A stretch of 63,753 nt of DNA, the filler included, from Reclinomonas americana ATCC 50394 (Eukaryota): the NCBI GenBank assembly GCA_048213135.1. It is 14 parts of 14 records of this genome, joined end to end, with 100 filler letters (N's around TTAATTAATTAA, not from the genome) between each part and the next. Parts side by side here need not be neighbours in the genome. Positions count along the whole stretch, not along the records: positions 50,850 to 54,981 come from AFZH01019284.1; 13 more parts are not named here. The stretch is one strand, 5' to 3'. Positions 1 through 63,753 of this stretch are shown here, one piece after another. The stretch's first letter is position 1; each line of letters opens with the position of its first letter. The notes under the pieces are model-generated. The model did no database searches. It saw nothing but the letters and a program-made list of their open reading frames with translations, and was not told the origin of the DNA. A program made the position numbers and the translations under genes.

Positions 1-604
1 CTCGCCGAGCAGACGATGCGCTTCGTCGTCAAACTCAGGCTTCGACAGCTTGGCCAGCATGTAGTTCTTGAACAGCACCCAGTATTGCTGCGCGAAGAGG
101 GAAGTGAGACGAGAGAGAGACAGAGAGAGAGAGACAACTGCATTCTCAAGACGCACATTAAACACTTCCGCGCCCACCGCACTCCTCAACACACTCTTCA
201 GCTTATCCGTGTCCACGCGTCGCGCACCACCACTCGTAATGATCGCACTGGCCGGCAATCCCGCCGACGACGCCGCCAATGCACTCCCCTAATCCAATCA
301 TCATCATCATCAATGCACACACAGGCACACTCTCTCTCTCTCTCTCATTGACACATTGACTAACCGCTTGCGCTGCAGCAGTGGCCCGCGCCTGCGCCAC
401 CGACTGCTGCTGTTGCTGCACGTAGAGCAGTTGCTGGGCGGTGACTGGCGGTGGCGCCACACCCGCAATGCCCCACCACGCTGACGCAGGCAAGCTCCCG
501 CCGTCCTCATCCTCCTCCACCTCGCGGTCCTCCTCGTCCCCGCGCGCCACGTCGTCCACTGCACTCGCCACGTCGTGTGGTCGTGGTGGCGCGCCAGACA
601 ACAT
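1..604 (-). CDS. TADA1: SAGA subunit ADA1/TADA1-like protein, N-terminal part (runs off window), 3 exons
   Basis: Spliced translation ...QYWVLFKNYMLAKLSKPEFDDEAHRLLGE matches the SAGA-Tad1 N-terminal pattern (YW..LK.F..KLSK.EFD..A..LLG); ATG at 604-602. Confidence 0.7.
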
Positions 605-677
605 TGTGTGAATCGAAAACAACGAGGACACAAGGACGCGCGCTTCTTCTTCTTCTCACGTTGCTCTGCGTTGTCGC

Positions 678-1846
678 ATGGATCCTGTGGGTGTTGTTGC
701 GTGTCGCCTTTACACACACGCGCGCGCGCACTCGTTCTCCATTCGCATGACTCACGTCTCTCTCGCACACAGCGTCGTCTCTCGCAAGAGTACAAGGCCT
801 TGCAGCGCGATCCAGTGCCGCACATCGAGGCCGTGCCCAACCCTCGGTTTGTGTGTGTGTGCCTCTCACACACACACTGCACTCATCGCTCATTATCTCA
901 TCTGTGTGTGTGTGTGTGTCTCTAGTGACATTGGTCAGTGGCACTTTGTGTTCCACGGGCCGCCTGACACGCCGTACGCCGGCGGAGTGTATCACGGACG
1001 CATTGTGTTCCCGCGCAGATACCCATTCGAGCGTTCGTGATTTCGTGTGTGTGAGAGTAGAGTGAATGCCACGTGTTCTCATTCGTGTGTGCATGCATGC
1101 AGCGCCGGCCGTGTCGTTTGAGACCCCGAATGGACGCTTCCACACGCAGAAGCCCATTTGCTTGAGCAACACCAACTGTTGCGTTGTGTGCGCGCGTGTG
1201 TGTTTGTGCTTTGTTAGTTGCGATTGACGGCAGGAGTTGTCTCTCAGTTCACAAGGAGAGCTTCACGCCAATGTGGGGACCGCGCTCGTTGCTGCTCGGT
1301 CTGTTGTCGTTCATGCTGGAGAATACGCCGACGTATGGCAGCATCGACCTCACCGATGCGGAGAAGAGGCAACTGGCGCGTCAGTCGCTCGAGTTCAATC
1401 TGAAGAACAAGTCGTATCGCGACCTGTTTCCGCATTTGTGCACTCCGGAGGATGTGGCGGAGGCCAGTGCAGTTGCGTGTGGTTGTGTGGATGAGAGAGG
1501 GTGTAGTCGATTCTGTTCTTAACAGCGCGCGTGCGCACAGAGCTCGGCGGCCAGCGCGTCGACGACAACCACCACCACCACCACCACCACGACTACGGTG
1601 ACAACAGCCGCAGCAGGAGGAGGAGGAGGTGGAGGTGGAGGTGGAGGCAGTGGGGCGGCTGAAGGAGTCGCGGGTGACGCCGAGGGATCCGGTCGCGGCA
1701 GAGCAGCAGACGAAGTCGATGCAGACAAGCCACCAGCAGGGACATCAACCGCGGTCCGTGTGGTGCGCGGAGTGTCGCAAGTCGCTTTGCAGTTGTCTCT
1801 GTTTGTTGGTGTGTGTGCTGTGTGTGCCTACTTGTTGTGGTGGTAA
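678..1846 (+). CDS. UBE2J: Tail-anchored ubiquitin-conjugating enzyme E2 J (Ubc6 family), 6 exons
   Basis: [40 protein letters not shown]...ICLSNTNFHKESF with catalytic Cys, [11 protein letters not shown]-terminal TM helix ([21 protein letters not shown]). Confidence 0.9.
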
Positions 1847-2036
1847 AAGAGGAGGACAAGCGAGAGCGAAACTTTACCGGTCTGCGTCAGGTTATCACAC
1901 GCGTGCACCTTGTCTCATCTCGTCAGCCCCAACGCGCTTGCACACGAGCACGGTGTGGCGCCTTGGAAATCGGCAACTGTGCGTGAACGAATTTCCGGCT
2001 GTCGTGTGGCTCACTTGACAGGATTCGACACCAATC

Positions 2037-2128
2037 CAGACGGCTGGCGTATCTGGCTATGCGGACACCTGGCGTGGTCAGGAATGTCGGATGTCTGGCG
2101 TGGCCGGCAACGCGGACGCTTGGCTTGG
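2037..2128 (+). repeat. Four degenerate direct repeats (CRGAYNNYTGGCKT) with 25-26 nt period
   Basis: cagacggctggcgta, cggacacctggcgtgg, cggatgtctggcgtgg, cggacgcttggcttgg; GAY cores at 2039, 2064, 2090, 2115. Confidence 0.6.
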
Positions 2129-2152
2129 CTGGAAAAACTTGTCATAGTCGGC

Positions 2153-2160
2153 CTATAAAA
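2153..2160 (+). promoter_or_regulatory. TATA box
   Basis: CTATAAAA about 85 nt upstream of ATG 2245, followed by a pyrimidine-rich stretch. Confidence 0.5.
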
Positions 2161-2244
2161 CCGAACCCGACAAATAGGTTTGTGTATCTGTCTTTCCATA
2201 CTTCCACAAGAGAGCAAGCAACACACTTATCTTCATCTTCTTTC

Positions 2245-2502
2245 ATGTCGAGAAACGAGAAGCGAATGCAGGATGCAGCTGCTGGTTCCATGGTCGGTGG
2301 AGCAGTCGGGACTGCTTGCGCCATTGCAACGGGAGGACTCACTGCCCCAGTTGTTCCTGCTGCAACCAAGGCGGGAGCTGTAATCGGTGCTGGTGTCGGC
2401 GTGGTGCTCCACGAGACCCAGCGTACTCGCCATCACATTGGGCAGTCCATCAACAAGTTCTTCACGGGCAGCAAGAAGGGACTGTTCACTGGTTGGCGCT
2501 GA
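2245..2502 (+). CDS. Intronless 85-aa glycine-zipper protein with cationic C-terminus
   Basis: MSRNEKRMQDAAAGSMVGGAVGTACAIATGG...AGAVIGAGVGVVL...KFFTGSKKGLFTGWR; GxxxG repeats; TATA box upstream. Confidence 0.6.
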   Translation: MSRNEKRMQDAAAGSMVGGAVGTACAIATGGLTAPVVPAATKAGAVIGAGVGVVLHETQRTRHHIGQSINKFFTGSKKGLFTGWR

Positions 2503-2726
2503 TCGATCCTTTCACGATCGGTATCGATCTCTCTTTGTTGCTGATATCGATCGCATCGATCGCGATCGATATCGACCGAACGTGATCGCAGTGTGTGCTT
2601 GAACTCCCTTCCCTTCCAAGCTGCGAATGTACTTGTGCATGTTTTAAACACCCTTGCGCTGTGCAATCGCGACGTCGACTTCGCGACGATCGACATCGAC
2701 CTCGTCGACATCGATCATTCTCTTCC

Positions 2727-4629
2727 ATGGAGAGCGCAAAGCGCCCGAAGCCCAAGCAGCAGGCCACACTGGCGGCATTCGGCATTTTGCCAGTGAAGAG
2801 CTCCTCCTCTTCTTCTTCCTCTTCCTCGTCCTCTTCCTCCACCACCACCACCACTGTGCGTGATGCTCCGCCGAGAGAGAAAGGAGGAGGTCGCGCACCA
2901 TCGCAGTCCGTCGCCGCTCGAGCCGACCGCATTCGCCCAAGCGCAGCCAGTGCGGCTGCTGCCGGCGAGTCATCGGCATCTTCAGCATCATCAACATCGT
3001 CTCCCAACAAAGACCTGATCGACATCTTGTCGGAGCTCGCCGACATTGAGAAGAACAAGGGCGAGCGCTTCAAGATGGTGGCCTACAAGAAGGCGGCCAC
3101 TGCACTCGCCGCACTGCCGACGCGCGTTGCCTCGGTGCGTCGCTGTTTGTTATTGGTGGTGATCCATTCCTTGTTTGTTGTCTCTGATGATCGCTCGTGT
3201 GCAGGGTGCCGAGGCGGCCAAGTTGCCTGGCATCGGCAAGAAGATTGCCGAGAAGATCGACGAGATCCTCAAGACGGGTCACCTGCAAAAGTACGACGTT
3301 GCTGCTCGTGCCTCGTTTCACGCACTGTCTGACCCCACTCACTCGCTCGTGTAGACTCGATCGAGAGCGCTCGGATTCCGAGGTCATTGCCACTCGTGAG
3401 CTGACGCGCGTGTACGGCATTGGTCCGGTGATGGCCAAGAAGCTGTTCGAGCGTGGCATCTGCACACTGGACGATCTGCGGCAGCACCGATCCACGCTCA
3501 CCAAGCACCAGCAGGTCCGTTTTGCCGTCATGTCGCTTCTGCTTCTCTGTGCTGACACAGGCACATAGATCGGTCTCGATCTGGTGGAGGAGTTTGAGGA
3601 GCGGATACCACGCGCAGAGATGCAGGTGCTGGAGGCAGTCGTGCGCGAAGTGGCGAACAAGGTGTTGGGTGATGAGATCTTGGTGGAGAGTTGCGTGCGC
3701 CGTGCTCTCGTGAGGTCAGACTGCACCACAGTGACGCGTATTCCATGTCGCAGTTTGCGGCTCGTACCGACGAGGAAAGGAGTCGAGTGGTGACATTGAC
3801 GTGCTGCTGTCACATCCGAGCATCCAATCGCAGGGTCGTAGAGTCGGCGGCGGGCATGGAGCGACGTCGATGCTGACACGCATGGTCGACGCACTGCACC
3901 GACGCGGATTCGTCACGCACGATCTGACAGAGCGCGGCCCCAACAAGTACATGGGAGTGTGCATTAGACCAGAGCATCCCGAAAACCCCGACGAGCGGCG
4001 CATTCACCGACGCATCGACAGTTGCGTGCTTGTTTACTATGCAGTGGTCAATCCTCGCTTGTTCACACTTTTTTCTGCAGTTCGACTTGTGCCCTACGAT
4101 CGTGCGTGACCGCTGTGCTTGCTTTGACAGCAACGTATTCTAACATTTGGTGCAGAATTCTATCCGGCACTGCTGTACTTTACCGGCAGTGATGTTTCGT
4201 GTCACGCGTGTGTCTGTGAACAGTCGTCAGTCGCGCGTTGTTGATCATTTTCCCCACAGACTTTCAACGTCATGATGCGCAAGGTCGCACTGTCGCTCGG
4301 CATGACACTGAATGAGTATGCACTGGTGGGCATCTTGTTTTCTTCCTTCCCGTCTGTGACGCGCTGTTGACGTTGGTGTTATTCGTGGTGCAGTGCATGA
4401 CGGACGAGAAGGGGCGCGCGACGGTGCGTTGTGCAGTCCCTGTTGATTCTGGTGTCGATCTCACCCACCGTTCTTCACACGCAGGGCGAATGCTTGTCGG
4501 TGTCGAGTGAAGAGTTGCCTTAAACCCTCAACTACTCCCTGATACCTCCCCATCTCTCTCACATTTCACCTGCGCAGAGACATTTTCCGACGCCTCGGCA
4601 TGGAGTACGTGCCGCCCACCGACAGATGA
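2727..4629 (+). CDS. POLB: DNA polymerase X family, Pol beta-like, multi-exon
   Basis: 8-kDa lyase domain ([23 protein letters not shown]), Hh[58 protein letters not shown]; no BRCT seen. Confidence 0.9.
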
Positions 4630-4706
4630 GAGTGCTATTGAAAAAACATCACTGCGACTTTGTACTCTCACACATGCACACACACTCCCATTCCTTCCCC
4701 CCGACC

Positions 4707-6449
4707 TCATTCCACAGTGGTGGGGTCCCAGCAGAAATGCTGTCCCTCGTCGAGCTTGTCGACCTCGGCCAAGTCGTCGGCCGACAACTCAAAGTCCCAC
4801 ACATCAAAGTTCTGTGCGATGCGCTCGGCATTGCTGCTCCGCGGCAGCACCACTGCGCACGCGGGGGAAGCAGTCAGCCTACATGAACGATTGCATCTCT
4901 CTCGCACTACGACTCACTCACCGTTGCCTTGTTGGAGATTCCAGCGAATCAACACCTGCGCCACAGACTTGTGATGCTTCTTGGCAATGGCCTCCACTCC
5001 AGGCAGTGGTTCCGCCAGGAGCTGCAACGCGGGGAGGGTGAGTTCAAAACGTGGACAGCAACGACGACAAACAGCAAATCACCTGCCCGATGCCGAGCGG
5101 TGAGTATGCCTCCACGAGAATGTTGTGTTCGTGGCAGTACGACACCAGTGGCCTGGTCAAAGGGTGACGAGTGAGTTGTTTGAGGCAGAGAACGAGTGAG
5201 GACGAAGTGCGTGCACAACTTTTGCGTCAGCTTCGGGTGCAACTCGAACTGATTGACGGCGGGTGCGATTGTGCACGAGGCCAGCAACTCGTCCAGGTGC
5301 TGCGGCTCAAAGTTGGACACACCAATGGAGCGCGCACTGCACGAGGAGCGAGGTCAGCGTGTGCACCAACACGAAATCGCAACAACACACAACAGTACCG
5401 TCCACTGGCGTGGATCTCCTCCATCGCCGTCCACGTCTCGTTGCGCACCGTGGGAAGGTCCTTGCCACCAGGCGCCCTGCGACAATCACAGCGTGAGTGC
5501 AAAAACGAGTGGCGAGGAGCATTTCGCCAAGGAGTCCACCACACCGTCCACGCACACCTGCGCAGTGGAGGAATCAAGTGAGTGACTGCGTCAAAGGCTA
5601 CGTAGTTCGTGCCCGCTCACTAACCCGGCCAGTGCACCAAGTATAGATCCACATAATCCACGCCCAAGTTGCGCAGCGACTCATTGAAGGTCGAAATGGC
5701 CTTGTCATGCCTGCACGCAGCGGAAATTCACCACTGGTCAGCCGTGCCCATTCCCTTCCTCACTGAGAACACGCACACACACACACCCATGGCTTTGCGG
5801 CGGGAGCTTCGTGGTCAGGAAGATGTCCTCGCGGCGGAGGCCTGAATCTCGGATCGCACGGCCGACTGCGAGCTTGAAATAATGGGTCTCGGAACGAACT
5901 CCGACAACGACGACGACGCTGAAGAAGAGGAAGACTCACAGCGTACCTTCCGCCTCATTGCCATACACCCACGCCGTCTGGAAAAAACAAAAAAGAAATA
6001 CATACATACATTCAAACACATGCAGAATATAAATCATGCGCGGACAAGTTAATCACGCTCACGCAACATCAATGTGGCGATAACCGACGCGCAGAGCAGC
6101 CGCCTGCGCAAGACAATGAGGACAGCGCACGCACGACATGCTGACCAGGAGACGCGAGAGAGAGAGAAATAAAGGAGATTCGCACAATTATCTTTGTCTC
6201 TCTCTCTCTCACTCTTGACGCACCACTGCATCGTAGGCCGCATGACCAGTGATCTGCCACGTGCCGTGTCCCAGCACGGGGATGTCCACACGTTCCCGAC
6301 CCGGAACGCGACTCGGAGTCGAAATCGACAATGTCGGAGCTGAGGCAGCCTGTCACCAGAAAGGAGAAAAGAAAAGGTGAGGTGAGGACAACGTCAACAA
6401 AAGAGCAAGAGTGAGAAAGGAGAAGAGGAGAGCAGCGTTGGCTCACCAT
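4707..6449 (-). CDS. Aldo-keto reductase (2,5-DKG reductase/AKR5-like), multi-exon
   Basis: [86 protein letters not shown]; first coding exon is ATG only. Confidence 0.9.
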
Positions 6450-6520
6450 GAAATGGAATGAAATGCGAAAAAATGCAACGTGTCCTGGTGGGACGAGATA
6501 TCCACCACAGAAGACGGGTC

Positions 6521-9158
6521 ATGAGAAGAGCTGCCCTGCTCTTGGCAGTGGCACTGGTGCTTATATGTCACAGTGCGCTTGCTGTTGGCCCGCCTGCGCC
6601 ACCAGTGCAACAGCGAGTGCTGCGAGTTGCGTGTCTTTCTCTCTGTCACACGCGCGCTCTCTTTGCTCTCCACTGTCTCCTGAGAGGTCACTGCGCAGTT
6701 CATCTCGCGACACGTGGCCTCTGCGCGCACACTATGCGCCGCAGGACCACAACAGCGATTGCCATTGTCTGCGCCACAATCGTGGAGACAACGACAGGTT
6801 GAGTGGCGCTCTTCTCTCCCTCTCTCTCACACACACACACTCCCTCACACACACGGTCGTGCACTGGCAGATGGGTAGTGGCGCAGTGGTGCATGAGGTG
6901 ACTGCGCAGTTGGGCGACTCGCTGGCGCAGGTGACTGTGGCGCAGATAGGGCGCGAATACGATGCACCGTTGGAGTTTGTCGCACTGGATGCTGGAGGTG
7001 TGAGCGATGTGTGTCTGTTGCCAGCGGTGCACGTGGATGCTCGTGAGGACGAGGAGGAGGGCGAGGAGGATCTGCTCTTGCTTGCGGAAGAGGTCGTGAG
7101 CGAAGAGGAGGAGGAGGAAGATGACCAGGAGGAGGAGGAGGAGGATGATGCAGAAGAGGAGGATGTGGTGGCAGCAGAGGAGCAGGTGTTGGGCGCGCAT
7201 CCGTGCACGTGGGGTCCGTCGTATTGGTGCGCGTCGAGTGATAATGGAGCGCGCTGCGGAGGCGGCTTTGAGAAGCTGTGCGAGCGATATCGACAGGGAC
7301 TTGACACAAAGGAGGATGCCACGAGCGAGCTGGACCGACGGCGAAGCAAACTCGGGTGGCATCCGCATTCGGTGACCTCGCCACTCGTTGTTGGAGGTGT
7401 GTGTGTGAGACACTGTGACTTGCATGCTTGTGTCGTTGAGCTCATGTGGATGGCGGGCAGATGCCGAGGCGTATGTTGCTGGTGTGTGTGCGGACAACTC
7501 TCTCCATTGTGTAGCAGAGCTTCTTGCCTCATTCTGTTCTCCTTCCAACAGTGCCACCACCCACCGCGGCCTGCTCGCTCAAGTGTGTGAACGGCGGCAC
7601 ACTGCAAGCAGACAAGTGCCAGTGCCAGTGCCAACACGGCTTCGCGGGTGCCGATTGTGGATTCCAGCCGTGCAAGCGCACGTGCAAGAACGGCAGCACC
7701 CTCGATGCCGATCATTGTGTGTGCAAGTGCAATGCGCACTTTGTCGGCCGCTCGTGCAGTCGACCACGTTGCGTTGTGTTGTGTTGTGTTGTGATTTCCT
7801 TGCTCGTCATTGGTGATTTACGCCGTCTTCCCAAATAAAACAGAGTGCGAACTGGACTGCGCCACGGGAACCGTCGATCGCGACACGTGCACGTGCAAGT
7901 GTCCACCGAACCGCATGGGTCGCCGCTGCGACTACGAACGTGCGTCTCGCTTGCGCACCAACTCGCGCACAGTCGACGCCAACTGAATATACTCTTGTGC
8001 AGAATGCTCTGTCCAGTGTCTGCATGGCCAGCTCGACGCCGACAAGTGCGCGTGTGTGTGCGACGCCGGCTTTGAGGGCACGCAATGCGAGAAACCCAAG
8101 AGCGGTGTGTGTTTGCCTGCCCGTGGCGATGGTTTCGTCAATGTCCTCACACCACCATCGTCATGCAGGCACCGGGTATGTCGAGCATTCGAAGAAGAGC
8201 ATTCGTGGTGTGGACTTTGCGTGCCCCTCGTCGGCGTGGGCCGGCGACGGCCAGTGTTGGGTGGCTGCAGCGCAGGAGGCCGACACCATTCGTACTGCGC
8301 GTCTGTTGTGCAACGCCATTGAGAACTGTCGCGGATTCGTCGTCACTGGCGGTGCGCTCGTCCTCCTCCTTCTTCTTCTTACGTGTCTATTGAACTCACT
8401 TTCGGTTCGCATCTCAGTGGCGAGTGGCAAGACGTGGGCGATTCTGCTTGCCGCGCCTGGAATTCTGGTCGACGACAATCGTGTGCGGTCATTCATCAAG
8501 GAATGCAACCTGAAGTGCAAGGATTGCGTGGTCGACAATTTCCGGTGTCGCTGTTGCGTGCACATGCACCCTGTGTTACCTGCTACCCCGTGCTCTGCAG
8601 CTCACTTTTTCTGCACGCAGGCCCGTGCAAGGACGGCAGCGATGGCATTCAATGCAACGGATCAGGTCAGTCATATTGGTTCTCTCTCTCTCTTTTCCCT
8701 CTTCCCTCTCACCCGTCTTATCCGTCTCATCCACACAGCCGAGCCACCAATATTCTACCTGCCCGACTTGCCGCGCACACCGAAGGTGCTGTTGAAGCAC
8801 TCGGAGAATTACCGCCAGTACGCCGAATCGACGCTGGTGGCGGTCCCCAAGACCGACATGAAATGCCCCAATCTGGCGCAGTCGCGTGACGGCACGTGTT
8901 GGTTCAGCACTCGCGACGAGCACACGGCCAAGCGGCAGGGTGCTTACATTTGCAATCACATGAAGGAATGCCTCGGGTACACCGTTACTGGCAGTTGCGT
9001 CTTGCACGACACAGCGTCGCGTCGCAAATCGATTAACGACTCACTCTCTCCGCTGCTGCATCACAGGCGAAGTTCGCCTGTACGGCGAGGGTGCTACGGG
9101 CGAACCGGCAGTGGATTCCGACTCATTCATTAAGTTGCAAGCGGTGGAGAACGAGTAA
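6521..9158 (+). CDS. Secreted protein: signal peptide, acidic tract, saposin A-type motif, EGF-like repeats, two Cys-rich PAN/apple-like modules
   Basis: MRRAALLLAVALVLICHSALA; CTWGPSYWC (SapA); CVNGGTL..KCQCQCQHGFAGADC-type EGF repeats; CNAIENCRGF and CNHMKECLGY. Confidence 0.7.
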
Positions 9159-9290
9159 AAAAGCCAGCAGGCACACTTGTGTATAAATTACAGGACCAAA
9201 CAACAGGTGATGTGATAAAGAGAAACAAAAAACAAACAAACAGGCAAAACCACGCTCCATGAGCAACACACAGCATCATCCTCATCGTCA

Positions 9291-10993
9291 TCATCTGGCG
9301 GTGCGCATTGCACTGGCACGTCCACTGGGCGCACTGCTGGAATTTCCCGACGCCGCCGCCGTCGCCATGCCCGTGATTGGGATGATTTCACTGGTACACA
9401 AAAAAACACACACAGCGATGTGGTGAGACGACAACACAGAAGGGGAGGCGAATGGAGCAGGTACGCAACTCGGCAAACGAATCCGGTGAATTGACACGCA
9501 TGTTGGGCGACAAGCCGCGGCCACTGCGGATAATTCGCGATGAGACAAATATTATGTGCTCTCTCAAAGAGTGTGCATACGCAACGAGGCACGCGATTCG
9601 GGTCGCCGATTGGGTGCAATGGGCGACACAGCGATCTGTGCGGCGCCGCCAGCTTGCGGCGAAATCACCACATCCTGACCGGCGACATAAATATTACCGT
9701 CCTTGCCCTGGATGCGCTGCTGCGTGTGAATCACACGTGGTGACACGGGCGCCTCGTCGCTCTTTGGTTGCGGACTGGTGGTGCGCGCCGACGGTTCGTT
9801 CTCACCGCCGCTGTAGTACGTGTCATACACGCCCATGCGCTGCTTGCGGAAGAGCGGCGACGACCTGTGGACATGAATGAGACAATTGCCCGGGCACGTG
9901 TGCGCACTCTCTCTCTCTCTCTTCCCAACGCCAACCACACACCGATCAAATGGCGGGTTGTTGGTGACTGGTGCGGTGAAGAGCGACATGTCGGGCTGCG
10001 TCTGCGACTCGCGGCGGCGTGAGCCGGCCGAGCGCGGTCGCCCACTGGAACTACGAGCACTCGAGTCTCGTGCGCTGTGCTGTACGCGCGCATACGCACC
10101 CAGAACCAGCGGCGACGGTGGCAAGCGACCCATGGCGCCAGGTGCGTTGAGGTTGGGATCGACCAGCTGCGGTGCCGAGCGTTGGCACACCAGGCACTTG
10201 TACCGCAGTGCCGATGCTGCGCACAACAAACCAATTCAGCACACTACAGAGAGAGAGAGAGAGAGTGCCGCTTGACAGGGGGAGCACAAACCATCGGGCG
10301 ACTCATTCAGCGAGGTGTCGAGCGTCTTGGCCTCCGAAAGGCGCTTGGCCAGCAGGCGCACCTCGCCCTTGTCGGCCTTGGTATCGCGCAGTTCGCCGAC
10401 ATTGGCATCGAGCGTGCGCAGACGTATGCCGACATCCGGCGGCGGCATGTTCGCCAAAATGTGATCCACCACCTCCCGATCCGCCTTGCGATCCAGCAGT
10501 TCCGCATCACCCTTCAGCGCCAACTCCTTCTCCATCTCATCGCGCTCCGCCTTGCGCGCCAGCTCCGCCTTGAGCTTCTCCACCAGCTGCGGAATGTTGC
10601 CGAGCATCTCCAGGTGCTTGAACACTTGCTCGAGGATGCGCTGCTCCAGATCGGCCACCGTCGCATCCATGTCGTCGCAGCTGACCTTGCCGCCGAGACG
10701 CACCAGCAACGAGTGGAACGCCGGCAACGAGTGCGTGTAGGCCACCGCAGCCGCATTGGAGCCCGGCGGCAGCGTTCCATCATCGTCAGCATCGCCTCCA
10801 GGGCGACGACCGCGTTGAATGGCCTGTACGCCGAAAAAAATGAGTGCCAAAGACCAATCCATGAACGAAGAGAGAGATATCGAACCTGGTCGGCTTTCTG
10901 CACATTAACGCCCAGCATATCGACCAGCACCCGGGTCTGCATCTCCGTGGCCTCCTCCTGCTGCTGCAACACCGACAGCGAGTCCTTTTGCTG
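9291..10993 (-). CDS. Coiled-coil protein with KAD/KAE repeats and C-terminal CxxC motif (QRICH2/DUF4795-like), 5'-truncated by gap
   Basis: KAERDE, KADREV, KADKGEV repeats followed by ALRYKCLVCQRS; consistent GT-AG splicing to stop at 9291. Confidence 0.55.
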
Positions 10994-11020
10994 ACCCACC
11001 GCAGCGCGAAGCTACACACA

Positions 11021-11120
11021 NNNNNNNNNNNNNNNNNNNNNNNNNNNNNNNNNNNNNNNNNNNNTTAATTAATTAANNNNNNNNNNNNNNNNNNNNNNNN
11101 NNNNNNNNNNNNNNNNNNNN
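11021..11120. other. Artificial gap spacer N44-TTAATTAATTAA-N44 (also at 13123, 16746, 22633, 24893, 28100, 40611, 44301, 48336, 50750, 54982, 58866, 62424)
   Basis: Identical 100-nt block 13 times; the core has stop codons in all six frames. Confidence 0.98.
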
Positions 11121-14100
11121 CCCCCGGTTCATCGGCAGCCAGTGGAAGCGGCGCGGGTGAGCAAGTGCAGCTGCGCATCCGTGGCTCGCTCGACAAGGGC
11201 TTCTTTGTCGACGGACTGCAGGAGAGGCGTGTGCGTGGTCCGCGCAATATTTTGTCGCTGCTGGAGCGCATCACCGCTGCTCTGGAGCGCAAGCGGCGCT
11301 CACTCTCACAGTCGCACGTTGTGCTGACGATTACGCTGCGCCAACTCATTGATGAGCGTTGCGTGGGCGAGTGCGGGGGCACGGATGAATCGGTGTGTGG
11401 GTGCTGATTCCTTTCAACAAATGGCAGACTCGGGCGGTCTCATTTCGCACTTCAACTTTGTCGACTTGGCCGGCTCCGGTGCCGGCAAGGACAACAAGGA
11501 CATGCTCACGCTGTCGCGTGTCATCATGGCGCTGAACAGTGGCTCCCGCGGTGCTGCGGTGCCGTACCGCGATGCCAAGCTCACGTCCATGTTGCACCAC
11601 GCGTTTGGCGGAGATGGTCAAACTGTTGCGTTCCCCTGGATGCACCTCTCCCCGCTCTCGCGCCATCTCATGTGTCTGTGACTGGCAGCTCATGGTCGTG
11701 TGCGTTTCGCCCGACATGGAACAAGCGCCGGATACGCGTACCAACTTGGTGTACGCGGAGCGTGCGCTGCGCATCAAGAATCGACCGCGACCCAACACCT
11801 TCGACATCAAAGACGAGAGTGCGGCGCTCTTCCTCATGGAGAAGCGCATCTCGGAGATGGAACAGCAGATCGAGTTCCTCGACCAGCAGCTGGAGGAGGC
11901 GCGCACCGGTGCCGCAAACTCCGACGAGCTTGACGCTCTGCGAGCGCGCATCGCCGAGCTGGAGGCGGAGAACGCCCGTCTGCGAGCGGCTAATGCTGAA
12001 CTGCGCGAGAGGCTCGACGAGTTGTCGAAGCGACAGGCGTCACTCGAGCACGAGAATGCCACTCTGCTAGCACAGGTGAGTTGCCTTCGCTTCTCCATTT
12101 TTTTGTGTGTGGCGCTCACTCCATGTGTTGCGTGCAGCTCAAGGATGTCGACAGTGCCGGTGCGACGCTGGCCACTGAAATCTCCGACATGCACAAGCAG
12201 ATCGAGGCACAGGCGGAGCGCATTCGCGAGTATGAGAAATCCACCAAGAACGACCAGCAGCTGATCTCACAGTTGGAGGCCGACCTGGCCGATGCACGCA
12301 AGCAGCACGCCGAGTTGCACGACTTGGTACGCCACTCCCTCTCCCTCTCCCTCTCCCTCTCTCTATCCTCTCACTGACGCTCCTGTTGCAGTTTGATGCC
12401 GAGCAGCAAGTGTCGGCGGAGCGCGAGGCCGAGCTGAACGATCTGCGCGAGCAGCTGCAGGACCGCGATCGAACCATCGAGGACTTGCAGCAGCAGCTGG
12501 AGCAGTCCGAGACCGACCATGCGGCGGTCTGTCTGTGGCCTGTGTGTCTCTTTCCCTTCTCTCGCTGCAGAGCTCACTCTCGTGCGTGTCCACTGCCCAC
12601 TGCAACAGGAGCTGGAGGCGCTGAAGGCCAGTCGCAGCCAGGGGGAGCAGGAGGTCGACGCGCAACGTGAGAAATTGCGCAAGTTGGAGGCCGAGGCACA
12701 AAAGGTGCGTGAGGAGGGCCTGCACGCGCGCGTACATTCTGGCTGACTCTTCTCCGAAAAAAGCTGGCAAGTGAGCTGCAAGCCGCCAAGACCACAGTCG
12801 CGGAGCAACGAGATGAAATCGACGGCCTCAAACGGCAGGTGGGCTCACTTTCGGCAGAAAAGTCGGGCCTCGGCGACAATCTCGACTCGCTGCGTCAGGC
12901 GCGCGCCAATGTTGCGTATCCACAAGCCCCTCTGTGCGTGTTAAAATGCCCAACTTACCCCCCGTGTCGTCGGCTCGCAGCTGGAGCAAGAGTTGCAGCA
13001 GAAGAAGAAGGAGGTCGAGCAAGTACGAAGCACCCTCGACGACACCACACGACAGCGCGGTCAGTGCATGCTGTGCCTGATTCCCCTGCTTCATCACCAT
13101 CATCATCTTCTTCTCAATTTTCNNNNNNNNNNNNNNNNNNNNNNNNNNNNNNNNNNNNNNNNNNNNTTAATTAATTAANNNNNNNNNNNNNNNNNNNNNN
13201 NNNNNNNNNNNNNNNNNNNNNNCTGCAGGGTGGCACATCGCAACGCGACACACTGGAAATGTCCGTCGGCCAGCTGCAGGCGCAGCTGCGTGAGCTTCAA
13301 GGTGCTCTGACGGCGGCCGAGGCCGACAAGGCTCTCCGCATGGGCCAGCTGGCTGCGCGCAACGATGCGCTGGCGGCGGCCAAGCAGGAAATCAGTCGCC
13401 TGGAAGGTGACGTGCGACAGCAGGTGGCGTTGGTGGCCGACGGTCAAAAGACGGCATCCGGCCTCAAGAGCGAGCTGGAACGGGAGCGCGCAGCGCGAGC
13501 GGCCGACAGCGCACGATTCGAACGGCAGCTGAAGGCGCTGGAGGATGAGTTGGCGCAGCGCCGCCACCAGCTGGAGCAGGCGAACGACGAGCTGGAGCAG
13601 GTGCGTGCGGCCAAGGAGGCTGCCGATGCCGCATTGCAGGAGGTGTTGGCCAAGGTGGACAAGAAGCGCGAAAAGGTGGCCGGCGCACGAGCGACCAGCT
13701 CTGCGCTTGAGGTGATGGGTCACAAGATTCGCGAACAGCTGGCGCAACTGCAGGAGGAGCGTGCGGCGCTGGAGGCGGCGGTGGCCGACGCCAATCGCCG
13801 CTGCGAAGATGCCATTCGCGAGCGTAACCAGCGCGACGCCGCCAATGCCAAGCAGGTGGCGCGTCTGCAGGAGCAGCTGGCCGCGCAAACGAAGCGGGCC
13901 GACGGTTTGGAGATGAATCTGGACAAGGCCACTGGCGACCTGCAGAAGACGCAGGCGCAGCTTAAGCAGTCGGATACCGAGAAGCAGGCCGCCGAGAGCC
14001 GTGCATCGCAACTAGAAGAGCGACTGCGAGCGGCGCAGGAGGGTGCCAGTGCGGCGGGCAGTCGTGCTGCGGAACTCGAGGGCGAGTTGTCGCAGTGGCG

Positions 14101-17100
14101 TCGCACGGCGGAGGAACGCGGTGCACAGATCGCAGAACTCCAGCGCGGTGAGCACCGGTCGGAGCAGGCGGCTGCCCGTGCTGCCTCGCGAATTCAGCAC
14201 CTGGAGGGGCGTGTGGGCGAGCTGGAGCGTGAACACGCCGACTCGCGCGCTGCGGCCAACGATGCGCGCAAGAGCGCCGATCAGGAGCGTCTGGAGAAGG
14301 AGGCATTGGCGGCGACCGTTGCCCAGCTCACCGAGCGCCTGCGCGATGCGCAGTCGGCGCTGACCACGGCGCGGTTCGTCGATTGTCGCTGTTCTGCAGA
14401 ACAGTCTACCTGCCTACCTGCTTACACCACCCCTACATACGCACAGTGCCGCCAACACCATGCAACAGCAGCAACTGACAGCAGCCGCAACTGCGGCGGC
14501 CGAGGCCCAGCAAGAGGTGGTGCGTCTGGAGGGCTTGGCGCGCGCTCTCGAAGCGCAGTTGCGCGATGCCAAGGTGCAGCTGGGAGAAGGCGCAGCGCAG
14601 CTGGAGAGCGAGAGGAGTGCTCGTTGCGTCCAGCCGCCTTTTCCCTGTTTGACTCTTGCTGGCTATTTATGATGTTGTGCAGGAGCGGCGGAGGCCAAGG
14701 TGGCTGCTGCCAACAAGAAAACGCTGGAGGAGCAGCTGGCGGTGCAACGGCAGGCGGTGGCCGACTGCCAGAAGGAGCTGCATGATGAGCGTGGAGCGCG
14801 TGCGGCTGCCGAGTCGGCTCTCCGTGAGGCGAAGCAGGCGTTGCAGCGTGAGGAGGTGAGGTCGATCGAGCAGTGGTGTCGTGATGGAGTACGCACTAAT
14901 GCGTGCACACGCATGACACTGTGCAGGGCAAGGTGACGTCGAGTGAGGCCGCTCTGACCGACGCCCTCAACAAGCTTCGCCAGCGGAACACACAGATTGA
15001 AGAACTGGCGGCGCACGAAGCAGCGCTCACCAAGCTGCTCGACGATGTCGAGAAGGAGAGGGTTGAACGTGTGGCTGCGCACGAGCGTGAGTGCTCGACT
15101 CTGGCCGAGCAGCAGAAGCAGGTTTGATGCCATCAACACGCTCATTGACCCTCTTCCTCTCGTCAACTTACATGCATGTGTGGGGGGGAAAAACAGTTGG
15201 CCGCGCAGTTGGACGCCGCCGGTAGCCGAGCTGTGGCGCTGGAGCGCAAGGACGAGGAGAAGGGTCGCGTGATTGACGGCCTGAAGAGCGACTTGCAGGC
15301 CTCGCGTGCTGCCACTGCCGATCTGGAGACGCGCCTGGCGCAGCACCAGAAGCTGCTGCGGGATGCGGAGGCGGCGCGTGTCGCTCTCGCATCGCGCCTC
15401 ACCGAGGTCGAATCGGAGATGCAGCAGTGGAAGACGACGGCGGAGGAGCGTGGCAAGCGGCTCTCCGAGTTGCACCACGATCTCGAGCAGGTGCAGCAGG
15501 CAGAGGCGCGACAACAGGCGCGCGCCGATCATCTGGAGAGTCGTCTGAAGGAGGCTGAGAGGGCGCTGGAGGAGGCGCGTGCGGCACTGGCCGCCGAGCG
15601 TGCACTCAGTGCCACTGCGGTGGTCGACAAGGACAGTGTGCAGGCCGAAAATGCGCAGCTGCGTGATCGGCTGCGAGTGGCGCAGGCGGCACTCACTTCG
15701 GCGCAGGCAGACGTTGCGCTGGCCAAGGAGGAGGCCAACACACGAACGGCTGCACTGGCGCAGCGGCAAGCGGATGTAGCCCGGTTGGAGCAGAGCCTGC
15801 GCGACTCGGATGACCATGGCAAGGAGTTGGCGCGTCAGCTGGCGGAGCTGCAGGCGGAACACGACCGCAGTGTGCGTACCAATGCTGCGGCCGTGGAGTC
15901 CCTGACGCAGGCGCAGCAGCAGGCGCAGCACGAGTTGCAGGACCGCGCGCTGGCCATTGAGGATTTGAGCAATCAGCGAGCGACGCTGCAGGCTGAGGTC
16001 AACCGTCTGCGTGCCGAGGTGGAGAAGCGCAACAGCGAATTCGGCAACACCGATGCCGAGCTGCGTCGCAAGACAGCCGAATGCACGCGTCTGCAGGCCA
16101 AGAGTGCGTCGCTCGAGTCGCGAGTGGCGGAGGTGGAGACCAATCTCGACTCGACAAAGCAGGCGCTTCGCGATGCGCAGGCCGCCGTCGATAAGCTGCG
16201 CGCGGACAAGGATGCGCTCGGCAGCGAGAGCAGCAAGTTGCGCGCCCAGGCGCAGGAGTTGCGCGATGCGGCGGCTGCCGCCAACCAGGCGGTCAGCCAC
16301 ACCAAGGAGCAACTGGACGCGGCAACACGCGACCTGGCCGAGGCACAGCGCGAGGTACATTCATCTTCCTTCCTCTCCCTAGCCTACCTACCTTGTGCTG
16401 TGCTGACACTCTCCTTTCGTCGTGCAGTTGAGCAAGTTGGATGCGTCGCTGGTGTCGGAGAGTGCCAAGTTGCGCGACGAGAGTAAGAAGGGCCAGGCGC
16501 TCGCCGACGAACTCGAAGGTGTGCGGCGGCAGGCGGCGGCCGATGCTAAGGCCGCCGAGGCACGTCAAGATGCTCTGCGTCGCGAACTCGCCGCGTGCCA
16601 AAAGGCACTGAAGGAGACAGAGGCCAAGTTGGCGAGCGAAACGCGCGCTCGCGAGGATCTGGAGGCCCAACTGGCCGCCCTGAACGACAAGGTGCAGCAG
16701 AAAAAGTCCAAGGTGCAGAGTGTGCGCGGTGAGCTCCACCAGCAANNNNNNNNNNNNNNNNNNNNNNNNNNNNNNNNNNNNNNNNNNNNTTAATTAATTA
16801 ANNNNNNNNNNNNNNNNNNNNNNNNNNNNNNNNNNNNNNNNNNNNACTGGAGAAGTCGCTGGCCGAGACCGCGGCTCGCCTGGCAGACACGCAGAACAAG
16901 CTGAAGGACTGTGAAGACGCGCTGCAGCGCGAACGACGTGGTCGAGCGGCCGATAAGCAGGCTGCCGGTGCGCAGGTTGCACAGCTCGAGGCCGATGTTG
17001 CTCGACATGTGGCGGCACAAGCTGATCTGAGTGGCAAGCTCGAGGGTGCGCACCAGCTGGCCACCGACGCCGTTGCGCAAGTCAAGGAGGTTTGTATGTG

Positions 17101-20100
17101 GACACGCTTGATTTCTCATACGGTCGAGTTCGTTCTAACAAGCGAGTCTCCAGCTGACTGGCAAGGTGACAAACAAGAAGGCCAAGATCGGCAACTTGAA
17201 GAACGCCGTCGCTGATCAGCGGCGACAGGCTGAGGTACTTTTCCTCGTTTTTGTTTTCTTGTGTGATGCTGATGCTCATCCATTGTGCGACAGAACAACC
17301 GCGCACAAGCCGAGAGCCTGCGTGCGGATGTCGACAGTCTCCGACAGCAGCTGGAGGCCGAAAAGGCGGCGCGTGAGTCGCTGAAGGGAGAGAAGGCACA
17401 GGCCGACGCCGAGGCAGCAGCCGCTGCCACCGAGGTTTGTTTCTGCAGAAGAGAGAGTGTTGGCTCATGAATTACTCAACTTGAACCACCAGCATCGCCG
17501 GCAATTGTCCGCACTGGAGGACAAGGTGGCCGCTCTGCAGTCCACCGTCGAAGACGACAATGCCGAGAAGCGCACATTGCAGTCGCGCCTCAAGGCCGCC
17601 GAAGCCGACAAGGCTGCGCTGGCGGAGCGACACGAGGCAACCGAGCGTGAGCTGGCCGGCGTGGCGGAGAAACTGGGCGCCTCGTCGTTGCGCGAGAAGG
17701 CACTGCTCGGCGAGGTGGACGAACTGAAGGCGCAATCGGCAGCCAAGGCCGCTCAGTTGGCCGACCTGCAGAGTGCTCTGCGTCGTGCCGAGGAGAATGC
17801 GCTGCGTGCTGACAATCGCAACAAGGCGCTGAAGGCGCGTATCGACGAGCAAGACGAGGCGGCCGAAGTGCAGCGCAAGGCGCTGCTGGCCGCCAATGCC
17901 GCGGTGGAGGACGAGCGCCGCGATCGGGAGCGCATGAATGGCGAGATTCGCGAGGCCGGTGCACGGTTGACGGCAGCCGAGGGCGAGGTCGCGCGTCTGC
18001 GCACGTTGCTGGACGAGGCCGTGCGTGCCAAGGACACCACCTCGGCGGGAGATGCGCAGCGGCTGGCGGAGATTGTTCGCATGGAGAGCGAGCTGCAGGA
18101 GGAGCAGAACCGGTGCGCGGCGTTGAAGCGACGCGTTGCCGACATCACCGAGGCGCTGGACCGGGAGAAGGCGGCCGTCGCACGTGCTGCGGCCGAGGTC
18201 GCCGATCTCAAGGCGCAGCTGGCCAAGGCCGCCGAGGCAGCGCAAGCACAAAACGCCAAGGCCGATGGCCAGCAGCAGGCGGCCGCGGAAGCACTGGCGG
18301 CGGAGCGTGCTCGAGCCAATGAGCTCGCCGAGGAACTGGCCGCGGCACGCAAGCAGGTGTGTGTGCTCAAGTGGGCAAGTTTGATGGGAGGTTTTTTGAC
18401 TGTCACTCACCTTTTATCTGCATGCAGGTCGACGCACTTGCCGCCCAGATCAAGGAGGGCCGCGAAGGCGCTGCGCAAGCGGATGAGGTGATTGTTTTTA
18501 CGTGGGTTGTGAATTGCGCCTCGCGGTGAATGATCTGACTCGCTTGCTTTGTTGGCGACGACAGCGTGCCCGCGCGCAAAAGTCCCGCCTGGAGAGCGAG
18601 CTGACGACGGCCGCCGAGCGTCTGCGACAGCAGGACACGGAGACCAAGAATCGTGTGGCCGCGTTGGAGGAGGAGATTGCTCGCTTGCGTGAGCAGCTGC
18701 GAGCGGTGACGCACGATGGAGTGGCCGCCAAGGCGGCCGCCGACGAGGAGGCGGAGAAGCTGAATTCCGAAATCAACAAGCTGCGCACGGCGCTCGAGCG
18801 TGAGCGTGGCGACGCCAGTGCCGATTCGGTGCGTCTGCGTGAGCGATTGGCGCTGCTGGAGAAGGAGGTGGCGGACAAGCAAGTCGAGATTTCGTCCAAG
18901 GAGGTGAGCAGGGAGAGCATGGTCATCGATTCATGTGATTGTGTGTGTGTGTTTTTTTGTTACTGACTCTTGGCGAGCAGGCGCAAATCGCAGCCATGCG
19001 CGGAGAGTTGCAGGCGGCCGCCAACAGGGTGCACGATGCGAATCGCGAGGTGGCGGTCGCCAAGGAGAAAGTGGAGGCAGCCGAGCGTCGAGTGCGTCGT
19101 GAGACCGATCACAACAGTGCGCTGCAGAAGCAGCTGGAGGAGCTTGCGGAGCGGCGGTCGCAGTTGGAGCGCGATCTGGAGGAGATCCCGCGGCTGCAAA
19201 TGGAGCTGGACCGTGCACGAGCTCTCATCTCCAATCAGCAACTGGCCATTGCTCAAGGCGACACCAAGTACGAGGCACTGCGGAAGCACACGGATGAAGT
19301 GGAGGCGAAGCAGGCGAACCACGACGCAGAGCGCGGTGCACTACTGGACAAGATCGACGACTTGGAGCGGTCGCTCATTGCTGCCGAAGCCGAGACCAAG
19401 GCCACGGCCGAAGCGGTGAGAGTTGTTTGTAGAGTGTGACATTCAGCTCTGCATGCTCACGACTGCGCAGGCTGCACGCGCCGATGCGGAGACCAAGAAG
19501 GCGCATGCCAGAGCCGCGGATCTGACCATGGCGCTGGAGCAGCTGAAGCACGAGGTTTGATGGCCTCGCAGAGTTGGTCTTGCTGCGCATGGCGGTGCTG
19601 ACTGGCCGTTTGCAGTTGGAGGCGCAGCAAATGCAGAACCGAGTGCAGGCGGAACAGGCGGCTGCGGAGCAGACTGTGCTGAACGACACCATTCGTGACT
19701 TGAAGATGCGCGAGGAGTCGCTGATGGGCGAGCTGCAGCGTCTCTCGTCGACAATTGATATTGCCAATGTGGCCATTCAGGATCTGCGCGGCGACAAGGA
19801 GCGGGTGGGTTGTCTCGCTTGTGTCACCATCCGCGGTACAAAGTTGCTTATAATCTGTGTTCGTGTATGTACACAGCTGGAGGCCGAAATCGCCAAGTTG
19901 CAGCACGCACTCGACGTGGCGACGGGCGACTTGGCGAGTGCACACGAGGCCAAGGGTGAGTTCCCATTCTCTCTCGTTGCACCGTACGCCAGTGTCGTTG
20001 AATCTCACTGATTTGTCTCTTCTCCCACCGTTGCAGCCGCTCTTGATGTGCGCTGCAATGCAGCGGAACAGCTGGCCGAGAAGCGCCTGGAACGCATCAA

Positions 20101-20867
20101 GCAGCTGGAGGACGAGCTCCGTCAACTGCTGTCTCGTTCCAACACCGCCATCAAGAACCTGACCACGGAGCTGACTGAGGCGCGGTCGGCGCTGGCCGAC
20201 GCACGTGCCGATCTCGGCACCACCACCAACGAGAGGAACGAATTGCTGGAGCAGCTGTCGAACGAGAGGCAGGCGCACCAGGCTGACAACACGCAGAATA
20301 CCGAAGAGCTGGCACGTCTGCGTGCCGAGTTGGCCGAGGCGAAGGAACGCCACTTGAAGGAGATGCAGAGCACGGTCAATAGCCTGCGCTCCACCATGAA
20401 GGCTCTCGACACGGAGGTCGCGACGCAGAAGCGTTTGGCCGATGGTGCGTCGCCATCGTCGTCCCGAGTGTGATCACGTCTCTTTCTCCCCCTCGTTGAC
20501 TCACTCGCAACTGTGTTGTTTGTGTGCAGAGCGCGCCAAGCGAGTGGGCGAGTTGGAGCGCCTCTTTGCCGAGGCACAGATGGTGATTACGAAGAATAAC
20601 GCGGAGCTCGACCGAGCACGCAACGAGTTGAATACGTTGGAGAATGCTCGCGCCCAGCTGGCGCAGAGCGACGAATCGCGAGCCCTGCTGCAAAAGGACT
20701 TGCGAGATGCGCAGGCCAAGCTGGCTCTGATGGAAGAGGAGGTCGACTACTTGCGATCGGTGGTCGACGGTAACCCGCGTCTGCACGACCTGGTCTACAT
20801 TGACGACAAACTGGCCGGTAGCCGCAGCAGTGGTAGTGACCGTAGCAAGCGTCCGTGGAAGCCGTAG
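11121..20867 (+). CDS. Divergent kinesin motor domain (C-terminal half visible) plus very long coiled-coil tail; spans two gaps
   Basis: GFFVDGLQE, SHVVLTITL, FNFVDLAGSG, VPYRDAKLTSML, FGGDGQTLMVVCVSP, NLVYAERALRIKNRP, then about 9 kb of heptad E/A/L/Q/R-rich exons with mostly phase-0 introns. Confidence 0.8.
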
Positions 20868-20944
20868 AAGAATCGAGCGTGTGGCAGAAGCGAAGGCGTG
20901 CGTGTATGTGATAAAAAATGAAAACCATCTTTGTGCGAAACAGT

Positions 20945-22188
20945 TCAGTGTGCGTGCTGCAGCTTGTGGAAGAAGCGGTGGATGCGAGTGAGCGCTTCGT
21001 TGGCACGCGCATTCTGCTCCGGCACGTTCCAGTCGCCTGCGAGTCAGAGACATTTAGTCTACACGAGAATTCTACACGTAAAGGTTGGTGATGCCACGCA
21101 ACCACGAGCGCCGAGGAAGCCTGCGGATGGAGGGGGAAAAAACAACAACTACGGGTGAGTGACGTTGTGGAGCGCAGAGTGGAGGAGGCTGGTGCAAGAC
21201 GAACCATGGAACATGTCTGGCCACGAGTCGTACTCGCAGGCGGCTCCGAACGGCTTGCGATCGAGCGTCTCCTTGAAGGGCTCCAGCGGCGGGTCATCCT
21301 GCACTCATACAGTGAGCATCTAGGGGGACTGAAGGAGACGAGAGCGCACAGGTGAGACCTTGGTGTTGATGAGGAGGAACGGGCAGGTGGCCTGCAGCAC
21401 AGCCGGCAGTGGTGAGGACGTGCAAGCACCGGTGATGAGGGAGTACACACACACACACACACACCTTGTCCAACACCTCCGCAGAGAGGTTTGACGGATG
21501 CACACCGGCGACACCGTCGAGAGTGTCTGGGAGCGTGGCGAGGTGCATGCAAATCATCGCCCCCCAGCAGAGACCGAGTGTGAACACCTTGCCGCCAGGC
21601 TGCACGTTCTGCTTGAGGAACTCGGCCGCCGCTTGCCCATCGCGGCCCACCTGGTCATAGGTGGCGCGCTCGCCAATGAACTTCATAATGTCGTCCCTCG
21701 CCGGTGGCCACGGGTCTGTGGGGAACGGTGCTCCCTGTGCAGCGGGAAAAAAGAGTGGTGAGCGTGGAGAAGTCGAAACTGGTATGGGGCAACGAAACGT
21801 GGAACAGGTCCGGCATCACCACCAGCGCGTTGAGCGAGTCGGCGAGTCGGTCGACGACCTGGCAACGAAAGATGAGTGATGGATGATTGATTGATGCATG
21901 CATGCAAGCATGCACTGCACACACCTGGTACGTATTCGGATGCAGTCCAAAGATGTCGTAGATGAAGAGAATGCCGCACGTGGCGGAGGCGCCTTGCGAG
22001 ACGTACGCCTGCAGCTCACCAGCGATCGGCAGTGTCGAACCGCGAGGTTCGTACGCTTGACCAGTGACGGGAGCCACGTCGGTCGGGCAGCACGAGGCGG
22101 ATCCTGTGCATGTGTGGTGCATTTAGTGGGGAGGAGAAGGGGAGACGACGCGGTGGCAGGAGGGAGTCACACCTGCAGCGCTCAACAT
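20945..22188 (-). CDS. Dienelactone hydrolase family protein
   Basis: SCCP, GILFIYDIFGLHPNTYQVVDRLA, VVMPDLFHG, nucleophile elbow GLCWG, GVHPS, MFHGFLGARGDW. Confidence 0.88.
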
Positions 22189-22360
22189 GATCGCCTGAGA
22201 CAAAAAAGAATGAATCTTTGTCTAAAGGCGTGTTGTCTCCGGCCGACGGACTGCTTGTCCTCGTACGCGAGGTGTGCAAGAAGGAGGAGGTGATGCACAA
22301 GGTCGTGGGAAGCAAGTATGCTGCGCGAAAGCAATTCGGATCAAGTGGAATAGCTTTGAT

Positions 22361-22384
22361 ATCGATATCGCATGCGATATCGAT
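22361..22384. repeat. Perfect 24-bp palindrome ATCGATATCGCATGCGATATCGAT
   Basis: Sequence equals its own reverse complement. Confidence 0.9.
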
Positions 22385-22732
22385 CTTGTTTGCCGTTTCT
22401 GCAGTAAACCTGGCCACCGGTCGCCGTACCTGACTGTACCTTCTTGGTAGCGCAGCAAACTTCCACAGCCGGTCATGGTGTGATTCCAGATTGCAATCGC
22501 AGCTCGGAAGAGAAGCCGAATCAAATATCGGTGTCGCTTTGGAACGCTGGGAGGCACCGTCACTGTCAGTGTACATGCCAGCTCGGATACTGCGATCTGA
22601 ATTGCAGCTGCTTGTGCAAAGCCTGCAGCGAANNNNNNNNNNNNNNNNNNNNNNNNNNNNNNNNNNNNNNNNNNNNTTAATTAATTAANNNNNNNNNNNN
22701 NNNNNNNNNNNNNNNNNNNNNNNNNNNNNNNN

Positions 22733-22778
<46 letters not shown>

Positions 22779-22789
22779 TGTGTGTGCAG

Positions 22790-23894
22790 CTGCCTTCGTA
22801 GCCTGCGCTGACTGCGCTGCGGTGTGTGCAGGAAATCGGCCGGAAACGCATGGAGATGGACGTGCTGCCGAATGACAACCTCACGCGCCTGTACGAGTAC
22901 CACGCAGACATTCAGCCGATGGAGGCCCGCCACCGCAAGGTGGCCATGACGGCGTTGGTGACGTATTTCGTGGCGCACTCGAATCTGCTGGGCGGAATCG
23001 CGTGGGCGCTGGTGCATTTGGCCATTCAGGACCGACAGCACGCCCAGCGTGTCATGACGGAGATTGAGGATGCGATTCGTCGGCACGGCCCACAGTTTAC
23101 GTCGCAGTACGATCTGCTGTTGGTGGAGTTGCCGCACCTGGAGCGGGTGATTTGCGAGGGACTGCGCATCGCGCAACACTCGCCAGTGCCGCGTCTGACA
23201 GTACGGCCGTGGGTGATGGAAGATCAAGACAGAGACGGCAAGCGAGTAGAGTGGCACCTGCCGACCGACACCTTCCTGCTCACGCGCCTGTACGAGATGA
23301 ACACGGTGAATCCGTACATGGCGGCCTACGAAGACGCACCGGCCATGTCGCAGTTTGAGCCGGCTCGGTGGGACGACACGTTCCTGTCGGAGCGCTACTA
23401 CCGCAAGGACGATCCCGCCAAGTACACGGTATCGATCTTTGGCTACGGAACACACGCATGCCCCGGCCGCAAGTTTGCCATTGCCGCCAGCAAGGTACGC
23501 CACTACTCTCCAGGGGTGGGGCTGTTGCGTGTTGTTGTGCCTGACAAAAGAGATGGGCACGCAGATCATTCTGAGCAAGCTGTTGTGGCGATACCGCTTG
23601 TTCCGCAAGTTTGGCGCAGTGCACATTCCGTACATGGCGCGCACCGCTGTGGCGCATCCTATCGGATCGTGCGAATTCGAGTACAAGAGCTCAGCTGTGA
23701 TGGAGCGCGAACGAGCCGAGAAGGAGCGGCAACGGCAGCAGGAAGAAGGACAACAACAGGCGAACGGCGAAGGCACGAACTCGCCGACGGCGGCGGCGGC
23801 GGTGACCACCAGCGCACAACTGGGCGGTCCGACGTCGCCACCCATTGCACAGCGCACCTCGGTTTCTTCGCCACCGTCCGCGCCAGTCTCATAG
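22790..23894 (+). CDS. Cytochrome P450, C-terminal part (5' end lost in gap)
   Basis: ExxR (ICEGLR), FEPARW meander, heme motif FGYGTHACPG. Confidence 0.9.
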
Positions 23895-24040
23895 AGGGAG
23901 CGTATGTGTGTGTGTGTGTGTGTGTGTGGGTGAGGAAGACAATAGACAAGAGCCTCGCCACCGCCTGTGTAATGCCTTGAGAAGAGTGTATATCAAGAAC
24001 TTCGCCGCACTGTCGTCCTCTCATCTCTCATTGACAGAGG

Positions 24041-25907
24041 ATGGGCGACGACGATCAAGTGGAGCTGCTGTGCAGCATGTTTGCACCCGAGGTGCAACGC
24101 GATGTGGTGAGTGGCCCGATTACTGAGTGCTCCCACGCATGTGTGCTCACACACACTCATATTTTACTCGACAAAGGTGGCACTGCTGCTGGAGGCCACC
24201 AACAACAACCTGCAGCAAGTCATTGGTGAGGCCTGCATGGCATGAGCTCAACAGCAACAACTGCTTTGCTCACACGCGCACACACAGACATTCTATGCCA
24301 CGAGATGGACGGGGAGGATGCCGAGGACCAGCAGCAGGCCGATGAGGGGCACCACAGTCTCGCAGACGAGGAGCCGGAAGAGGCGCCCAAGTGGTTGCTT
24401 CACATGCAGGCATCGGGATCGCCGGTCAAGGCCGCTGCACGTGCGAGAAACGCAGCAGCTGCTGCTGCTGCTGCTACTGTGCCGAGTGTGCCTCGTGAAC
24501 GACCAACCGGGTACTGCTGCCTCCCTTTTGCACTCCGTGTGCCTCTCTGCATTCTCCGCTCATCGTGTTTGTGCAGACGCTGGGCGCAACGCGAGTCTGC
24601 AGCACTGGGGCGGCCGGCGGCACCGCCACCAGAGCACGACTGTGTGCACGAGTTTCCCGAGTTGCCGCCGTCGCAGGTGGAGCAGGCGCAGGTGGAGCAG
24701 CTGCAGCAGGCGTTTCCGACAGTGTCGGTGGCGGCGCTGCGGGCGGCGTTGAGTGCGACTGGCGGCAATGTCGAGGAGGCCGCCATGTCACTGCTGTCGG
24801 CCGAGGACTACGATGTGGACGATGACGACGAGTTGCTGGCGCGTTTGAACGTGGATCAGCCCGCGGATGGTGGCGAGTGGGCACGGCAGCCANNNNNNNN
24901 NNNNNNNNNNNNNNNNNNNNNNNNNNNNNNNNNNNNTTAATTAATTAANNNNNNNNNNNNNNNNNNNNNNNNNNNNNNNNNNNNNNNNNNNNTTGTCGGC
25001 GCCGGCGGCCATCGGTGACCGACTGAAACTGGAGCGACTGCAGGCCATGTTTCCACGGTTGGAGGCCGCTGTGGTCATGGACATGTTTGCGGCGTCGGAC
25101 AACCAGATGGAGGTGTGCGCACAGGCCCTCGATGAGATGTTTCCCGGCCAGCGTATGCTGTCGAGTACAGAAGTCGCTGCGGCAGCGGCTGCTGCTGCGG
25201 CGGCGGCAGCAAGAGGCGCACGCAAGTCGCAGAGTCCACCCAAGTCGGCCGCTCGATCGCAGCCGGCAGCAGACGCACGAACATGGTCGCCACCGCCCTC
25301 TCTGGTGTGTCGTCGCGCGATTGGCTACTTGTCGATCTCATCTCCCTCATCGTTCTACCCACAGCAACCTGTTAATGGCGGAGGTGGTAGTGGGGGCGAA
25401 GGCAAGGCCGCTGTGCACGACGCATCGACGTACGCCACGGCGCGCAATCGATGCTTTGCTGGCGCAGCGGCTGCATTTGCCAGCGGAGATGGTGCGGCGG
25501 CCAAACGGCTGGCCGCCGAGGGTCACCGGTTCGCCGAGTTGTGTCGGCAGGCGCGCGCACAAGCCGTCGGGCACATTTTCTCGCAGCGCAACAGTGGCTT
25601 TGGCGAGCAGCAGCGCTCTTGCATTGATTTGCACGGGCTGCTGGTGCGTGAGGCACTGGCCGAGGTGCAGCATCGTGTGGAGGCCATGCAGGCGGAGATG
25701 GACGAGCACCCGCCCCAGCCACCTGTGTGGCGACTCGATGTGATCACCGGCCGCGGCGTGCACAGTGGTGCGTCGGGCCCACGCCTGCTGCCGGCGGTGA
25801 CCGAGTGGTGTGCGGAGCATGACTATTCGTGCACGGAGTGGAAGCCAGGCATTCTGACGATTACGGTGCGACCGAGTCGCGGACGCAAGCAAGTACGACG
25901 GCGGTGA
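24041..25907 (+). CDS. CUE/UBA-like + DUF1771 + Smr endonuclease-domain protein (N4BP2/Cue2-like); spans a gap
   Basis: CUE-like motifs (LQQAFPTV, LQAMFPRL, GGNVEEAAMSLL), AAAFASGDGAAAKRLAAEG, IDLHGLLVREAL, VITGRGVHS. Confidence 0.82.
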
Positions 25908-26090
25908 TGGGAACTGATTTATACCAGTCGACGACTCTGTCGTGTGGCAACAAAACAAACAAACAACAACAACAATGGTGATGATGGCAACAATGGTGGC
26001 AGACGAGAAATAACAATAATGTGTCACCGCCGTGACGACGACGACGACGACGGCGGCGGGAGACTAATGAGGGGGCGCACGAGAGCGACG

Positions 26091-27629
26091 TTACGGGGAC
26101 GGGCGCTGGCGAGGCGGTGACGATCTGGAGAGCAGAGTGCGGTGACCGGACTCGCGACCCGCCGGTGACTTGAACGGCGGCGACAGCTGATCGCGCGGCA
26201 GCACTGTTTGCTCCGGTGCCATGCCGCGTACGTGTGTGCTGTAGTATGGAGGGGATGAGTGAGTGGGGAATGAAATCGGTGTGGAAATGCAGCACGCGCA
26301 CGACGCAACGACGAGAGGCTCAGGCCGAGCTCCTTGCGTTCCAAAACCTTGATGAACTCATCGTAGCAGATCTTGCCGTCGCAGTCCAGATCGAAAATGG
26401 CAAACAGGTCGAACAGAGTGCTCTCGTCGAGCGACAGGCCCACCAAACTATTTTATCAAGCAACAATATGATGAGCGACCGGCTTCAGGGACAAAAAGTA
26501 GAACTGGAAAAGACGCAACTGCTCCACGATGCGATGCAGATCGGCAGGCGAAAAGGCCGAATCACGCGCCGTGTCCCAGTGGAGGAAAAACGCCTGCGCA
26601 GGGAACCAGGGTGGTGAGCGCACGAGGATATGCAAGACTCGCGTGCAAGTCTCGACGCAACATGAGCCGTGCGGTAGTGACGCTCGCCGGCCTCGCGCAA
26701 CAACTGGAACACGCGATAGCCGTCGACTTGTCCCGCCGCCGGTGTGTTGCCAAACAGCGCCCGCGGACCCGGCTCCTCAAAGCCCACATCCGACGACTGC
26801 TGATCACTCCAGTCCTCATCGTCGCCGTCACCGCCATCGCGCAACTCCAGCTGCTGCTGTCGCACAAACTCCTGATACTGCGCCATCTCCCTCGCATCCA
26901 TGGACATGGTGGGCAGGTCGCGTCGGCTGGCAAACGTGGTGCCGATCGGTGCCACCTCCGGCTTGAGTCCAGCAGCACGACTGTACATGGTAACATGCAT
27001 TTGAGAAAACCATATCGCAGAGTTAAAACTGGGCGACGACGACAACGCAACGTGCGCGGCGTTGGATACTGCTGGCGATTGGTGGTGTGATTGGCCTTGC
27101 CGCTACGCGAAAGAGACAAGTCGATATCGGTGAGAGAATACACACACATATGAGAAAAACAGCAAAGGCAGTGCGCAACATTTGCTTGCGCTCATACACG
27201 CGGATAAACACAGTGTGCGGGATCTCGCCATGCTCATCCTGCTCAAAGAGCTCCATCACAGCGTCCAAGTCGGCATCGTCGAGCTGCAACGAGGCCACAC
27301 TGATCGTGACAGACAGACAGAGAGAGAGAGCGAGTGAGAAAAAGGAGCCGCTAACATGTTGGCAGATTCGGCGTGTGTTCTCACCTCGCAAACATGCGCC
27401 GCATGTCCTCACGGCGCAGACGTGCACTGCGATCTGCGCCCACAAACGCCAAGAACAGCTCTGCACACAAAGAGAGAGAAAGAGAGTGTGAGAAACGGGA
27501 CGTGTTTTTCCGACACATTCTCTTGATCTTCTCTTGCTCACCTCGCGCTGCGCGGAACTTGCGTTCACCATGCTCACGCAACACTCGCAGCAACTGCACA
27601 GCATCGAAACCAACAACGGGAGCCGCCAT
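26091..27629 (-). CDS. EF-hand protein made of two internally duplicated halves
   Basis: FDLDCDGKICYDEF canonical EF loop; degenerate FEQDEHGEIPHTVF; paired segments LREHGERKFRAA / LREAGERHYRTA. Confidence 0.65.
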
Positions 27630-28025
27630 CTCTCTTTCTCGTTCTCTCAACAAAACACACAAAACAAAGAGTTCTTGGACATCAAGTCCATCGATCCACT
27701 CGGTCGTTAACACACACAATCGTCGCGTGCTGGTGCGTCGCTGCTCTCCTCTCTTGCTTTCACACACTTTCACACACGTACACACACATATTGCTCTCTC
27801 CCTCACTCACTCTCTCACACACACTCTCTCTCACACACTCTTTCTTGCACTCTTCTCACTCTCTTCTCTCTCTCTCTTAGTGCCATGTTGAAGTTCGACG
27901 ATGACCCGTTCCCGCAACGTGGAGAGACCATGAGTCTGAGCACTGTCGATCGCCCGTCGGCATTCGGAAAACTGCGACCTCGGTGAGACAGAGACAGACG
28001 GAGAGAGAGAGAGAGAGAGAGAAGA

Positions 28026-28027
<2 letters not shown>

Positions 28028-28079
<52 letters not shown>
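28028..28079. repeat. (GT)n microsatellite preceded by (GA)n; similar tracts at 22733-22786 and 63683-63737
   Basis: Direct reading; such tracts often abut assembly gaps. Confidence 0.9.
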
Positions 28080-28080
<1 letters not shown>

Positions 28081-28199
28081 GTCGTCCTCACGTGCGATGN
28101 NNNNNNNNNNNNNNNNNNNNNNNNNNNNNNNNNNNNNNNNNNNTTAATTAATTAANNNNNNNNNNNNNNNNNNNNNNNNNNNNNNNNNNNNNNNNNNNN

Positions 28200-28980
28200 T
28201 GTTACTCTGCATCGCACGACCGTTTCCGTTGCCGCTCGGTCCAGGGAATCGACGATAGCCATCCTCCTCTCCGTGCACTCCCGCACTATCATCAGCGCCA
28301 CTCGAAGATGAAAAGTCGCCACTGTCGTCACTGCTGCCGTCGACGTGCCGACGACGACCGCCAATGTTCGAATTGCCGCGCGACGTGGCGTCGACCGTAA
28401 ATGGCACCACTGGTGGTGGCGGCGGTGGCGCCGCCGGTTGCACAGCAGCAGCAGCAGCTGCCGTGCTCGTCTTCTGCTTCGTCGTCGTCGTCGACGACGA
28501 CTGCTTCTTCTTCTTCGGCTTTTTGGGCGACTTGCGTGGCGGCGGCTGCGCAGCGACCTCCGCCTCAGCCTCGTCAAACAGCGAATCGTGGAACGCCTCG
28601 TCGTACTGTACCATGGGCACCACCGCCGGCGACGCCGATGCCGACGACGACGATTCGCTCACAGATCGCGCAACACCAACGTGTGCACGAGCTTGCGCAG
28701 CAGCAGCAGCACCAGACGACGACGAAAACGACATGCTGCCGCCACCGACTTCGGGCGACTGCAATTCCTGATCGGCATAGCACGATTCAAAGAGCGCAGA
28801 CGAGGCCGCAGATCGTGAGCCCGACATGGGCCTGTTGAGTGCTTGCTGCTGCGGTTGCGACGCAGACAAGTCGACCTCGTCCTCGCCGCTCAATGTGCGA
28901 TTGATGGCACTGGCTGCCACCACGGCGGCCGCCCACCGGCCGTTCTCCACGCTGTTGTCACCCTCGTCGTCGCTTGACAT
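28200..28980 (-). CDS. Low-complexity protein N-terminus, function unknown (3' end lost in gap)
   Basis: Open frame from ATG 28980, Ser/Ala/Asp-rich, basic KKPKKKK cluster; divergent from the WD40 gene. Confidence 0.55.
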
Positions 28981-29237
28981 TCTCGCTCTGTGTGTGGATG
29001 TGCGGGCGCGCGCGTGCGTGTGTGTTGTGTCAGAGAGAGTGATGATCGCACACGCAGCACACGCACACAAAGGCAACGCACGACACAGAATCGCGCACGG
29101 GCGCACACTGGGCGTGTAACTGCGACTTCAACGCCAGACAGGGAAACAGCTCGCACAGATCGAAGGAGAGTTTAGGGTTTCACCAGTTACACGGCGGGAA
29201 ATTGCGGCTTCATCAGTAACCCGTGGGCCGTTTAAAC

Positions 29238-31892
29238 ATGGGCGAAGAAGCTTCTCCACTTGAGCTTGAACACGTGATCGGCTACACAGGCCAGCACCGG
29301 TACGCCTGATGCCCCCACGCACATGCTTTCACTGCCTCCTTGTCTCACATGCGCAAACACAAACGCACACAGTCACACATGCGTGTTGTCGCAACGCGAC
29401 ACCAACACGTTCATCTTCAGCATCGGCAGCCTGGTGGTCGTCGGCAACTTGACTGACGCGTTGCGTGCCTCTCCCTTGCCTCATTCTCTTCCCTCTCTCG
29501 GGTGACAACTGACGTGCGTCATCATCATCATCGTCGCTCACAGGCATGATCAAAAGTTCCTGCGTGGCCACGACGAAGATGTCAACTTCATCACGGCGTC
29601 GGTGAGTGGACGCCTGGTGGCCACGGGTCAGCTGGCCTCTACCAAGCAAAAGGGCCATGTGTCGCCCGTGTATGTGTGGGACATTGATCGGCTGGAGTGC
29701 GTTCGTGAGTTTGCCGGCCAATCGGGCAACATTCGCTTCCTGTCCTTCTCGCCCGACGAGAAGCAGCTGGCCGTGTCTGGTGCGTATGTGCCCCCCGCAA
29801 GCGCCGCAGTGCATCTCTTCGCCACAATGCTCACCGATGCATGCGATCGCAGCCGACGACAACACGCTGCACATTTACGAGGTATCGAGTGGCGAGGTGT
29901 CGGCAGCGGTGCGCACGGAGAATCCTGCGCAGGTGGTAGTGTGGGCGGAGGTCGTGCTGCCGCCGGACTCGCGCTCGGCGGCTCGGCATCCGCCGTACGC
30001 CTTCACGGTCGGTTTCGCCAATCAAGTCAAGGTGTATCGCATGGAGTGGGATGCGCGCACGATGCGCTACACGCTGGCGGCCGATACGTGTGCAGTGCCG
30101 GGTGCTGGTCGTGGTGCCGGCTACGTGCGCACCTACCCGTGTGGTCTGATGGACGGCAGCAACACGTATGCGCTGCTCGGTACCGAGAGTGGCGAATTGA
30201 CCGTGTGGAACACCGAGGGTCTCAATCAGCGCACTGCCGTGTCGGTGCGTGTGTGTGTACTGTCACACACTCCAGTCAATGAAAATTGACGCGCGACTGC
30301 ACAGGTGTGCTCCAACGGCATCACTTCGATGTGCCGCATTGGCGACAAGATCTACTGCGGTGGCGGCGACGGCTCCATCAAGGTCCTGCACGGCGCCGAC
30401 AAGAGATGGGAGCTGGACAGTTGCGTTGCGCTCACAGCACAATACAAGTGCGATTGCATGGCACTCACTTGTCCGTGCGTGTGTGCTTGCACAGTGGAGG
30501 TTGGTGTGTCGGGTCGCGTGGTCAGTTTGTCGGCGGCTGCCGATGGAGCCGAGCTGGTGGCCGGCACCAGCAACGGCAAGATCTACCGGTGCGAATCTCG
30601 GCAGTGTCTCTGCTGCGTTTGTGTTGCCTGTCGGCTCATCCCCCCTTGGCTATTGCAGGGTGACGACACACGATCTCAGTTTCACCGAGGTGCTGGTCAG
30701 TCACATCCAGGCCATCAATGCGGTGGCATTTGGTCCACGCAGCGACGTGTTCTGCACAGCCTCCAAGGACGGCAGTGTGCGCATGTGGGATCTGTCCGAG
30801 TACGTGGTGCTGGCGCGGATATCGTGCCAGGCCGAGCCACTGTGCCTGCACTTTGTCAGTGGTGAGCATCATTGGGCGAACATGGTAAGATTTCCAAGTT
30901 ACTCATGCGATGTGTGGCACAGAGAGCATTCTGCTGTCGGGCTGGAGCGACGGCTTCATTCGCTGCCACGACATGGATCAAGGCAAACTGTTGTGGGAGA
31001 TTGTCGGTGCGCATCGTGGCGGAGTGACCGCGCTGCAGGGTCACGCCGACATTTTGGTGTCGGGTGGAGAAGTTGCGCAGTCCTCGCTCACGCTCTGTTG
31101 AGTGGGAGAAAGCTCATCACCCGACGTGCGCAGGACAACGTGGTGCGACTGTGGAATCCGCGCTCGCGTGAGCTGCTCGGCCAGTTGCACGATCACAAGA
31201 AGACCATCACGTCGGTGATGCGCGACATTCGGGAGACGCACCAGCACATGCTGCACACGACATCACGTGACGGCTTCCTCCACACGTTCGACTTGAAGAG
31301 AATTCGCAAGCTGGATTCGCACTCGCTGGCCGACAAGGAGGTGGTGTGCGCTGCGCAGCGCATCGACCACGAGTTTGAGATTCTCTGCTGCACGGCCGAC
31401 GGCAAGATCATTGTTTCGTTGGCGCCAGCTGATCAGCCCAGCGTCGTTGAGTCGTCTGCTGACACTCTGGTTTCCATCGCACAGCACTGGGACATTGATT
31501 ACCGAGACCCTGTGCAACTGTGGCAAGACAATGCACGCATCAATGCGTGCACACGATCATCGTCCGGTCGATTCCTGGCCACTGTGGGTGTAGACATGGA
31601 GCTGAAAGTGTGGGGTGCGTTGCAGCGATCTACATGGAGTGGGTCAACCCTGTTGCCACACATATGCTGATATGCACACATACGCACAGACTTGCACGAC
31701 AATGTGCTGCTCACCACTGGCCTGTGCCACTCGGCACCCATTCTCGGCGTCGCCTGGAGCCCCGATGAACGTCAGATTGTCACTGTCGGTGAGTGTCCTT
31801 GATTGCGCAGTGACTTGTCTGTCAGTGCTCTCAATTCGTTCCGCACAGGCTCCGACGCCTGCATGTGTGTGTGGAACTTTTACGGCTTGTGA
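29238..31892 (+). CDS. WD40 protein of the CFAP52/WDR16-like flagellar family
   Basis: LELEHVIGYTG, QKFLRGHD, ATGQ, VYVWD, ASKDGSVRMWDL, LSGWSDGFIR, AHRGGVT, CHSAPILGVAWSPDERQIVTVG..ACMCVWNF. Confidence 0.8.
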
Positions 31893-31980
31893 GAGCTCGA
31901 TATTGTGGAGACATGAACTGAAAAAAACAAACAAACAATGACCCAAGTGTTGCTGAACCGAAACAGGGGCTACACTCTCG

Positions 31981-33567
31981 CTACAGAGTGAAAAAGACGC
32001 CGGCGGCCGAGGCCACCAACATGATTAGTGCCAAAGTGACCAGCTGAATGCTGGCCGGCAGGGGTGAAGCAGTGCCGGTGGCACTGTTCGTGGTTGTTGC
32101 GGTTGTGGTGGTTGTCGTCGTTGTTGTCGCATCGTAGGCTCCAGTGGCACTGAGAAGAGCATTGCTCTGCACGCGCGGAACGAAGGAGTGAGTGGTGAGA
32201 TCCGGCGCGCGGAGACACAGTGTGCACAGTGCGGTACCTGCAGCCATGTCACGTACGCCGAGACGCGGATGAATGTGTATACTCCAGCCTGCACGCACCC
32301 ACACACACACACAGGAGACAAAGTGTTATGGCGGTCACCACTTGGATGATGAAGAGGGGACGATGCGACGCACAGCTGCTCCGCACGCTGATGGGCCCGA
32401 CACGACGACACCGACCACCACGTTGTTGACGAGTGCCGGACCGCCAGTGTCCTTGAGGCACGGCGAGTTGCCGGCGGTAGTGGTCATGCACACTTGCGTG
32501 TTGATGTCTGCACAGAGGAAGAGGTGCGTGAGGAGAATGGGAAAAATGGTGCGACAGTGAGCGACGGGCGAAACTGTCGCAGCCGGGAGTGGTGCCGACC
32601 ACCGTGGTCAGATTCACCGACTTGAGGCGAGTGGAGGTGGTCGCGGTGGTGCTCGCCGTGGGATCGGAGGTGACGCCAAAGCCGACCACCGCTGCATCGC
32701 ACGTGAGACCAGTCGTCCACTCGCTCACACGCCTCCCACGCAACTCGTGGTGACTCCCACATTCATGTTCTTGTTGTTGAGTGTGGCCGGAGCGACAATC
32801 GTGGTCTTCAAGAACGACAAGTCAGTCTTCACAATGGCAATGTCGTTGACGCCAGAACCCGTCCACCCGGGGTAAAAGATGACAGCGACCACCGGCACGG
32901 CCGCCTGACTGGACCCGGTGATGTCGATCTGACCGCCCACGGCCCAGATATTGGAGAGGGACTGGCCGACAGAAAAGCACCGCCTGCACATTTCCCGAAC
33001 ACTCAGCATGACGGGCGAGAAGAAGCGGAGAGAGGATGATGGGAGACAAGGGGACGCAACGCGGCTGTCATGATCGAGTTGGAGTTGATCAGGGTGCCGC
33101 CACTGTGGAGAGAGGAAGAAGGGTGAGGCGGATCATTCCCACTGCATCGGCTCGCATGATGCTCACCACTGCGCACAGCACGAGTGAGAACACGCCAAAC
33201 AGGTGATCGACAGACAAACAGAGTGAGTAAGACGCAACAAAGGGCGTTCCCAGCGGCGACTGCAACGAGATGAAGCTGCGTGCAATTAATCACTGTCAGC
33301 AATCGCTCACCGCAACAGAGAACCTGCGAGCCGCACCTGGGGTACAGTGACGCAGAGGAGACTGTGGTGCCACCCACAATGCGATCATCGATCTCCGCAC
33401 TGTCGACACCAGCGTCCTCTGATATCATCATCAGCAGAGAGGAGGTGCAATGTTGAGTGAGACAACAAAAGAAAGGCAGAAGAGGGGAAGGACAACGCAC
33501 CACTCGCGTGCGTCAGTAATACCAGCATCAGCAACACCAGCAGCAGCACGAACACTAATCTCCTCAT
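31981..33567 (-). CDS. Trypsin-like serine protease homolog (catalytically degenerate) with signal peptide, Thr-rich stalk and hydrophobic C-terminus
   Basis: RIVGG activation site, FCGGTLI, TAARC, NDIAIVK, VVGFG, CLKDTGGP, YTFIRVSAYVTWL. Confidence 0.85.
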
Positions 33568-33605
33568 GGCGCGACGAGAGAGAGAGAGAGCTTCGGACAA
33601 AAGCG

Positions 33606-34595
33606 ATGATGTCATCGCACCTTGTTTCTCCGATGAACGCGCTGGGTTTCCCGCTCCTGCGCACCTCGGTGGGTGGAGTCGCCCTGCGCCTCGGCTGCGT
33701 GTACAACTCCTGCAGTCCGGCATGCAACACACTCGCCGATCTGCAACGTCTCGACTCGTCGACCTCGGCGGCGGTGCTGACACGCACCGCGTTGCGTGAC
33801 GGGTTCGTGGAGGACGCCAATGTGCACCACTGGGTCACCATGCCGGCTGCGCGCTTGTCGACGGTGAACTCGCTGGGATACTCGCCACATGCATTCGCCT
33901 ACTATGTGGATGCGCTGCGACAACTGAGTGGTGAGCGGCCGCGGTTCATGTCGGTGACGGGCAGTGCGACGGAGGTGCGAGGCATGATTGCGGAGCTGGA
34001 GGCGATGAAGGTGCGCGTGGTCGACGCGGTGGAGATCAACTTGTCGTGCCCGAATTTCGCCGATAAGCCGCCACTGGCCTACGACTTTGTGGCGATGCGT
34101 GAGTTTGTGAAGGAGGCGGTGGCCGATGTGCAGACACTGCCGGTGGGTCTGAAGATTGCGCCGTATTTCTACGAGGCGCAGTTCCGTGCCGCCTGTGCGC
34201 TGATCAACGATTTCTATCCGCGTGTGCGCTTCGTGTCGAGCACCAACACGGTGGGGTCGGGTGTGGCGGTGGATGTCGACAGTGAGCGCATTCTCTGTCG
34301 CGGTGGCATCGGCGGTGATGTGATCCGGGCCCTGTCGCTCGGCAATGTGGCGCGCCTGCGGGTGGGACTGCGACCGGAAATCGACTTGGTGGGCGTCGGT
34401 GGCGTCAACTCGGGCGAAGCCGCGTTCCAGCACATTCTGTGCGGTGCGCGTGCCGTCATGGTGGCCTCGTGCCTGCTGCGGGAGGGCACCGAGTCTCTCG
34501 AGCGCATCCAGTCCGAGCTCGAGCAGCTGATGAGGCGCAAGGGGTACGGGAGCATCGAGGAGTTTCGCGGCAAGGCCGTCGCGCACCTCATTTGA
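33606..34595 (+). CDS. Class 1A dihydroorotate dehydrogenase-like FMN enzyme (possibly dihydrouracil oxidase clade), intronless
   Basis: EINLSCPN, KPPLAYDF, VGLKIAPY, STNTVG, GGIGG..IRALSLGNV, GVGGVNSGEAAFQHILCGA, KGYGSIEEFRGK; start may be 33606, 33609 or 33633. Confidence 0.85.
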   Translation: MMSSHLVSPMNALGFPLLRTSVGGVALRLGCVYNSCSPACNTLADLQRLDSSTSAAVLTRTALRDGFVEDANVHHWVTMPAARLSTVNSLGYSPHAFAYYVDALRQLSGERPRFMSVTGSATEVRGMIAELEAMKVRVVDAVEINLSCPNFADKPPLAYDFVAMREFVKEAVADVQTLPVGLKIAPYFYEAQFRAACALINDFYPRVRFVSSTNTVGSGVAVDVDSERILCRGGIGGDVIRALSLGNVARLRVGLRPEIDLVGVGGVNSGEAAFQHILCGARAVMVASCLLREGTESLERIQSELEQLMRRKGYGSIEEFRGKAVAHLI

Positions 34596-34881
34596 GAGGT
34601 GGCTCCGTGAGTAGTAAGTAAATGGCGTGGTCGGGAAGCGCAAGGATGCAGAACTGCGCATGCAGCTGCATGCATCCAGATCCGAACGGCAGAGATTATA
34701 ATGATAGTGCGGTCCGTTCAGCCGCTGTTTAACGCCTGCGACCAAAAAAAGCTCCTCCTCAATAGCAGCGCCACACGGGCCGTTACTTGTGTATTTCGGG
34801 CCTTCTGTAAGTGAAGCAAAAGGGTATTTTACGCGCGAGAAACCAAGCGTCTAAATCAAGACCCTTTTTTGATATCATCCC

Positions 34882-36616
34882 ATGCGCATTGAATTCCTCG
34901 TTCGTCGTTACTTCTTGTCTTTCTCTCTCTCTCTCCATCGCTTGCTCACACATGCAGGCGCGCACACGCACAGGGAACGTGTTCTGCGGTGCCGACGCGC
35001 CACCGCAATGTCAGCTCGCTGGTCGTCTCGTTCGGTGTGTTGCAGTTGTCTCTCTCACTTCTCTCTCTCCTCTCCTCTCACCTCACTCGCTCGTCAGACT
35101 CGGGCGATGTCTTCATGTTCGACTGTGGCGAAGGCACACAGCAACAGTTCCTCAAGGCCTCCACGCGTTTCGGTCGACTGCGACGGTCTGTGTGTGTGAT
35201 TATGCATGCATGATCAGATGCATTGGCGCTCATCTCTTCTCTGACGCAGCATTTTCATCACTCACCTGCACGGTGATCACTGTTTCGGCCTGCCGGGACT
35301 GATGTGCACGTTTGGGTGCGTCTCTTGGCACTTCCTTCTGTCTCTCTCTCTCTCTCTCTCTCTCTCACCCCCCTTGGTGATTGACTGACCGCGCGCGCAA
35401 AGCATGTTGAATGCCATGGGCAACTCGTCGGCTGCTGCTGCTGCGGACGCCGACTGCGCTTGCGATGGTGAGTCGTCGGGCGCGCCGTCGGCCTCGGCTT
35501 TCCTGCTGGAGCTGGTCGGACCCATCGGCCTCGCCACGTACATTCGCTCGACGCTTCGCATGACCGAGTCGTACATGGTGCGTACTCTCTATCGACAACC
35601 CATCTCCTCCGGCACTCTCACTCATGCACGCAGCCGTACACTTGGCGTGTGACCGAGCTCGCCGGTCTGAACATGACCGATGACGAGTACGCTGCGTATG
35701 TGGCCCAGCGAGCAGTCGAGGATCTGCATGCGTGCGAGACGCGTGGCGAGGTGCTGCGCTGTGATGCACACGGCTCTTTCCGAGTGTTCGTTGTGGCTGT
35801 GCATGGCCTTTTCTTTCGTTGTTGGTTGTTTTTTTGACCACTGGCGCAGTTTGCAGAACGACAAGCTCACTGTGGACGCCGGCTACATCATGCACAAGGT
35901 GCCGACGCTCGGCTACGTGCTCCGCGAACCCGACTTTCCGGGAACGTTGCGTGTTTTTTGCTTCTCCCGCAGCTGCTGTTACCCGGCTCACTGCTTTGCA
36001 GACTGGACGCTGCCAAGGCACGTAGCCTCGGAGTGCCACCCGGTCCCACATTTGGCAAGCTCAAGGCCGGTCAGTCGGTGACATTGGCCGACGGTCGAGT
36101 GGTGACACCCGAGGAGGTGGTGTCGGCGCCGCAGCCGGGTCGCAAGCTCGGTGTGTATCTCGAGGAGAAAGTACAGCAGTGGGGGTGAGCTGCTCACAAA
36201 TTTGCTGCGCAGTGATCCTCGGCGACACGTGCGATCCGTACGCCATTTCTGAGTTGTGCGAGGGCGCCGACGCTATCGTGCACGAATGCACATTTGGCGG
36301 TGATATGCGCGACATGGCGATTGAGCGCGGTGCGTCACCCATCCCCTGCGCTTCACCCCATCACTTTTCTGACACACACACACACGCACTCGCAGGTCAC
36401 TCGACAAGCTCAATGGCCGGTGCTTTCGCGCACCACATTCACGCCCGCCGCCTGATCCTCAACCACTTTAGCGGTCGCTACAGTGGCTCCGACGACGACA
36501 CCAAGGCAGAAATCGAGCGGCTAGTGGACGAGGCGCGGCAGGCATACGAGGGTGGCGATGTGGTGGCGGCATCCGACTTTACGGTGGTCGAGTTGCCGAG
36601 GCCGAAACGCGCTTGA
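34882..36616 (+). CDS. Ribonuclease Z, short form (ELAC1/RNase BN-like)
   Basis: [47 protein letters not shown] exosite, [24 protein letters not shown]. Confidence 0.92.
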
Positions 36617-36684
36617 ATGTGCGAGTGCCAGTGAAAAACACACTTGTGATGTGATGGAGTGTGCATTATCTTCAGTCTACATGT

Positions 36685-39600
36685 TCATTCCGAGGCCATC
36701 AATCGTAATGCCGGGCGCTCGTCGTCTGACTCGGCAATTGCACGGCGCTTGAGAGGTGGTGCGGCGAACCGCGGTGACTCGTCGTCTATCGGAGAGTCGT
36801 TGTCCCCGTCGGCGTCGTCGATTTCATCGTCATCGCTCACCGGCGACTCCTCAAAGGCAAACACTCGCTTCCGCGTGGGTATAGTCAGAGTGGTGCCCGT
36901 CGTCGTCGTGGATATTGGCGGCTCCAACGCATCTTCTACAATTGCAGTGGGCGACGGCGACTCAGCTGGCGTCGACGACCGTGACGCCTGCTCTTCATGC
37001 TGTTGCTGCTGTCGCAGTTGTTGTTGGTGTTGTAGTTGCTGCTGGAGGTGGTGCTGTTGGTGCGCAGACACATACTCCAAGTACTCGAGCAGCTTGTCTA
37101 GCGTGGTACCGGCGCGCAAGTTAAGCAGCAGCTTTTGACCCGTCAGGAAATCGACCACACGGGCACTGGCTGCGCGGTTCCACGAAGGGCGGCTATGCAC
37201 TGCGCAATCAAACACACATGTACAAGGATTGAGTGACGATGAGAAGATTGAGGGGGCGGCAGGAGGCGACACGGAATACGCAACGCATTACAGAGTGCCA
37301 CCGATGAACACCCAACACGTGATCGCTGGACGCTCCCAACAGATCGATGGAGGCTCGGACCAATGCACACGAATCTCGCCAGGGATCGACGGGCGGACTT
37401 GGCTCCTCTGCCGCGTCAAAGTACGAAGCTCCCACCATGGCCTCGCTGTCGCTGGAGGAGTCCGTCTCGTACTCGGAGGACAAGACCGACGCCGCATCTT
37501 GCACTGATCGGTCACTGGGAATCGGTGATTCGCGATCGCGCCTTCTTGCGTGTTGTCGCTGCGTGTGTTGTGGTGGCTGCGGTTGACTGGCTGACGAAGA
37601 TCGGATGCGGACCTGATACTGCGAGCCAGACTGCGACGGTCGACCCGACGACTCGGAACGGGTGCCAACCGACCCAGCGCCCCTCGCAATCGGCCGTGAC
37701 CGCCGTTCTGAAGGAGCGATGGCTACACACACGCACGCGGAAACACAGATTAGCCAAACGAGAGATGCGTGTCTCTCATCATCCCTTCCCCACTCTTTGC
37801 GGTTGCTCACCATTTTGTGGAACACGTTCGAGAAACTCGGCGGGGGCCATGATACGCCCCCCGGCAGCCAGGTGAGTCTCCAGGTGACTGGAGTGCAAAT
37901 AGGTGGCCGGGCGGTCGTTGGTTTTGATGACCAGCGACGCCGCACCGCTGCGTAGTAGGTAGCTGTTGAGCACTTGCGGCAGCATGCGGGCCGGCTGCTT
38001 TTCTGGCTCGTCGGGTGGCGGTCTCGTCGACTCGCTGATAAGGCGCAGCATTGTCGGCACATCGACGGCCCTGCCGACACGTTCCAGTGCATGAATGCTC
38101 TCGCCAAGCCATGTGCCACGACTTGTCATTGCCTGCGAGTTCGAGGCCGCGTAAATGTTGGCCGCATTCGACGCAGAGGTCGGCTTGGCAGAGGTACCAG
38201 GCCGCGGGATGGCCATCATTGACCCCGGAGCGCGCGGCGCCTGCTGTGGTCGTTGTTGTTGTGCAGATTGAGAGGCGCGCCCGGATGGTGGCGGTGGCTG
38301 TACAAGACTGTGCGGTGGTAGCATTCCGCCGCCGTGACGCGGCGCACTGATGTTTGGGTTGTTCGGCACCGTAAGGAGCTCTGGCGCAGCTGCGCGTGAT
38401 ACAAACGTAAACACACAGTTACCGGTCGCTCTCTGACTTCTCCCCGTCACACACAAACCTACGCTGGCGTCAGCATAGTCCTTGAAGACATAGACATCGT
38501 GGTGCGGTTTCCACACGAGCGACTGCACGCCGAGTCGATTGGCATGCATGCGAATGGCAGAGGCACACACACGTGCGTCGGTATATGGCACCGCGCGCTT
38601 CGGTGGTTGGTGCTCGCTGTAGTCTCGTACGCGCCGCACAATCTCATCCACATGCTGCAGACACACCACCATGTGTGAGCCCCAAAACACTTGCATGTCA
38701 CGCACCCCATCTCGAACAACAACAAACCAGCGGAGCGCCTGCTTCTCGAAGCACCAAAATGGCCTCGCCAAGCCACGTTCCACGCCGACTGATCACCGAC
38801 GCCAGAACGTCGGGATTGACCTTGTGGGTGCGTCCAGACGATTCTGCAGCTGTCGCGCTGCTGGTGGACGTGGTGGTGGTCGTTGTCGTCGTTGTGGAGG
38901 CAGTTGCGCCGATGAGGTGTGCCGTCGGCGTATTCCGTCGTGATCCGGTGTCTTCGTCCTCCAGCTGCACATCGTCGCGCTCCTCGCCGTCATCTTCGTA
39001 CTCCTCGTCCCCCGAACTATGCTTCTGCGCTTGCTGGCGACCGCGGCCAGCGTACTCTTCTTCTTCTCCGTCGCTGTAGTCTTCGCCGTCAGCTGCAAAG
39101 CGACCTGTTGATACCGGAGCACGCTGAAATACGCGCGCTTCATCGTCGTCATCACCGTCGAGCAACAGCTCCAAGTCGTCATCGTCGTCATCGTATACGC
39201 TACGCGCCGCAGCATTCTCCGTGCGCGCCCGCGAAGGTGGTGGTGGTGGTGGTGGTGCCGATGGCTGCAGGAGTGGTAGGGGAGCAGGATTCGAGCGGGC
39301 AAACTTGCCGCCCGGCGTACGCAGCTGAAAGTGTGAATTGTGCAACCGCGGTGGACCTGTCGACGGCGTGCTACCGGACCGACGAGATCGCACTCGTCGC
39401 ACACGAACACGACCACCACCGCCGTTCCCGTCGGCGCCGTCCTCCAATTCGTCATTGGAGTGAAACTCGTTATCTGACTCGCGATCATCACCGTCACCAG
39501 TCCCCTCACGTCGATTATGATGGTGATGGTGGTGGTGATGTTGGTGCCGATGTGGAAGTTGACTGCGGCCCTGACTGCCTCTCCGCTGTTGCCTTCGCAT

Positions 39601-40528
39601 CTGCCGTAATCTCTCGTTCTTGTCACCGTGCGCAACCCTACTCATTCCGTTACCGTACCCACCAGAACCACCGTCACCGCCATCTTCACCATCCTCGTCC
39701 ATCGGCTCATCCTCCTCCTCCTCCTCTGCGTAGTCCGCCTCCTCTTCTTCCCCTTCCTCTTCATCGCCTCCCTGCATCCCTCTCCGCGCTCTTCGATTGC
39801 CATGATCTTCGTTCGCCTCGTCTTCTTCATCCTCTTCGTCGCCGTCGTCGTTAGCCGCCTCAATTGCCCGTCCATTCTCCTCCTCCTCGTCACTCTGCGA
39901 GTCTTCCCACCGGTGCACTTCGGTCGAAGGCACGCGCTTTCGCGGGCGACCCAACCGCTTCTCTCCTGGATCACAGGATGAGTACATCTGCTGTGTGCGC
40001 GAGAGCATGACAGGGAGGTGTCACGGTACGAGCGCACCGGGATTGACAGCGGTGACTGGCACAAACTTGAGCGGCCGCCGACCAAGCACGTCGGCCGGCT
40101 CTCGGGCCACATACACGCCACGACGTGGTCGATCGAGGAGAGACTCCACGCCGTACGTGGTCATGTGTTGCGTGAGCAACTTGATGAGTCGTGCCGCACT
40201 TTGCGGAGCGCCCGAACGTGCACCCGGGTAGTTGTTCTGCGTGTGCGTGACGGAAAGAAACCAGGCGTGTTGGTCTCCCAGCAGCAGCGCCCAACGGAGC
40301 ACTCCCGACAACTCACCAGCGCCATCACTTTCTCACGCAACACGGCAATCGGGAGTGGCATCCCCGCCACTCGCAACTGCCAGAATGCGATTCGTCAGCA
40401 ATGCAGGTCAACGAGAAAAAAAAAGTGAATCAATTCGCACCACATGAAGAGCCTCGCCGACCCACGACCCACGAGTCGCGGACAAGGTCGACGGCAGTGC
40501 CTCCAGCGCCTGCAGCTCGTCTCCACCG
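36685..40528 (-). CDS. Large nuclear protein with three HARE-HTH-like repeats and an AT-hook; 5'-truncated by gap
   Basis: RGSWVGEALHVLRVAGMPL, RGTWLGEAILVLREAGAPL, RGTWLGESIHALERVGRAV; KRLGRPRKR; acidic and His tracts. Confidence 0.65.
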
Positions 40529-40787
40529 CTGCGACGCGAAGAACGACAAAAAAAAAGAGATGTCCATTGTGAGTCCCCACTCACAGCGGTGCACCTATAG
40601 GGGAAACGAANNNNNNNNNNNNNNNNNNNNNNNNNNNNNNNNNNNNNNNNNNNNTTAATTAATTAANNNNNNNNNNNNNNNNNNNNNNNNNNNNNNNNNN
40701 NNNNNNNNNNTGCTTTTGGCGGGTTGCAATGCGTTTTTTTTCTTTTGTTGCACGTTTTACATAATTGTATCACCGTCTCAGGTTATC

Positions 40788-43700
40788 CTATCGATGGCTA
40801 GCTAGCTTGGCTCGCAGTAAAAGCAGCTTGTCGCCCGGCGCCTCCGCATACATCGAGCTGCCGTCGTCGATGCCCGACGGGACGGCCACGGTGACGGCTT
40901 GCGTGGAGAGCGGTGAATCGTTGACCATGTTCGTGGACCCGATGAAGCCGGAACTGGCGAAGCGCGGTGGCGGTAATTGCGAGGGTGGCGGGGTGCCGGG
41001 ATGCGCAACAGGCATGGATGCACTGCTGCTGCCCATGGAGATGGACGAAGGGCGACTAGGGGGCGGCTGTCAATCGCACGTATGTGTCAGCGCCAGCAGA
41101 GTCATCAATAAGACGCATGGAAAACAAAAAAACCTTGGCGGCAACTGGCGATCCAGTGTCGCGTAATTGCTGTGCGGCAACGTCCAGTCGGTGCACGAGA
41201 CTGGCCAGCGGATCCATGTGAGCAATGTGGAGCCGCGAGGAGGTGGGCGGCGGCGACACGGGACTGGTCGGCTCGCCGTTGCCCGACGAGTCGCCAATGT
41301 CTGTGGCCGCCACTGCAGCCGCTGATCCTGCGCCAAAGCCGGTGCTCGCTCGCTTTGTGCGATCGAGCTCGCCCAGCAACGTCGGCAGCGGCACCATGTG
41401 GGACGAGTACGGCGAGCCCGACCCGTAGCTGGGGCTCGCTACTCCCATGCTGCTCATGCCTCGGTCGCCGCGACCGTTGCTCATGCCTTGCACCGACGAC
41501 GCTGGCGCCGCAGCACCGGCCGCAGCCGCCGCACCGGTGCCCGAGCTGCCGTTCTCGGTCGACGCCGTATCAAAAAGGGCTGCCAACGTCGGCGGAGTGC
41601 CGGCGTGCGGCGGAGTGCGCAGAGGACCGGCCCAGTCTGTGATCGACGAGTCAGCATGCATTTCTTCCGCGCTCTCCACGGCCGCAAACGCAACGTCGGT
41701 AGCCGAGAGAATTTCGCTGGTGCAGAGGGCTCGCGGCAGCATTCTGTGCCTTATTGTCGCCCACAATGCCGCCGGCAGGACCCTCACGCTGTCGCTTGTG
41801 TCGCTCCATCTCGTCGGCCAGCTCCTGGAACCTGGCCACACGCTCGTCGAGCCGCGCACGCAACGTGTTGACCTCGGCCTGCAGTCGGCCACTTGCGATG
41901 CCCTGCAGAGGAACGCAAGCTGTTCAGCATCGCCTGGCTCGTCATACACACACACACATCCACTCGACATGCGCAAACCTGCTCATCCACAATGTTGGCG
42001 AGCACGGCCACGCGGCTGTCCATCTTGCGCACGCGGTTGGAATCCGTCTCCACCTCGTCCAACACCTTCTTCACATCGGCCAGCTGGCGAGCCATTTCGT
42101 CGGAGCTGTGTACCACCACGGCCGCCGACTCCTTCTGCAGCGAGGTGGCCAGCAGCGACTGCCGCTCAGCTTGGTCCACACGATCCAGCACCTGGTTCAT
42201 CTCGCGATGCATGGCCTTCTCCAACTCGTCGATGCGACGACTCATCAGCTCGCGTTCCCGCGTCTGCTGCTCGATGACGTCGTGCAACTGTTGCACCTAC
42301 GACGCATACACACACACGAGTGAGCAGAATGCGAATCACGGTGGGGACAAGGAAAACATGGCGCGCAACTTGTTGCCTGTACGCCTCAGTGACGGCGTGC
42401 AGTTGCTCGAGCGTGACATAGTTGCTGTTGGAGCCACCACCGTCGCCACCACGTGACGGCGGCAGAACAAGGGTCGGCGGCGGCTGCAGTCGTTGCTGCT
42501 GCTGGTGAGTCGCCAAGTCTTCCTGCTGTTGCTGGAGAAGCTGTTGCTGTCGCAGCAACTGCTGTTGCTGCTGTTGGAATTGTGCATGTTGCTCTTGCAA
42601 CTGGCGCAGCTGTTCGCGCACCGCCGACGACTCGCGATCCTGCGACTGTACGGTCTTTTGTGCGTCACCGGCGCCATCCTGCGGCGAACACACGAATGAG
42701 CCAACGAGATGCAACTGTTTCATGAACAGTATCACGCACGGTCCACGCTCCACCAAAGTGGTCTTCTGGTGGCGCGCGTGAGCTGGCGGCCAACTGCGAC
42801 AACATTGTAAAGACGTTGACGGAGCCGCGTGGAAAAAACACTTGCTGGGACGGTACCTTGTTGGATATCGCGTGAGTCGCCGAGGGCCCTTGTTGCTGCG
42901 ACTGCGAACGAGGTCAGTCGGTGCACATCCGGCAAAGAGCGCACCACAGACGATGCAACAGACCTGTGAGCGCCGAACTTGTGGCACCGATGGCTCTGCG
43001 GCAACCACGGCTGGGGAGTCGACACTCGCATCGCGCATCTATCCGCGACACACAGTGTGAGCACATCCCTTCAGTCAGGCAACCGCTCAGACGCGCGCAA
43101 CATCAAGCGATCCAATGCTGCGATGCGGCATCTCTTCGGGAGCGGCTGAGTGTACGGCCGTCGGTGCTGTAGCCACACGTCGTTGCTCGCTGCCACCAGA
43201 CGAGCGACCTGCATCCCAACGCCATAAAACTCAGCACGACACGATGCAATCAAAAAAGAAGCGCGCCACCACACTCACCACCAGTTCGTCGTCGACTGTC
43301 CTGCGCGGACGACGCAGCTTCGCTGGCGGGATTGGCGGTGGGTGATGGTGGCCGCGGAGCACGATCTGACGGGACCACCGCTTGCAGGAGCGCTCCATTC
43401 ACTCGACTGCTGCTGTCGCCGCCACCGCCGCCACCGATACCACTACCTGCTCGGAGACGAGCGCCCATGTCAAGGTCGTCGCCTTCACCCGCGCCAACAC
43501 CTCCCTCTTCGTCATCGTCTTCGTCAGCCGCACGGCGCATGGTCGGCGACGTGGTTGTCGGCACGCGACCTCCGGCAGTGCCACCAGTAGCACGGGATGC
43601 CGACGATGATCCGGGTCGCTTGACAGGCGGCTTGCGCCACGACTCGTCGCCACCATCCACCTCCTACAAGCACACCACAAACATGAATATCGATCGCGTC

Positions 43701-44300
43701 ACCCAGGAGGAGAATCCAAAACGGCGCAACGTCGGCAGCAGCCACGGACGGCAAGTGTCTCCGTTGCTCCTCCCAGCCCGGCATCGAGTCGGCGACCGAC
43801 GCCGGCAGCAACTCCAACACATCCTCAAACAGCGCTCGGTGGTGCCGCAGCACGACCTCCACCGCCAAGTTCAATCGCTGTGTGTCGCGAGCCACCTGCA
43901 TCGAACCGAACAGCTTGCGTGAGGAAAAGCAGGGGAGTGGCCGAGCAGCAAGCAAACACCAACCTCCTGCATGTACGCCAGACCGGTGGCATTCGCGCTA
44001 AAGTTCGGCGCCTGGCCATTGGCGTGCGGTGGCGATGCGAGCAGCGTCTCGGCCTCGGCCTTGAGCGGCAGACGAAAAAAGGTCTGTGCCAGGCAAATCG
44101 ACAACGCCTTATAGTTCATGCAGTTCTGCGCCGACTGTGCATGCACGGCCTCGCACAGTCGCGCCACCGCACAAAAGAGCGTGCGGTGCGGCACGGGCAG
44201 CCGATTGAGAAGGCGCCGCAACTGGTCGAGCAAGCGCGCCGAACCCGGCGACGACGTCCACTCATCCGCAAACTCCATCAGCTGCACCACCAGCTCATCG
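40788..44300 (-). CDS. RhoGAP-domain protein (end of GAP domain plus coiled-coil tail); 5'-truncated
   Basis: LLNRLPVPHRTLFCAVARLCEAVHAQSAQNCMNYKALSICLAQTFFR matches RhoGAP C-terminal helices; Gln-rich coiled coil downstream. Confidence 0.7.
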
Positions 44301-44891
44301 NNNNNNNNNNNNNNNNNNNNNNNNNNNNNNNNNNNNNNNNNNNNTTAATTAATTAANNNNNNNNNNNNNNNNNNNNNNNNNNNNNNNNNNNNNNNNNNNN
44401 CCAGGTCGACATCCCATTCTCTCTCTCTGTGTGTGAGAGAGTGTGTGAGACAGTGGACCCGGGGTGAGTGGAGAGAGGACCGCAGACGAAAATGACCAAA
44501 GTGTGATCTCACACAGACAGACAGAGAGCAAGAGAGAGCGAGGTGTGTGTGTGTGTGATGAGTGGACGAAACATGCGCGTTGTGTCGTTGTGTGTGTGTG
44601 AGAGTAGACTGGCGTGCGCGCCGTTGCAACGAGGACGGATTGGAATGCGCGGGAAGAGGCGAGCCGCTCATTTGTCCGAGTCGTTGAGCGTGTGGTGAGC
44701 AAGCAAACACCGCTTTCTCACCTGTCCTTTCTCCCACGCGCGCGCACACTTTCTCGCTCCACGTGCATCGATCATCCACACTGCGCCTCGGAGGGCCACA
44801 CTTTCCTCCTGTCCTTTATCTTTCCGCTTGGTTTGTAACGATCGGCCATCGGACACAGAGTTGTGTTCTTCATTGTTGAGAGCAAGGCAGC

Positions 44892-47624
44892 ATGGGATCG
44901 AGTCCGTCGATGAGCAGCAAGGTCTCTCCGACCAATCAGCACCTGCCTCGTCGCGATAGTAACGGTCCGCACGGACCAGTGGCCTTTGCCGAGGTTTTGT
45001 TGTTGTTGTTCGATTTCTGGTGCTGATCACTGGAGGAAGGCACGCGCTGACGTGAACGTATCTCTTTCGTGTGCGATCATAGGACCCGTCGCACAATGAT
45101 ACGCACAAGACAAGAGAACAGGAGGATCTTGATCGCAAGGTTCGTGTGCGCTGAACCGTTCTCTTGCGATGATCAAGTGAGAGAGGCGGTTGACACTTGG
45201 TGTGCGCGCAGATCTGGCAAGAGGACCTGGCGAAGCGACGACAAGTTGAGTGCAGTTGTGCTTCCGCCTCCCTCGCTCTCTCTGTGGCTGACCGCCACTC
45301 GTCTGCTACGCACGCGCAGGTCACCAATCCGTTCAGTCAGAAGCGATCATGCACCGACTGTCTGTGGCTGATTCTGATTCTGGCGTTCTGGGCCGGCATG
45401 GGATACGTGGCGTATCTGGGCTACCAGCGCGGCTCGCCTGCACGGTGAGAGCGCGCGTTGACTGGCGTCTTCTCCGCGACAGTCATCTCAAATTCGTTTG
45501 CCTCCGAACGCAGAGTTGTCTACGGCCGCGATCAGCTCGGCAACCTGTGCGGTGTGGATAACACGTCGCCGTCGTATGTGGAAGATGGTGCGTGGTTCTT
45601 TCGATCGTCTTGGACGAGAGTGCCTGTTTACTGAAACCGGACATGGTTGTTGTGCAGTGTGCGGAAAGGGCGTCACGAGCTGCGCCTCGGCCATGGATCT
45701 GAGCGGCTTCCGCCGTGTGTTCTTTGACCAGGGCTACCCCAACAAGGGTATATGCGTCTCCAATTGTCCCACTGACAGCACCAATGTCAGCAGCGCGGTG
45801 AGTGCAGCAGATGTCAGTTGCCTTTGTCGCCATCTCACATTTCTAGCTTGATCGTCGCACAGTTCCCAGCGGACTACCCCGGCCGTGGCGTTAGCTCCCC
45901 GACGTGGTACGCGACACGCAACATCTTTTTCCGATGCTTCCCCAACGCGCTGGTCGACGCCACGCTGACGGAGGCTCAGGCGCGTGTCGATTCGAGTCTC
46001 AGCAACGCCGCCGACTCGGCGCGTCGTGCCATGGGCACTCTGTACCAGTGCTGGCGTGTGCTGGCCATTTGCGCCGGTATCGCCATGGTCATCTCCTTCT
46101 TGTGGATTGTGCTGCTGCGCTGCACCGCCGGCGCCTTTGTCTACAGCACCATTATTCTGCTGATTGCTGGTCTCGGCGTGTCGGCATGGTTCCTTCTCGA
46201 CTACTCAACCTCGTTGAGTAACGACAATACCGCCACTGGCCTGTCGTACTTCAAGAACAGCAAGATCCTCTTCCAGGTGCTCGGCTGGACGGCCGCCGGT
46301 CTCGGTGGCCTCCTCCTTCTCATCTCGTGCTTCTTCCTGACGCGTCTTCGTCTGACGGTGGCGCTGATGGCGCTGGCGTCGCGTGCTGTCGCCTCCGTGC
46401 CCATGATGATGGTGAGTGTGTGTGTGTGCCGATTTGCTGCACGAGTATGGAGTGGATGACGCTGAGCGACGACTTGTGTGTGTTTTCGCGTGCAGCTCTT
46501 CCCGCTGTGGATGCTGGCCGTCGAGATTGCGTTTACGGTATTCTGGATCGCCACCTGCATCTTCCTCATGAGCGCCGGCCAGTTTGATGCCCTCACCGGC
46601 AACTTTACCTACGACAAGACGCTGGCGTACCTGCAGTTGTACCATGTGTTTGGCTACTTTTGGACGTCGCAGTTCCTGTGGGGCGTGTCATTTGTGAGTC
46701 GATTTACTTGTTGTTGTCATCATCATCGTCGTGATTTTGCTTACCCTCCACGTGATAGGTCGTTCTCTCAATGACCGTGTCGAGCTGGTACTTTGGCACT
46801 GTGGGCGACGACAAGGAGGCGCCGTCGTTCGCCACCTGGCACTCGTTCTGGCGCACGATGCGATACCACCTCGGATCAATTGCCTTCGGCTCCTTCATCA
46901 TCGCCGTGGTCAAGCTCATCCGCTACCTGCTGGCCAAGCTGCAAGCGCGTCTGAAGAATTCGACAAACTGCTGCCTGAAGGCCTGCTTGTGCTGCTGCCA
47001 GTGCTGCTTGTGGTGCTTTGAGAAGTGCCTCAAGTTCATCACCAAGATTGCCTACGTCGAGGTTTGTGGCGCTAGAGGGACACAGATCTCTCTTCGTTCT
47101 CGTTTCACTCACCACGTGGATGGGCGTGCCACGCGCGCAGGTGGCAATGCAGGGAACTTCGTTCTGCGGCGGCGCACGAATGGCATTCGGCCTGCTGACG
47201 CGCAACGCCGCCACCCTGATGGTGGTCAACCTGATTGGCGACCTCATGATCTTCTTCAGCAAGCTGTGTGTCACCTTGCTGACGGCGCTGTGCGGCTACT
47301 TCCTGTTGAATGTCGACAAGCTGGCCGACGGCGTCGATGGCAAGGTGTTGCCACTGGCCGTCATCTGCATCATTGCCTACCTGGTGACCTCGATCTTCTT
47401 CTCCGTGTACGACACGGCGATTGAGACGCTGGTGATTTGCTTCCTCGAGGATCGGGAACAGAACAATGGCACTCAAGGTTGGTCTCGCTGCGCTGTCAAG
47501 AGTTTTTGCTCGGTTTTCTTTTCGCTTACCAACGGGCGCAGAACAACCATACTACACACCGGAGCTGTTGGAGCTGTTCAACAAGCACAACCAAAAGGGC
47601 GTTGAGGACGCCACCAAGCGCTGA
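44892..47624 (+). CDS. Choline transporter-like protein (CTL/SLC44 family)
   Basis: KRSCTDCLWLIL, YGRDQLGNLCG, GICVSNCP, FGYFWTSQF, RYHLGSIAFGSFIIA, CCLWCFEKCLKFI, GTSFC, YDTAIETLVICFLED. Confidence 0.92.
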
Positions 47625-47970
47625 ATTCGTTAACAGCGCACCCTTTATAGTCGTTTCTCTTTCTCTCTCACTGTTGTTTTGCTTTCCTCCCTCATGTGTA
47701 TGTGTGTACAAGAATGCCTGTTTCTATTTTTTCCTTTCCTTCACTATTACTCCCCGCCACATACCCTTGCTGAATCACGAGAAGTGTAAGTCGTGTTGCG
47801 CATGCCCGAGCACGTCGACCAACAAGTATGATGATGATTTGGGACGAAACAGGACACAAGTGCTCACACAATCAACAGCGCGCGCGTCTGCCTACTTGCC
47901 TGTATCTGTCTGTCTCTGTGTGTGTGTGTGTGTGCGCTCGCTTGCGTGCAGCTCTGGCAAAGAAGGCAAG

Positions 47971-50718
47971 ATGGAGATGACTCGACAAGAGGTCATCCGA
48001 CACCTGTCGGCCGCCATTGCAGCGCCGACTGTGATGGTGTCCTCGTCGCCGGCCGCCGACGAGGCTCTCAGTCTCAATCGACTGACCTACGATGCACTGC
48101 TGAGACCGTACGGCGTGCTGCGACGGGAGGGTTCGTAAGGGAGAGAGAGACAGGTAGACAAGCAGTTGCATCACTGTCAGAGACGCCACTCTGTGTGCAT
48201 CTCTCTCTCTCTGCGTGCGTGTACATGGAACGTGTGAGAGGGCAAGCGTGTGTGTGTATGCGCGTGTGCGCGTGTGTGTGAGCGTGAGAGCGTGCGATGT
48301 CCCGGCACGTGCTTCTTTCCTCTCTTTCTCTCTTTNNNNNNNNNNNNNNNNNNNNNNNNNNNNNNNNNNNNNNNNNNNNTTAATTAATTAANNNNNNNNN
48401 NNNNNNNNNNNNNNNNNNNNNNNNNNNNNNNNNNNTTTCGTGCGAGTGGCCTCTGTGCAGGTGTGCTTGTTGACTTTGTGGTGCTGTTGTTGATACGCCA
48501 GTCGCCGTCTGACGTGTTGTGGCTGGCGTGCCCGCAGGTCACGGACTCGGCCATTTACAATGCACTTTTCCTCGAGCAGTCGGCGTACTGCTACCTGCGA
48601 CGGCCGAAACCATTTTTGCGCAAGTTTGCATTTTACCTCACGCTGGCCGGTTTCCGTTACAATCAGTGCCACATGGTAAGCCCGTACATGCATGCGCGCA
48701 CACGCAGTCGATCGCCACGAGTGCTCACTGGGTGGCGCGCGTGTGTGTCGCAGCGGAAACACGCACTGCGATGTTACCAGAGCGGATGTGAGATTTACGA
48801 CGGCAAAATGTGGGACCAGATCTCGCAGCACATCGACATCTCACTCGGGCGCTGTCACTCGTACCTCGGGGAGCTCGAGCATGCTGTGCGCCACTTCCAC
48901 TCCTTCCTCAAGCGTTGCAAGCAAGAGCGGAGGAAACAAGACGGATTCCTGAAAGAGTTCCTCGGCATGTGTGTGCGGTATGCCGAAGGGAAGCGACAGG
49001 AGGCAGCTGACGCCGGTGGCAGCAGCAGCAGTGGCAGCAGTGGCGGTGGCGTGACGATGCCTCCGAACGGTGGCCATCCGGACTCGTCACTTCCCGTCGG
49101 CATCATTGACTACATGGACATTCCGCTGCTCGACCATCGGAACATCACGGTGCTGGTGAACCGCCACGGCACGCCGGAGATGTTGAATCGAGGTGAGTGG
49201 TGTGCTGCTGTTTCGCGCCTTGCAGAGATGGACTCACAGCAATAATGACTGGTGCAGCCGGTGAGGACGATGAGGCGTGGCGAGAGCTGGAATCGGCAGC
49301 TGTCAGTGAACTGCAGGCCATTGTGGAGGAGTCGGGCAACGTGGCCATTACGACCACCAACCCGACGGGAACCGACTTCAAGGGTGCCGGTCTCAAGTTC
49401 TTGCACTCGGATTTCCCCTTCCAGTCGTTTGTGGGAGGTGAGTGAGTGAGGGAGGGTGTGGGGAGGAGAGAGAGAATCGTGGTGCTGATCATTTTCTGGG
49501 AATGCAGTGCCTCTCTACGTCGAGGTGGTCTTTGAGAATCCGCTGGACGTCCCACTCCGGCTGACCGACTTGCAGTTGCTGGCGCAGTTTGTGCAGCCTG
49601 AGCTGCCGCCAAAGGTCACTTGCCGTCGCTAATTCCACACAGTGTACAGCATGTGTCTGTTTTGCTCATTGCGTGCGTTGTACAGACGGCCGGATCGTCG
49701 TCGACAGATAGTGGATCGAGTGTGCATGACAGCTCTGGCTACAAGACCGATGTAGTGCGTCACTTCCCATGATAGGTACTGTGGCATTCTTGTGTTCATT
49801 CACCGTCTTCGCAGTTGGACAGCACCTCCACTGAATCAGCTTCTGGTCGCGGGTTCAATGTAGAGCCCGTTGATTCGCAACTGCAGCCGCACGAAATTCG
49901 CCGAGTACGTTCTCGAACATCGCACGTGCCTGCCATGGTGACACCATCTCATTGTCTTTCTTGTCTCTTCACAGTTCCGTCTGTCGCTTGTGCCGACTCG
50001 CGATGGCTGGCTGCGTGTCACTGGCGTGCGGTGGCGCCTGCAGAACCAGGTCGATTGCTGCCGCTACTTTGACGAGCCGCTGTTGCAGTTGCCGAAGCAG
50101 CGACAGAAGCGCCAGGGCTCACTGCAACATCAGATGAAGGTGGATGCGATCAATATGTCTGTGACTTCTCTCTCTCTGCTGATCTTTCCCTTGTCTCGCA
50201 GAATCCCATTGCGACAGACGCCATGCTCATTCGACCCGCGACGGCCGCGCTGCATGTGGAGGAGATGAAGACAACAGTGCCTGCCGAGCTGTACCACACT
50301 CAGTGCCAAGAGGTGCGACGGGAGAACGTATCCTCTGTTGCGTTCTGCTGGCTGACGGATGTGTGCAGGCGATTTTGCGATTCGTAAACACTGGCCACTC
50401 GGATGTGTCACACATTGCGTTGAGTGTGAGCCACGCCAGCTTCCTGGCGACCAATGTGCACCGATCGAACCTGGCCAGCTCCGTGCATGTGCCATACGCG
50501 GAATCCAGCAGTGGTACGTCCTCCACCCATGTCTGACGTTGAGTCACGTGCTGAATGGACGTGGCGCTGCGCAGAATCGTGCCGTGTAGTCGAAGAGGTG
50601 TCGTGCGAGACTCTCGTCGCCAGTGCCACCGTGTGCCGACCGCTGAGACCGCACACGTTGCGGCTGCCACAATTCACCGCCAATGATGCGCGTGGGCGAC
50701 CGACTGGTTTGTCACGAG

Positions 50719-50749
<31 letters not shown>

Positions 50750-52176
50750 NNNNNNNNNNNNNNNNNNNNNNNNNNNNNNNNNNNNNNNNNNNNTTAATTA
50801 ATTAANNNNNNNNNNNNNNNNNNNNNNNNNNNNNNNNNNNNNNNNNNNNCAGAGCAGCGGTGTGTGATCTGCTGACTGTGCTGACAGTGCGCGCACGCAC
50901 ACACAGGCTCCCCGATGGTGGCACGCAGTGGGCGATACCGAGTCTCACGTCGACCAATGTGCACATGCGAGTGTTCCCAATGGGTGGTGTGGCGACCGGT
51001 GAAGATGCGCACGCGCGTCGCCAGAGGGAGGCAGCGGCCGACTTTTCCGCCGCCTCACTCGTCTGCACGTCGGTGGGCTCGGTGGCGCAGGATCAGGTGG
51101 CCAGCTTCGACACTGTCGTCGGACCACCCGTGTTCTCGCTGTACGCCTTTGATGTGTTCTGGAATCAACAGTTCCGCTCCATTGCGGAAGACCACGCAGC
51201 GGCGGTGGCGGCCGCCGTGGCCACTGGCACGACGCAAATGCTTAACCGGCGTCGTTCGTTTGTGGCCGGCGCTGGGCTCACCATTTCGGATGCCACCGCC
51301 GGCATTATCCGTCGACTGAATCGTCGCCGACGTGTGCGCCCCAAGGGTGAGTGACTGTGTGTGCGCGTGAAGGAGAGAAGTGAGGGTGTGCTAAGATTGG
51401 CCGTCGTGGCGCAGACTGGGCGCGTGAGTGCTTGGCGCGACATTTCTTCCCCGAGTCTCGCGACGCGGTGTCGTGGATTGTCTTTTGGCGCTCGGAGAGC
51501 GGCATGCGCGGTCAGATTCATCTCAGCGACGTTGCGTGATTTTTGTGGGTGGGGGGTGCTGCTGCTGCCGATCAATCAATCTCACGGGGCGCCACAGTCG
51601 ATTGAGCTACCGGCGTTGCAAGTGGAGCACGTGTTGAATGTGCACTCGGCCGAGGTCACCGACAACACATGCCCGCTGAAGATGCGCTTTGTTCACCCCA
51701 GCGAGTTGGTGCACGACTTTAGCAATCCTCTCGAGTTGCGTGACTCTGTGTCAACACTTGTCTCGTCTTCTTTATCTCACAGCCCCCGCGCAGTCTGTGC
51801 ACCGTGCCGGTGATGATCGAGTTGCACAACCGCATGGTGGACACGTCGGTGTGTTTAGAGTTGGAGCTGCTGCAGCCATTTGAGGAGGGCGACGCGTGGT
51901 GTGGACCTGTGTTCTCCTGGGCCGGCAGTGTCAAGTCCACCATTCGACTGGAGGGACACGAGACGCGGCAGATGCCAATGCAGGTGCGTGTGGCAAGCAG
52001 CAATGCAGTTGACGATTGCGAGTTCTCATGCGTCTTGTCTGTGCTGCGTGCAGGCCGTGTTCACGTCTCCGGGAACGTACAATCTCACGGCCGTGCGCAT
52101 GATGCTGTTCTCGCCCGTCGGTCTTGAGCTGACATGTGCGACTCAGAACCTCATTCATGTGAGACAAGCAGAATGA
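47971..52176 (+). CDS. TRAPPC8: TRAPP III subunit TRAPPC8/Trs85; fragments across two gaps
   Basis: N-terminal PTVMVSSS..A...NRLTYDALLRPY; ALFLEQSAYCYL..RKFAFYLTLAGFRY..HALRCY; VEVVFENPLDVPL; C-terminal HDFS, WAG, FTSPGTYNL. Confidence 0.82.
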
Positions 52177-52264
52177 ACGAGGCGGAAGATTTTCGACGAT
52201 CCATCGGTCGGTGAGGCTGGTTTTTCATCGTTTTTTTCACAGAAGACAGACGCACGCAGCCACC

Positions 52265-52952
52265 ATGGACACCACCATTACGATGCACGCCAAGCACATC
52301 ATTCCCAAGCAGAAGTACGAGGAATCGCTGGTATGTTCGGAGCGTGTGCCTATCGGGACACACATCGCATCGCATCTGCTTCTCATGAACGTGTGTTTTT
52401 CGCGAATGGGCAGGCCGTGCTCGAGCACGGCACTCGGGCCATCAAGGAGGCTGGCTGCGCTCTGGCCTTAAGCTTTTGCGTGTGTGTGGGAGAGAGAGAG
52501 AGAGTATCTTGTGTGCAATGAGTTTTTCCGCTCTCGTCGATAATCATGGTTGTTGTTCTGTTGGATGCACAGTGGTGTGCAGGAGACCCCGATGGGCTTC
52601 GTGCTCACACCGCGCTGTTGAGTGTGTTGTTCGCCTAACTGTGTGCAAAACAGCAGTCGTCCTCACTCATCAAGTGCGCAGTGATTTGTGCGACTGCGGA
52701 GGACGTGCTGAAATCTTTCCAGGCCGCTCGGCCTACCCTCGCGGAGGCTGCCACTGTTGCGTCTCCCGCTGTCTCTCCACGGGTGCGTCGTCAGCTCACC
52801 TCGATTCCTTCTTGCAGCTCTTCCCGTTGTACGACATGGAGGTCATGGGGCCGGCGGAGGAGATTGAGAAGCTCAAGCCCGTCTTCGATCCCGTGTTTGG
52901 ACCGCGCTACTCGATCATTCTGGAGAGCGTCGGTGGCCACAAGACCTTCTGA
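52265..52952 (+). CDS. Small dimeric alpha-beta barrel (ABM-like) protein, paralog A, 5 exons
   Basis: MDTTITMHAKHIIP...MEVMGPAEEIEKLKP; same exon layout as paralog B; fold assignment from recalled similarity of the EVxGPAEExEKLK motif. Confidence 0.6.
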
Positions 52953-53347
52953 TTCGCAACCCGGTGGCCATGACTGCGATTGCCTTGATAATGCAATTGC
53001 AAGTGCTAGGCTGCAGCTGGCGCGCGCCGGTCTGGCTGTTGCCCCACACCCTCCCCACCCCCTCTAACTTCCCCTTTCACCAGTTGTCGCACGAGTGTGC
53101 GTATCAATGAACACGCACTGGTGTTGAACTCACTGTCGCTTCGTGTATCCTTCTGATTGCTGTGAGTTGGTGTGTGTGGTCTTGCTGATGCCCCCCCCTC
53201 TGCACTTCGTGTGGCACACGGACACGGCACTCATAAACCGGCGCGTCCGCGCGCCCGCGAAGGCTGCGTTCGAATTTGTCGTCGGATATCCACACGGTGT
53301 CCCACTCGTCCACTTACTTTCCAACAAGACACACGCACGCAGCAGCC

Positions 53348-54072
53348 ATGGACACCACCGTCACCATGATCGCCAAGCACATCATCCCCAAGCCCAAGTA
53401 CGAGGAGGCAGTGGTACGAGTGTTGTGTTTGTGTGGAGGCATGTCAGCCACCGGAACACCCATCACATGCTTGTACATGTTGTTGTTCGTGTGTGCGCAG
53501 GATGTGCTCACTCGAGGCACTCACGCCATCAAGGAGGCCGGTACCACTCTGGCATTCAGTTTGTTGCGTGCGCTGAGTGAGAATTCGAAGAATTTTTCCG
53601 ATACGTCGTACGCGTGACATTGCAGCGTTTCTATCTTTTTGCGTGTTATAGTGGCGTGCAGGAGACCGCGAGGGGCATTGTGCTGACGCCGCGCAGTTGA
53701 GTGGGGACTGCTGCACATCTCACTGCTGCATACAGCTCCTCACTCGCATTAATCATATGCATATGCATGTCCGCCGTGTTCATGCAGTGATCTCCGCCGA
53801 CGCAGAGGGCATGATGAAGGCGTTCCAAGCCGTTGGACCCATCCTCGCGGAGTTCACCTCTGTTGCGCCTCTCTCCCCTCTGTACAGCAGGAAAGGTGGG
53901 CACGTGCATGCGCATGCAAAACTCATGATCGCAACAGCTCTTCCCGATGTACGACATAGAGATCATGGGACCGGCGGAGGAGATCGAGAAGCTCAAGCCC
54001 TTCTTCGACCCGATGCTCGGACCGCGCTACTCGGTCATTCTGGAGAGCGTCGGCGGCCACAAGGCCTTCTAA
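53348..54072 (+). CDS. Small ABM-like protein, paralog B, 5 exons
   Basis: MDTTVTMIAKHIIP...IEIMGPAEEIEKLKPFFDPMLGPRYSVILESVGGHKAF; clean GT-AG model. Confidence 0.7.
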
Positions 54073-54257
54073 TCATGACACCGGATCCAGACGTCGTCAT
54101 CTGCAGCCGCTTGTAGCATGGCAGGATCATGCTGCCGTCGTAGCTGCACGTGCCCCACCTCCCCTTCTTCTTCCTTCCCTTTCACCAACCACGAATGAAC
54201 TTCCACCGTTTGCGCCTTGTCCTTCCAACCCCTCTGCATTCCTTCCACAACCGAGCC

Positions 54258-54980
54258 ATGCTTGCTCTTGCCCGCCTCTGCACCCCGCGCACAGTGTGCT
54301 CCGTGAGCACAGTCGGCCGTGTGGCCGTGCGCTCGTTCGCCAGTGCCACCGACGAGAACTTGAGGGTGCGGCATCTTCTCTCTCTCTTTCTCCCCCCTCT
54401 CGCGCTGCACTTGTTGCTGCGAGTTACACCACTCCTCCCTCTCTGTCTCTTGCCTGCATCGACTGGCGTGCACACCTGCATGCGTCACGCGTCAAGTGGC
54501 CATGGCTTGCTTACACACTCGCACCCTCTCACACTCTCTCTCACACACACTGCTTCTTGTCGCATGCAACACACACTCACATATGCATGTGTGCACCTTC
54601 AATCCCTCTCTCCCCCTCTCTCTCTCTCATGCGCTGATTCACATGTTTGATGTCACTCCGCTGCTGACTCCGCGTGTTTCTCTCTTGCTCGTTGCTCATA
54701 TGTGCTCTCTGTGTGTGTCCATGTGCATGTGCATGTACATACGTACAGCTTGCGGTGTCGAGCTCGTCACAGGCCAAGTTGCGTGCATTGATCCCAGTCA
54801 AGTTGTCTTCACTGTTCATGCACTCACTCGCTGCGCCTCTGTTGTTGTTCTGCAGTCGGTGAGGCCTTGCACTCCCTCGCACTTGCATGCACGCGTGTGT
54901 GTTTTGCGCGCACTTACTCACATTCGTCTCTTTCCTGCAGCCGCTACCTGTACTTTGCGCAGCAGGCTGACGTGGAAGGT
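54258..54980 (+). CDS. Rubrerythrin/erythrin-like protein with mitochondrial-type presequence (3' end lost in gap)
   Basis: MLALARLC...AVRSFAS presequence (Arg-rich, no acidic residues), then TDENLRLAVSSSSQANRRYLYFAQQADVE, matching rubrerythrin helix A. Confidence 0.8.
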
Positions 54981-55396
54981 GNNNNNNNNNNNNNNNNNNN
55001 NNNNNNNNNNNNNNNNNNNNNNNNNTTAATTAATTAANNNNNNNNNNNNNNNNNNNNNNNNNNNNNNNNNNNNNNNNNNNNCGCATGCGGAAAGCTCGTT
55101 TGCCATCGACGACGACGACGATGTTGTCGTTGACGAGGACAATGCGCGGTCGACATCGACGACGCTGCCGGCGCGTCGCCATGTGGTGCGCCATGTGGTG
55201 CGCTCATGAGCGCCGCAACGATATCGACCACAATACCACAATTCTCCACTTCTCTTTGTGTTTCAGTTGTCAGTCCCTGGTTTCCCCTTATGCTTGTGTG
55301 TAATCGCGCGCCCTTTTTCTCATAAACAACTCGGCGTGTTTGCGTCCGTCCCGTGACGCGTTTCGACAACTTTTTTGTTGTTCGAATTTGGGAGAC

Positions 55397-57694
55397 ATGG
55401 AGTACGTGTGGCTAATGATCCGGCACAACCCCATGTGGCTGGCCCTGACCTGTGCAGCGGCCGCCGCTCCCATTGCTGCCGCATGGTACACGGCGAGCCG
55501 TCTGTGTGCCACACCAGTGACAGGTGTGTGTTGCAGCCGCAAATAGCGCGTTTGGGGCCGAGTGTTTGACCCACCTCCACAGTGTGCCTGTGCACGCTGG
55601 CGCTGCTGCCGGTCACCACGGTGCTTGTGGTGGCACTCGCATGGTTCTGTGTGTTGTGTGCCATTGCGTGGTGGCAGCGGAGGAGAGTGCCGCCAGTGGT
55701 GGACCTCTCCGAGGCAGAGACGCATGTTGTCAGTGACAGGATTCGCCAGCGCGTGTTGCTGGCCGCCGAGCAGCACAAGAGAATCTCGGTGCTGCGCAAA
55801 GTGGGCGATGCACACTCGACACGCACGCACACGTACAAGGCCGGCACGGTGCCAATCGACTTGTCGTCGCTGTCGCGCATTCGCAATGTCAATGTCGACG
55901 GTGTGTTGTTTGTGAGCATGTGAGGGCACTGTGAAGGAGTCGTGGTACTCACTGCGTATTGGTGTGGTTACGAGCAGACTGCACGGTGGTAGTGGAGGCC
56001 GCAGTCACCATGCGCGATCTGTGCGAGGCACTGGCCGATGAGTACGGGATGGTGCCGGCGGTGGTGCCCGAGTTCCAGAATATCACCGGTGCTGTGTTTG
56101 TCTGCTGTTGCTGCTGCTGCTGCTGGTGCAGTTCTCACTGACGCACGCGCACAGTGGGCGGCGCGATTCAGGGACTGGGCATTGAGAGCTCGTCGTTCCG
56201 ACACGGTGCGATAAGCACTGCTGCTTTCGAGGAATAACTCACAGCTGACATGTGTCTGTGAACGTGCAGGTTTGTTTGAGGACGTTGTGCTGGAGATGGA
56301 GTTGGTGCTCGGCGACGGCACGGTGGTGACGGCCTCGCGACAGCAGCACGCCGATCTGTTCTACGGACTGTTCGGCTCGTTTGGCAGTTTGGCGCTGGTG
56401 GTGTCGGCCAAGCTGCAGTGCATGCGAGTGTTGCAGTTGCGTCGCTATCTGTGTGTGTGCTTCCACTCGGCATACTTGTTCATGGCGCTTGCAGACACGT
56501 GGTCATGCAAGTGACCGTGTACTCGCACCGCGCCGACTGTGTCTCGCACCTCGATCGAGTATGCAACGCCACAGTCAACGACGGTCGCGATCCACCAGTG
56601 CTCGACTTTATCGACGCGGTGGTCTTTGATCCCGATCGATCGGCAGTGGTGGAGGCGATCATGTCCGAGTCTGCGAGTTGCGTCGGCACTCGCGCGTGTG
56701 TATGCATTCGCAGAGTGCCTCACACCCGTGCAGGTGGTCCGTATGTTCGCTTGCTGCGGTGGCGCGATCGGCTCTTCTTCGAGGAGCTCGAGCGCATGAT
56801 TGACGACAAGTGTTCGCGACGACGACACGATGACGAGGAAGATAGCGATGGGGATGAAATCGAGTGGGGTTCACCACCGCCGTCGCCCGACAGCCTGCTG
56901 GGTCACGTTCTCTGTCGCTTCACTCTCAGCACGTCGCTCATGGACTATTTGTTCCGCTACGATCGCGGCTGCTTCTTCATGCTGCAGTCGGCCGAGTCGT
57001 TGGCGATGCGCGCGCTGTGGGGTTGGATGCTCGAATCGCGAACTATGGTGTGTTGTCACTGCGTTGTTGGCACTCTCGCGTGCACTGACATGTGCTGGTC
57101 GCGCAGTTCAAGATTGGTATGCACTGGAGTGACGAGGAACGCGAAAAGACTGCGGTCTGTGACAATCTACACTGCCGACAATGCTTCTACTGTGGATCTC
57201 ATCAACCGTGGCACCCACAGATGGTGCAAGACATGTGCGTGCCGATGAGCGCACTGCGCAAGTGCCTCCTCTTTTGCCACGCCGATCTCGACATCTATCC
57301 ACTGTGGCTGTGTCCCGCACGCCGCATGGAGAGCAGCAGAAAAATCTTCTCCATGGGTCCCCGCCACGAGGACTTCCACGTCAACATTGGCATCTACGGC
57401 AATTTTGGTCCGGCCGCCCGTGTCACCGACTTCCGCCTGGTGAACCGGCAGATGGAGGCCCTGTGTACCGAGGTCGGTGGTCACAAGGCACTGTACAGCC
57501 ACTCGTACTACACCAGGTGGGGTGTTTGCAACACTGCCGGTACATGCTCTCTCTCTAACCGACGAGAACGCAGAGAGGAGTTTGCGCAGGCCTACGACTT
57601 GGAGAGATATGAGGAGCTGCGGTGTCGCTATCATGCAACAGAGCGCTTTGTCGACATTTTCGACAAGGTTGTCGTCAAGGGCATTGGAACGTAG
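55397..57694 (+). CDS. Delta24-sterol reductase-like FAD-binding oxidoreductase (DHCR24/DWF1-like)
   Basis: VPAVVPEFQNITVGGAIQGLGIESSSFRHGLF, ELVLGDG, DLFYG..GSFGSL, DYLFRYDRG, VQDMCVP, IYPLWLCP, KALYSHSYYTREEF. Confidence 0.85.
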
Positions 57695-57726
57695 TCACGC
57701 ACGCGACATTATGAACAAACTCACGC

Positions 57727-58865
57727 TCACGAATACATTGTTGATCCACCAGTTCCGGCACCGCCACCACCGGCCGAGGGAGGTGGGCCACCGCCGCCGC
57801 CACCACCACCACCAAAGCCACCCATACCACCGAGGCTGCTGAGCAAGCCACCGAGGCCGCCAAGGCCACCCATGCTGCCCATGACACGCGAGGCGATGCG
57901 ATTGACAACGTCACGCACGAATGGATCCGGTGATCTACCACGCGGGCGGGGATGAGCAGACAAACCCAACCTCCATATGAACAAAAATACGAGTGAGACG
58001 CAACTGCATCAACGACATGATGGCCATGGGGCCGCCCGACTGCACCTGCTCCATAATGGCCACAAAACGCGGGTCGGTCATCAGCGACTGCAACTCTGGG
58101 TCGTTCGCCATCGACTCCATCAACGACGGAGGTACAAGGCCCTCCAGACCGCCAAGTCCACCGGCACCGGCAGCTGGCGGGGCGCCACCCGCACCACCCG
58201 GTGGAGCCGCGCCACCTCGAGCACCACCAAACATGCCGGAACTGCAACACAGCAGTGGTGAGCGAGATGGACGACAGCAGTCCACGAGAACTTCCCAACT
58301 CTCCGACGCAACAGCTGACCCATCATGGCACCCAGGTCCAGACCTCCCGGCATGCCACCGGCACCCGGCGCTTGACGTGGCGGTGGTGCCTGCAACAATC
58401 GATAGACACACGCAATCAGCAGCGCATCGAATGCCCTCACGACATGAAGAGTGCAGGGGCGAGCGAGAAAGAGGGAGGAGGAGCGGAAAACATGTGTGTC
58501 AACTGTGCACCACGCTACGATCATGTAGAATAAGGATGCAAGCGGCCTGCACACCGAGTAAACGGTGCACGAGGACTGCACACAGTGACATGTGATTCAA
58601 TTTGGCGCAGAATTCTTGCCACCACAGCTGACGGGTAAATGTAAACAGTCGTGGGGTAATAGGTATATCGGCGCGTGCGGAGGGAGATGAAGACAGGAAA
58701 GAAAGAAAGAAAGAGGATGATGATGACAGGCAGAGTGTGCCACACTCACCGCTCGCTGTGCATCTCGCCGAGCCAGCGCCTCGTCCAATCGCTTCCTGTA
58801 CTCGTCATTGGCAGGTTCCAACTCGGCAGCACGGCGGTAGCCCTTCTCAATGGCCTCGTCCAGTC
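57727..58865 (-). CDS. TPR + STI1 co-chaperone (SGT/Sgt2-like), C-terminal part
   Basis: EAIEKGYRRAAELEPAN (end of TPR), Gly-rich linker, MANDPELQSLMTDPRF STI1 motif, ends MYS. Confidence 0.65.
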
Positions 58866-58965
58866 NNNNNNNNNNNNNNNNNNNNNNNNNNNNNNNNNNN
58901 NNNNNNNNNTTAATTAATTAANNNNNNNNNNNNNNNNNNNNNNNNNNNNNNNNNNNNNNNNNNNN

Positions 58966-60865
58966 ACGCTGCTCCGTGGCCAGCTTCGGTGCCTGCATCA
59001 TGTCGTACACATGAGCACACCCACACTGGAAATGAACGGGCAGGCCACGCGAACGCAGAACGCACCTCGGGCTCCGTCAGCGGCTTCTTGTGAATGCGCG
59101 GCACGCCCAGATCGCCGGCGCTCTCCAGCACCTTCGGGTTGAGTGGGCGGGCCTTGAACTGCTGCGCCTGCTGCTGCTGCAGCTCCTCCTCCTCGAGTTC
59201 GGAGCGGCTCTTGACGCTGTTGCACGCAAGGTCAGACAAGGGAAGGAACCGCGACAGCAAGCAGGGAGAGAGAGAATGCGTGCGCGCAACTGGTGTGGCT
59301 TGCTGCTGATGCGATCGTCAGTGTGGAAGTGCGGCGCCTTGGGTTTGGTAATCACCGGCACAAATTTGGGTGGCGGCACTGGCTCGTTGGCCGCCGTCGT
59401 GTGGAAGCGCACTGGCGTCTTGTCAAACATCTCGACGCGCTTGGCCAGCGGCACGTACTCCTCGTGCGACTCGTTGGCATCCTGCTGCTGCTGGCCCTTC
59501 ATGGCCTTCGCGGTCTCGATGCGCTCGTCGGTGTGCAGGTGGAACGGCACCGGTACCGTCTTCTGGTGCGGCTGCCAGACCTTGACCGGCTTTGAATTCT
59601 GTCCATAGAGGAAAGAGTGTGCAGAGAGAGGACAAGGGAGAGAAAACGATGGATGACAAAAACAAGCAGTGGAAGACGATGGGATTCGACTCGTGAGTAC
59701 GTGGACACTTGGGGGGGAAGGAGGCAGTGCAAGTGAGCATCACCTGCACAGGCTCGGCCTGCTGTACGGGCTTGACGCGCTTGTCGGTGCGCAGCTCAAA
59801 GCCGACCGGCTGCGTCAGTGGGCGCTCCTCCTTCTTGCCCTTGACTGGCTGACCGGCGAGAGCCTGCGGTGGAGCGGAGTCAGTCGAGAGGCAAACCCCT
59901 TCTGACTGACGAGCCACCAAACCTTCTTCATGAGCTCCTTCTCCTCGGCGCGCTTGCGCTTCAACTCGGCCACCTCGGCCTCGATGCGGCTCATCTCTTC
60001 TTGCTCGCGAGTCTGCAACTTGGGCGAGCGGTGACGAGCCTTGGTGGACAGCATCGGCGAGTGCGCTTGGGTGACACGGCGCTGAGCAGACCACAGTGAG
60101 TGACACAAACCCACGCACATGTTTCGTGTGTGTCTGTGCAAAGTAATTCACCTTCTTCTGCACCTTGCGGCGCTTGCGCTCGGTCTCGCCAAACTCGACG
60201 GCGACGGTGGCATTGACGGCGGCCGATGCACCGGCCGGCGCAGCTGTCTCCTCATCGTCGGCCATGTCCACGTCCATGATGCGCATGGCCTCCTCGGGCT
60301 CGCTGTGACGGCGCTTGCCGAGTGGCGATCCATTGATGGTGACCTCCGGCACCCTCAGAGTCACAGTCGGTGACGACATGACCGACTCGACAATCGTGGT
60401 CGTGGTGGTAGTGGTGGCGATGGCGGATGCCTCGTACAAGACGGTGACCTGCACGCTGTCGTCGGCCGACGGTGCGGCCGTGGTGCCGTCCTCGAATTGC
60501 TCCTCATCCTCCTCTTCCTCGTCGACCGGCACGTGCTCAATCGTGTGGCTGTCGCCGTCGGCGGTCCAAGCCCTGTACGCGTGAGAGAGTGAGCAACTGC
60601 ACGCACGACGCAGCAAGAGGCGACGATGTGTGTGGCGTGGCGCAACTTGGGCGGATGACCGACAACCGGTGACGCGTGCTTGCCTTCTGCGAGTGCATGA
60701 ACAACAACACATGTGAGGCAAGTCTGTGCGCGTTCTCTCTCGCTCTCTCGCAGCACGACAAGACGCACCAAACCAACTGTCGGCACCAGCGCCCTCGCTG
60801 CCGGCGTCAAAGTCGTAGAACGACGGCGCCTCAAAGTGGTACGCAGATGAGGGTGATGAATCCAT
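58966..60865 (-). CDS. TPX2: TPX2 spindle assembly factor, N-terminal part
   Basis: YHFEAPSFYDF Aurora-binding-like motif, repeated T.P..F.L.TD.R motifs, FKARPLNPKVLES.GDLGVP..KKPLTEP. Confidence 0.85.
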
Positions 60866-61126
60866 AGTCAACGGTCAAACAGGAAAAACTCGGAACAAGT
60901 CGTGTGTGTGCGTGTGTTCGTGTATGCGTGTGTGTGTGTTGGCAGGGCAACAATCTACTGTGCGTTCACGTCAGAAGCGTGTGCGTGCGTGCGTGCGTGT
61001 GCGTGAGAGTCACGTGCTCTTTTCCTATCCTCTCTCCACCGTTGCCAGAAAAACAAGTTGCAACGTTCCTCGCGAGCCTTTCACCTTGCACTGTCCATTG
61101 TCACGCTTTGTGTAAATCACAATCGA

Positions 61127-62423
61127 ATGGGCAAGAGCAGACGCGGAAAGGGACCCGATGGGCAGCGCGGTGCGCCAGTGCGCACAGGCAAGGGCTCAGA
61201 AGGCAGACGGTGAGCAAAATGAGCGGGGAGAGGGGGGGAGAACACAATTTAGCGGCCATTGTCTGGTCATTGCTCACTCTTCTCTCTCACACGCACAGTG
61301 AAATGTTCAAGCGGAAGCAAAAGGGCGTGGAGATCATGAGCGGACCATGCGGGCAGGGTGGCGTGTTTGGCGAGGAGGGTGCGTTACTCGACAAGAGAGT
61401 GTGTGTGTGTTGTCGCCATGTGCATCGGCACACGTGAATAGCTCCCTCCCTTCCTTTCCATGCTCCGATGCCTAATCTCTCTCCCCACCTCTGTCTCTCT
61501 TTCTCAGAGTTGGAGGCGGCAGTGATTCCGTTGGCCATGTGGGTGAGTGATGATGAGAGCCCCGATGCATCGCTCTCTCTTTCTCACGCTTACGCATCAT
61601 CATCTCCTCGTGCAGGATATGGGTCAGTGTGATCCGAGAAAGTGCACTGGTCGCAAGTTGGCACGACTGGACATGCTCAGCGAGTTGTCGATTGGTCAAT
61701 CGTTCCGCGGTGTTGTGTTGACGTTGCGTGAGCTTTTTCTTTGCCCTCCATCTTCCCGTTCCCGTGCGTAACTCCAAGATTGCAGTCCGGCCGGCAAGCA
61801 GGTGGTGTCGCCGGCCGATCGTCGTGTGGTGAACACGTACGGATGCTGTGTGATTGACTGCAGCTGGGCCAACTTGCGCGCGGTGCCCTTCTCCAAGTTG
61901 CACGGCGATCACGAGCGAATTCGTTGCGTGGCAAAGCGTGTGAGGATCGAGCGCCGATGATGCTCTGCTGACTTCTTTCCCTATCGCAGTGCCGTTCCTG
62001 ATTGCGGCAAATCCCGTCAACTACGGCAAGCCGCAGAAGCTGTCGTGCGTGGAGGCGCTGGCCGCCGCGCTCTACATTACCGACTTCAAGGAGGAGGCCG
62101 AGTACGTGCTGAACAAGTTCACCTGGGGCCACGGCTTCCTGACGCTGAATCAGGAGCTGTTGGAGGGCTACTCGGAGTGCGAGAATGCCGAGGAAGTCAA
62201 GACGTTTGAGACGACCAAGCTGGAGGAGTGGAAGAATGAGCCGCGAGTGTTTGCCCGCCCGCCGGATCTGGAGGAGGACGATGACCCATCAGCGGCTGCT
62301 GGCCCGTCGGGCTCCGGCTCGTCATCTCGGGGATCATCATCGTCAGCCGCCGCTGGCAGCAGCAGCCGCGGCCCGCGAGTGGGAGCCGACGACGAAGCGG
62401 AAGAGGAGGGCGAAGAGGAGGAG
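61127..62423 (+). CDS. TSR3: 18S rRNA aminocarboxypropyltransferase TSR3 (3' end in gap)
   Basis: LAMWDMGQCDPRKCTGRKL, VSPAD, VIDCSWA, LPFLIAANPVNYGKPQKLSCVEALAA, FTWGHGFL. Confidence 0.95.
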
Positions 62424-62523
62424 NNNNNNNNNNNNNNNNNNNNNNNNNNNNNNNNNNNNNNNNNNNNTTAATTAATTAANNNNNNNNNNNNNNNNNNNNN
62501 NNNNNNNNNNNNNNNNNNNNNNN

Positions 62524-63615
62524 ACGCAAGTAGATTGGGTGAAAACCTGTCAGCCTCATCGCTGTCGAAAACAATCATGCAACACGAATGCACCTCCGAA
62601 TACCCACGCTCATCCACCACAATCAGCGGTCTCTCCACAGCATCCACCAGAGCCACGTCACTAAGTAGGCTCATCTGTAGATTGCAATCATCTGCATATC
62701 GGTTCAAGATGACACGGTCGTTCACAGGCACACGTGCTTGCTCACCTCGATGTAATTGCCCACTCGCAGGAGCACACCCTCCACTGACTTGGGCGTTTTG
62801 GTGCGTGAGTCCTTGGCAGTCTCGCCAAGTCTCTTGCCGACTGCACACTTGACAGCAGTTGACGCACGACTCCGCTCCGACAACGGAATTCCGCAGTCGT
62901 CGCAGGCCAGCTCAAAGATAGCACTCTGATGGTAGATGACTGTGGATTCCTGAACAATGGGTGCCACCAGGCCGAATGCCTTCAGCAGAATCCTTTTCCG
63001 ATTGCATCGCTGCGAGTGAGACATAAAGAGATGAGGAGAAGGAGGAGTGCGCTAAGTTGCAACGACGATGGAGAGAATGCACACTCAACGAGCAGCTTGT
63101 TCAGCAGCAGCTTCTCGTCTGCGCTCAACTCCACCGGCTCTTTCGCAGCTCGACTCTTGCCACGCTGTGAGTCCACGATGACACAAGTGAACCGAATGCA
63201 GGTTGACGAACAAGCACAACAATGTTCAGCGACAGAATATCCAAACCTTCTTTTTCTTCTTTGGCGGTGCAAGCTCGTCATCGCTGGATGCATCCACCTG
63301 TGGAGAATGTATGAAACATCAGGTGCAAACTGCGATGCACGAGCAGGAGACAAAGTGAGACGCGTGTCTCATCGGAGCTCACCTCCAGAGAATGCTTGCG
63401 GACCGATGTCTCAACTGCATCACGTGCAGGCAAGTCCCCACTGTGATCCACCAGAGACGAGTCGACTCGCTGTCTCCTCGCACGCTGCTGTGTAATCAAT
63501 CCAAAGAAAGAGAAGGCCAGTGAGAGAACTGCTCATCGTGGGATGACACACACAGTCACTGTACCTCGACGATGCCTTCCATCGCCGTGTGTTCCACGCG
63601 CTCCAGGTGAGCAGC
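62524..63615 (-). CDS. Unknown multi-exon protein, partial, with NLS-like PPKKKKK
   Basis: Chain of phase-0 GT-AG exons stays open (VDASSDDELAPPKKKKK | RGKSRAAKEP... | RCNRKRILLK...); no family recognised. Confidence 0.45.
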
Positions 63616-63678
63616 TGTGTGAATGCATCACCCTCGTGAGACATCACGTGACGCGGGAATACAAATGACTGCGACAGC

Positions 63679-63731
<53 letters not shown>

Positions 63732-63753
63732 GAGAGAGCACTGCGCGACGACG

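Follow-up and report, generated by a model that had tools for sequence, protein, structure and literature searches.

Can two nucleotides form an exon of their own, and does a trypsin-like gene contain one? The gene in question lies on the minus strand (33567–31981) of the window, the whole 63,753-nucleotide stretch of DNA analyzed here, which has ~58% G+C and is intron-rich eukaryotic sequence. Within the gene, the initial annotation had singled out the dinucleotide TG, located between two GT..AG intervals, as an exon. We consider it likely, on the strength of the sequence, that TG serves as an internal exon of 2 nt, constitutively spliced, in a gene whose 10 exons encode a trypsin-fold protein that is secreted, anchored at its C-terminus and probably non-catalytic. 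Its presence in the mRNA is predicted from the anatomy of the locus and from the fit of the encoded product to its protein family. Splice signals, intron sizes, an enumeration of splice paths, the coding score of the upstream intron and a peptidase S1 profile all favor inclusion of TG, which is the reading first proposed for the locus.

Anatomy of the locus

The gene model comprises 10 exons and 9 introns, with a coding sequence of 957 nt and a product of 318 aa (Table 1). In the window copy, the reading frame is open over all 10 exons and all splice sites are intact. By eye, the N-terminus of the product resembles a signal peptide, and a Thr-rich linker leads to a C-terminus that is hydrophobic. 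TG occupies 33168–33167, exactly where it had been placed; the flanking intervals, introns A and B, begin with GT at 33238 and 33166, end with AG at 33169 and 33103, and reproduce the claimed sizes of 70 nt and 64 nt to the nucleotide. When the pieces TTT, TG and T GGC GGC are joined, the predicted F-C-G-G-T-L-I is obtained. The dinucleotide shows three features of an ultra-short (≤3 nt) internal exon: a complete intron upstream, a complete intron downstream, and a need for its two bases in both the reading frame and a conserved residue.

Table 1. Coordinates of the exons and introns of the trypsin-like gene, in window numbering
Feature	Coordinates	Strand	Length	Description
Exon 1	33501..33567	-		ATG and hydrophobic signal-peptide-like N-terminus (by eye)
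Intron 1	33419..33500	-	82 nt	GTGCGT..ATCAG
Exon 2	33337..33418	-		Propeptide up to Arg, then IVGG; aligned at the start of the S1 profile
Intron 2	33276..33336	-	61 nt	GTGCGG..CGCAG
Exon 3	33239..33275	-	37 nt	3′ end ...CCC TTT; profile alignment crosses the exon 2/3 junction
Intron A	33169..33238	-	70 nt	GTTGCGT donor; CTCAC branch-like site 33188–33184; GCGCAG acceptor
TG (predicted exon)	33167..33168	-	2 nt	Bases 1–2 of TGT, the codon for the Cys preceding GG
Intron B	33103..33166	-	64 nt	GTGAGC donor; CTCAC 33127–33123; pyrimidine tract; CCACAG acceptor
Exon 5	33061..33102	-	42 nt	T + GGTLINSNSIMTAA + GC
Intron 5	32984..33060	-	77 nt	Donor GTTGCGT
Exon 6	32745..32983	-	239 nt	Arg-Cys at the family's His-Cys; NDIAIV Asp motif present
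Intron 6	32692..32744	-	53 nt	Donor GTTGCGT
Exon 7	32575..32691	-	117 nt	Gene model and S1 profile alignment
Intron 7	32508..32574	-	67 nt	Donor GTTTCG
Exon 8	32374..32507	-	134 nt	C-L-K-D-T-G-G-P at the family's C-x-G-D-S-G-G-P
Intron 8	32289..32373	-	85 nt	Donor GTGCGT
Exon 9	32238..32288	-	51 nt	Gene model and S1 profile alignment
Intron 9	32167..32237	-	71 nt	Donor GTACCG
Exon 10	31981..32166	-		Thr-rich linker; hydrophobic C-terminus (membrane or GPI-type anchor, by eye); TAG stop

A dihydroorotate dehydrogenase gene is arranged head-to-head with the trypsin-like gene (plus strand, ATG at 33606, a single long ORF, 118 bits against Pfam DHO_dh). The two start codons, at 33567 (minus) and 33606 (plus), are only 38 bp apart, so that the 5′ ends of both transcripts would be either extremely short or overlapping. 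The window also contains 26 runs of exactly 44 N between 11021 and 62523, paired 12 nt apart, which resemble masking rather than assembly gaps.

Splice signals of the flanking introns

At 70 and 64 nt, introns A and B fall within the 53–85 nt range of the gene, whose seven other introns measure 82, 61, 77, 53, 67, 85 and 71 nt. Each carries a donor, a CTCAC branch-like site and a YAG acceptor, in keeping with the typical size and strong signals attributed to them at the outset. The A of CTCAC lies 16 nt before the 3′ G in intron A and 21 nt before it in intron B.

The donor of intron A, GTTGCGT, is used three times in the gene model, by introns A, 5 and 6 (33238, 33060 and 32744, minus strand). 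The heptamer occurs 50 times in the window against 16.3 ± 4.4 in shuffled sequences, a 3-fold excess that none of 100 shuffles reached. Elsewhere in the window, 29 GTTGCGT sites have a branch-like site and a YAG downstream, which by a crude rule define candidate introns of 53–84 nt in 25 cases and of 122–151 nt in the other four. When expectation-maximization (EM) was run on the GT sites that precede 272 acceptor-like sites, it settled on GTTGCG[TC], with ~38 donors expected and 36 introns of 53–84 nt assigned. Around a stricter set of 141 acceptor-like sites, GTTGCG was the top GT hexamer 48–92 nt upstream (24 copies, 3.5-fold, with the locus itself counted). The donor of intron B, GTGAGC, was enriched at the same distance from acceptor-like sites of this type (9 copies, 2.4-fold, its own site counted). 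GTGAGC is a near-canonical partner of U1; GTCTTA, the donor of an alternative path considered below, is not.

GTTGCGT is thus a dominant motif of the 5′ splice-site type in the window. Donors of this kind have T, G and C at positions +3, +4 and +5, respectively, unlike the canonical GTRAGT. One way to view GTTGCGT is as GTGCGT containing a bulged T. A full-text literature search for GTTGCGT or GUUGCGU as a splice motif returned unrelated papers only.

Signal strengths are expressed here through these enrichment counts and U1 complementarity rather than as calibrated splice scores, because full splice-site models failed. A list of ORF-bridging intron candidates was too noisy to use (67,339 candidates), an iterated position weight matrix (PWM) scan drifted (396 matches vs 345 in a reversed-sequence control), and EM aimed at a further class of donors ended up describing (GT)n repeats. 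The seed-PWM scan gave a clear excess over control at lengths of ≤100 nt only (31 vs 1 at the strictest threshold).

Coding potential was examined with a codon table trained on the Pfam-supported ORF parts of the window. Read in frame, intron A scored −0.30 per codon, an intron-like value, compared with a coding median of +0.19 and a mean of −0.48 for the other introns; the 5th percentile of 21-codon coding windows (−0.19) lies above it. The same stretch contains 39% T and 9% A, against 21% T and 19% A in coding sequence. Folding of the RNA from 33248 to 33093 gave −41.4 kcal/mol (z = 0.67) and disclosed no notable structure. When the window was searched by blastn with the 136-nt interval as query, it yielded short chance matches only, which argues that introns A and B are not copies of an element repeated there. 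Rfam and ARAGORN returned no matches over the window.

How often such an arrangement would arise by chance was estimated from Markov simulations. A loose short-intron pattern occurred 120 times in the window vs ~52 times in simulation. Tandem pairs of short introns separated by ≤15 nt numbered three in the window vs 24 in 100 first-order simulations (~0.24 per window). One of the three, an intron-GCGC-intron pattern at 23339–23195 (minus), lies on the strand opposite a cytochrome P450 ORF and probably arose by chance; the tandem pattern is therefore weak evidence by itself. What lifts the TG case above chance is that the dinucleotide restores the frame, completes a Cys codon at a family-conserved column and gives the top profile score.

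Another of the three pairs lies in an aldo-keto reductase gene (5624–5477 minus, Pfam 27.7 bits), where ...DLYLVHWPG and APGGK... are not joinable in frame by one intron if HWP is kept. A 13-nt exon (5557–5545) between introns of 67 and 68 nt would keep HWP. The other options there are a 4-nt exon (5557–5554) with a GC donor and a 37-nt exon, also with a GC donor.

Splice paths, family fit and rival readings

The predicted product belongs to the peptidase S1 (trypsin) fold by significant family-profile match. Exon 8 alone scored 21.4 bits against Pfam Trypsin (PF00089; cut-off 20.6, E 2.4e-4, profile positions 162–202), and exon 6 scored 15.5 bits (E 0.016, positions 54–119). For a finer comparison of splice models, an S1 profile was built locally from bacterial domains: 105 loci with a short S1 motif were fetched, and 74 with sensibly spaced His-type and Ser-type motifs were kept, a selection independent of the Cys residue at issue. 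In 69 of these 74 domains, C-G-[GA] occurs no more than 22 residues ahead of the His motif. The spliced model with TG scored 99.6 bits, aligning over positions 11–251 of 261, from R|IVGG to the C-terminal helix.

Paths from exon 3 to exon 5 were then enumerated, allowing GT or GC donors, AG acceptors, introns of 40–200 nt and no more than a single internal exon, itself limited to ≤40 nt. This produced 75 in-frame, stop-free paths. Cys directly precedes GG in three of them, and all three use the TG exon. The direct joint from 33238 to 33103 is absent from the 75, consistent with the earlier claim that skipping TG from the same donor shifts the frame. The Cys-before-GG feature of the family thus appears in the product only with TG, and the trypsin-like domain, counted by eye, has six Cys with TG and five without. 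This residue would pair with the Cys following the His position, as Cys42–Cys58.

The alternative named in the initial annotation, a donor at GC|GTCTTA (33233), does exist. Spliced to 33103, it would make TG part of a single 131-nt intron and yield F-V-A-G-G in frame and stop-free; longer introns may also exist, given the four GTTGCGT-anchored candidates of 122–151 nt obtained by the crude rule. We regard this path as very unlikely. Its donor agrees with the canonical site, as judged from U1 complementarity, only at GT; its length is 1.5 times that of the longest other intron of the gene; and the perfect GTTGCGT, CTCAC..GCGCAG and GTGAGC in or beside it would have to be coincidental. On the S1 profile it reached 91.3 bits, 8.3 bits below the model with TG, with five Cys left. 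Three further single-intron paths also ranked lower: donor 33215 (113-nt intron, S-L-C-F-G-G, 91.2 bits), and donors 33200 (98 nt, 85.6 bits) and 33191 (89 nt, 83.1 bits), which both introduce an insertion.

A path that had not been raised before extends exon 3 to 33177 and uses the donor GTGCGCA at 33176, which resembles the GTGCGT and GTGCGG donors of introns 1, 2 and 8. The resulting 74-nt intron (to 33103) is of normal size and its splice signals are plausible, and the path is in frame and stop-free. Its cost is a 21-residue insertion before GGTLI whose coding score and composition are intron-like (T 39%, A 9%), a profile score of 79.3 bits, which is 20.3 bits below that with TG, and a consensus donor, branch site and acceptor left unused within an exon. 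We hold it to be just as improbable as the 131-nt intron.

TG could also be an exon reached from a different upstream donor, either GC at 33235 or GTCGATC at 33211, and both of these paths are in frame and encode C-G-G. The GC donor gives introns of 67 and 64 nt, F-V-C-G-G and 96.8 bits, yet the consensus GTTGCGT at 33238 lies at a distance of just 3 nt and has a 2.8-bit advantage, and GC donors are generally rare. The donor at 33211 implies a 43-nt intron, below the observed size range. The chance that either is the donor actually used appears minimal. The preferred path remains TG between introns of 70 and 64 nt.

The encoded protein is probably a pseudoprotease, that is, a trypsin fold without active protease function, judging from the residues at its catalytic positions. 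The family's TAAHC column reads TAARC and its GDSGGP reads KDTGGP, so that the catalytic triad is incomplete, with the Asp column (nDvAl) kept as NDIAI. The Arg at the catalytic-His position is encoded at 32982–32980 and K-D-T-G-G-P at 32450–32430 (minus), and an activation-type Arg|IVGG junction is kept. By chymotrypsin numbering, the substitutions correspond to H57R, G193K and S195T; it is the presence of Arg, Lys and Thr at the His57, Gly193 and Ser195 positions that points to loss of catalysis.

Searches for relatives were negative throughout. The window holds no paralogue of the gene, protein-library searches with exon 6, exon 8 and a 66-aa ORF across the whole interval found no relatives, and neither did a metagenome scan with exon 6. 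Exon 6 produced three matches among protein representatives, all of them long repeat proteins that were judged spurious from their sequences. Genome-contig scans with the P450 and dihydroorotate dehydrogenase ORFs found no relatives, and the ORF surrounding exon 5, compared with the PDB, matched nothing but a Fab by chance (E 1.4). The protein has diverged too far for any relative to be found with its exons taken singly.

The search for public sequencing runs listed no RNA and a single run, the small DNA set X1 (share 0.07), which supplied a second copy of part of the locus as a single 415-nt contig at depth 2. It represents unspliced genomic DNA over 32815–33202 and is ~97% identical to the window, with 10 substitutions and one 2-nt insertion. 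The two copies are identical at TG and throughout 33150–33202. The differences comprise the 2-nt insertion and two substitutions in intron B, two substitutions in intron 5, and six in exon 6. Of the six in exon 6, five alter a third codon position without changing the amino acid, in support of the reading frame used there. The sixth is adjacent to one of these five; together, in this depth-2 contig, they amount to a swap of adjacent bases at 32931–32932 that turns GGT CAG into GGC TAG, a premature stop in exon 6. The X1 copy may be a pseudogenized allele or homeologue, or the stop may be a contig error. The stop counts against treating the gene as indispensable, and given the substituted catalytic positions, the gene is conceivably under relaxed constraint.

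These observations bear on the possibility of a locus in decay or without productive expression, either untranscribed or giving a main product that skips TG (33238 to 33103) and is frameshifted. Such a state would agree with Arg, Lys and Thr at the His57, Gly193 and Ser195 positions, with the exon 6 stop in the X1 copy, with the lack of a homologue in very large protein libraries, and with the frameshifted frame staying open through intron 5 into exon 6. We nevertheless think it quite unlikely: the window copy has all its splice sites intact and encodes 318 aa over 10 open exons, five of six exon 6 differences are synonymous and at third positions, and the S1 profile aligns over its full length at 99.6 bits.

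Proposed sequential splicing and known ultra-short exons

If TG is indeed an exon, its introns (~50–85 nt is the usual length in this genome) would each be recognized across themselves, that is, by intron definition. The branch-like site and AG of intron A lie 2–20 nt upstream of the GT of intron B. The sites of A and B would thus be too close for two simultaneous spliceosomes, and the introns would consequently be removed one after the other, each acting as the flanking "exon" while its neighbor is excised. Removal of A first would create the donor context TTG|GTGAGC; removal of B first would leave the acceptor context GCGCAG|TGT, which is unaltered, so that either order would provide a workable substrate. 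The joined product, TTT + TG + T GGC GGC, would supply the Cys that pairs with the Cys beside the lost catalytic His position. We infer sequential splicing of introns A and B.

A more far-reaching interpretation is that this genome routinely uses exons of a few bases between ~65-nt introns, together with an undescribed dominant donor class, GTTGCGT, the aldo-keto reductase gene at ~5.5 kb, where a 13-nt or 4-nt exon seems required, being a second case, and that the TG exon is an obligatory checkpoint or switch for ordered splicing. We find this doubtful. Were it true, pairing of donor A with acceptor B would skip TG, shift the frame and silence the gene, and the locus would be a compact natural substrate for spliceosomes taking turns on overlapping sites.

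Even as a constitutive exon, TG would have practical consequences if the prediction holds. The gene would be modeled wrongly by ordinary gene-finding and read-alignment software, which would shift the frame, lose the Cys or insert 21 spurious residues; for 1-nt plant exons, such mis-modeling has been demonstrated (PMC8831610). Exons of ≤3 nt are documented in few organisms, to which a protist or fungus-like example would be added. As both pairs of splice sites are intact within 136 nt, the locus is handy for testing the removal order of abutting introns.

Several known systems resemble parts of this arrangement. Zero-nucleotide recursive sites, the AG|GT ratchet points that subdivide very long animal introns and leave no exon, likewise place a 3′ splice site beside a 5′ splice site and are removed stepwise; they are also cited in PMC4674806. 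Here, AG and GT are split by TG and the whole interval spans 136 nt, which sets the locus apart from them. At the protein level, inactive S1 serine-protease homologues keep the trypsin fold while their catalytic residues are replaced. The predicted product is like them in its fold, disulfides and Arg-IVGG junction and in its replaced catalytic residues, and unlike them in its Thr-rich linker and hydrophobic C-terminal anchor.

The stwintrons (spliceosomal twin introns) of fungi are reported to be two U2-type introns in contact that have to be removed by consecutive reactions (PMC9024468, PMC6616335). In a stwintron, the donor, branch site or acceptor of the external intron is split by the internal one, and no sequence between the two is retained; at the present locus both introns are complete and 2 nt are retained, which places it outside this class. 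The 1-nt exons of plant APC11 and VPS55 stand closer. RT-PCR and reporter assays have validated them, and they are found conserved throughout land plants (PMC4674806, PMC8831610); for the Arabidopsis case the authors propose intron definition with the two introns removed in turn (PMC4674806), in agreement with the intron definition or ordered splicing suggested for TG at the outset. They are constitutive and were missed by annotation, and like the predicted TG exon they are ultra-short and sit between two ordinary introns; they are, however, validated and conserved, whereas the TG exon is a prediction in a gene for which the searches found no orthologue.

The nearest counterparts come from a long-read annotation of the mushroom Coprinopsis cinerea, in which 2-nt exons number 57, spread over 50 genes, alongside 13 1-nt and 27 3-nt exons (PMC12230235). 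Measured against those 57 exons in 50 genes, the first description of the TG exon as "extremely rare" was right about rarity and overstated in its degree. The two settings share a 2-nt internal exon, an intron-rich genome and an omission that breaks the frame; they differ in that the Coprinopsis cinerea exons are backed by full-length cDNA reads and the TG exon is predicted from DNA. Since 2-nt exons with long-read support are already published, the TG exon opens no new category: it is a further, predicted case among documented ultra-short exons.

What the first reader, a model, noticed from the sequence alone, without database searches (positions are those of the whole stretch)
54856..54858. 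Predicted 3-nucleotide microexon (TCG) in the rubrerythrin gene
The sequence reads GCC AA|gttgcgt..78 nt..ctgcag|TCG|gtgagg..82 nt..ctgcag|C CGC TAC. Inclusion gives A-N-R-R-Y-L-Y-F-A, the rubrerythrin consensus. Skipping stays in frame but deletes one Arg from helix A, so it could be a regulated switch. The architecture matches the 2-nt exon: shifted GTTGCGT donor upstream, and G|GTGAG donor after the microexon.
Basis: partly seen in the sequence, partly recalled or inferred. Interest (0 to 1): 0.78.

Follow-up and report, generated by a model that had tools for sequence, protein, structure and literature searches.

The report
Three-base exon in rubrerythrin gene
A three-letter exon sits between two ordinary short introns in a protist's mitochondrial-type rubrerythrin gene and supplies a conserved arginine; such tiny exons are known elsewhere, and this one has no RNA proof yet.

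Summary
TCG at 54856-54858 lies between a CTGCAG acceptor and a GTGAGG donor, with 78-nt and 82-nt introns on either side.

The window is 14 small eukaryotic contigs joined by N spacers. The gene is cut off at the contig end, 54981.

Including TCG gives QANRRYLYFA, which is collinear with every relative examined:
- 15 of 15 PDB hits.
- A Burkholderia copy.
- The Andalucia mitochondrial aerobic-type rubrerythrin.
- 32 of 32 metagenome genes.
- 101 of 103 cluster representatives have no indel in this helix.

A gene finder trained on the window itself found introns tightly peaked near 70 nt: 138 of 155 are 46-91 nt. It predicted the TCG exon without using homology. With the target gene left out of training, inclusion is favoured by 3.7 nats.

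A second tiny exon, the 2-nt TG at 33167-33168 (minus strand) in a trypsin-like gene, is required to keep the reading frame.

No RNA run was available, so inclusion is inferred and the "regulated switch" idea is untested.

One oddity remains: the first iron-binding Glu is Ser in this gene.

Verdict: a probable real microexon, and a new member of a known kind.

The parts
54258..54365 (+). Exon 1: start codon, a basic N-terminal presequence with no acidic residues, then T-D-E-N-L-R, where the rubrerythrin domain begins
   Evidence: Translation. ENLR aligns with ENLK/ENLR of relatives.
54366..54748 (+). Intron 1, 383 nt, GTGCGG...TACAG, rich in CT/CA/TG low-complexity repeats
   Evidence: The exon 1 to exon 2 junction is collinear with relatives, with no residue missing. 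No alternative GES-coding piece is found in any frame.
54749..54777 (+). Exon 2, 29 nt: L-A-V-S-S-S-S-Q-A plus AA, the first two bases of the Asn codon
   Evidence: Also predicted by the self-trained gene finder.
54778..54855 (+). Intron 2, 78 nt: GTTGCGT donor, ACTCAC branch-like motif at 54822-54827 (A is 29 nt from the 3' end), pyrimidine tract, CTGCAG acceptor
   Evidence: With the target left out of training, the donor scores at the 79th percentile and the acceptor at the 56th percentile of training sites.
54856..54858 (+). The 3-nt microexon TCG: T completes AAT (Asn), and CG starts CGC (Arg)
54859..54940 (+). Intron 3, 82 nt: GTGAGG donor, ACTCAC at 54916-54921 (A is 20 nt from the 3' end), pyrimidine tract, CTGCAG acceptor
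   Evidence: Donor at the 18th percentile and acceptor at the 57th percentile of training sites.
54941..54981 (+). Exon 4, cut by the contig end: C, then R-Y-L-Y-F-A-Q-Q-A-D-V-E-G
   Evidence: No further rubrerythrin piece is present elsewhere in the window.

Best explanation
TCG (54856-54858) is a real internal exon of three nucleotides in the 5' part of a nuclear gene. The gene encodes a mitochondrion-targeted, aerobic-type (sulerythrin-like) rubrerythrin homologue of an intron-rich protist.

Two ordinary short introns of 78 and 82 nt flank it. Each has its own donor, CTCAC-type branch motif, pyrimidine tract and CAG acceptor. Both introns interrupt codons in phase 2. After both are removed the mRNA reads GCC AAT CGC CGC TAC, and helix A gets the conserved Asn-Arg-Arg-Tyr.

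Inferred, not shown: inclusion is constitutive. Each intron is recognised as a unit (intron definition). The acceptor of one intron and the donor of the next are only 3 nt apart, so the two introns are probably removed one after the other rather than together.
For: (1) Homology needs the extra codon.
- All 15 PDB hits to the exon 4 query are rubrerythrin or sulerythrin, and the five alignments printed read NRRYLYFA, four of them with a preceding A.
- Burkholderia stagnalis reads GESQANRRYLYFASKADVEG.
- The Andalucia godoyi mitochondrial aerobic-type rubrerythrin reads ENLRMAFSGESMANRRYLYFATQADVQG (supplement passage).
- 32 of 32 metagenome genes encoding RYLYFAQQADVEG have x-R immediately before RY.
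- Among 150 representatives of 50%-identity clusters, 103 cover this region. Of these, 101 have no indel between ENL and VEG, and the other 2 look garbled.
- The include form scores higher than the skip form against 122 of the 150 representatives, lower against 25 and equal against 3. Best pairs score 118 against 102.

(2) Splice signals.
- A gene finder trained only on this window gave 155 introns with median 70 nt. Of these, 138 are 46-91 nt, 8 are 127-196 nt and 9 are longer.
- It predicted the TCG exon unaided. TCG was the only exon of 5 nt or less among 124 internal exons.
- With the target gene left out of training, inclusion beats skipping by 3.7 nats. Only 1.5% of all AG sites in the window score as high as the internal acceptor.
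- CTCAC occurs in the 3' part of 54 of 138 short introns, against 19 in a 5' control stretch. Both flanking introns carry ACTCAC at 29 and 20 nt from their 3' ends.

(3) Chance is low. There is 1 observed site against 0.17 expected in about 125 kb.

(4) Precedent in the same window. A 2-nt exon, TG, with 70-nt and 64-nt introns is needed to keep the frame of a trypsin-like gene.

(5) The two flanking introns are not copies of each other.
Against: - No transcript evidence exists. No RNA run could be listed, and two metagenome scans found no copy from this organism.
- The donor after TCG is weak: 18th to 22nd percentile of predicted donors, and 11% of all GT sites score as high.
- The gene finder's length model itself favours two short introns over one long one, so its prediction is partly circular.
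- The same gene finder missed the 2-nt exon, so it is not a reliable judge of tiny exons.
- The gene has Ser-Ser where relatives have Gly-Glu, the first iron ligand. Glu is present in 100 of 103 representatives. The copy may therefore be degenerate, which weakens arguments from conservation.
- Only about 32 residues of the mature domain are present in the window.
Confidence: 0.8

Rival explanations
1. There is a single 163-nt intron (54778-54940). TCG is never included, and the internal acceptor-TCG-donor is a coincidence or a dead relic. The protein has a one-residue deletion in helix A.
For: Skipping stays in frame. Eight predicted introns of 127-196 nt exist in the window, so this length is possible. 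The donor after TCG is weak. The gene already departs from the family at the Glu ligand.
Against: - 101 of 103 relatives tolerate no indel in this helix.
- The chance of such a site is about 0.17 per 125 kb, and it happens to encode exactly the missing Arg.
- The 'single intron' holds two full sets of branch motif, pyrimidine tract and CAG acceptor.
- The model favours inclusion by 3.7 nats.
Confidence: 0.06
2. TCG is an alternatively spliced cassette. Both forms are made, and the ratio is regulated to switch helix A between two registers.
For: Both forms are in frame. The donor after TCG is weak, which is typical of skippable exons. In Drosophila, microexons whose length is a multiple of 3 are enriched in coding sequence (passage read).
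Against: Nothing was observed at RNA level. A one-residue deletion inside a four-helix-bundle helix is absent from 101 of 103 relatives, so the skipped form is more likely a splicing error than a working isoform.
Confidence: 0.07
3. The locus is a decaying or non-catalytic paralogue, or holds sequence errors of a fragmented draft. In that case the splicing pattern has no bearing on a working rubrerythrin.
For: Gly-Glu is Ser-Ser here, while Glu is present in 100 of 103 relatives. No alternative coding piece exists. The contigs are short and the gene is cut. A ligand-less bacterial variant exists in L020.
Against: The reading frame is open across all four pieces. The presequence and all splice signals are intact. 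The rest of helix A matches relatives closely.
Confidence: 0.07

Closest known systems
Ultra-short microexons (1-3 nt) of short-intron genomes, such as Coprinopsis cinerea
   Same: Internal exons of 3 nt or less, flanked by short introns, missed by standard annotation and needed for a correct protein. The paper reports 89 gene models with an exon of 3 nt or less: 13 exons of 1 nt, 57 of 2 nt and 27 of 3 nt (passage read in PMC12230235).
   Different: Those are backed by long-read RNA. This one rests on homology and splice signals only. The organism here is an unidentified protist, and its commonest donor is GTTGCG.
Animal microexons of 3-27 nt (Drosophila, nematode and vertebrate neuronal programmes)
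   Same: Coding exons whose length is a multiple of 3 and that add or remove a few residues (passages in PMC8042270; abstract listing of PMC8378409).
   Different: Animal microexons sit between long introns, are mostly alternative, and depend on tissue-specific regulators. Here the introns are about 80 nt and inclusion is probably constitutive.
Mitochondrial aerobic-type rubrerythrin of eukaryotes (Gray et al. 2020, Andalucia godoyi)
   Same: An N-terminal presequence followed by ENLR...ANRRYLYFA.QADV.G. The family is scattered among protists and predicted to be mitochondrial (section 50 and supplement parts of PMC7050145).
   Different: The Andalucia gene is listed with 0 introns and has Gly-Glu-Ser. 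This gene has at least 3 introns in its first 60 codons and has Ser-Ser-Ser.
Recursive splice sites (zero-length exons, AG|GT)
   Same: An acceptor and a donor almost touching inside what looks like one intron, which implies stepwise removal.
   Different: Three coding bases remain in the mRNA here. A recursive site leaves none. This description of recursive sites is recalled, not from a call.

Membership tests
Aerobic-type rubrerythrin (sulerythrin-like, Pfam PF02915) | Helix A signature and its fixed spacing (ENL..A..GES.ANRRYLYFA..ADVEG) | tested here: met
   Met with TCG included. It is collinear with PDB chains, the Burkholderia copy, Andalucia and 101 of 103 representatives. Without TCG it is one residue short.
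Aerobic-type rubrerythrin (sulerythrin-like, Pfam PF02915) | First iron-binding Glu in helix A (G-E-S) | tested here: not met
   The window has S-S-S. Glu is found in 100 of 103 representatives, Asp in 2 and Ser in 1 garbled row. No other coding piece for it exists.
Aerobic-type rubrerythrin (sulerythrin-like, Pfam PF02915) | Remaining ligands (ExxH, E, ExxH), about 140-residue domain, no rubredoxin domain | not testable with these tools
   The contig ends at 54981. There is no other piece in the window, and no genome is held.
Aerobic-type rubrerythrin (sulerythrin-like, Pfam PF02915) | Mitochondrial presequence, as in eukaryotic members | tested here: inconclusive
   The first 31 residues are basic with no Asp or Glu. 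No targeting predictor was run. The paper predicts mitochondrial location for relatives.
Microexon (internal exon of 3 nt or less) | Usable acceptor directly before and usable donor directly after | tested here: met
   Acceptor score 4.9 (56th percentile of training acceptors; 1.5% of all AG sites score as high). Donor score 0.65 (18th percentile; 11% of all GT sites score as high)..
Microexon (internal exon of 3 nt or less) | Both flanking introns viable on their own (length, branch motif, pyrimidine tract) | tested here: met
   Lengths are 78 and 82 nt, against a window peak of 46-91 nt. ACTCAC lies 29 and 20 nt from the 3' ends, and 102 of 138 short introns have such a motif at 8-50 nt.
Microexon (internal exon of 3 nt or less) | Present in mature mRNA | not testable with these tools
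   No RNA run could be listed. Two metagenome scans gave nothing from this organism.
Alternatively spliced (regulated) cassette exon | Both include and skip forms present, with a ratio that changes with condition | not testable with these tools
   No RNA data.
Recursive splice site | Acceptor and donor directly juxtaposed (AG|GT), leaving nothing in the mRNA | tested here: not met
   Three bases (TCG) lie between AG and GT, and homology requires them in the mRNA.

The most novel reading that the evidence does not exclude
This protist may routinely build genes with 2-3-nt exons in a stereotyped layout: an intron with a GTTGCGT donor, then the tiny exon, then an intron with a G|GTGAG donor. If so, tiny exons are common genome-wide. 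They would depend on ordered, recursive-like removal of the two introns. The unusual GTTGCG 5' splice site, seen in a quarter of predicted introns, would be read by U1 in a register shifted by one base.
Probability: 0.2. Interest if true: 0.6.

Novelty: new member of a known kind. Interest (0 to 1): 0.4.

Why it matters
Gene finders and read aligners normally miss exons of 1-3 nt. Here that error would yield a rubrerythrin lacking a conserved arginine. In the neighbouring trypsin-like gene it would cause a frameshift.

Two such exons in 64 kb suggest the genome holds many. Its annotation would then need microexon-aware methods. The organism could also be a simple system for studying how a spliceosome that defines introns copes with an acceptor and a donor only 2-3 nt apart.

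The gene itself belongs to the little-studied mitochondrial aerobic-type rubrerythrin system proposed to date back to the last eukaryotic common ancestor (PMC7050145).

Tried and rejected
- **RNA evidence.** No RNA holder was listed for the 4.1-kb contig. Read laying could therefore not be used.
- **Whole genome.** None is held.
- **The organism's own protein.** Exon 1 plus five intron codons found nothing among longer proteins.
- **Goniomonas avonlea.** Considered because its assembly is similarly fragmented. Its reported GC is 55.2% and its intron mode 46 nt. These do not obviously fit the window (GC about 58%, intron peak about 70 nt). I did not pursue it.
- **Metagenome scans.** The exact exon 1 stretch gave 0 hits. 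A degenerate pattern for RYLYFAQQADVEG gave 32 loci, all intronless bacterial genes, so no cross-species intron comparison was possible.
- **Motif enrichment before gene models.** A first 6-mer enrichment upstream of YAG was too noisy.
- **Codon model.** The first self-training drifted to coiled-coil genes. It was redone with those genes left out.
- **Helix A tally.** The first tally was contaminated by matches to helix C. It was redone on full-length alignments.
- **Other readings of the splice sites.** A donor 5 nt downstream of 54778 breaks the frame. No other AG lies near 54940. Retaining either intron runs into a stop.
- **Hidden GES exon.** No GES-coding piece exists in intron 1.
- **Intron duplication.** The two flanking introns do not align, so the microexon did not arise that way.
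- **RNA families.** Rfam found nothing in the window.
- **Literature.** A search for a GTTGCG/GUUGCG splice consensus found nothing relevant.
- **Protease check against PDB.** A search with the IVGG exon gave no hit because the query was too short.

Full report
**What the window is**

The 63,753 bases are 14 contigs of 1.2-12.4 kb, joined by N44-TTAATTAATTAA-N44 spacers. GC content is about 55-65%. Pfam finds eukaryotic domains on long open frames: saposin, P450, WD40 and a dihydroorotate dehydrogenase. The genes are full of short introns, as described below. No whole genome is held, and no close relative of a conserved protein is in the protein collection, where the best identity is 49% over a partial match and 47% for the best full-length hits. 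It is an intron-rich protist.

**The observation**

The finding lies on contig 50850-54981. Reading the sequence gives this gene model:

| Part | Coordinates | Length | Content |
|---|---|---|---|
| Exon 1 | 54258-54365 | 108 nt | 31 basic residues without Asp or Glu, then T-D-E-N-L-R |
| Intron 1 | 54366-54748 | 383 nt | GTGCGG...TACAG, low-complexity repeats |
| Exon 2 | 54749-54777 | 29 nt | L-A-V-S-S-S-S-Q-A plus AA |
| Intron 2 | 54778-54855 | 78 nt | GTTGCGT...CTGCAG |
| Microexon | 54856-54858 | 3 nt | TCG |
| Intron 3 | 54859-54940 | 82 nt | GTGAGG...CTGCAG |
| Exon 4 | 54941-54981 | 41 nt | C plus R-Y-L-Y-F-A-Q-Q-A-D-V-E-G, cut by the contig end |

Including TCG gives ...Q-A-N-R-R-Y-L-Y-F-A. 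Skipping it gives ...Q-A-N-R-Y-L-Y-F-A. Retaining either intron meets a stop codon.

**What the gene is**

- A 20-residue query ending in the exon 4 peptide hit 15 distinct PDB sequences. All are rubrerythrin or sulerythrin. The five alignments printed read NRRYLYFA: the rubrerythrins continue NRRYLYFASKADVEG (three of the four show a preceding A) and sulerythrin reads SMANRRYLYFAKRADEEG. E-values of 0.08-0.2 are individually weak because the match is 13-16 residues.
- A Burkholderia stagnalis copy reads ...TEENLKYAFAGESQANRRYLYFASKADVEG....
- Gray et al. 2020 (PMC7050145; I read section 50, passages, and parts of supplements 1 and 3) describe a mitochondrial "aerobic-type" rubrerythrin scattered among protists.
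- The Andalucia godoyi protein in their supplement has a presequence followed by ...HENLRMAFSGESMANRRYLYFATQADVQG...

The window's gene has the same layout, a presequence followed by ENLR. It is best filed as a homologue of that mitochondrial protein. The rest of the gene is not in the window.

**Does homology need the three bases?**

Yes.

- From ENL to RY, relatives have 14 residues. The window has 14 with TCG and 13 without.
- I searched 1.84 billion cluster representatives with a Burkholderia rubrerythrin. There were 6,555 hits at E 0.001 or better, and the best 150 were returned.
- Of those 150, 103 are 400 residues or shorter and cover this region. Of the 103, 101 have no insertion or deletion between ENL and VEG. 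The two exceptions are garbled rows.
- At the four positions in question the residues are Asn in 95, Arg in 96, Arg in 100 and Tyr in 100 of the 103.
- A local alignment of the conceptual product, joined by coordinate in the script box, scored higher for the include form against 122 of the 150 representatives. It scored lower against 25 and equal against 3. The best pairs scored 118 against 102. Forty-seven of the 150 were not counted as covering helix A (over 400 residues, or not spanning the region). I did not check the 25 one by one.
- All 32 metagenome genes that encode RYLYFAQQADVEG have x-Arg directly before it. They are bacterial and intronless, so they say nothing about intron positions.

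**Do the splice signals stand on their own?**

I wrote a small exon-chaining gene finder. Its codon model was trained on the window's own open frames, and its splice-site matrices and intron-length model were learned by iteration.

- It gave 155 introns with a median of 70 nt. Of these, 138 are 46-91 nt, 8 are 127-196 nt and 9 are 234-728 nt.
- Without any homology input it predicted exons 54749-54777, 54856-54858 and 54941-54981. It missed exon 1 because of the long first intron.
- TCG was the only exon of 5 nt or less among 124 internal exons, so the program does not scatter microexons.
- A feature the program did not model as such supports its introns. CTCAC occurs in the last 45 nt of 54 of 138 short introns, against 19 in a control stretch near the 5' end. 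In 102 of 138, a CT[CGA]A[CT] motif places its A 8-50 nt from the 3' end.
- Both introns beside TCG carry ACTCAC, at 29 and 20 nt from their 3' ends.

I then retrained with the target gene left out (152 introns):

| Site | Score | Percentile among training sites | Share of all such dinucleotides scoring as high |
|---|---|---|---|
| Acceptor before TCG | 4.9 | 56th | 1.5% of AG sites |
| Donor after TCG | 0.65 | 18th | 11% of GT sites |

The include path beats the skip path by 3.7 nats. Part of this comes from the length model, which by construction prefers two 80-nt introns to one of 163 nt.

**Chance**

- Across 124,906 nt (both strands), the window holds one AG-N3-GT site with scores this high, and it is this site. 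Thirty block shuffles gave a mean of 0.17.
- Of 48 YAG-N(1-6)-GTRAG matches, only two have an acceptor score above 4.
- Among the 17 other predicted introns of 100 nt or more, only one holds any internal acceptor-donor pair above loose thresholds, and that one is 8 nt.
- The three bases must also keep Asn and create Arg. That is roughly a further 1-in-32 coincidence by my own arithmetic.
- The two flanking introns do not align with each other, so this is not a duplicated intron or an assembly stutter.

**A second tiny exon in the same window**

The other high-scoring site is TG at 33168-33167 on the minus strand. It lies in a gene whose downstream open frames match Pfam Trypsin (E 1.6e-4, above the cut-off; and E 0.007, below it).

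By coordinate the structure is: exon ...IVGG... to 33337, intron 61 nt, exon 33275-33239, intron 70 nt (GTTGCGTC...GCGCAG), TG, intron 64 nt (GTGAGCAT...CCACAG), exon 33102-33061. With TG the product reads ...PFCGGTLINSNSIMTA. Without it the frame shifts. The reading of FCGG..TAA as a trypsin hallmark is recalled, not from a call.

This exon cannot be skipped, so the organism's spliceosome does handle exons of 2 nt. My gene finder missed it because its donor scores -1.1. That shows the finder is not sensitive for such exons.

However, GTTGCG is simply the commonest donor hexamer in the window, at 34 of 138, followed by GTGCGT at 13 and GTGAGT at 13. GTGAG-type donors make up 20 of 138. With only two cases the shared layout is no more than a lead.

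**An unexplained point**

Where relatives have Gly-Glu-Ser, with Glu as the first iron ligand, this gene has Ser-Ser-Ser. Glu is present in 100 of 103 representatives. No other frame or hidden piece encodes it. The possible explanations are:

- a non-catalytic or decaying paralogue;
- a real lineage-specific change;
- an error in a fragmented draft.

One bacterial metagenome gene (L020) likewise lacks the ligands. The other ligands lie beyond the contig end. This weakens the label "working rubrerythrin" but not the case for the microexon, because every other aligned position around it is conserved.

**How it most likely works**

Shown: the sequence layout, the need for one more codon, and the completeness of both sets of splice signals.

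Inferred:
- Both introns are removed, TCG stays in the mRNA, and helix A gets Asn-Arg-Arg-Tyr.
- With introns of about 70 nt, the spliceosome probably recognises each intron as a unit.
- The acceptor and the next donor are 3 nt apart, so the factors binding them would clash. The introns are therefore probably removed in sequence.
- Regulated skipping is possible but has no support.

**Comparison with what is known**

Exons of 1-3 nt are documented with long-read RNA in the short-intron fungus Coprinopsis cinerea: 89 gene models, including 27 exons of 3 nt (passage read). Microexons of 3-7 nt are described in Drosophila (passages read). This is therefore a new member of a known kind, in an unnamed protist and in a gene family where it had not been noted.

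My searches found no paper on microexons in rubrerythrin genes or on a GTTGCG donor consensus. The library is limited to open-access papers, and I did not read part 1 of supplement 3 of PMC7050145 in full.

**Verdict**

- The microexon reading is probably right, at about 0.8 for constitutive inclusion and somewhat higher for any inclusion at all.
- The switch idea is untested.
- Interest is moderate. The finding is a good annotation catch and a pointer to a genome with recurrent ultra-short exons and an odd 5' splice site. It is not a new kind of biology.

Noticed in passing
window 33167-33168, minus strand (gene about 31980-33431): A 2-nt exon, TG, in a trypsin-like protease gene, flanked by introns of 70 and 64 nt. 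With TG the product reads ...PFCGGTLINS...; without it the frame shifts. It follows a GTTGCGT-donor intron and is followed by G|GTGAGC, the same layout as the TCG exon.
   Followed up: partly
whole window (138 predicted short introns): The commonest 5' splice-site hexamer is GTTGCG (34 of 138), ahead of GTGCGT (13) and GTGAGT (13). It looks like the usual GTGCGT moved one base downstream, which may mean U1 pairs in a shifted register. Introns peak tightly at about 70 nt, with a CTCAC/CTGAC branch-like motif.
   Followed up: partly
window 54758-54763: The rubrerythrin homologue has Ser-Ser where 90 and 100 of 103 relatives have Gly and Glu, the first iron ligand. It may be a non-catalytic copy, a pseudogene or a draft error.
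   Followed up: partly
L020 (metagenome contig, bacterial): A bacterial aerobic-type rubrerythrin gene reading AFAAAAQANRRY... and ...ATADGATG, so it lacks the Glu ligands of helices A and B. This is a natural ligand-less variant.
   Followed up: no
window 13223-20470, plus strand: A run of long coiled-coil-rich open frames spans two contigs, with weak hits to CCDC113/CCDC96-type coiled coils. They dominated a first round of codon-model training.
   Followed up: no
P0121, P0122, P0124 and other representatives of 650-1957 residues: Very long proteins carry 3-8 tandem rubrerythrin-like stretches at about 35-44% identity to the Burkholderia query.
   Followed up: no
window 7583-8016, plus strand: A predicted 434-nt intron holds an internal acceptor-8 nt-donor pair (TCGACCAC; scores 4.8 and 2.1). 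It could be another small exon or a mis-modelled gene.
   Followed up: no
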